From the NCBI GenBank assembly GCA_951406725.2, contig OX597815.1:114080001-114144000 (forward strand): a stretch of DNA of 64,000 nucleotides. The letters run 5' to 3'. Of this stretch, positions 1-64,000 are shown piece after piece. The position numbers and the translations under genes are program-made. Under the pieces are notes generated by a model. That model worked only from the letters and a program-made list of their open reading frames with translations, was not told the DNA's origin and ran no database searches. The DNA comes from Octopus vulgaris (Eukaryota). Every line of letters starts with the position of its first letter. Position 1 is the first letter of the stretch.

Positions 1-187
1 TTATAGCTTTGAAAAAATTGCTGTTAAAATCGAACCGCACTCTTCAAAACGTGCACTGAGAATAAGACCAATGTAAAATTACTACCTGCTTCTATAGCAA
101 GTTGATGCAGGTAGTTTATCCCGTCCCCCTCCAACTTTTAGTTGATGCAATTGAAAAAAAACGCATTATTAATAGGATGACCCAATA
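1..187 (-). mobile_element. Possible end of a Tc1/mariner-type element
   Basis: Minus strand begins TATTGGGTCATCCTATTAATAATGCG, resembling mariner-type TIR starts; the other end would lie outside the window. Confidence 0.3.
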
Positions 188-252
188 TATGTATGTATAT
201 ATGCATGTCCAGTCCATACCAGCATGGAAGACAGATGTTAAATGGTGTTATT

Positions 253-300
<48 letters not shown>

Positions 301-304
<4 letters not shown>

Positions 305-715
305 AAAACATTTTTTCTCAAAGTCAAACACATGTAATAAATCTTACTCATTATGCCCCCAACTCCCATGTGTATATAGGTTTGTATGTGTGTGTGTAAA
401 TATGTATATATATATATGCATATATACATACATACATACACACATATATATATATCATCATCATCATCATTTAACATCCATTGTCCATGCTGACATGGGT
501 TAGATGGTATGACCATTCTGATTTGGTGTAGTTTTCTCTGTAAAGTAGTTGGTGTTAGAAAGGGCACCGAGCCATAGAAACTACACCAAATCAAACTGGA
601 GTCAGGTGCAGCCCCCCCCCCAGTTTGCCAGCATGGACAACAGGCGTTAAATGATGATGACATATATATATATACATGTATATATGCATATATCTGTCTA
701 TCTCTCTCTCTCTAG

Positions 716-746
<31 letters not shown>

Positions 747-843
747 AACACATATATACATGTATACATACATACATGGGAGTTGCATACACAACAAGTA
801 AGATATACTGTATGTTTGACTTTGAGAAAAAAACGTTTTACAA
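301..843. repeat. Inverted duplication (fold-back) enclosing two opposed RTE 3' tails
   Basis: ttgtaaaacattttttctcaaagtcaaaca...aactcccatg at 301-370 is the reverse complement of catgggagttg...tgtttgactttgagaaaaaaacgttttacaa at 775-843. Confidence 0.8.
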
Positions 844-978
844 ATGTTCATTTCCTTACAAAAACTGTATCACCTTAAATGCATTAAAAGCACTATGTCA
901 TAATCTGAAAACTATTTCAATAAACTATTTCCATGCAACTCAAAAGCAAAAAAATATATATTTCTCTTTCCATTTCAG

Positions 979-1134
979 ATTGTGAATGAAGCAGCAAAAT
1001 TCCGATATCGTACTGGTAATCTATTTAATATTGGTGGTCTTACCATTCGTACACCTTCGGGTGCAGTAGGACATGGTGCCTTATACCATTCACAGAGCCC
1101 TGAAGCACTTTTTGCCCATGTCCCAGGACTAAAG
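979..1134 (+). CDS. BCKDHB: BCKDHB exon (156 bp)
   Basis: tttcag|ATT GTG AAT ... CTA AAG|gtgact; [10 protein letters not shown]...HVPGLK. Confidence 0.95.
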
Positions 1135-4100
1135 GTGACTATTATAATTTATTCAATAAGATCAATTGCAATCAAAAAAGAAAATTGACTATACAATTCT
1201 AAAAGCTCCTAGTCTATGGAATTTTCTGAAAGTTTTACTTGTATTTATATTTTACTTGGAAATACCCAAAATCAAAAAGAAAATATCTCTGGTGGTGGTG
1301 TAATGATAAAAACACCCTGCTTGCTCAACAGTTAATGAGTAATCTATTGAAACTTCAGACACACATCATGTGCCAACTTCATGACATGCAGCATGTACCA
1401 TCAAGATACTTTGAAAGAAGTTGTATTACAGGTATATGTGTGGAAGAGAAAGAGAGGTTTATATACACCAAACCCTGCTTTGTAAATTTATTAAACAAAT
1501 TTTGCATATTTCATATTACATGATATAAACTCTGCATAATATAAGTAATTTTTTAATGCATTAGAAGAGGAAGAACAGTGTCAATGAAATTTTACAAGGC
1601 CTTTAAAACTAGTTGTTGTAGGGAGAAAGATTATGACACTTGGATTACTATAATGGGAAGTGGAATGTAAGAAATATTAAGTTATTTATCCTTGGAGCAG
1701 GGAGCTAGTTTGGACAGTATAAAAGCAGGCAACCAACAAGGTCTTCCACCAGTTGGATATGTGAATGCTTAATTTTAAAGTAAGTGTTGTTCACATAATC
1801 AAATATGCAACTTTCTAGTCTGGTTCAGTTGTTTTCATGAAGCCTGTATTTTGTATCTTAAGATTCTTGCTTACAAATGGATATTTATATTATATAATGA
1901 AACTTATAAATCAGATATGATACCCAGATCCATCTAGATGAGCAGAATGACCCATCCAACACATAGCAACCAGATAGACAGACGTGGATGGACATGGACA
2001 GACAATTCTGGAACTATTGAAATGCAGTGAGGAAACAAGGAACAATATCAAGAGAGATGTTAAGCATTAGGTATAGTATACCCGAAAAAAAAATGAAAGT
2101 AAGAGTTTGCTAGTGTTCAGCAATGAGAGGGCCAGAGACCTGAGATGTTCCAGATTGCAAAGCAGTGTGTCAGTGCAAATCAAGATATTGTAGGGTAAAA
2201 GTATATACAAAATGATAGTAATGAGGCTGTCTTTGCCAACACCAAGATGTTTGAAAATTTTACTCCAAGAAGCCATTGACTGAGGATAATAAATGATAGA
2301 AAGAAGATTTAATCTAAGTAAAACAAACAGAAGGATCAGCTATTAAAGTTGACAGCTATATGATTGGAAGCATGATTAAAGGTATGAAGGCAGAGAAAGT
2401 AGCTGTAGCATGAGGGATAGTGAACAAATGAGCTGAGAAAAAACTGGGTATAAAAGAAAGCAGATGTAGTGAGCCAGAAAAGAGCCTGTGCTGATACCTG
2501 TAAGAGATGAGTTAGGTAAAGAAGTGCCAAGTGATCTAACTGTAGAAAAGGAAGACATAAAGTAATAGTGATCATTGATCTCACAAGATTGAACCTCTTA
2601 AAGATAATGACAAAGGACTCACACAATGGCAAGATGCTTTGATACAAAATACCCTATTCAATTCATGATGACAAAATAGACATAAAAATGAAGAATTTTC
2701 TTTTTTCAGGTTGTTATCCCACGTGGCCCAATTCAAGCAAAAGGTCTTCTTTTAAGCTGTATCAAAGACAGAAACCCTTGTATATTTTTTGAACCTAAAA
2801 TTCTTTATCGGTCATCGGTAGAAGAGGTTCCTGTCGGTTCCTTTGAAATACCATTGTCTAAAGCTGAAGTAATTGTGGAAGGTAAATCTTAAATTTTATT
2901 TAAATCTACCTGCTCCATTATTTCCTTGATATCAGTCATTTGTTCATTTTATGTTCATTTTTCCATGTTAGCATGGATTGGACATGTATTGAGGCATTGT
3001 TTTACACTTAGATGCCTTTCCTGTTTCTAATTCTGATGTGTTTTTCAAGTGAGGGATTTTTTAAAATTCCACTTGATCTCAAAAGCACAGAGGTGGAGAA
3101 CAATTTATTAACAGAATATCAACATAATGTCACTATTTTGTGTTCAGCACTTCCAGGCAAGAATGTAAATATGCTTGTACACACATATATGTATCAGCAT
3201 AGTGAAGGTGCATGGCCCAGTGGGTAGAGCATTGAACTCACAATCATGAGATACTGAGCTCAGTTCCTGAACTGGGATGTGTTGTGTTCTTGAGCAAGAT
3301 ACTTTATTTTTACATTGCTCCAGTTCACTCAACTCTAGAAATGAGTTGAGATGTCATTGATACCAAGCTGTATTGGCCTTTGCCTTTCCCTTGGATAACA
3401 TCGGTGGTGTGGAGAGGGGAGGCTGGTATGCATGGGTGATTGCTGGTCTTCCATAAACAACCTTGCCCAGATTTGTGCTTTGGAGGGTAACTTTCTAGGT
3501 GCAATCCCATGGTCATTCATGACTGAAGGGGTTTTTTACCCTTTATATGTGTGTGTGTGTATATATATATTGGAGTCTTTTGTGCATATGTGTATCCATG
3601 TATATATATATATCATCAACATCGTCATTTAATGTCTGTTTTCCATGCTGGCATGGATTGAATGATTTGACAGGACATGGTGAGCTGCAAGGCTATGTTG
3701 AGCTCCAGATCAGCTTTGGCACGATTTCTGTGAACAGAGGCCTTTCCTAATGCCAACCACTTTACAAACCAAAAATAAAAACTAATCTAACAGACCATGG
3801 AATTTTGCGGAAGAATAACAGTCATTCTTCTCTCATCGAAATTGGTGACTGTTTTAATTATATTCATTATATTAATTCTCTCTATATCTTTTGTATCATT
3901 GTGAGAAAATTACATTTGTTTTTTTTTAGTATTATTTTGTTCAACTATCTTAAAGCTTTTCAAAACAGTTGGTGAAAGATTTATCTTACTGAATACAGAG
4001 AGACATATCAACAAACGCATACACACATACATTCGGTGTCTTTGTATTGTCTAAATGTTATTACTTTCTTAGGTTCTGATGTAACACTTATTGGTTGGGG

Positions 4101-7100
4101 AACTCAGGTACATGTTCTACGAGAAGTTGCTACTATGGCAGAAGACCGTTTGAATGTTGGCTGTGATGTGATAGATCTGCGAACTATTTTACCCTGGGAC
4201 ACCGAAACAGTTATCAATGTAAGTTTCCATACAAATTATTTCTATATATTTCAAAATCTTTTAAATATTGCTAGCATTAATGATGATGGTCCAAGGTTGG
4301 GTAAATTAGTGATTTACCCAATGGTCATCCCTGATGTTAAAGAGGTGATACTGACGACAGTAGTATTAGTACCTATTAAAAATATCAGCTTGGTGCAAAA
4401 GTAATGTCCAATTTAAAGATCTATGGTAAAAATGAACAAGCCAATGACTATGGAAATATTTATTCATTAACATACTCTCCATTGCTTTCAATGACCTCAT
4501 TCCATCTTTCAACAACCAAATATCCTCAGATTGAACAGCAGACCAGAATACTTACATCAAAGCTGATTCCTTGAAAGCTTTCAGGGATCAGGCCATGTTA
4601 AACTGGGTGACAAATCAACCCTTCCACCCAGGAATTCATCATCATCATCATCTTTTAATGTCCATTGTCCATGCTGGCATGGGTTGGATGGTTTGATCAG
4701 GGCTGGTAAGCTGAGGGGCTGTACCAGACTCCAGTCTGATTTGGCATGGTTTCTACCGCTGGGTGTCCTTCCTAACATCAACCACTCCGAGAGTGTAATG
4801 GGTGCTTTTATGTGCCACCAGCACAGGTGCCAATTGTGTGACTTCAGTATCTGGCATGACTATGATTTTGTTTGGCTTGATGAGTCTTCTTCTCAAGCAC
4901 AGCATATTGCCAAAGATCTCAGTCATTTGTCATTACCTCTATGAGGCCCAACACTCGGAAGGTGCTTTTTACATGCCACAAGCACAGGTACCTGTTATGT
5001 GACACTGGCATTGGCCACATTACCTCTGTGAGGCCCAATGCTTGACAGGTGCTTTTTACATGCCACTGGCATGAGTGTCAGAGATGTCATGAAATCACTT
5101 AGTTTCTTCATCTGGCTTCTTTACAGTGAATTGACTACAGAATAGTTCCTATTAACATAAGTACATTGGAAAGCTGAGTAAAAGAAGTAGGTTCCAATAT
5201 TACAAACTGGAGAAGTTGATTTAAGGAACATAAGTTTGTTATTTTGAGTAGATACTAATAGCAAAAGAAGGAAGTAGATAGATTTTTAGCATTGAAATAT
5301 AAAGATAGTGTAATTGATGTAGTTAAGGTAGGCAAGATGTTAACTCCAGGTAAGCCTCGATTCAAACAGGCTTTTGATTAGTGGCATTCTGGTCACGATT
5401 GTCTTGTACTTTTCTATATTTATGACTGTGTTGTCCAGGGTGTCCTTTTTTTAAAACAGCAGGGTGTGGTTTGGGAGGGATTTGGCTGCTGTTTCTAGCA
5501 AACCAGGCAACCACACTACCTTGCTTGATATGTAGAAAGATATTAGGTAGGAATTTGGAGATGACTAGATAAACATGAATAGCAGTAGTAAATGTTCCGT
5601 TGAAATGAGGTGCATTAACTGTTTCTCAGATGAAGTTGATAATTTCTGCAATAAATAGTTAATAGTTTCTGTTACTAGTAATTAGTAGTGCTGGTGCTTG
5701 CAGTGAAAACATTGATACTTAAGTAATAAATTGTTGATGTTGTTGGCATCAAATGAGTTTATTTCTCTTTGCAAAATGTTGACAGCATGAGTCAGTAAGT
5801 TATGATTATTAAATACAAAAGATCTATTGAATCTAAAGAGAAATGATTTGAAGATGTAGCACTGTGTATGTGAAATTAACTGTCTTACTTGGGATGCAGA
5901 ACACAAGTAAACTAAGAGGGTACATTAGTATTAAAGGTATCACCAATAAAATGTTTAAATCATACTCAATTTTTTTCTTCTTGTTTTTTAGTCAGTACGA
6001 AAGACTGGTCGTGCATTGGTTGCCCATGAAGCCCCTATTACAGCAGGATTTGGTGCTGAAATTGTATCTACCATTCAGGTATGGAAACATTTTTTTGAAA
6101 TTGTTAGCAATAAGTTTTATAGTTTTATTCTAAATGTCAAAATTGCGAATACTTAAGTTTATCTTATCTAGAAATATGGAACACTAATAAATTAAAAATG
6201 GGAAAAATTTGAAAAGGTATGTATTTATAATGATGACATATGTGCAGGAGTGGCTGTGTGGTAAATAGCTTGCTTACTAACCACATGGTCCCGGATTCAG
6301 TCCTGCTGCATGGCACCTTGGGCAAGTGTCTTTTACTATAGCTTCAGGCCGACCAAAGCCTTTTGAGTGGATTTGGTAGACAGAAACTGAAAGAAGCCCG
6401 TCGTATATATATGTGTGTGTGTGTTTGTCCCCCCACCATTGCATAACAACTGATGTTGGAGTATTTACATCCCCGTAACTTAGTGGTTTGGCAAAAGATA
6501 CTGATAGAATAAGAACAAGTCCTGGGGTTGACTTGTTCAACTGAAGGCGGTGCTCCAGTATTGCCACAATCAAATGACTGAAACAAATAAAAGAATATAG
6601 TAATAATAATAACAATAATGATAATTGTTTGAAATTTTGTCACAAGGCCAGCAATTTTAGGGGGAGGAGGTTATTTTATCAACCCTGAAAGGATGAAAGG
6701 CAAAACCGACCTCATCAGCTCAGAATGTAAAGAGCCTGGAGAAATACTGCCAGGTATTTTTCCTACACACTAATGATTCTGCCAGCTCACTGTCTTATCA
6801 ATAATAATTGTTTCAAATTTTGGTTTAAGGCTTGTAATTTCGGTGGAAGGGTTAAGTCAATTATATCATCCCCAGTGCTCAGCCACAAAAGAATGAAAGG
6901 CAAAGTCGACTTTGGTGGATTGTAACTCAGAACATAAAGATGGATGAAATGTCATTAAGTGTTTTCCCTGGCACAGTAATGATTCTGCTAGCTGACTGCC
7001 TTATTATTATCATCATTATTATTGTTATTAAGGCAGTGTGCTGGCAGAATTGTTAGCGTGCTAGATGAAATGCTTAGTGGTATTTTGCCTGTCGCTACAT

Positions 7101-8464
7101 TCTGAGTTTAAATTCTGCTGAGGTCGACTTTGCCTTTCATCCTTTCAGGGTCAATATATTAAGTACCAATTGCAAGGCAGCGAGCTGGCAGAAATATTAG
7201 CATGCCTGGCGAAATGCTTAGTGGTATTTCGTCTGCCGCTAGGTTCTGAGTTTAAATTCCGCCAAGGTCGACTTTGTCTTTCATCCTTTCGGGTTCGATA
7301 TATTAAGTACCAGTTACGCACTGGGGTCGATATAATTGACGTAATCCGTTTGTCTGTCATTGTTTGTCCCCTCTATGTTTAGCCCCTTGTGGGCAATAAG
7401 GAAATAAGTACCAATTACACACTGGGGTCAATGTAGTCGACTAGCCCATTCCCCCAAAATTTCAGGCCTTGTGCCTGTAGTTGAAAGGATTATTACCTCC
7501 GCCTTGGCGAAGGCATAGGTATTGTTTTCAGTCGTGTTTGTTTGTTTGTTTGTCTGTGGACAACATATCTCAAGAACCACTGGATGGATTCAGATGAAAC
7601 TTTCAGAGATGTTTGGCCTCATGACTGGCAGGAACTGATTAGATTTTGGGATTGATCCATCACCAGACAAGGATTCTGAATTCGTTTTTTTTAAAATTAA
7701 TTTTTGAGTTTTTGAGAGTGGTTGGGTTCATTTTTAGTATTCTTTGTGAGAGCGGTTGAGTTTATTTCAGATATTCTCATTTTAAAAATCATCTCTGGCT
7801 AATTGTTGAGAGGACATTGGCTGAGTGCGCTTCTTCTTCTTCTTCTTGCTGTTGCTGCTGCTGTTGTTGTTGTTAAGGCAGTGAGCTAGCAGAGTCATTA
7901 ATGTACTGTCTAGGAGCCTCACAAATCCAACATCACCCTATCAAGGGCATGAGCCCTCACAATGGCATCTAACAAAAGCACAAGGTCACAAATTTGAGGA
8001 ATATAGATACAGTTGATCTAATCAGTCTCAGTATTTGACTAGTACTTATTTAATCTGACCCTCGAAGAGGAAAAGCAATGTCAAACTAGGTGAGATTTGA
8101 ACTCAGAATGTAGCTAAGTTCTACAAGACATTTCGTTTGATATTTACTGATCTTGCCAAAACCACCATGCATAATAATGAAATTCACATGGAAATTGTTT
8201 TAATGAATAATCTTAATACACCAATAAATTTTCACACTTGCTAGTTATCTACCTATATATGTATATTCTGTAAACATAGGAATCTAATATATTTTTCTTC
8301 TTATCCACATTGTATCATTGCAGTCCGAATGCTTCCTCCACTTAGAAGCTCCTGTGAAACGTGTCTGTGGCTATGACACCCCATTTTCACATACTCACGA
8401 ACCTTTCTATTTACCTGACAAATGGAGATGTTTTGAAGGTGTTAAGCAACTGATTAACTTTTGA
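979..8464 (+). CDS. BCKDHB: Branched-chain alpha-keto acid dehydrogenase E1 beta subunit, 3' part (last 5 coding exons; 5' exons lie upstream of the window)
   Basis: Exons 979-1134, 2710-2881, 4073-4218, 5992-6078 and 8324-8464 are joined by GT-AG introns and stay in frame. Translation [17 protein letters not shown]...[13 protein letters not shown]...[20 protein letters not shown]...WGTQVHV...DLRTILPWD...[12 protein letters not shown]...[19 protein letters not shown]...FYLPDKWRC...INF* matches the BCKDHB C-terminal half as I recall it. Confidence 0.97.
2710..2881 (+). CDS. BCKDHB: BCKDHB exon (172 bp)
   Basis: tttcag|GTT GTT ATC CCA ... GTG GAA G|gtaaat; [17 protein letters not shown]...; not in the supplied ORF track. 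Confidence 0.95.
3207..3545 (+). mobile_element. tRNA-derived SINE (CORE-like centre)
   Basis: A-box-like tggcccagtggg, degenerate B-box, then gtgttcttgagcaagatac...gctccagttcactca. Confidence 0.6.
4073..4218 (+). CDS. BCKDHB: BCKDHB exon (146 bp)
   Basis: tcttag|GT TCT GAT ... ATC AAT|gtaagt; [12 protein letters not shown]...PWDTETVIN. Confidence 0.95.
4636..5080 (-). mobile_element. RTE-type LINE 3' UTR fragment
   Basis: (CAT)n-ttaatgtcc...ccatgctggcatgggttggatggtttga tail, shared with the RT-bearing copies at 24344-25320 and 55897-57632. Confidence 0.8.
5992..6078 (+). CDS. BCKDHB: BCKDHB exon (87 bp)
   Basis: ttttag|TCA GTA CGA ... ATT CAG|gtatgg; [29 protein letters not shown]. Confidence 0.95.
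6243..6600 (+). mobile_element. Full-length octopus-type tRNA SINE (CORE-like ccttgggcaagtgtc, internal (TA)n(TG)n)
   Basis: tRNA-like head ggagtggctgtgtggtaa; related copies at 9829-10050, 10552-10940, 15474-15715, 16996-17265, 21685-21830 and 60660-60820. Confidence 0.8.
6620..7490. mobile_element. Cluster of Nin-domain SINEs (two on -, two nested on +)
   Basis: Recurrent gcctttcatcctttcggggtcgata..taagtacca (Nin/Deu-like domain); inner copy 7175-7404 is flanked by the direct repeat taagtaccaatt. Confidence 0.8.
7491..7833 (+). mobile_element. Non-autonomous Helentron/DINE-1-like (HINE) element
   Basis: Starts tattacctccgccttggcgaagg (short inverted repeat), followed by a (GTTT)n/GTCT microsatellite, an atgaaacttt...attttgg core, and a ctgagtgc end. 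Confidence 0.65.
8324..8464 (+). CDS. BCKDHB: BCKDHB terminal coding exon
   Basis: ttgcag|TCC GAA TGC ... AAC TTT TGA; [10 protein letters not shown]...QLINF*. Confidence 0.95.
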
Positions 8465-8596
8465 TTGGATTGTAGTAATTATTTTTTTTATCAAAATATA
8501 TAGATACTCCAAATCACTTGATTGAAATTATTGTACAGTTATTAAGGGCAACTCTATTTACTGTTGAAAAAGCACACTAAAGAATGTATGGGTTTG

Positions 8597-8606
8597 AATA
8601 AATAAA
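8597..8606 (+). terminator. Candidate polyadenylation signal of BCKDHB (overlapping AATAAA hexamers)
   Basis: aataaataaa about 135 nt after the stop codon. Confidence 0.5.
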
Positions 8607-10551
8607 AGTAATTTCTAAAATGCTAATTTTTTTACTAATTACAGCTTGTGAGTTACAACGGTGCTGTGGCTATTTTTTTATTTTAACCATGAAAGTTTTT
8701 TCTGTGGAACCTTAAATTCATTGTTATTATCCATATTATCAAACATAGTTGTTAAGTTTTACTTTCAGGTCAGCCCTCAACGAGCAGATATAGATAATTT
8801 ATTCTATCAAGATCAGCTCTTTTCTTTTTTCCTAGTAGTGAAATACATTACCTACTGTGTCAGTTTTTTTAAACAGTGGGAACTAATTTGAGGGAAATCT
8901 GGCACTATTTCTACAAGGTTGATTGATTATGTAAAGGATCCCATCATCTTCCTAACACCAACCACTCAGCAGATTCAAACCTTTAGTGACAAATATCTAA
9001 TGAAATATCCACAATTTATGTGTTTCAAGAAATTTTGAAAATAATCTACAATTTCAAGGTAATTAATTAAATGACCATTTATTATTAAGCAGTAAATGTT
9101 TCATACATTGGAAGAGTTTGATTTAAAAAGGAAGGCTTTAAAATGAGATGTTTTTATATCAAAGAACCAGACAGGGTTTGACAGGATGTTGGAAGAATTT
9201 GGTGACCAATAGAAAGAGCAAGTAAATTTAGAACAAAGAAGTGAGACTTTGAATCAGAGAAACTGGATATTTTTATTGCTGATATTTGGAATAGTAGACT
9301 TTTTTTCATAGCAGACATGATTTTGCAAAGTGAACTTAGATTATAGATGGTAGTCTGTCTCAGTAGTTTAGTTGATATGCAATATGAATATGAATGTTCG
9401 TCTCATTTTTTCTAAACCATTATAAGCTATGATCCCTTCTTTGCAGAGTTGATAAAGTAAACACTTTTGATGAGCTTGTATAGACAGGTAAGAACTAATC
9501 AAGTTGTATTTCACCCACTTCTGCAGAGAAGGCCTTCAGTCTATACTTGCAACTTCAAGGCCCAATATATATATAGTTATAATAATTACTTATACAGTAG
9601 CAATTCCCACTTATGATGCTATAATGTACTGCAGAATACATCTAAAGATTTCAGCCAATACTGAGTATATTTAATTAATTTACACATACACTGTATCTAT
9701 AGATTTATCTTGAAGTACATTATGACATCAAACAAACACTGTTAAAGCATCGGTATTAAATTAGCTACCAAAAATGCATCATCTATGCAAATCAGTATAT
9801 CCACTTTAATTAAGCCTTTAGTAATAATTACTCTTCTACGTGTTTCAGCCATTTGACTGTGGCCATGCTGGAGCACCACCTTTAGTCAAGCAAATCGACC
9901 CCAGGACTTATTCTTAGTAAGCCTAGTACTTATTCTATCGGTCACTTTTGCCAAACTGCTAAGTTATGTGGATGTAAACACACCAGCATCAGTTGTCAAT
10001 TGATGAGTGGGACAAACATATACACACACACATACATACATATATATGTAATCAATGCTACATATGGCTTTAGTTTGTATCACTGATCTGGAAACCCCTA
10101 TCTTGTCCAGAATATTAGTCTATTGAAAGTTCTCCTGAAACATGTAACCAAATGAATATTCTCTGTCAGTCACTTGCCATATCTTGACTGTATTGCTTCT
10201 CTAGGTATTGACATGCTGAAGTTTCAACATCTAGCAGCTGACTTGGAGCCCACAGGATTATGCACCATCTTTCCAACAACAACTTTAGCCACCTTTTTGA
10301 ATTAAGTATCTCTACCATCCATGGATATGCTTATAAAATCAAAAAGCAGTACAATAGCCATGACTCATCATCATCGTTTAACGTCCTCCTTCCATGCTGG
10401 CATGGGTGGGATGGTTTAACAAGAGCTGGCCAGGCAGAAGCCTGCTCCAGACTTCTGTAACTGTTTTGGCAGGACTTTTACAGCTGGATGCCCTTCCTAA
10501 CACCAACCACTCAGCAGAGTGGACTTAATGCTTTTTACATGGCACAAGCAA

Positions 10552-10940
10552 TTACTCTTTTACTCGTTTCAGACATTTGACTGTGGCCATGCTGGAGCAC
10601 CACTTTAATCGAGCAAATCGACCCCAGGACTTATTCTTTGTAAGCCTAGTACTTATTCTATCGGTCACTTTTGCCGAACCGCTAAGTTACATGGACATAA
10701 ACACACCAGCATCGGTTGTCAAGTGATGTTGCGGGGACAGACACAGAAACATATACACACACACATACATACATACATATATTTATATATATATATATAT
10801 ATATATATGATGGGCTTCTTTCAGTTTCCATCTACCAAATCCACTCACAAGGCTTTGGTCGGCCCAAGGCTATAGTAGAAGACACTTGCCCAAGGTACCA
10901 CGCAGTGGGAATGAACCTGGAACCATGTGATTGGTAAGCA
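10552..10940 (-). mobile_element. Full-length octopus-type tRNA SINE
   Basis: Reverse complement of the family at 6243-6600. Confidence 0.8.
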
Positions 10941-11407
10941 CATTTTAGAAACATTTTTTTTTATACTCAGAATTGCTAAAGCATAGAATAAACTACCTAT
11001 ATCAGTTGTTAGTTGTCAAGACATTATCTTCAAAAATTCTATGCATTCCAAAATTTGTCAACATTTTCTCTTTCCCTGTTCATTTTTCTTTTTGTGTTTT
11101 ATTCTCTGTTCTATGCATGTACTTCTAACTTTCGTTGCTGTATTCCTTTCCTTGACTTATGGCTTCTTCTGTCCTCATTTTCAAGGAGTTGTAGTGCACC
11201 TGAGCACTGTGTACAATAAGCTCATTATTATTTCAAATTTCTGCAGTCTACTCAGCTGAAAATGAATGCAGCCCCCTTTCTCTCTCTTTTCTTTCTCTTA
11301 TCATATCCTCCATAATCTATTTGATCTGGTGTAGAAGGACTAAGAAAACATTTAAGTCTGCTTGCAATAACATGGATATCTAAAATAATGAAAGCATGTA
11401 CCACGCT

Positions 11408-11712
11408 GGAGGCACAATGGCCCAGTGGTTAGGGGAGCAGACTTGCAGTTGGGGGATCGCTGTTTTGATTCCCAGACCGGGCGTTGTGAGTGTTTATTGA
11501 GTGAAAACACCTACCTAAAAGCTCCACAACGCTCTAGCAGGGAGTGGTGGCGACCCCTGTTGTACTCTTTCACCACAACTTTCTCTCACTCTCTCTTCCT
11601 TTTTCTTGAGTAATGCTGCGATGGACTGGCATCCTGTCCAGCTGGGGGGAACACATACACCACAGAAACTGGGAAACCGGGCCCATGAGCCTGGCTAGGC
11701 TTGAAAAGGGTA
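11408..11712 (+). mobile_element. tRNA-derived SINE with Meta-like domain
   Basis: A-box tggcccagtggttagg, B-box-like ttgattccc, and ctgcgatggactggcatcctgtccagctggggg resembling the MetaSINE central domain; an older minus-strand relative lies at about 51150-51400. Confidence 0.65.
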
Positions 11713-11870
11713 ACGCTTTATGTACCATGCTATCAAGTCGTTACTCACTCACAAATGCTGACCATGATTTATTTTTATCATAGAAAAATGATTATAAAAC
11801 AATGGTAACAAAAATAAAATATTTATTGTTGATGAACATATAGATGTATACACGCTTATATACACATAAA

Positions 11871-12706
11871 TTATTGAATGTTATGATTCATTTGTACAAT
11901 TACATGTGCAAAGTTATACAATTGCATAAAATCTACAGATATAATGTTTAAGCCCTTGCAACATGGAGATTTGTCAGCAACCCACTGTGTAATGGCAGAT
12001 GTTGCTTTCTCAGCCAATGTAATTTTCAAGCTGCCGTCCAGATGTTGAAGAACAGTACTTATTGATGGTGTTAGAATACCTTGCCAGTTGAAAAAACAAT
12101 CACTTGGACGTCCTTTACGGTATTCCTCTTCAAATGCTCTAATCAGTTTTGGAAGTTGATCAGTGTTTGCCCAGAGGTGCTGTACAGCATTTCCAGGCCA
12201 GAATATTGGTTGTTGAGCAGCAAGACTATGATGATAGCAGATAACTACCTGAAGATTGACCTCCCAAGCAATATTAAGTGTCAAGTTAGCAGCTCCAATA
12301 AATGGACACATTTTCTTTCCAAATATATCAGACAACATTGAAAGCAACCTTTTGTGATTTTCTGGATTTACATTATAAAAATGGTTAAAATCCAGAATTA
12401 CCAGCTCTTTCTGATGTTTCTCCAAGAATGAATTGATCTCTTGCATACAGCAATCTATTTTTGGTCCGTATATGCCATGAACAAACTGAAAGTCATTGCA
12501 AGAATCATTGTAAGCTACCCTCAGATCAAAATAGCGGATCCCTTTTTCAAGTTGCGTACCTAAGTCCAGATTCTGTGTAGTAGACCAACTCATAATTACT
12601 TTATCAGCAGCTTTTCCAAACAATTTCTCAGCTACTCTAATTAGTTCCGAGCAATCAGGAGCAATTTCTCCTTCTTTTAACTGAGAACTAAATGAATCAT
12701 GAGAAC
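11871..12706 (-). CDS. PLCXD: PLCXD second coding exon (836 bp)
   Basis: Corresponds to ORF 11871..12725; acceptor ttttttgcag; X-domain motifs; stop at 11871; AATAAA on the minus strand at 11822-11827. Confidence 0.93.
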
Positions 12707-15700
12707 CTGCAAAAAATAAACACAAACATTATCAGTGTTATTCTTGGGAACATTTTGTAGATTTACTATTGCATGATACAGGACACATTCTAATCCTGTA
12801 CATGGAACAACTACAGAATTTTTAACAAAGAATATGCTACAGGGTGTTCAAAATGTCTCTCTGCAGTAAGTATTTAATGGTTTTCGGCAATTCTTGTACA
12901 CTGATTCTTTACTTGCTCCTCGGAAAAAAAGGTCTGTTAAATCAGGTGATCTTGGTGGCCAAAGTCCCTTCAAAATAATCTGTTCACTGAAAAACTCTTG
13001 AAGTAGCACCATAGTGATACACAAGACGGAAAAAAATTGATTGTGGAGAGACTTTTTGAACACCCTGTAGATTAGGCTCATCTTAGTCTGTCCAGGCCCA
13101 GTAGGGGGCTCGGCAGATTACATTAAGAAAACTTAAGGTAATGAGTCAAGAAATTCTAATTAGAATTACATCCACTGTGAAGAAAAAAAGCTTTCTCATT
13201 GATTGATTTTTATCTAAAAAGGCAGGAGAGACAAAAGCTGGAATAAATTGATTAAAAATATAATGCAGTAGGGAGAGAGTTCACTTTTGGTAGTGCAGTT
13301 ACTTGATATTGTAATCATTTTAGAGAAAAAACACAAACTGGTTTAACATTGTTGATGCACACAGTACAAAATAAAGAATGTAAGTGTGCATTAGTACATA
13401 ATATAGGATATAATTTATTAAAGAGTAATGCTTTAAGATTGTAGTGTACACTCAAGTGAAGTTCCTCTCTCCCCTTTATTAAATATATATATGTACTTGA
13501 ATAAAGCAGGTAACAGTTAACCTTTGGCTGCTATTTAGACCCCATTGTGTCCACTACTCTGATTGGTTGATATTGGTGCAATTTGTCTCTTACTCTGTCA
13601 TGCCAATTTGCAGCATATATCCAATCAGAGCCTCTAAATAAAATCATGTGAGACAGCCTGTTCTCAACCCGGTTTTGAACCTACAGCTCCTTATAAAAAC
13701 TCAGCTTCTCCTCGTCTCAATGTCTTAGGTTTCAGACCTTTTAAGGTTTAGCCACTGACCACACAAGACACAACCAGTTCCAGCGACGACGCCTCACTAT
13801 GACTTACCAACTTCATCCAACAGCATTACAGTGATCTCTTTCTTCATCTCCACCATCTTCTTAACATTGTCAACATCATCTCTATATACACAACTCAACA
13901 AGCAACTTTCCCGGGTTCCAACACTTCATTGTTTGTGAATTACTTCACCATGGATCAACAGTGAATATACAACCTGCGAGAACTCCTGTACCAAGTGACC
14001 CAGGCAGCAGCATCACAGCCACAACTTCTCATTACATGTACCACAACTGGCTCAGCATCATGGCCATAACTTCTTGATACAGTTTTTCAATTACCATGTA
14101 CAGTTTGACTACGAACTGGTATTTCTCATTCTTGTGTCTATGAACATTTAACTTTTCATTATAGACTCTTTTAGTCTTCTTCATTGCTATTCTTATATCT
14201 ACTTAACGCACACACACACATACATCCATGTCTATACACACATACACTTTGTTCTCATGACAGCCTGTCTATTATTCTGTATACATGACACACACACAGA
14301 CATACATGTTAATAAATCTTCTCTTAAACATTCTACTCGGGTGGGTGTGTCTCTTTTTCCCTCTGACACATATATGTATTTTTTTTAATATTTATTGTAA
14401 GGGCTGTGTGATGTACCTGAGACTCATTCTCGTTACCTCACATAACACAGTCTTTACAAATTAGTGACCCCGATGTGAATTTATTTAGAGGCTCTGATTG
14501 GTTATATGCTGCAAATTGGTGCGACAGAGTAAGAGACAAATTGCACCAATACCGACCAATCAGAGTAGTGAACACAATGGGATCCAAATACTGGCCAAAG
14601 GCTAGCTGTTACCTTCTACGTTTGAGTGCATGTATATATAATAAAGGGGAAAGAGGAATTTCACTCAAGTGTACACTACAGATAACCCCTCACCAGTCAT
14701 TTTGTGGGAGACAAAATAGACAATAAAAGGATGATATTTCTGTAGTGAAGAGGTGAAATTAGAAAGAACGGTCGGTCATTAAAGTAAAATGAAAGCTGGC
14801 ACTGAACTATGGAAAGGAATGTGTGTTCTAAGTTGGGTCACCAATTTGTTGAGACCGGGCAATGCGAGGTGACAAGAATGAATCTTTAGTACAAGACGTA
14901 CCATTTTTGCTAGTGTATAGGCCGTGCTTACTTTTATATTTAAATGTATTCAAAAATTGTCTCATGTCTAATGCAGCTGTATTACAGATGGGAGACCAAA
15001 TGCCATAGGTGAGGGGGCCAGATCAGCAAAAGTCTACTCAGTATAATAGTTACTTACTAGCTGGACCCATGAAAAATTCACAGAAAACATAAAAAATGTA
15101 AGCATCTGTAAACAGTGTACTGGTGCCATGAGAAATGTTTGTATATTATGACAGTCCGCCTTTACATTCTGAGTTCAAATTCTGCTGAAGTCAATTTTGC
15201 CTTTCGTCTTTTCGGGGTCGATAAATTAAGTACCAGTTGTGTACTGGGGTCGATCTAATCAACTGGCCTCCTCCCCACAAAAATTTCAGGCCATGAAAAG
15301 TTTAGAGTGGCAGTTATAGAATATAGAAAGTAATGTAACACCAATGACTATATAATCCAACCAAAATATTTCAGTTACACAAATGTAAACGGAATGACTA
15401 TTTAATCTTAAAATACAACGTACATATTCAAAGAACCTTCTTGGTTTAGTGGTACAGAACGTTATTTTGGTATTCTTTTACTTGTTTCAGTCATTTGATG
15501 GTGGCCATGCTGGAACACCACTCTTTAGTCAAAGAAATTGACCCCTGGACTTATTCCCTGTAAGTCTGGTGCTTATTCTATCAGTCTCTTCTGCTGAACA
15601 GCTAAATTACAGGGACGCAAATGCACCAACATCGGTTGTTAAGCAATGGTGATAGTGGGACAAACACAGGCACAAACACACATACATACATACATATATA

Positions 15701-18700
15701 TATACGACAAGCTTCGACTCCCACTTCATCCAGTCAGAACAGTTTTGAAGGTGCTACTTACTGCCTGCTAACGCCAAATACTCAGGTGACTGGATTGACG
15801 CCATCCCTGTGGCTAATGTTGGTGGCCTACTCAGCTTGGACGAACTTTGTCTCCATTGCCCTCAGAGTGGGAGCTGATATATCCACAGGTTTGATCTGTC
15901 ATAGAAAGCTCTTCAACTCCACAGGCCTCCATGGCCTTTCTTGCCGCCTGAATGCTGGTCACTTCACGCATCATACAGAGTTGAACCTGACTCTCAAGAG
16001 GAGCTTCGCATGGGCAAACGTCCCCTCCATCTTGGAACCATCTGGATTGTCCAGATGTGATGGGAAGAGACCTGACAGCTTTACCCTGTGCCCCTAGTCT
16101 GGGATGTCACAGTTAGTGACTCTTTGCTTCTTCTCACATCCTGGATGCTGTGGTCAGGGTGAAATCCACAGCTTCTGTGGCTGAGCGGAACAAAATCCTG
16201 AAATACCGCGATTTGTCGGCTAACTACATTTTCCATCCTGTGGCGTTCGAGATGTTTGGTTGGGTCGGATCACTAACTGCGAGATTCCTGTCTTCATTGG
16301 CAACTCACCTTGCAGAGGTAACTGGTGAGGACCTTTGGCTGTTCCAGCACATCAGCCTTGCCATCACCCGTGGCAACGCTGCGAGTGTGTCTCAATAGCC
16401 ATTAGAAAGTTTTCCCAGCGCCCCAAACTTTTCAACACAAGGTGATGAATTGTTTTGCTTTGTTTGTTTCTTTTTTTCTCTGTTTTCTTTTTCCCTTATT
16501 TTTTCTTTTTAATTTTTTCAATTGTGTTCTCTTTTTTCTCCAGTTTTCTAGTTTGATTTTGTAAAACAGTAAACACTGTGAAGGTAATAAAAGCTGACTA
16601 CCTTTTACTTTAAATGAATAAGTAATTAAAGGAAGTTACATAAAATATAGCCAAAAATAAAACTTTTACATTCTGTTTGGCAATTCTCAGTCAAAATTTG
16701 AACAACTATACAGTTAAAATACAATACTCCTTAAACGTAATTTATTTATAAATTTATAAAGATTTTATACTTTATTCCAGTATAGTCACAATATTGTACA
16801 CACAATCATACATTCCCCACTACAAAACCACTTCAAAATATCTTTCAATAACTGTATGAAGAAACATTAAATGTCTCTCCACAAAATATTGTTGTAAAAT
16901 AAGGGTGTCGTATGTGGGTAACTGTTTATTAAAATAGTTGTATCTCTTTCATCGTCTTCAGTCTCTTAAAATGATTAAAGGATTATATCTTTATCTTTTT
17001 TTTTTACTCGTTTTAATCATAAGACTGCGGCTATGCTGGGACACTGCCTAGTCGACCCCAGTACTTAATTTTTTAAAGCCTGGTACTTATTCTATCAGTT
17101 TATTTTGCCAAACCACTAAGTTACAGGGACTTAGACACACCAACACTGGTTGTCAAAAGGTAGTCTCACATACACACACACACACACGATGGGCTTATTT
17201 TAGTTTCTGTCTTCCAAATCCACACACAAGGCTTTGGTTGGTCTGAGGCTATAGTAAAAGACACTTCTGGGTTAATGTCATTCCATTGCGCCCCATACAA
17301 AAAGGTGGAGGGGTTTGCAGTCAGGCAAGCTGGGAGGCCAAATGTCAGATGCTGAGTGATCAAACAAATTCTTCGACAATCAGATCTGGGTCTTCTAACT
17401 GGTGTGGTAGGGCACAAAGTCCACACGCACAGCCTCCCTGTAGCTACCTGGCCAATCCAGGGCTTCACCACCTCACTCAGAAGATGGATGTAGCCATCGT
17501 TGTTCGGCCTGAGACTCTGTCCAAGACGATGCAGGAAAGCGACTAAGCACATCAAGAAATTGATCAACAAGTTGAAACACCCAACTCGCCTGACTGCAAA
17601 CCCCTCGACTTTTTTGTATGGGACGCAATGGACCGAGAGACCAACAAATCTAGCTGCAGAAGGACGGTTGAGCTGGAGACCAGGATTACCAGAGCCATCG
17701 GGGGCCTAGAACAGGAGATTGTGACAAAGGTTTGTGGCCAGCTTCGAGGTCGCCTGGAAGCTACCATCGAGTGAGATCGCGACAGAATATGTCAAGACAA
17801 ACTGACCCTAATTTGACAAATATATCTAAAAAAACAAAAACACTTTTTTACTTTCCTGAGACAGTCATTATGCGAACGAATACCGTCTTATAACCTGTCT
17901 AAGAGCTTACCACCTTCTCAGCCTCTCCCATCTTAGCGAACCGCTATATTTATCCCGTCATCTTCGATGAGATTTCAACTTCAGTGAGACAGCAAACTAC
18001 ACACTGCAAAGCACATTTAGTCTAAATCTCTACTTTGTTTTGGAAAAATTGCCTTGATTAGACGACCAATAGATCTAATTATTAGAAAAGTAAGGGGTCG
18101 ACGAATGGCAGATTCAATAGCGCATTTATTTTCACTGTAAATAGCCACGCTTTTTACCTTCTGAGTTCAAATGTAGATTACGTGAAATTTGTTCTCATCC
18201 TTCCAGGGCCTATAAGATTAAACACTAGGGGTGTATATTCCGGGTGTGCTAGGTGTGCGCTGCACACCCATCGAAAATGGCAAATTCATTACAAATATTA
18301 ACCTTACTCATTAATTTAGTCACAAATCTGAATGGAAAACTTTTGTTATACTCCTGCTTGAAATTTGGTGGCAACCACCATACGCCACTCTTAAACACCA
18401 TTCAACTTCTAGGGCGGAGTCGAATTACCCGTGTAAACCTTTAAAAAAAAAAAAAAAGTTACATGGAGTGCTTTAACCGGAATTCCGCCGATACCTAAAA
18501 AAAAAAATAAGGCGATCTTTCGTTACTGAATGAATGCCAAAAGGGGACTCATATCAAATGAATGCCAAAAGAAATCAATATTAGAAAATAACGAGTAACA
18601 AGAAACTAAGTTAAAGATGTATTTACCTGGGATCGCCAAACTATTTAGCGGTAAGTCATGACAAGAAGCTGGTAACTGGGACATCCAATTTGCTAAGTCA

Positions 18701-18741
18701 TCGCTTGGATCGATATTTGAGCAATCACCAGTTTTAGCCAT
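11871..18741 (-). CDS. PLCXD: PI-PLC X domain-containing protein (PLCXD family, PLCXD2/3-like), about 316 aa, 2 coding exons
   Basis: Exon 18741-18627 (MAKTGDC...ANWMSQLPASCHDLPLNSLAIP G|gtaaat) joins exon 12706-11871 (cag|GT SHDSFS...WSTTQ...QLEKGIRYFDLRVA...FVHG...FLEKHQKELVILDFNHF...LNIISVDF). Both catalytic-His motifs (PGSHDS, FVHG) are present. Confidence 0.93.
12840..13067 (-). mobile_element. Tc1/mariner deletion derivative (MITE), 228 bp
   Basis: TA|CAGGGTGTTCAAAATGTCTCT ... AGACTTTTTGAACACCCTG|TA TIRs with TA TSD; internal remnant translates to GLWPPRSPDLT..LFF.G. Confidence 0.88.
13440..14680 (+). mobile_element. Single LTR plus tRNA-Trp PBS plus inverted copy of the LTR 5' end (fold-back LTR element)
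   Basis: TGTAGTGTACAC...GTGTACACTACA termini; ~208-bp inverted arms at 13440-13649 and 14473-14680; CCAAT, TATAAAA (~13692), AATAAA (14311), LTR end TTACA (14458) and PBS-like 14462-14479. Confidence 0.8.
15718..16400 (+). mobile_element. 5'-truncated CRE-like non-LTR retrotransposon (restriction-like endonuclease C-terminus), decayed
   Basis: GLHGLSC zinc knuckle, EPSGLSRCDGKRPD, WDVT, AERNKILKY, PVAFE..G and LFQHISLAITRGNAAS motifs; stops and frameshift. Confidence 0.8.
17281..17810. mobile_element. Rearranged maT/mariner transposase relic
   Basis: Minus strand gives YIHLLSEVVKPWIGQVATGR; plus strand gives KKLINKLKHP and SPDCKPLDFFVW..M.RETNK; homologous to the element at 21843-23137. Confidence 0.7.
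18627..18741 (-). CDS. PLCXD: PLCXD first coding exon (115 bp)
   Basis: ATG at 18741; WM..LP......PL..LAIPG signature; phase-1 donor gtaaat. Confidence 0.88.
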
Positions 18742-19720
18742 GAGTAAGTTTGTAAAACGTTTTCTCAAGTCTAACAATCGTATGATATAGTATAATATTT
18801 TACCAGTGTCGGTCGGAAAATATGCAGACAAATGAAGCGTATCAGTCTCAATTCACTAACGAGCTTTGATATATTTTTCGAATTCCTTTGAACACAAATA
18901 CAAGTTACCTGTAAAAACCCTAACAATTAAAATTCCATCCACGGAAGCCTCTTTTTTGTTTTTTTTTCTTTTTGTGCAAGATGAAATTATATATTATGAA
19001 ACAAGCGAATAAAATGAATGAGTAGAAACAATAACACGAGACAACAGTAACAACAACTGGCTTTGCACTAAAACTACCTCTATTACTGAAGAGTGGAGGA
19101 AACTTGTAAGAAAATACAAGCACGTTATTTATGTGACAGTTCAATGTCACTTATTCAGGTCTTTCTCTTCCAGTAAAACATATTTATTCAATTATAGAAA
19201 GGTTCGTGTGTTATGATTTATTATTTGGTGATAAAAGTCTAATTCTGTTTGTTGTAATTTATTTTTCATACCTATTTCTTTATTACCCACAAGGGGCTAA
19301 ACATAGAGGGGACAAACAAGGACAGACATAGGTATTAAGTCGATTACATCGACCCCAGTGCGTAACTGGTACTTAATTTATCGACCCCGAAAGGATGAAA
19401 GGTAAAGTCGACCTCTTATTTTTCATACCTTAATAGTCTAGTTTTGATCTTGAAGTAACCTTCAACTTAGTCCCAAATTGTTTTCGATGTTACTGCTTTT
19501 ATTAATTATTACAATGTATCCTCAAATATACAAAAAGAATTACCCCTATCAAATAAAATTATCCGGTAAGTACCAAATTATCTCTCGTCTCTCTCGTTTT
19601 TACTGGCAGTCGACATGTTTCCATTTCTCTACCTCCGTCGCATATTCACTCCACGTTGACGAAAGTATATAAAAACAACGAGTTTCTGCATGAAAGAGAA
19701 TACCATGCTCACCACCGAGG
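18742..19720. promoter_or_regulatory. Probable bidirectional promoter region between PLCXD (-) and TIMMDC1 (+)
   Basis: Head-to-head genes; CpG is locally more frequent than in the flanks; candidate TIMMDC1 leader-exon donor GAG|gtatca at 19719/19720. Confidence 0.5.
19274..19415 (-). mobile_element. 5'-truncated Nin-domain SINE with perfect 15-bp TSD
   Basis: TSD ttatttttcatacct at 19259-19273 and 19416-19430; same subfamily as 7175-7404. Confidence 0.88.
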
Positions 19721-20827
19721 TATCAAGCAATGACAGTAAAAAGAAACGTTTCATACAGCAATGGTGTTAACCCTCCATGAGATTCGTAAAAATAACATGC
19801 TCTAGAGGGTGACCCTAAATTCATAGCGGGTGACCCTAAATTCATGAAACTGTAATTTCATCTTCTAAAAATAAATTTTTCTATGTTTAGCGAATTATAA
19901 TAATGAAATTATTGTATACAGTGCTCAGGTGCACCACAACTTGTCAAAAGTGCGTATAAAGCATATTTAATCAGCAAATAAACAGCATGTCAATGACTTT
20001 ACTCACGGGGAATGAATTTACATTAAACTTATTGGCTCCTTATCTGTTTATCTCATTGAATTTGCAGCAAATTGTTCTGGACTCAGAAAGTTATCACAGT
20101 TGACCTGGTGCTAGACAATGACATTGTAACGGGTGTATGACTGAAAATAACATCTGAAGTTTTTGCAGTTTTAAGGCAATGGAATGGAACACTCATTAAA
20201 GCACCGATCTAAGTGTCTGCAGTATTTACATTTCGAGCTCAAATCCAGCCAAGACTAACATTCCCTTTCGTTTTTCTGAGGTCTGTAAGATAAAGTACCA
20301 GTCATTTCCCGTAATGTATTCTAGATGTACCTGACTACTATTTGGAACGTAATAGTGATATTGTAAAGTCAAACTACTATATAATAAGACACTGAATTGC
20401 AAGAAAAACACACCAGACGATGGGAGCTTGGGCCATTTTTCTCAGAAGTAAAGGATTTTAAATGAATTGACAAAAATAAGGTGTCTTCTATTCTTCATAT
20501 AACAATGATTATATGATGAAGTATAAATATATCACATTGAGCAAGTCCATTGTTTGGTGAGTCAAATTAAAAAATTAATCAACATCTTTCGACATTCATA
20601 TTGGACTATTTTCCTTGTTAGTAGATAAAGAAACTTAGACAGATCTATAAAAAGGAGGGGGTCTTCTTGTACAGTGGTAACAGTTATGAAATGAGGTGTA
20701 AATGTATTACTTTGAGTGAGTCTTATTAAATATTAATCAATACTCTTTATCATTTATATACCTTGCATGTATCTACATACAGATTTATATATATATATAT
20801 ATGTATATATTTAATTTATTGACAGGA

Positions 20828-35902
<15,075 letters not shown>

Positions 35903-36339
35903 ATTCATTTGAAATTAGTAATAAATATGTTGTAATATTTTTTTAAAATCTTTAAGTTCTTATTCTTAATATTTTACAATGTCAAGTCAATGCACCAGAG
36001 TGCAAGAAATTGGAATTTTTCTACACATATACCACTTGATGTATTTGGGAAAGGCATAATTGCATAAGTTTTCCATTATTTTTCCAAAATTGTAAATGCT
36101 TTTGTGCTAAACTTAAAAAAGGACATATTTTCTCAATATCTCCTTTCCAAAGATTTTAAAAATATATTTTCATTCAAGCACTTTGTGATATCTGTAGGCA
36201 ATCAGTTTTCTTTTAACAAATTATTTTTTGTGCTACTTTGTTTTAAGGTTAAAGATTTAGCTTAACATTTATTCTCAACAAAGGCTGCTATATTCATGGG
36301 AAGAATTCAACTTTCAGTTTTATCATGCTACTACTTAAT

Positions 36340-36830
36340 GTTGTTAATGTGCCAGTCAACAGCTAAAAGAAAGATGTGGGCAGAGAAGAGAGCCCAAAAA
36401 AACAATGCTTTGAGAAGGAAGGATTAGACATAGTGGTTAGCGGGTGGGATTCACACAAGGATGCCAACAGATGGAGAGACAAGTGGGTCAGCTGCTGGAG
36501 TGAATGAGGTGAGACCAGTCAGTTTTAAGGAGTAGAGGCCATCATTAGTAGCATTAGAAAAGAGAGAGAAAAAGAAGACAGCATGTTTGTGGGCCAGAGA
36601 CTGGAGTGTATCCATTGGTGATTGAATACCAGTCAGCTGAGGTGGCCTTTCTCTAGATGCAAGCAATTGGTGGCCATAGAGATTAGTGGTGAATGTCCAT
36701 AACAAGTAACTTGGAGGAGACGGGTAATGGTTAACAGTACAGGAAGGAGAGGTGTACTGGTTATGAACAGATCTAATGCATTTCTTTGAAGCATCGTAAT
36801 GAAAGAGAGGTAGCATATTTGCAATTATGT
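36340..36830 (-). mobile_element. Old CR1/L2-group LINE relic (ORF2 C-terminus)
   Basis: LQSLAHKHAVFFFSLF resembles the LQxLxHRRxVxxLxLF motif of CR1-group RT tails; heavily decayed. Confidence 0.4.
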
Positions 36831-38137
36831 ATGAACAAATCCAAAATGATCTCTTGTAATATGGGCAGTATGATACAATGGATAAGAGAGGGGTTGATGA
36901 AAGACAGGAATGTAACATATGAAGACCTCACGTAATGACAGAGATCTATATGGAAATATATATCCCAGCCTTCCATGTTTGAACAAGCGGGCAGGTCTTG
37001 CTTTAACGCATGAATGAATATCTTTGTCCACACATCAGGAGGGTTTGTTTTAAAGTTTATGTGAACAATTTGGGCATTTGTAAGCAGAATGAAATAAGTT
37101 CATTGTGGCTGTTGCCAGCCTCCCCTGGCCCCTGTGCCGGTGGCACATAAAAAGCACCATCCGACCATGGCCGTTTGCCTGGCACGTAAAAAGCACCCAC
37201 TACACTCACGGAGTGGTTGGTGTTAGGAAGGGCATCCAGCCATAGAAACATTGCCAGATCAGACTTGGACTGGTGCAGCCTTCTGGCTTCCCAGACCCCA
37301 GTTGAACCGTCCAACCCATGCTAGCCTGGAAAGCGGACACTAAATGATGATGATGATGATGATGGAGAATGATATAAAATGTCTTTCAAAAACAATTCAG
37401 AATATTTCAACCTGTTCCTAAATGCTGGTGTTTTATCTAGTATTGCATGTTGTGTTCATGGTCTCTCATGTTGCTTATGATTAGTCTTTGACTTAATTAT
37501 CCTATCACATATCCTGACTATCTTTATTATCTTATCTATCTATCTCTCAGCTAACAGTATACCAATTTCACCCCTGCCATCAGTGTTGCTCACACAGAGG
37601 AGTTTGAACTGCTGTTTTCTACTCATGAAGATTCCTTCCATTTTATCTCATGCACACAACACACATCTCCGCAATCTCACTAGACCTACCTTTCATTGTG
37701 CCTTTGCTTAAAGTTGCTGCCCTAACACTTTGGAACCTAAAGACAGGAGACTGTTTTTTGCAGTGAAGTTGCTTAGTTCATTGTTGATCACAGTCTGGCT
37801 GCATCTATACCTGTGAGGACTAATAGTAGTTGGGCCATGCTTGGTCAGCAGATGGTAGATTTATAAACACGATTAATTTTTTCCAGTCATTAAATTCTTA
37901 TCATTCATTCATTATTTATTCCATATACATTTAGATTGCTATGACTGTTGCTAGTGCTAGCAGGGAGCTGGTGGCCATATGTAAGCTGAGTACAGACAAA
38001 TAAAATCAAGGAGAAATGAAGAAAGAGACTTCTAGTATTGGCGGATAAGGGTGGGCACATCACAGTCAGGCCTTGTATTTTGTGGGGATGAACAAATAAG
38101 TAATTCAGGGAGAAATTTAAACAAGCCAGTGAAGCAT

Positions 38138-40530
38138 ACCAGCTTCATTTCTCTCAAGCCTATGCATGTCCTCGGCTGTTAAAGCCTTTGTTTCACTGCC
38201 ATGCAGCATAGCTGTTTGCACACAGGCATCAAACAATGTCTTACACTTTGAGAGAAAGGCCCTTTGTGGCCAGTAGGCATAGGAGTTCTCTGAATTTTGC
38301 CCAGCCTAATCTTATTCTCACAGCTACACTCTCGGAACAACCACCTCCACTGCTAACCTGATCGCCTAGTTAACGGAAGCTAGCTACTACCTCTAGGTTT
38401 CCCCCTGGCAGTTGTGGAGTCTATTTTCCACACATGTTCAGCATTTAAGATGCTTGTGCACCTTCCACATACAAAAGTTAGTTTCTGTTAACTTTCCTTT
38501 GATGTTGCTGCACCTTTTATGTGTCCAAAGTTTACACTGGGTGCATCTTATGGTGTTTCTACCTACACCTTTTAGCAGGGCCATCTACTTGGCAGGATTT
38601 GTGATTTGTCTGCCTTCCTACTTACTATGACTTTGGTTTTTTCTAAGGCCCTTTGATTCTAGATCTTGTCTCCATACCTGGAACTTCTCTAGCTCATGTA
38701 TTGAATTAGTTATAAGAGCAAGGTCATCAGCATAGAGGAGCTCCCAGGGGCAGCCTGTCTTGAATTTCTCTGTTGTTCCCTGGAGGACTATGATGAACAA
38801 GAGGGGGCTGAGCACCAATCCTTGGTGAACCCCTACTTATACCCTGAATTCTTTGCTGTACTCATTGCCTACCCTCACCTTACTGGCAGTGTCATTGTAC
38901 AAGGCTTGAACAGCTCTCACCAATCACTCATCTATCCCTAGTTTCCATATTGACCACCAGATAACAGATTAGGGGACTCTGTCAAAAGCTTTCTCTAAGT
39001 CAACAAAAGCCAAGTACAGCAGTTTATCTTTGGCTAGGTATTTCTCCTGTAATTGCCTTACCAGAAATATAGCATCAGTAGTGCTTCTACTCGTCAAAAA
39101 GTCAAACTGCATCTCATCTAGACTAACTCTCTCCCTGATTAGTTGGGCTATGACTCTCTCCGCAACTTTCAACACCTGATCTGACAATTTGATACCTCTG
39201 TAATTATTTCTATCTAAGACATCACCTTTACCTTTGTAAAGGTGATGCCTTTGTTGACAATGGTGCTGCTATATCAGTTATTGGGTATGACTCCGTCACG
39301 AACCATCTGATTTATAATACAGGTGACTAGACCATAATCCACACTGCCAGATATTTTAAGCATCTCAGCAGTGATTCCTGATGGGCTGGGGGCTTTCCCT
39401 GTCTTCATATCTTTAATTGCTTTATCTACTAGGGTACTGTCAGTTCAGATACCTGGTCCCTCAGTCGGGTCAACATTTGGCAGACTCTCCTCCTCCCATT
39501 CATTCTCCATGTTCAGTCTTTCATAATGGCATCTCTAAGCCTCTTTCTTTGCAGACTCATTAAAAGCAAGTGCACTATCATCCATGCAGACATATTTCTC
39601 TCCTATGACATCAGAATTTTCTCTCACACTGTCCAAAATACCTGTTCTTTAGTCCTCACGGCACTAAACATAGGCAAACTTCTTCTTTTCTGCTTCTCCC
39701 TTGGCTAGATATACTTGTCTCCTAGCTTCCCTTCTGGCTATCTGATACAGTTCCCTGCTCCCCCACTCTTCCAGGCCTGTTTCTTTGCTCTAATGGCCCT
39801 GTCTACGGTACTGTTCCACCACCACATTACCCTGGGTCTGGAAGGGGTTTTGCACCAGCCACAGATTTGGTCTGTGGCATTCAGCAAGCTATCCCGCAGG
39901 AATTCCCAGTTGCCTTCTATGTCACAAGTTTGTAGCTGCTCCTCCCTCTCATCATATTTCTCAATTAGGATGTCCCTAAATCTCTGACCATATGACAGAT
40001 CCTTCTTTTCCAGATTGGTCTGCTTCTTGGCATCATAGTTTCCTGAAGTTGGTGTTGCAGATTAAAAGGATATTTGCATCACAGAACTCCAGTAGCCTTG
40101 ATCCCTCTTTGTTTCAGGAACCAATTCCATGGCCCCCATGGTAGATACTGGGTTGCCGTCCGACATGCTCATTGAAACCCCAGCCACAAAGATGAGATTG
40201 TCACTTGTCTTGGAGGTAGCCTGCAGAATATCATAAAAGTGGTCCTTCTATTCATTTGGTAGGCCCACTTGTGGGGTGTAGGCAGATGTAATTGTAGCTA
40301 TACTATTCTGCAAGACTAGCCTGAGCTTAAGTACTCTATCACATACTCTAAATACCTCTAAGACCATATCCACCTATTTCTCAGCTAGGAGTATGCCCAC
40401 ACCACCTACTCTGTCGCTATTACCTTCCCAGAAGATTTTATACCTTTGTGTCTTGTTTGTGAGGAACCTGGTTGAAGCTCCTCTCCACCTAACCTCTTGG
40501 ATGCAACATACATTTACAGTGCCAACTCTG
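38138..40530 (-). mobile_element. Decayed RTE LINE ORF (APE endonuclease plus RT)
   Basis: CCIQEVRW, SAYTPQVG, KAPSPSG, NYRGIKL, LAFVDLEKAFDRVP and ELLYADDLAL motifs across frameshifts. Confidence 0.9.
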
Positions 40531-40571
40531 AAAACTGGGAAAGGAATGTGGGAGAGAACATGGGAAGGAGA

Positions 40572-40745
40572 GCACCTGAAACATACATGTGTGTGTGTAA
40601 TATATATATATATGTATGTATATGTTGTAATCTTTTAGTGTCTTGGATTGTTATTTTGCACCTGAAACATACATGTGTGTGTGTAATATATATATATATG
40701 TATGTATATGTTGTAATCTTTTAGTGTCTTGGATTGTTATTTTGC
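40572..40745. repeat. Perfect 86-bp tandem duplication
   Basis: gcacctgaaacatacatg...ggattgttatttt repeated twice, including identical microsatellite lengths. Confidence 0.85.
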
Positions 40746-41275
40746 TTTTTGATATTGTCATTTTTCTCCCACCTGTCATGACTTCACAACTGTGGCCAAT
40801 CTAGTAACATACTTTTTACCTGGTAACCTTCCTCTCTTACTCTTCCTTATTTCTGGAATACTCCTGAAACCTATTTGTTCAGTGCAAGCTTACACATTTA
40901 AATTTTTTTTTCTACAAAGAAAAGCTTTTTTTAAAGACATCAGTGCATGTCTTACCACAATATACAAACTTATCCAAATTTATAAGTGCAGACTATGGTT
41001 CAAGAAGTTCACTTTGCAATTGTGTGATTCTGGTCTCAATTTTATTGTACAGCACATTAGAATAGTGTTTTCTACGATAACTTATAACCAATACCTTGTG
41101 AGAGGAATCTGATAGATGGAAGCAAGATAACTAGTACTAGTTGTAAACACGAAGGTTTATTTACAACATCAAATAAACAACTTCACTCTGTCCTTAAATA
41201 ATGAATTATAAAATTTGAAGTTGACAGTTAATTTTAATTTTTTACAGAGTTGGCCAATCTCTGGCAACCAAAGTC

Positions 41276-41390
41276 TCAATATGTTCTGCGTTTCCGTTTT
41301 CGTTTTGGTTTATGTTTGGTTTTTAATAAGCATTTTGGGCAGAACCATTGGTCTTGTTCTGGAGGCGCTTCTTTTATATTTACACAGGGC
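41276..41390 (-). CDS. TAF3: TAF3 terminal coding exon (PHD end plus basic tail)
   Basis: tttcag|G CCC TGT ... WFCPKCLLKTKHKPKRKRKRRTY*; AATAAA on the minus strand at 41156-41161. Confidence 0.93.
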
Positions 41391-44300
41391 CTGAAAAATA
41401 TTTTTAAAATTTATAAATTTTAGTACTTGCAAAATTTACCATTTGAGTTGCTACATCCAAGTTCAGATCAACATATTGTCATTGTATACATATATTAGTG
41501 ACAAGCAAATTTCAGTTCAGGTTGCAATATTTATAGTTAATAATATCAAACAACAATGTATATATATATTTAAATTTAAAATGAGGGTAAGAAATTAGAT
41601 ATTAATTTAATTAACATTGATTTCACACCAGTGGTCTAGCATATAAAAAATAGTGGTTTCCCTCTAATATGTATATATATATATATAACATAAGTTTGAT
41701 CCCAGTCTGAGATCATATATACATATCTTGGGAAAAAACACCTGGATATGTGTACAGAGTCTTAGGTAAAAAAAAAAAAAAAGCAACTTGATGATGACCA
41801 AAGATCAAATAGACTGAAATTTATTGTAGCTGTAAACTACATAAATGGTCTAGAAAATTATAATCTAAGTAAAATTAGTAGTAATGCAATATTTTTACCA
41901 AGACAATTACAGTTTAACACCTTTATCTTTAATAGCACTTGTAATCATGTAAATATTGTATGTTTACCTGGTTACATTTACAAATATTATTAAAGATAAG
42001 AGTGTTTAATTGTGAGATAGTCTAAGAAAAAATATTCATGAAACTAGTTATCAAGATCATATGAGACTGTATCTGTTACCAAATGGCAAAAAGATGTAAA
42101 AAAAAAATGTAGTTAGGGAGGCCACAGCAATCCTGATAAACCTCTATAGTAAGTACAATTTTTGATCCAGTATGGTACTACAGTACATTAGAAAGCCCTC
42201 AGCTGTATTAAAATGAAAAGCTAGGTTGGTTTAGTTCAGAACTAATTTAGCCAATATACCAATTAGTTACTCCTGTTTTTCCATATTAACTGACATAGAA
42301 TTTTTGCAATTTTGATTTTATGCTTGTTGCAAATATTTTCAGTGCTTGATGCCTTTTTCATTGCTAACCACTCAGTACTGGAGTAAGAGTAAAACTGTTA
42401 AGAGGCAAAGAAATTAGGGTAAACATCGTTCCCAAAAAGCACAACTAAACAGCTATAAGTAGTGCTTCACCTTAAGATTACAAAATCAATTTCATGTAGT
42501 CAATAATAGACCATCTCCAGCAATTAATTGTTAGAGGATTATTCAAATAAATAACGTTGATGTCTCAAGATCTTGTCTAAAGTATTTATCAACAAGTATT
42601 GTTACTAACTGAGAAACTATTGAGTTTCAAGAGAAGATACATGACCGCATCAACCCTAATTAAGAATTACTGAACTTGTTATTGGATGTTTCTAAAGTAG
42701 AATGGCAGAACCAAATCCATTACAGTATTTAGTTTTTACTTCCTCTTGCTTTTAGTAATGTGTTGTAGTCAATACAATTGACTTGACTTTCTTTCAACAA
42801 TATATTCTGTGCCTGAATAAGAATCATTAGTCGTATGATGCATACATACATACCCAGCTGAGATACTTTATGATTTCAGTGCCTATTTTTATTACCTGTC
42901 AAAGTTGACAGTTTAAGTACTAGTAACTTATTAATGTTGATTCAGTTAACTATAATGAGATTTTTTTTTCTTTTGGAGCTCATGGAGATATAGCAATGGT
43001 AGGCAGATATATAGTTGAGTATTTGAAGATTTTAAGCTCAAATCCTATCTTAAACATTATGTCATATTTGTAAGCCAAGAGAAAGATTACATATTGAATA
43101 TTTGATAAGTATCAATCTCAATGCACAAGATTTGCTTTTAGCCATGACTAGCTATTCTCAACTGTAATTCACATTTAAATATCTGTGTGCGTGGGTCTTT
43201 ATCAAAGGATGAAAAGGAAGTCAAGCCTCGCAGGATTTGATGTCAGAATACAGAGGGAGGAATGTAAACACAATAGGCATTATTTAATAAACTAGAAGAG
43301 ATATAACTAAGACACTTACCAATGATACCACTCATCACAATCGTCACATCCAATCATTGGACTGCCATCATCTGGTAATGCACAACCTGGACAAATCCAA
43401 ACCTTTTGTCCATTTTCATCCTAAAAGAACAATTGTTTTGGTTAAACAAAAATATGACCAAAAAAAAAAAAACTATTACATATGACAAAACCTACTATAC
43501 TAAATTTTTACTCTAATTTATAAATACAAATCTTGTATTAGGTAACTTCATATGATTGATCAACCTATTGTAAGAACTGTAACAGCATATAATGATCAAA
43601 ATAATTAATTGCAAACTTCAGTTGAGTACCAATGCAAGTTTCTCTAGAACCAAGGGAGGGCTTGAATGGCAAGCTAACAAAATACCTGTAAAATATTCAA
43701 TAATCATGCTCCTTGCAGTATTTAGTTATACACCCACACCAAGAGCTTACTTAAAGCAAAATAAATTGGATCACCCAGAATTAAGTTTGTTGGCACAGTA
43801 CAGCTCCTATGATGGATACCAACCATTGTTCCTAGAATCAATATTCCAATAGATTATCAATTCTACCAACTGTACCCTCACAATAAGATTAGTCAACTTG
43901 ATTACTAGAAAGTAAATGATTCAAAAAGAAGTTTGTGTTTTCTTACAAAACTTAAAAGTTGAGGCGTTGTATGCAATGTCAGTTTTAATACCCATTTCTT
44001 CATTGTTGTTAGGTAGAACTGAAATGCTTTCACTAGATTTGATTAACATTAATACTTAACATAAAATCTTAAGTTGGATCTTTCACTGTAAGAGATTCAA
44101 GATACTGCAATTTTATATAGGAATTTTTAAAGCTTACTCAAGACCAACAAACATCAAATTTTACTCTCCTTTCTCTTGAAATCTCAACATAAAATAACAA
44201 CATCATCATTGTCCATTTTCCATGTTGGCATAGATTGGACAGTTGGACAGGAAGTGATAAGTCAGAAGATTGCGTCAAGTTCTCTCTGCTTTGGCATGAT

Positions 44301-47300
44301 TTCTATAGCTGGAGACCCTTCTTGATGCCAGCCATTTAACAGAATGTACTGGTTGCTTTTACATGGCACTAGCAGAACTGGCAGGACAAGACCTCTCAAA
44401 TGAGGAGGACAGAAAAAGATATCTTGTATTATAAATTATTGAATTCTAACAATAAAAAAATAAAGCAAGAGACAAGGGGATCATAAACCAAATTTGTTTT
44501 CATTTCAGATCAGAATAATTTACTTTGTCCCAGTTCATCTATCTGTTAGAAATAGAATTAGGTATCAGATTAATTTGGCTAAACCACAAATCAGATTTTT
44601 TTCAATCATCTTAGTTTTGTCACTGGATTTGGACCTAAGTTCTGTATGTGACAGCTTGTGTTTTGTTTTTTTTTAAATAGTCAAAGAGGGAAGGGCAGTG
44701 CCTATGATACTTTATTTTACCAAGGCTTTGAAACTAGCAAGAGAAAGGGAGGAAGTTATCCTCAGACCAAGGATCTGGCTAGAATTTTGCAAGTGCCAAG
44801 TAGTAGTGTTCAATCTGGTGATGGATTAAGTTCATCGCCCAACAACTCAGAATGCAAAGAATCAAAACAAATATCACAAGTCATCTTGTCTGACATTTTC
44901 ACAATTCCACCAATTCACAGCCCCGGACTTGTACTTTATTTTATTAATTCTAAAAGTATGAAAGGCTAAGTTAATGTTAGTAGGATTTGAACTCAGAATG
45001 TAAAGAGCTGAAACAAATGCTGAAAACTATTTTATTTGACACTAAAAAAAAATCTGACAATTCACAGTTTTTAACAAACTATTCTACATTAAACTCAAAT
45101 TACATAGAATATTTATTAACGAGGTATTCTCATCAAAATAGAATGTAGATTTCTTACATTATAATACTTTAATCTCTTACAACAGATACAAGCATGGCTA
45201 TATGGTTATGATGTTTGCTTCATAACTAAGTGGTTTCAGATTGAATCCCATTAATAACACCATGGGCAAATATTTTCTTCTAAAGCTCTAGGCAGTCATG
45301 CCTTGTGAGTGAATTTGGTAGATGAAAATTGTAGGGAGCATGCTGTGTGTGCGCACACAAATGTGCATGAATGCTGACATCCCCACAGTATCACTTGATA
45401 TGATATTTATATACCTTACTGACATTATGACCAATCACACTACTTTCAAAGAGGTGTGAAATAAAAATAATCCCTTACTTGAAAAACAAAGAGGACACTT
45501 TGCCATGAAATTCCTGCCACAGATATATCCTGATCTAATCCATTCTAGCATGGGAGAATGGCAGTTAAACAAACAATAAAATATAAGCTACTCTTAGCCT
45601 CAATACCAAAACAAAATACAGAGCTAAAAATAGTCTTAAATGTACATAAAGTTACACTTACAAAGAATGTTCCCACTGTCTCTGCAAAAACTGAACGTTG
45701 AACAGTTCTTTTCCCAAGTAGAACAGAATTTTCTGAAGGTTCCATAACCATTGTTGACCCCTTTGCATCTAATGGCAGCATAAAAGGTCCATGATCAAGT
45801 GTAGAAGCACCAGCAATCTGCACACTGGTCGTCATTTGACCAGTATTAAAGGCTGGATTTTCTGCTTTTAAGAACTGCTCTTGTGTTAAAGGTGAAGGTA
45901 GTAGTGGAGGTGTCAACAGATTTTCAGGTTGTGCTCGGATGGAATCTGTTAGATTTTCTTTAAAAGATGTAATAGCTGACATGCCAGTTTTTGAATTTTG
46001 GGGGTTCTTAGAAGCTGATCTTGATGGTCTTCCAGTTTTCCCACCTCTGCCTGTATGAGATTTTTGAGTCACTTTAGGAGTGGGCTGAACTTTAGGTACA
46101 GGTGGAGTGTGAAGTTTAGAGATAGGTGTTGGGACAGGAATGGAACTTGGTCGAGACATGTTAGCAATAGGAGTGGAGACGGATGGTAGTAGAGGATTAA
46201 ATGGGTGTGTAAGTGGGTGTGCGATTGGTAATGAGGATAGATGAGATTTGTGTGAAGGAGATGATGGATAAGGAATAGTTGGTGGTGGTGATGAAGGAAC
46301 CTCTACTTTTGGGGGTCGTCCCAGTCTATTTGGAGGTCTGTTGATTTTCATAATTGGTTTTTCTTTTGTTAGAATTGCTTTTTCAGGTTTCATGATAGGC
46401 ATCTTTGCTGTAGGAGTTACCCTTGTCACAGGTGTTCTTGAAGCAACAGCAATATCAGCAGCAGTAACAGGCACTTTTGTCATAGGTGCCTTCTCTACTT
46501 TTGATGGAGTCTTTGTTTTGCTGGCCACTCTTTCTGACTTGACTTTAGCAGGGAGTTTCTCAGTTTTTGTCATGACAGGTTTATTGGCCTTGCTGCCCTT
46601 AGTTCCTTTACCTCTCCCAGCTTTAGCAGTGGTCCTTGGGGAAATATTGCTCACCTTTGTAAAACCCATTTCTTCTTTGAAAAGAGCTCCACCTGCTATG
46701 TTCATTGCTGTCTTATCAAGACTTGTTGGCATCATTACCCTATCAGCTGCTCTCATCATTGGTTTAACTGGAACTTGCTTCTCTGGTTTCATTATAGGAG
46801 GATGCATTTCTCCTACATTGGGGTACATCATTTGTTTTGATCCACTTAGTAGCTTATCTTGTTCAGGAAATTCAGATGGCATCATTGGTGGTGAAAAAGA
46901 TTCCCGTTTGTTAAGAGGATATGCTGCCATTTTTGGACCTTTCTTAACCACTTTCTTGTCAGCCTTTTTCACTGCAGGTTTCTTAACAACAGCTTTCTTT
47001 TTAGGAGCAGGTTTAGTTTTAGGTGTTGGCTTCTCTGGTTTGGGGTTCTTTTCTGCTTTTGCCGGATGAGCTATTGGAGGAGACAGAACTGCTGGTGGAG
47101 TTGTAACTGTTGGTGGCATTGGAGTTCTGATAACCCTGAAATTATATAAAATAATCATTAACAATAAATAAGTAACTGAAAGAGTTCTTTAAAAAATAAT
47201 AAAAATATAAATTTTTCAACTGCAGACGTGGTGAAATCCTTAACATAAATTATAACTGCTCTTTCATAAAAATGAAAACTTCATCACCACAACTAGAAAT

Positions 47301-49143
47301 TATCCAATATCTGTCAAACCAAAGAGGAACCTCTCTATGATGACTTGACCTAACATCTAAATTTTTCTCCAATCAATAACATCTAAATTTTTCTCCAATC
47401 AAAACCAAGCTTCTTCAAAGGAGAAGGGCATATCTAATGATGTGCTCTTTATTGTTGCTGTTGTTGATGATGATGATGATGTCTGTTGGTAAATTAAAAT
47501 GATTTAATTTTAGTTATGTTCATTCATATTCAAATGACATTTGAAGAGTAAAAATACCCAACTAGCAACCATTTCTGTGTAAAATATCACATAAGTCTGG
47601 TAGTAATATAGGTGTGAGATGTAGTGGAGCTATCTGCTACATGATACCTTTTAAAGTTTCAGGAAAATAAAGTTTGTTGTTCTAGCTATGACCATACCAT
47701 TTTTCTGTATTTTGTATATCAGGGACTATATTATCCAATGTGTCCTTCCTTTAAGTCATCAATTTAGCAATTTCATTGTAGCTCCTAGAGCTACAATGAT
47801 GCTTTTATCTTATTTTTATGGCTTAGTTAAGAGGATGGGGGCAGTGTCCAAACTACGTGCAGACCTTCCTAGATGGGTGAGATTTGAGTAGGTTATGTTC
47901 AGTTTCAAAATTTTCTATGTCACTGTCCATAGGATATTATGTTAAAAGGGAATAATTCTAGAGGGTTGATGTTCTGAAAGTGACAGATTGCACATAGTGG
48001 TTATTGCAGAGTCTGAGAGAGGAGAGAAGTAAGAAACAGGTGGATATGCAGCTAGAAGCAGAGGTTAATGGTATCATTACCATCACCATTTATCATTCAT
48101 GCTGGCATAGGTAGGACAGTCTGATAGGAACTGATGTGTTCAAGGATTGCACTGAGCTCCAATGCATGGCTTTTATGGCTGGATGTCCTTCCTAATGCCA
48201 GCCACTTTACAGCATGGACTGGCTGCTTTTTATGTGTCACCCACATGGTCTAAGTTACCATGCAGTTTGCAGAACTACAAGACTTGGGGGTAAGTGGTGG
48301 GTCAGTTTCATGCTAGTGGACAAGGAGATTACTATGAGAGAGGTAGGGCAGAGCAGGTCACTGCAGAGGGATCTGCATGGCTATTCAACAAAAATTAAAA
48401 AAATGTGGGGAGGGAGGGGAGAATGAGCAAAGGAGCTACAAGACATAGATAATGGTGACAAGGTGCTCAGGTTGGCAAATAGAAAATACAGTATGTCTGT
48501 GGGCCAGAGATTGTAGTTCACACACATTTAAATCAATTCAAATAACTTTGGGATATATTTGACTTGCACAAAGGTTGTTTTCACTGTCATTTGCTGCTGA
48601 GGACAACTCTTGTTAAAAAAAACTAACATTCATTTCATGAACCCCTCTGATGGAGCAGGGATGCATTTCTTGCTTCTTGACTATCATCAGCATCATTTTC
48701 TCCAAGAATAACAATTGTGAAATAACAGTGCTATACAGCAAATCAATATCAAAACTATACAGCAAATCAATATCAAAACATGAACTGGTTGTTCAGTTTT
48801 CATCAAACAAAAGTCTGCCAGTTGAACCATATCTCATTAAGACATCAGGATAAAAAAATTAATGGATTATCTTCAGAATATAGGCAAATGATAAACTAGG
48901 TTCACATAAGAGAGTGAAACATAATAAAAATCTACCGAGTGAATATATAAGTGTTTAAGTATGTACATAAGTGTATTAACATATTCACATATAAACTTAT
49001 GCACATATTATTAACTGAGGAGCTGCAAGGACACATAGATCTAAAGTGACTGAAATCATTGAAGCTCCTTGTCTAATAAGAAAAAATAGAAATATTTTAT
49101 TCTGTGAGTTCTATTCCTCCCAGTTATAAAAGTATATTATATA

Positions 49144-49188
<45 letters not shown>

Positions 49189-49292
49189 GTATACCTTGGT
49201 TCTAGAATAGGTACACAGTGTTCACATATTATAAGAAGTGATGATGGAAAAGCATAGGTATAAAACAATGATGATGAAAACATACACATTTA

Positions 49293-49350
<58 letters not shown>

Positions 49351-52300
49351 TATTGTGTGTGTATCCTCAATTTTAGAACAGATGCATCATATTCCCTGCA
49401 TATCAAATAAGGTGACTAAAAAGTTGATGTCAGAAGGGCATCCAACCATAAACACTGCCTCAAAATACTCCATCAGTACAAATCTGCATGGAAAAGTAGC
49501 ATAAATCAGTGATAAGCAACATACGCACACACACACACACACACAGACATACATATATACATAAACAAAATTCAATTGATACTAACAGCCTTGGAATTTC
49601 AGGTCTTGATAAAGATGGTGACTGAGGTGGCTCTCGTTTAGCGGCATTGCTAGGTGAACGTTCAGTAATAGAGAGAGAAACAGGTGGTGGAGCAGGTTTA
49701 TTACTTCCTTCATCAGATGCTACTGCAACAGGTGTACTACTGCCAAGTTTGATGTTTAACTTGAGCCGTGGCACTGAAAGTGGTGTTGATATTTGACCAT
49801 CCTGTGGAACAACAGTACACTACAAAAATAAAAAAAATTAAAATTAACAGTGCATTAAACATCCAATGTTAAAAGAAGATCATTTATGATATGCAAAAGA
49901 ATGAAAAATGCAGTGTAACATGTCAATAAGCAGGTCACAGTTCATGCAATGAACATTTTGATACAATACTACATATAATAAATGTTTAAGTGAAGTTAAC
50001 ACTTTGTTTTTTTGGTTATTTTTCCAATGATTAATATGTGTTTTCCACACTGCAATTGTTTTAGTTTCAACTCATGGTCTCAGATAAAATCATTTGCCTC
50101 GCAAATACACCTCCAAAATTAAATTTTGCTTAAGACGAAAATCTGAAATTCTATGACTTTATTTTTTAGTATTATTTTCCTAAATACCAGAAAAACAGCT
50201 AATTTCTCAATGGTTTTCTTTGATTTGGTGAGAAATTAGGGTTAGGGTTTATTTAAATAAAATATTTGCCTGTTGGAATAAAATTTAGTAATCTTGTTTG
50301 CTATTTCATATACTAACATATACTCATTTCTGAGGAAAAAAAAGTTTATGTTGAATATAATCCTACAGGTTCAGAAGTTCACTTCACAATATAGTGGTTC
50401 TGGGTTCGATCCCTGTTTGACACTTTGATCATGTAGCTTGTACTGTAGCCTTGGGTTGATCAATGCCTTGTGAGTGGAAATTGGTGTCCAGAAACTGTAT
50501 AAAAGCCCATCGCATACGTGTGTATGCATGTGCGTGTGCATGTCTGTATCCATATCTCTATCCTTATTTTGATCTGTTTTTATATTTACTGGTGTCAAGT
50601 GAAAATTGTAATTTAGTAGTTCAATAAATAGAGATTGATAAAAAAAGTATCAAACTAAAACAAATACTAAGGTTGATATAATTGAATACATCCTTGAAGA
50701 CAATACCTCAACAGAGACACAGTCCAATTGAACTATGCGAATGAAATAGTTACACTTCCTACAAAAACTCCTAAAAGGGAAGCCAAATGATTTATGTCTG
50801 AAATCTTAAATGACATGTGTCATAATAAATTGGCAAAGTATCTTCAAAAAGTGTCAATCAAAAGCTTTACTTAATTAGTTAACTTCCTTTAAATAATTTC
50901 AGTCCATGCAGAGCTAACAGGGACTATATATCATATGAGTAATGGAGGGTCAAAACAACTCAGATGATGTAATTGAGAAATAGATCAAACAAAGTGAGTT
51001 TAATCTGATATAATACCAAATGTTTAAAAGTTAATTAAACGATGGGCTGGAATAGAGAAAGTGACTGCATAGTTAGGAAGTGTAGAAAATATTGTGAATA
51101 AGTAAAAATTAGCTGAGAAGCTTATCTAAAAGATTTCTTCTTTCTTGTTTCAAGCCTATAGGTGCATTATGCCTGATCTTATTTCTGTTTCAGAAGTGTT
51201 CAAGCAACATAGAATACAAGAGTTGACACTAAATGGGATGTCAATCTATATCAAGATTAACCTCCAGTTGCCATCGGTCCTGGTGCATATTTTCAGCTGG
51301 AAAGACTAGAACAATAAGAAGTGAACAATGTGACACCTGGTTCCAGTTGAACTTATGACCTAAAAATCATGAGCACAATATCTTAACTGCTAGTCCATGT
51401 GCATTCATTTATGAACAATTTAATACTCGAAAATTACTAAGTTGTTAATCTTTGTTTCTACAATGGAAGGGATTAAAAAAAAATTCAAGAAGAGTTATGC
51501 AGAAAATAAACTAGAATATCAATTTTAAATTTTGGCACAAGGTCAGCAATTTTGGGAAAGGGAGTAAGTTGGTTACAGTGACCTCAATGGTACTTACTTT
51601 TTTGATACTGGAAGGATGAAAAGCAAAGTCGACCTCAGTGGAATTTTGAACTCAGAACATAGGGATGGACAAAATACCACTAAGCATTTTGCCTGGTGAG
51701 CTAACAATTTAGCCGGCTGCCTTAATAAGCTAGAATATTAATACTAACAAGGACCCTCCTTTAATAGGTCACTTTTTACAATAAGTAGACTACTGTAAAG
51801 CCATTTGAAAGAATTACTGCTTGGAATGAAGTCATTTAATAAAACTGAATAAAATTACATCACTTACCTGATAATTATCCTCTTTGATTCGTTCTTTATC
51901 CTTTTGCTTTTTCTCTTCTCTTTCTTTTGTTTTCTTCTTTTTCTCCTTGTCTTTCTTTTTGTCTTTCTTTTCCTTCTTGTGTTCTTTTATCTAGAAAATA
52001 AGCACTAAAGTTAGAGGTGACAAATTACCATCAGAGGTAGGCTAATGACTTCAGTAACACAAAAAGTACAGACAAGAATACTCAGCAGACTACAAGGTTA
52101 CTGGTAGAAAGAGTATGGCATTTTGGATATTGGCAGAATAATTACTCTGAAATTAGTGAAATAACCTTTTGGTCTGCAACAATAACTTCAGGAAGCCGTG
52201 ATGCAAATAACCTTCTGATCTACAACACCAACTTCAGGAAGCCAGCCAGCCACCTGATAACCTATCAATCAGGTGACTCTGCTAACCAGATCAATTTCAT

Positions 52301-55300
52301 TTTCACCAAACAGCGGGATGCATGGTTGCTCTTAGAAACAAAGACCCTCCCTAATGAAGAATGTACCTCCCCATAGCATAGACACAGCATAACTCAAGCT
52401 AAAATTCGGAACCACTTCCAATGTACAGTTGAGTAAAAGTAGAGATCTTTAATTTAGTTTAGAAAAATATATTTTCAAATATCAAAAACCACAACAATCC
52501 TACACTTAATAACAGAAAAAATGGATGTAAAACATAGCCAATATTCAATGGTGTCATATAGATATTGGTTGGATAAACTGAAGGAGTCTCTATGTGATTA
52601 CTCAACCTGCTAAAACAACAGTCAAATCCTCCTAAAATCTTAAAAGTGGAAGGACACATTGGATAATGTGGACCTAGATGAACTGTGCCTGAAAACAAAA
52701 TAGATGAGATTGTCATATTGAAATGTTTTTTATCATAAGACTCTTGGATCAGATCTGTCTTGGAGCTCACCAACAAGTAATAAATCTCAAGCCTACAAGG
52801 GTACTTCCACATAGTCACTTAACCTACTAAACAAAGCAATATATATCACTGTTTCATGGATCTAATCAAGCAAAGCTAACCAGAGTGACTTAGCAACAAC
52901 TAATATTCTATTCTTGGAATCTTATAATAATTCTGCTTGCTCCTCTGTTATGCAGCCCATCCATAACACTTCCGTGTGATTAGTTGAAGGGGAGGGGAGG
53001 CAGTGGTGAGTGTAATGTGTAATTTTTATTTTTGAACTGTTTTTCTCCTCTGTTTACTTAGCCGCCTGTAATGCTTTCATGTAGTTAGTTGACATGAAAG
53101 GCGAAAAGCGAAAAAAAGGGAGAGAGAAAAAGAGGGTAAGGCAAAGAGGGAGAGTGCTGTGTATTAAGTCTATAAAATTGTGCATAAAATATATAAAGTG
53201 TACATATAAAGTGCATTAAGTAATCATATTCCAATTTCTCTCACTTTTCAATGATTAGCAGGTGAGCAACTATCTTTTGATACAGACACAACACAGGCTA
53301 CACTTTCAGATTTTTGGATAAAGTTTTCAGAAATAACCCAGTAAGTTTACCATTAATTCCATGAAACATTCACAGGTACTGCTAGTTGTTATTATACTTA
53401 TTACAGTACGATATTTAATTTGAAAAGCAGAATTTATATTCAGTAATATCTCTAAATGCAGATTCCCTTGGGCATACCATTCAATAATCATTTAATGAAA
53501 TTGACTTCCCATCCACAGCAGTAGATTTAGTGTCAGGTTAAACAGAGAAAGGGAAATTGTAGACTAAATAGAGGAATAAAGTGTTCAAATTTGTAAAAAT
53601 AATTCAATAAAAATCTTGTAAAAATTAGCCACAAGAATTATGAGATTCATGGTACACTAGTCAGTCTTTTGTTGTTACTGACAATGTGTTGTGCTAATAG
53701 TGAAGAGACTTATGATCACACACAGTTGATAAACATAACAGAACCAGAGTAGAATGACATGACACTGTAATTACCAGTAGCATTGCAAAATTAACCAGTG
53801 TTAGCTTGGAATGCTGAGCTTTACTTATCTTATGAAAAAGTTAACTGCAATAGACTGGCATCTTATGCAGGGAATGATTTGTCTCATATTTTCTTAAAAT
53901 TACATAGAAAACAGAGTTAAGTCTCAGTTTGAACTGTAAAAGAATCAATTTTCTGTTTTCTGAATTAGAATAATCTTTTTTGGCTTTTTAATTTTATTCA
54001 TTGTCTTCTAATCTGACTTACCTTTGATTTCAGCTTCGATTTTATTTTCCCTTTGCCACCTTTCTTGAGCCCAATTTTCATTTTAAGCTGTGAAAGGTCA
54101 GTATCTTGCATTGACATATTACTGGAATCTGTAGGCATAAATGGAGTTGAAGGAAGCATTCCCATGGCTGCATTTGCTGCACTTGTTGCAGCTGTTGAAA
54201 GCAGAGTGAGTGAATCCATAACTATAGGTGACATCTGCTTAGGAGAAGGTGATACACTAAGGGAAGAGGTACCTTGAGTTGGTGATGAACAGCAACGTGA
54301 CATAGGTGGACTGCCATCAAAATCATAGATTTTCCAAGCTTCTGAAGCATATCTATCAGGACAAGCAAGCGGAGTCCTGTCAGGACCAGGTGAGTTCTGG
54401 TGTTGGACATTTTGTTGCATTTTCTCCTTGAGTTTATCAGGCACTTCAGCATTTTCTTTGTCATTTAGTTCATCAATAGTTTTTGCTTTCAATTTCTTTA
54501 CTTTTTCCTTTGTCACATTTTTCTTCTTCTTTTGTGGCTTTTTGTCACCTTTCTTAATTGGTTCTAGACTTTCAGATTTAACACAAGGTTTAGAAACAGC
54601 AGTTGAATTAAGAGCCGCTGAAGATGCTGTGGCTGCTGCAGCTGCAGACACAACAGCAGCAGTCGCAGCAGCAACCAATGCATCTGCGTCTGTCTTGGGT
54701 ATTGCATCAAGCTCCCTCTGTTTTCTCTCTCGGGTGGCTGCAGCACTATAGTTGCGCACCACTGTGTTGATGCAAGCATCAATACTTTCTGATGTACTTC
54801 TTTTGACTGGTTCCTTCTTTTTCTTTTGTGCTGCTGTTTTCTTTTCTTTAGGCCCAGTGCTTGTTGTACCAGCTTTACCTTTGTCCTGAGCTGATTGTTC
54901 TCCTTTCTTACCACCACCTTGAATACTATCATACTTGGCAGATTTTCCCCACTTTGAATCACCTTTTTCTTTGGGTTTTGGATCTGACTCGGCAATAATA
55001 AGACGTGGCTCTGGTGATTCATCTGTTGAACTATCATCATCTTGAAGTGAATGTAAGCTCTTAGACATTGCCATTGCATTGGCAGGCATTAATAAATTAC
55101 TTGGTACTTTAACAGGAGTACCACCAGCCTTAATAGAAGGGGATGAAGAATAAGGAAGCTTCTTATCACCTTTTGTTGTCTTACTCTTTTCTGCTTTTGG
55201 ATGAAGCAAAAGCTCTTTCAAGCAACTTCCTGGACTTCCAGGAGGTGGCCCATCAGTTTTAGATGAGTTTTTATTAGATACATTCTTTGCTGAGCTTTTA

Positions 55301-58300
55301 TTAGATGCATTCTTCACAGAGTTTTTATTTATTACTTTTCCTTTTAATGATTTGGCTGCTACCGCAGTTCTATTAGCTGATTTCTTTGTTATTTTAGTGA
55401 TTTTTCCTTTAGCAATTGAATTTTTTTTCACTGCTTTATTTGGAGGAAGATTAGAACTATTTTTACTGATAGATTTCACAGGTGTTTTTGTAGGATTGAC
55501 TTTTCCCGGATCCTTTTGATTACTGTTGGTCTTTTTCACTGTGATGTTTTCTTTATCTTCTAATTTTGAACCATCACCTGTCACTCCAGCCACAATTTTC
55601 TTTGGAATTTCTTTAACAACAGGTTCTTTCTTTTTCTCAACAGGTGTAAAAATCTGTGGAAGAGAAGCATCAGGAAGCTTTCCTTCATTCTTCATAGGGG
55701 ATAATAAACCAGAAGGCAACATCTTCACACCAGTCATTTCATACTGCGAATGTCCAGCTTCTTCAGGCAAATTATTATTGGTCAACCTATAAAGAAAAAA
55801 TAATTTCAAATATATTCTCAACTCCACTGGTAAGTAAATGCATTCAGAATCTTTACTCAATGAAAAATATTTATACAACTTTAAAACACACACATACATC
55901 ATCATAATCATTTGGTATCTGTTTTCCATGCTGGCATGGGTTAGATGGTTTGACTGGAACTGGTAAGCCAGAGAGCTGCACCAAGTTCTACTCTGGTCTG
56001 GTATGGTTTCTATGGCTGGATGCCCTTCCTAATATGAACCGCTCCAAGAATGTAAGGGGTGTTTTTCTCATGCCAGTTACATGACATTGGTATTGGCCAC
56101 AACTACAATTTCACTTGGCTTGACAAGTCTTCTTAAGCATGGCATATTGCCAAAGGTTTTGGTCACTTGTCATTACCTCTGTGAGCTCAATGTTTAAAGA
56201 TCATGCTTCACCACTTTGTTCCATGTTTACCTGGGTCTACTTCTTCCACAGGTTCCTTCCACAATTACAGACTGACACTTCTCTACACAGCTGTCCTCGT
56301 TCATATGTATCACATGGCCATACCAGCACAGTTGTCTTTCTTGCACACCACATCTGATGCCTCTTATGCCCAGTTTTTCTCTCAAAACGCTTACATTCTG
56401 TTATACATGCACACTGACATTGCACATCCAGCAAATCATGTTTGCTTTATTTCTTCCAAGTCTACGCATGTCCTCAGCAGTCACAGCCATGTAGCATGGT
56501 TGTTCACACACAGGCATCATACAATCTTTCTTCTACTCTGAAGGAGAGGCTCTTAGTTACCAACAGAGGCAGGAACTCTCTGAACTTTGCCCAGCCTATT
56601 CTTATTCTAGCAGCTACAGTCTCGGAGTATTGATCTCCACTGCTGACTTGGTCACCTAGATAACAGAAGCTATCAACTACTTCTAGGTATCCCATCTGGT
56701 ATTTGATGGAGTTTATTTTCTGTATATTTCCAGTGTTAATTGTACCTGTGCATCTGTTATTTTCCTTGTTAACCTTCCTCTGATATTGCTGCACCTCTTA
56801 TGTGTCCATCTTATAGAATTTCTACCTATGCCTTTTCTGCATATTGAGAAGGAATTTGTGATTTGTCTGCTTTCCCACTCACTAAAGGCTTTGGTTTTTT
56901 GCTAAATTAACTTCTAGACTTTGCTTCCACACCTGAAATTTCTTCTCTAGTTCTGGTAGTGATTCAGCATAGAGGAGCTCCCAAGAACAGCCTGACTTAA
57001 ATTCCTTTGTCATTGCTTGGAGGACTATGATGGACAAGGCGGAGCTAAGGACTGACCCTTGGTGAACCCCTGCTTGTACTCTGAATTCATTGCTATATCC
57101 GTTGCCAACCTTCACCTTACTGATAGCATTCCTGTACATGGCTTGTACAGCTCTCATCTATCCCTACTTTCCACACTGACCATCAGATAAGGGAGCAGGA
57201 GACCTTGTTGAAGGTTTTCTCCATGTCAACAAAAGCCAAGTACAGGGGTTTATTTTGGGCTTGGTACTTCTCCTGTAACTTCCTTACTAGAAATATAGCA
57301 TCAATGGTGCTTCTCCTTGGCACAAAACCAAATTGCATGTCATCTAGACTATACTCTCTTCCTAATTAGTTGGGCTATGACCCTCTCCATAACTTTCACT
57401 GCCTGATCCAACAATTTGATACCTCTGTAATTATTTTTGTCTAAGGCATCACCTTTACCTTTGTAGCTGCTACACCAGTCATGGGGTATAACTCCATTGT
57501 GAATAACTTGATTAACTATACAGGTGACTAGATCATAACTCACACTGCCAGATATTTTAAGCATCTCAACAGTGATTCCTGATGGACCAGGGGCTTTCTT
57601 GGTTTTCATATCCTTCATGGCTTTATCTACTATGCTACTGCTTATTCAAATTGTTGGTTCCTCTGTTGGATCCACAGTAGGCAGATTCTTCTTCTCCCAT
57701 TGGCAGTTTTGAGTATGTTACACTACTAATCACTTTTGCCATATGTACAGCTGACACAAAGTGGCAATTTAAAAAAAAAACTTGATACACAGATATTCTT
57801 GGATGAATGTAGGTGGAAATAATAGTCGTTTTTATGAAAACTAACATAAATTTCAGTAAACAATACCAAAAATGCTTATTCAATTGAGTTTAGAATTTAA
57901 AATGCCCCAAACATCTTAGTGAAAGAAATATTTGTAACTTTTCCTTACCTTTGTCTTTTATATACTTGTCCATCTGTTGGACTATTAAGGAGCCTTTTCT
58001 CACCAGTTCTTAAGTTTGGACTTGTCTCAGAAAGGCTTTCACTAGTTTTTGCTTCTTGAGAGTTGGGAAGCGATACTGGAGTTGTGTTTCCAGCCTGAGC
58101 TGCTGGAGTTTCTGATGGAGGAGGAGATACTTCCTCTTCAGCCTCAACTTCATCTGAAAGATAGAAATGCTATTGTATCAAAAAATAGAAGTATTACATT
58201 AAATCAGATTGTTTATTTACTGTTGTAGATGCATTTATAATACATGAAGAACAAATATCTTTTTAAAATTATTTTAAAGCTAAACATCATTAGAAATAGA

Positions 58301-59134
58301 AATACATGTAGAAGCACCATCATATAAGACAGATGGATAATAACCATTCTATAGACAACCAATGCCAGCCTACCAAGACAGATGCAAAGTTGATGATGAT
58401 GAAGGCAAGACTCTAATGCCATTGTGTTCTGCACTACCAATCCAACTACTACAAACAGCATATAGCGGAAATTCCCTTCAATTCTCAACAGGTCCATAGT
58501 TTTCTTTGCAATTTAAAATTGTGAATGGATAAAATTCCTGCTGCTACAAGAGGTGTATATCAAAGGAAACCTTGATTCCAAAACATACACATCACTTTCA
58601 TTTGAACAAACAGTTTTACGTAAAAATCTGTCCGGTTATAAAAACATGAGGTCTAGTGGTTAGAGTACTGGGCCCACAATTATAAGGTTGTGGGTTCAAC
58701 TCCTGCATGGTCAACAGCAGAAAAGGCATCAACTTATAAAGAAACACATGCCTTAACAATTTTCAATAATTCAAATTTTAAATCATTCCAAAAATGCTGG
58801 TATGTAAAACTGAATGTAAAACTTGTAAAAGAGATATTTAAAAAGAATCTAAATAAGAGAATAGCAAATAACTTTATAAAAAGTCTCTTACCTTCCATAC
58901 CAGGAAACATATAAGGCAAGTAATGAGGAATATGTTCTTCTCGATGGTAAATCTCACGGCTCTTTGGGTTAGGAAATCCTAACTTGGTTTTTTTGGGCTT
59001 TGGAAACACCACTAATTCTTTCTCAAATGGAAAAGCATCAACATGTTTGATGTAGTCTTCTAATTCACTTATACTAATGTCCATCGTACGGAAGGCCAAA
59101 CCTAAATCATTCAAATTCACTTTTGTGCGTCCAT
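41276..59134 (-). CDS. TAF3: Transcription initiation factor TFIID subunit 3 (histone-fold/BTP domain plus C-terminal PHD finger); first exon not found in the window
   Basis: Exons 59134-58892, 58153-57949, 55786-54022, 51990-51868, 49819-49587, 47135-45662, 43420-43320 and 41390-41276 are phase-compatible and GT-AG. N-terminal part reads GRTKVNLNDLGLAF...ELEDYI...IPHYLP. PHD reads DENGQKVWICPGCALPDDGSPMIGCDDCDEWYHWPCV...WFCPKC, very close to vertebrate TAF3 as I recall it. Confidence 0.95.
43320..43420 (-). CDS. TAF3: TAF3 PHD finger exon 1 (101 bp)
   Basis: ttttag|GAT GAA AAT ... CAT TG|gtaagt; WICPGC...GCDDCDEWYHW. Confidence 0.95.
45662..47135 (-). CDS. TAF3: TAF3 large exon (1474 bp), P/K/T-rich
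   Basis: Within ORF 45545..47164; tttcag|G GTT ATC ... ETVGTFF|gtaagt. Confidence 0.9.
49587..49819 (-). CDS. TAF3: TAF3 exon (233 bp)
   Basis: ttgtag|TGT ACT GTT ... VPRLKLNIKLG ... AGG CT|gttagt. Confidence 0.83.
51868..51990 (-). CDS. TAF3: TAF3 exon (123 bp), KE/KD-rich
   Basis: ttctag|ATA AAA GAA CAC AAG ... TAT CAG|gtaagt; IKEHKKEKKDKKKDKEKKKK... Confidence 0.88.
54022..55786 (-). CDS. TAF3: TAF3 large exon (1765 bp), K/S/A-rich disordered region
   Basis: Within ORF 53998..55929; ttatag|G TTG ACC ... TCA AAG|gtaagt. Confidence 0.9.
55897..57632 (-). mobile_element. 5'-truncated decayed RTE LINE (RT plus 3' UTR) in TAF3 intron
   Basis: KKAPGPSG, NYRGIKLLD, GVHQGSVLS, WELLYA, FCYLGD and RIGWAKFRE motifs; (CAT)n tail at about 55897. 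Confidence 0.9.
57949..58153 (-). CDS. TAF3: TAF3 exon (205 bp)
   Basis: tttcag|AT GAA GTT GAG ... CAA AG|gtaagg; DEVEAEEEVSPPPSETP...VYKRQR. Confidence 0.85.
58892..59134 (-). CDS. TAF3: TAF3 exon (243 bp), histone-fold C-terminal part
   Basis: tttcag|AT GGA CGC ACA ... ATG GAA G|gtaaga. Confidence 0.93.
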
Positions 59135-59679
59135 CTGAAATATTAATATTTAGAAATCCATCAATCAGTTCTTAATACACACGCCTGCCTGCCCGCGTGC
59201 GCATGCACATACACACAAATAGCTTCGCTATAATCATTGCTTTTCATGCTAGCATAGGTCAAAAAGAATTCACTGAAGAAGATTTTCTATGGCTGGATCC
59301 CCTTCCTGTTGCCAAGCTTCACCTGTTTCCAAGCAAGGTAATATTTTGCCATAACCAGAAGACTGGACGTGAACAACACTGCTTGTATGACAGTGGTGCT
59401 CCTTTACAACCATCAGACTATTTCAAGACAAAGAGATACAAACGCACACATATACATACATATATGCACACATATATATATATAAAAGAAAAAAAGGAGT
59501 TTATAAAATCCTGGCAGATATAAACTAAGCACTCAGTATAAAAGAATAAGGTTAAATTTCCAAGAAGATACCAATAAATGTATGTAGAATGCAAATCCCA
59601 CATAAATCCTCATGTATGACAGATTCAACAATATTTATGCAGAATATAAAAAAATTCAGAGTATTAACAACTATGAATA

Positions 59680-60510
59680 ACATGTACAAAGAAAATCATA
59701 TCTTTATTTTAGATCACACCTTAAGAATCCAACAATTGTTTCAATTGCACTAACATATATATATATATATATATATATCATACACATACATACATATATA
59801 CATACATACATAATATTATTAAAATTCATAGTAATATGTATGAAAATTTATGTCAACACAACATTATCAAGGTAATCCAAATTGGTAAAACTCTAACTGA
59901 ACATCAGAAAAAATTTTAGCTGTTAAAAACCACCAAATCAAATTTAACTTTAGACATTCATTCATTCAGCAACCAAGAACAAAGTCATTGAATAACTCAT
60001 TTAGTTTATAAAAATAAGATATAAAAACTACCATACTAATTCCATATTTTTTTGACAATTTGAAATCTACATAAAAAAATATCTTAACATAGAAAATGAG
60101 TATATTTATCTACTAGAATTGATGATGTCACTGGATATCTAAAGAACAAAAACTGCAGACAAGAATTCTACGTTATGCTTAATAGATAACTAAAGAAAAA
60201 ACTACAGAAAATAATTCTACATAATGAATGTCTATAACTAATGAATGTCTTAAGTTAAATTTGGTTTGTTTATTTTTGTTAGTGTTTTTTAACAGCTAAA
60301 ATTTTTTCAGATCTTCAGTTAGAATTTCACCAATTTGGATTACCTTGATAATGTTGTATTGACATAGATTTTTTAAACATATTATTAATTCAAAGGTGGA
60401 CATTAAACAATGATGATAATGATGATGTATATATATGTTAATGCAATTGAAGCAATTGTTAGATTCTTAAGGTGTGATTTAAAATAAAGATATGATTTTC
60501 TTCATACATA
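59680..60510. repeat. Inverted duplication, ~280-bp arms with ~275-bp spacer
   Basis: aagaaaatcatatctttatttt...cattatcaaggtaatccaaattggt...tagacattcat pairs with atgaatgtct...accaatttggattaccttgataatg...aaaataaagatatgattttctt. Confidence 0.82.
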
Positions 60511-63500
60511 TTATTGATTGTTATATATATAACTGAATATAATATATGTCATAATGATATTTATTCTCTGATTTGAAGTGACAATTTTTAAATATAAACA
60601 ACTGACCGAACTCTGTAACTTGTTTATAAAAATATTATTTATGTAGTATATATATATATATACATACACACATTTGATGAGCTTCTTTCACTTTCTATCT
60701 AGCACATTCATTCACAAGGCTTTGGTTGGTTCAGGGTTATAGTAGAAAAGAATTACTCAAGATGCCATGCAGTGGGATTGAACCTGAAACCATGTTGTCA
60801 GGAAGCAAACACAGTCATGTCTGCATGTATACAGGATTTTCCCCCTCGTAGTTGACATTTTCAACCTCAGCCTTGTCAACACCTCACTAATAATTGTTTG
60901 CCTCAGTTTCATTATCATCAGGCTCACTAACAATGTCATCAACTTAAATATCATCATAGCAGGATAGGACAAATCTTTTTAATGAACACACACTAACATC
61001 AGTGATTACTCGTCACAGGGTTGTAAAATAATGTAAACATTAAGTTTTCTAAAGGATTACAAGATTTAAATAATAAAAATCGTTGCATCACTGTAAATAT
61101 AAATAGATTTTGTACAGTAGATGTAAAACTACATATTATACAGCATACATATGCAACACAACAAAGGCAAAAATAAATAGCAGCAGTTTAACCTATTATT
61201 CATTATTTCCATCTCTTAACTCTTAACATATTTAAAAAATTTTCACAACAATCATCTTTGGTAATCAAAGTCAGGCTGGTGTCAATCAATATATTATATA
61301 TTAATCAACATCAGGCTGGTTTTAATATTGAAGTCTTGAGCATCATCAATGAAGGAATCCCTATGAAGCTCTTAAATAGATAGACATAAGTGTTTGTATT
61401 ACCCAGGATGTAAGTATACATATATAAAAACTACTATTTTGAATTGCATTATATCACAATATTACATATTAAATTGTTTTATCATAAAGTGTTTTAAATT
61501 TTATTAATTTTCATTTATTATAAAATTATGGCCCCAGTTTGAGTTGAAATTTGAATTTGAAAAAAGAAAGGATAGTCATGGTTGGAATACTTTCATTCTT
61601 AAAAAAATACATTTTAAATTGATAAATAATTTCTGATTCTTTGTTCAGCTGAAATAGCACACATGTGCACAGAATAAAATGAATCGGATTAACTTTTAAG
61701 CTAGCTCCTTGGAGGGCTCTTCATTAGGCCTTGGGACCAACAATGACACTTCATGCATTGAGTACATATCAAATTTTATTAAACTTGAACAATATTTTTC
61801 AAGCAATGAATAATTTTCATCAAAACAATGATATAATTTGTCAACTTGGAACTTATTGCAAAGCCGCATGACAAACAACAGTACCACCACATCTGCCATA
61901 CACACACCATTCAGACTTCTGATGCCATCATTATCAATACCTTTGACTTTGTCACCTTCCCCTCCACCACCACCATTACCACTGTCTTTCACATCGCTTA
62001 CTCCCACTGTCATCCCTGAATGCCTCGGCTACCACCACCACCTCCGCCTCTATCACAACCACAGCTTATATTATTTCTATCACCCCATTACCATCAGTGT
62101 TCAGTATGTTTGTTCGGTATGTTATTTCAGTATGCAGGTTGAGTGTACAGTCCCTTTCTCTCTCACATACCCACTTGTTCTCATTATTACCCCCACTGCT
62201 ACCATCAACACTACTACTTTTAATAAAACATCATCAACTCTCCCTAAATTTTTTGTCTCTCTTTCTCTCCCTCCCTTTTTCTTTCTGTCTTCGCCACCAC
62301 CCTCACCATCTCTATGCCTACTATTACTCTCACCCCAGCATGAGCAATAGTAGAAATGTCATTGAATAGTGAGAGAAGGGGTCAAAGTGTGATACACTGA
62401 CACACAGAAAGTAGTTTTCGCATTTATTACATTAGATATATATATATATATATATTATACATACATATATCATCATCATTTTTTAACGTCTGCTTTCCAT
62501 GCTGTCATGGGTTGGATGGTTTGACAGGAGCTGACCAGACACCAATTGTTTCTTATAGCATGGTTTCTATAGCTGGATGCCCTTCCTAATGCCAACCACT
62601 TTATAGAGTGTGCTAGGTGCTCTTTCCATGCCACTGGCACGAGTGCATTTAGGCAGCACCGGCACAAGTGCATTTTATGTTGTACCGGTACTAGCACCTG
62701 TAAAGGACAAGCCTGTATACATACATAAATGTATATCCTCATTGGTTTAATTCTCATTTTTCTATGCCTGCATGAGTCAAACAGAATTTTGTGGAGGTGG
62801 ATTTTTTTACAACCACATGCTCTTCCTGTTGCCAACCCTTACCTGTCTCCTGGGAAGGTAACATTTCTCCTTAACCGGACATGTTTTTAGAAAAGTTTGG
62901 AAACAAAGGACACTGCTTGCATGATGGTGTCACTCATTTAGAAATACTGTATGATGTCAAGACAAGGAGAGAGTATCATGCACACATACACGCACACACA
63001 CACACATCTACCAAATTGACTGGAAGGCTTTGGTAGACCCAAGGTTATAGTTAAAGACACTTGCCCAAGGTTCCACATAGTGGCACTGAACCTGAAACCC
63101 TGTGGTTCAGACTTCTAATAGTTACATTGTGCTTCAATCAATATTCTGCATTGTATGTCTGACTTTATAAGACTATTATCTCAAAAATATTTTTCTTAAG
63201 CAAAAATCTTTGGTTGACAGGGGCTTAGTTTTATTTTGATGTATTGAAATATTTGTTGTGACAAAATTACTTCAGCATCTTTTTAATAGCATAATGGCCA
63301 AGAATTGAAAAAAAGATTGCTGGATAGAAAAATTCTTTGTATTGATGTTTATTATAATGGGGTTTCACCAGTCTATCATTGAATTCCAATATATTACTTT
63401 TGAAAATATTAATTGTGGCTATTTCTATGCTATTGAGTTCAGGTTTGGGTTACTAACAATATTTAAAACTTGAATCTTTGTTATATTCTTTAGGCTCACT

Positions 63501-63854
63501 TAATTCATGGCCTTCTGTTCAACTCCAGCAATTCTTGAATTAAATTTCATGCAGCACTCTTAAAAATAAACATGTCTTGCTCTCCTTTCACCTTATAAAC
63601 ATCCACATCGTGTTCAGAAACTTCTCAACATATTCCAGAGATAGTTTCTAACCAATTATTATAAGCAATAATTCAATCAAAAACTATTACAGAGAAAAAC
63701 TGCAATAAATGTGCATCACATTTTATTATAAATGTTGGTTCTTTGTCCACCAGCTTCTGTTAAGCAGACTAATGAATAAAAGTATTCAAGCCCTGATCAT
63801 TTCATCTTTGTTTAAAGCATATATGTCTAATACTATATTATCGTAAATCTTTGG

Positions 63855-64000
63855 AGTTTGGGCCTCACGGAGGCAATGACCAAGACCTCTGGCATTATGT
63901 CGTGCTTGAGAAGAAGACCCATCAAGCTGAGCAAAATTGCCGTCCTGGCAGATACTGGTGTCTTGCCAGTGGCACATAAAAGTACCCATTACACTCTCGG
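63855..64000 (+). mobile_element. RTE 3' fragment running off the window
   Basis: gggcctcacggaggcaatgaccaagacctctgg...gtggcacataaaag matches the RTE ORF end and UTR. Confidence 0.7.

Follow-up and report, generated by a model that had tools for sequence, protein, structure and literature searches.

A 1454-bp unit at positions 13440-14893 of the window, by which we mean the whole 64,000-nucleotide stretch of Octopus vulgaris DNA analysed here, G000:C2:114080001-114144000, is probably the single insertion, with a 4-bp target duplication, of a product that was copied from two templates when strong-stop DNA was mis-transferred, as has happened recurrently in this non-autonomous, Trp-primed LTR family. 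It consists of one LTR, a copy of the 3' end of tRNA-Trp and, in inverted orientation, the U3, polypurine tract (PPT), internal region, PBS and part of the U5 of a second family copy. Because the same jump is found at five other places in the genome, it is likely an error of copying that recurs and not a new family of transposons, and the unit itself is best explained as a dead fossil that did not amplify.

The left part of the unit is a complete LTR of 1019 bp (13440-14458, plus strand; TGTAG...TTTACA) from a multicopy non-autonomous family, and its U5 is of the minority CCTGAGA variant. The anatomy that an earlier note had read from the letters holds, with ATTGG at 13562, CCAAT at 13621, TATAAAA at 13692 and AATAAA at 14311, as does its remark that the unit has neither a second direct LTR nor coding sequence, the single LTR being followed by an inverted half. 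A DNA search with this LTR returned 1303 first-look candidates; among the best 40, which were scored, the top ones span bases 1 to about 1020 at 75-84% identity. In the 32 family copies with both ends present and no PBS or PPT tag, the flanks were identical at all four positions in 17 and at three of four in 9, as against 77 of 992 mismatched flank pairings at three of four or better, and the sequence is therefore a true LTR with 4-bp target duplications. The direct-repeat layout of LTR, PBS, internal region, PPT and LTR is seen at L008/L116, L120, L128, L121 and others, and the family is old, its copies departing from each column's commonest letter by about 10%. The family PBS is complementary to the 3' end of the host tRNA-Trp(CCA), whose genes gave 33 pattern matches (control, 0), with a tRNA called in three of the six loci scanned; a pattern search for the PPT gave 22 matches against 7 in the control.

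The parent element that the earlier note anticipated was recovered in part. The LTR does occur in direct repeat, in multicopy TRIM-like elements, but no autonomous Gypsy element with this LTR was found behind 30 PBS loci (1.5 kb each), in 10 longer stretches or at 8 integrase loci, the latter drawn from 150 scored matches. Autonomous Gypsy elements in which a short Trp PBS goes with TGTA...TACA ends and 4-bp duplications do occur: of the eight loci inspected, five have LTR pairs with these ends and a Trp PBS, and none of the eight has LTR sequence in common with this family. A Gypsy element on the minus strand of L307 (7225-7665; G000:C4:92.814M) has an open pol frame of 1108 aa and almost no 5' LTR; after its 3' LTR come AAT, all 18 nt of a tRNA-Trp copy and then sequence unrelated to it, and its own PBS is short. 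A young Trp-primed Gypsy family lies at G000:C2:25438461 and about 20 other places with identical integrase scores, its LTRs being 100% identical in L308 and L314. At G000:C6:58.38-58.46M there is a cluster of at least 16 matches to the tRNA-Trp 3' end.

Several family copies are themselves rearranged. The internal regions of L083, L124, L128, L130, L133, L136-L140 and L090 often open with tandem units of LTR end plus PBS, and the tRNA-Trp complement extends there to about 25-33 nt, i.e., as read-through primer copies fixed in the element. In L064/L179 (G000:C1:137.347M), LTR bases 701 to 1 lie inverted ahead of LTR 666-1000 and a PBS, and the internally inverted copies L086 and L115 hold an inverted U5 piece and an inverted U3 piece with a CGCTACA end. 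Just upstream of the unit, the window contains a MITE-like pair of 39-nt inverted repeats 156 nt apart (12837-12875 and 13032-13070), present also at 16869-16893.

The inverted half was at first taken to end at 14680, in a copy of the U3 end with gat (or agat) on both flanks. The arm is indeed an inverted stretch of U3, bases 1 to about 210, from a second copy of the family (14473-14680, minus strand; its first 7 nt overlap the tRNA copy), but the inverted sequence continues to 14893. Beyond the arm, all on the minus strand, lie the PPT of the second copy (14681-14695), which abuts its TGTAG; a short non-coding internal region that matches in sequence the TRIM-like elements of the family (14696-14831); a family-type short PBS (11/18 ungapped) with its AAT linker (14832-14846); and the last 47 nt of a U5 of the majority TAAAGA variant (14847-14893). 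Homology to the family stops at TGTAC in this U5, so that the right end of the unit reads GTACA. Since the apparent gat flank is the end of an inverted PPT, the right-hand gat/agat is not a target duplication. Over 378 nt, positions 14473-14849 align at 87.6% with the TRIM-like element of L008.

The two halves of the unit come from different templates. The U5 of the left LTR belongs to the CCTGAGA class and the right-hand U5 piece to the TAAAGA class; among 70 ends assigned by loose regular expressions, 4 fell into the former, 47 into the latter and 19 into neither. The arm differs from the left U3 in 26 of 190 aligned columns, and a tree of 98 U3 segments does not make it the sister of the left U3, whose partner is instead that of L002 (97%). 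Because this tree is nearly star-shaped (strong support for 9 of 95 branches, and 86 of 500 label shuffles as low as the observed value), the arm's 14% divergence does not by itself exclude self-templating, and with most of the tree unresolved the structural argument for two templates is the stronger one: PPT-primed strong-stop DNA, as it is portrayed in the relevant passages of PMC6894440 and PMC6088434, offers upstream of U3 neither a PPT nor an internal region nor a PBS that could be copied.

The outer ends support a single insertion of the whole. The termini are TGTAG (13440) and GTACA (14893), and the target-site copies beside them are agat (13436-13439) and agac (14894-14897). Contigs of a related organism (organism C; two of four runs, X9 and X13) span the left end from 13045 to 13478 with 27 other letters and have C at 13439, so that the left flank there is agac; the pair agac/agac thus combines the left base of organism C with the right flank as in the window. 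Contigs of organism B span both outer ends, one of them crossing the right end (14792-15081), and another carries the arm's own letters (14515-14681, one difference). Among the contigs and reads listed from the four runs no piece spans the central junction (14458-14480), where the raw-read run has nearly no coverage, and none of the 15 joints listed is an empty site. These shared junctions suggest that the 1454 bp entered as one piece, before the organisms split.

Thus delimited, the unit ends in a U3 on one side and in a cryptic U5 end on the other; the two share only TGTA, and there are no terminal inverted repeats. It contains a PBS and a PPT and is without coding capacity. The earlier proposal that extension had run to the LTR end, giving two U3 ends with TIR-like termini, fails at this locus: PPT, internal region, PBS and a U5 of a different variant follow the arm. 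The proposed multicopy class is likewise unsupported, as DNA and pattern searches found no second copy of the unit, although only the best candidates were scored and the count is not exhaustive. With 14400-14540 as a DNA query, the only full-length match among the best 40 of 167 candidates was the window itself; this search is insensitive, because it also failed to recover L091, L096 and L097, three loci at which the junction was detected by pattern.

At the junction, an AAT linker (14459-14461, plus strand) leads from the LTR end to an 18-nt copy of the tRNA-Trp(CCA) 3' end (14462-14479, plus strand), which matches the complement of the host tRNA at 15 of 18 positions, as had been noted, and at 4 of the 12 past position 18. 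Its last 7 nt are complementary to an E-box-like site in U3 (13643-13649, plus strand), which reads ATCATGT here. The ancestral ATCACGT assumed by the earlier note on grounds of CpG decay is borne out, since the site has exactly these letters in 17 of 44 family U3 contexts and fits them in 31 of 44 if CpG decay is allowed (two of the 44 contexts are the window's own, and one is another junction arm). A CpG-tolerant ATCACGT acceptor occurs at a single site in the 1191 nt of LTR plus internal region, for which 0.088 exact sites are expected.

This junction recurs. A degenerate junction pattern gave 16 matches, against 16 in the control; six of them have a family arm and the other 10 were set aside. 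Of 45 matches to a longer pattern, 3 lie at junctions and the rest are, by their matched text, ordinary U3; a gapped pattern gave four matches, three of them real. The six junction loci are the window, L091 (C2), L096 (C6), L097 (C7), L104 (C24) and L105 (C25), and the seven junctions that they hold (two in L104) match the tRNA at 14-18 of 18 positions and then at only 2-4 of the next 12. For comparison, a PBS table of 25 rows, less 1 spurious row and 3 junctions, leaves 21 ordinary LTR-adjacent PBSs, of which 18 match the tRNA at 9-13 of 18 positions in an ungapped count that penalises PBSs one C short. Because the remaining three carry the full match of 17-18 nt, the 18-mer is not unique to junctions. 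The 18-mer at 14462-14479 looks like a newly made tRNA copy that halted at position 18. The m1A58 stop forms part of the background of retroviral reverse transcription. Judged by the strongly supported branches, the junction arms require three origins or more, and the letters past the junction vary by subfamily; the junction is therefore recurrent and was not amplified from one master. We found no description of a junction of LTR, tRNA copy and inverted U3 in the literature searched, whose scope did not extend to most subscription papers and supplements.

The probable path to such a molecule starts from plus-strand strong-stop DNA, composed of the LTR, AAT and the 18-nt tRNA copy. The poor match of the family's own PBS to the tRNA would leave the 18-nt copy with an unpaired 3' end; this end, instead of annealing to the PBS, would anneal to ATCACGT in the U3 of a co-packaged sense RNA and be extended through the U3, PPT, internal region and PBS of that second molecule. 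The right end may then owe its position to a second priming event by tRNA-Trp, on a tRNA copy beside GTACA as in L105, which we favour by a little over a cryptic plus-strand primer or a pause in U5, and which is the least certain step. Finally, the integrase of an autonomous Trp-primed Gypsy element would insert the molecule with a 4-bp duplication. We infer these steps from features that are directly observed, namely the order of the parts, the two U5 variants and hence templates, the target duplication, the single 7-nt site and the recurrence of the junction. One element of the earlier reading is retained here: the 3' end of strong-stop DNA pairs by its last 7 nt with the sole matching site in U3, and the junction occurs at five other loci. 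What is given up is the element's own U3 as the template.

At two of the junction loci the tRNA copy lies within a mini-LTR, inserted with a target duplication. At L105:1449-1698 (G000:C25:32663044+) there is a 250-bp solo mini-LTR, with flanks GGCG/GGTG, whose parts, in order, are a U3, 18 nt of tRNA-Trp copied in antisense, ATT and the final 47 nt of U5; GTACA, followed by AAT and the 18-nt tRNA copy, lies at the exact position of the window unit's end. L104/L177 (G000:C24:33.408M; flanks TGAT/GGAT) holds two mini-LTRs with an internal region, which suggests that a mini-LTR passed through at least one further round of reverse transcription. A hairpin origin of the mini-LTR is without energetic support, as the U5 piece, folded as DNA, formed other pairings (-5.2 and -2.5 kcal/mol) and no stable TGTA/TACA stem.

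If the strong-stop jump had been made in an earlier molecule and the junction inherited, the antisense PBS of a mini-LTR TRIM could have offered full-length strong-stop DNA about 25 nt of pairing. A single template would then account for both the junction and the right end, and mini-LTRs do exist as integrated elements, both solo (L105) and as a two-LTR element (L104). However, searches for mini-LTRs found only these two, neither of them with the U3 type of the window arm: they belong to a different U3 clade (96% support) and lack some 15-20 nt that the window has past the junction. Because of these two differences the direct template of the window's right end was not found among them, and we consider inheritance from a mini-LTR improbable.

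A history of two ordinary insertions, head to head, followed by a microhomology-mediated deletion between them and by a second deletion that trimmed the right LTR, is a little less probable still. It would explain why the halves have different templates, and the copies are old, as noted above. At L091, L096 and L097, moreover, the left parts were lost after insertion, so that later deletions are evidently common. The same history requires a chance match of the 4-bp flanks and a break exactly at TGTAC, a position also used in the L105 mini-LTR, and it would have to produce the same junction by double insertion at several unlinked loci.

According to the earlier note, strong-stop DNA annealed to a site in its own U3, and extension as far as the LTR end yielded a 1241-bp element with two U3 ends, which would form a mobile, TIR-like class. 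The junction is exactly as that model predicts. At L091, L096 and L097, the arm does stop at U3 base 1 with no PPT after it, and the 200 nt past the arm match PPT plus internal region no more closely than shuffled sequence does; the proposed arm therefore exists in the genome, but the left U3 start of these loci was not found within 37-39 kb upstream, and with their left ends lost two U3 ends with a target duplication are not demonstrable there. For the unit in the window, the parts that follow 14680 refute the model, and the target duplication lies at 14894 rather than 14681. With no second copy found either, self-folding is a very improbable origin of the unit.

Two further elements, each at a single locus, do have two U3 ends, formed by other joints. 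In L002 (G000:C2:116658935-116659961, minus strand; flanks tatc/tgtc), a family LTR runs into a 41-bp arm that repeats its U3 start in inverted orientation; the arm is identical to that start at 39 of 40 positions, a level found in 2 of 300 family pairs. L002 and the window LTR are 2.6 Mb apart and have in common a tract (LTR 51-250) that is 91-93% identical, which suggests gene conversion as judged from the sequences; segmental duplication was rejected, as the flanks have only other repeats in common. At L256:5107-5500 (G000:C1:162.033M), a MITE-like element of 394 bp has inverted repeats of at least 137 bp in which U3 1-24 is fused to an inverted internal region at a shared GTGAAAT, with a PBS array at the centre and a partial sibling about 570 bp away. 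A pattern search found no other copy elsewhere (81 matches against 83 in the control, real only at L256), and no two-U3-ended product was found at more than one place.

An inverted chimera made by the assembler is scarcely credible: no listed contig or read spans 14458-14480, where raw reads are nearly absent, but the arm differs from the left U3 as described, organism B has a contig with the arm's own letters and others across both outer ends, and the junction occurs at five other loci with different sequence.

Mis-transfer of strong-stop DNA to a second template thus stands as the probable origin of the unit, which is itself a single old chimera. The loci together indicate that inverted U3 arms can arise again and again through reverse transcription itself, at one fixed microhomology, and that the molecules so made are integrated in the germ line with the usual target duplications. 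The family keeps a record of failed second-strand transfers in the form of tRNA copies, PBS arrays and mini-LTRs. For annotation, loci of such inverted-arm products mimic TIR elements. A more far-reaching possibility, which we regard as unlikely, is that the 7-nt match between tRNA copy and U3 acts as a hot spot at which LTR reverse transcription yields, in one step, both elements that can integrate and bear inverted U3 arms (41-210 bp) and mini-LTR elements primed twice by tRNA, some of them remobilised by Gypsy integrase, so that these would be fossils of the first step from an LTR retrotransposon to a Ginger-like TIR transposon.

Among known systems, TRIMs, as characterised in passages of PMC10886601, are closest to the parent family, which likewise has two direct LTRs, a short non-coding stretch and both PBS and PPT. 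TRIMs mobilised by Gypsy elements are described there, and the parent too has 4-bp duplications, solo LTRs and a Trp PBS common to autonomous Gypsy elements. The size given in those passages, below 1000 bp, is exceeded by whole family elements, since the family LTRs alone are about 1 kb. The window unit does not fit the TRIM plan: its one LTR is followed by inverted U3, PPT, internal region, PBS and U5, a second LTR in direct orientation is missing, and the product is rearranged. Helenus TRIMs, in the same source, have a tRNA-like sequence inside the LTR, as do the L104 and L105 mini-LTRs; in Helenus, as far as that account goes, this part is a promoter without PBS complementarity, whereas in L104 and L105 it is the 18-nt 3' end of the primer tRNA and is complementary to the PBS.

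Pulsinelli and Temin reportedly described, in 1991, products of aberrant strand transfer and of self-priming in the reverse transcription of retroviruses. The window unit resembles the strand-transfer products covered in parts of PMC6088434, PMC7472051 and PMC9278108, where self-primed products appear as dead ends. It differs from them in that its jump lands at a U3 site of the same sense and leaves the remainder of the molecule inverted, and in that the jump recurs in this family at one 7-nt hot spot and has left germ-line fossils, including a re-integrated mini-LTR. The inversion circles of autointegration, as outlined in PMC7197481, also place an inverted portion beside an LTR. In that outline, however, the LTR end (CA) attacks dispersed internal sites and the products are circles, whereas the joint in the window is a tRNA copy paired to a fixed site within a linear molecule that has a target duplication. 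An autointegration product was rejected on account of the AAT and 18-nt tRNA copy between the LTR end and the inversion.

Ginger1 and Ginger2, as presented in sections of PMC2836005, have TGTNR termini and 4-bp duplications. The window unit shares the 4-bp duplication, and its left TGTAG fits TGTNR, but its right TGTAC does not, and its target is not CCGG/CCGT. It also has no TIR pair, transposase or copy family, its arm being internal, and its identification as a Ginger or other TIR element was rejected, as its true ends are not an inverted pair and one copy was found. The TIR range of Ginger elements in that source, 40-270 bp, includes the U3 arms of 41-210 bp at the other loci. There the route from LTR retrotransposon to TIR transposon is called unclear, with the chance landing of two LTRs in opposite orientation offered as a suggestion, and for this reason the two-U3-ended singletons are worth recording. 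The recurrent mis-transfer offers a path to inverted U3 ends in a single step, yet none of its products has amplified.
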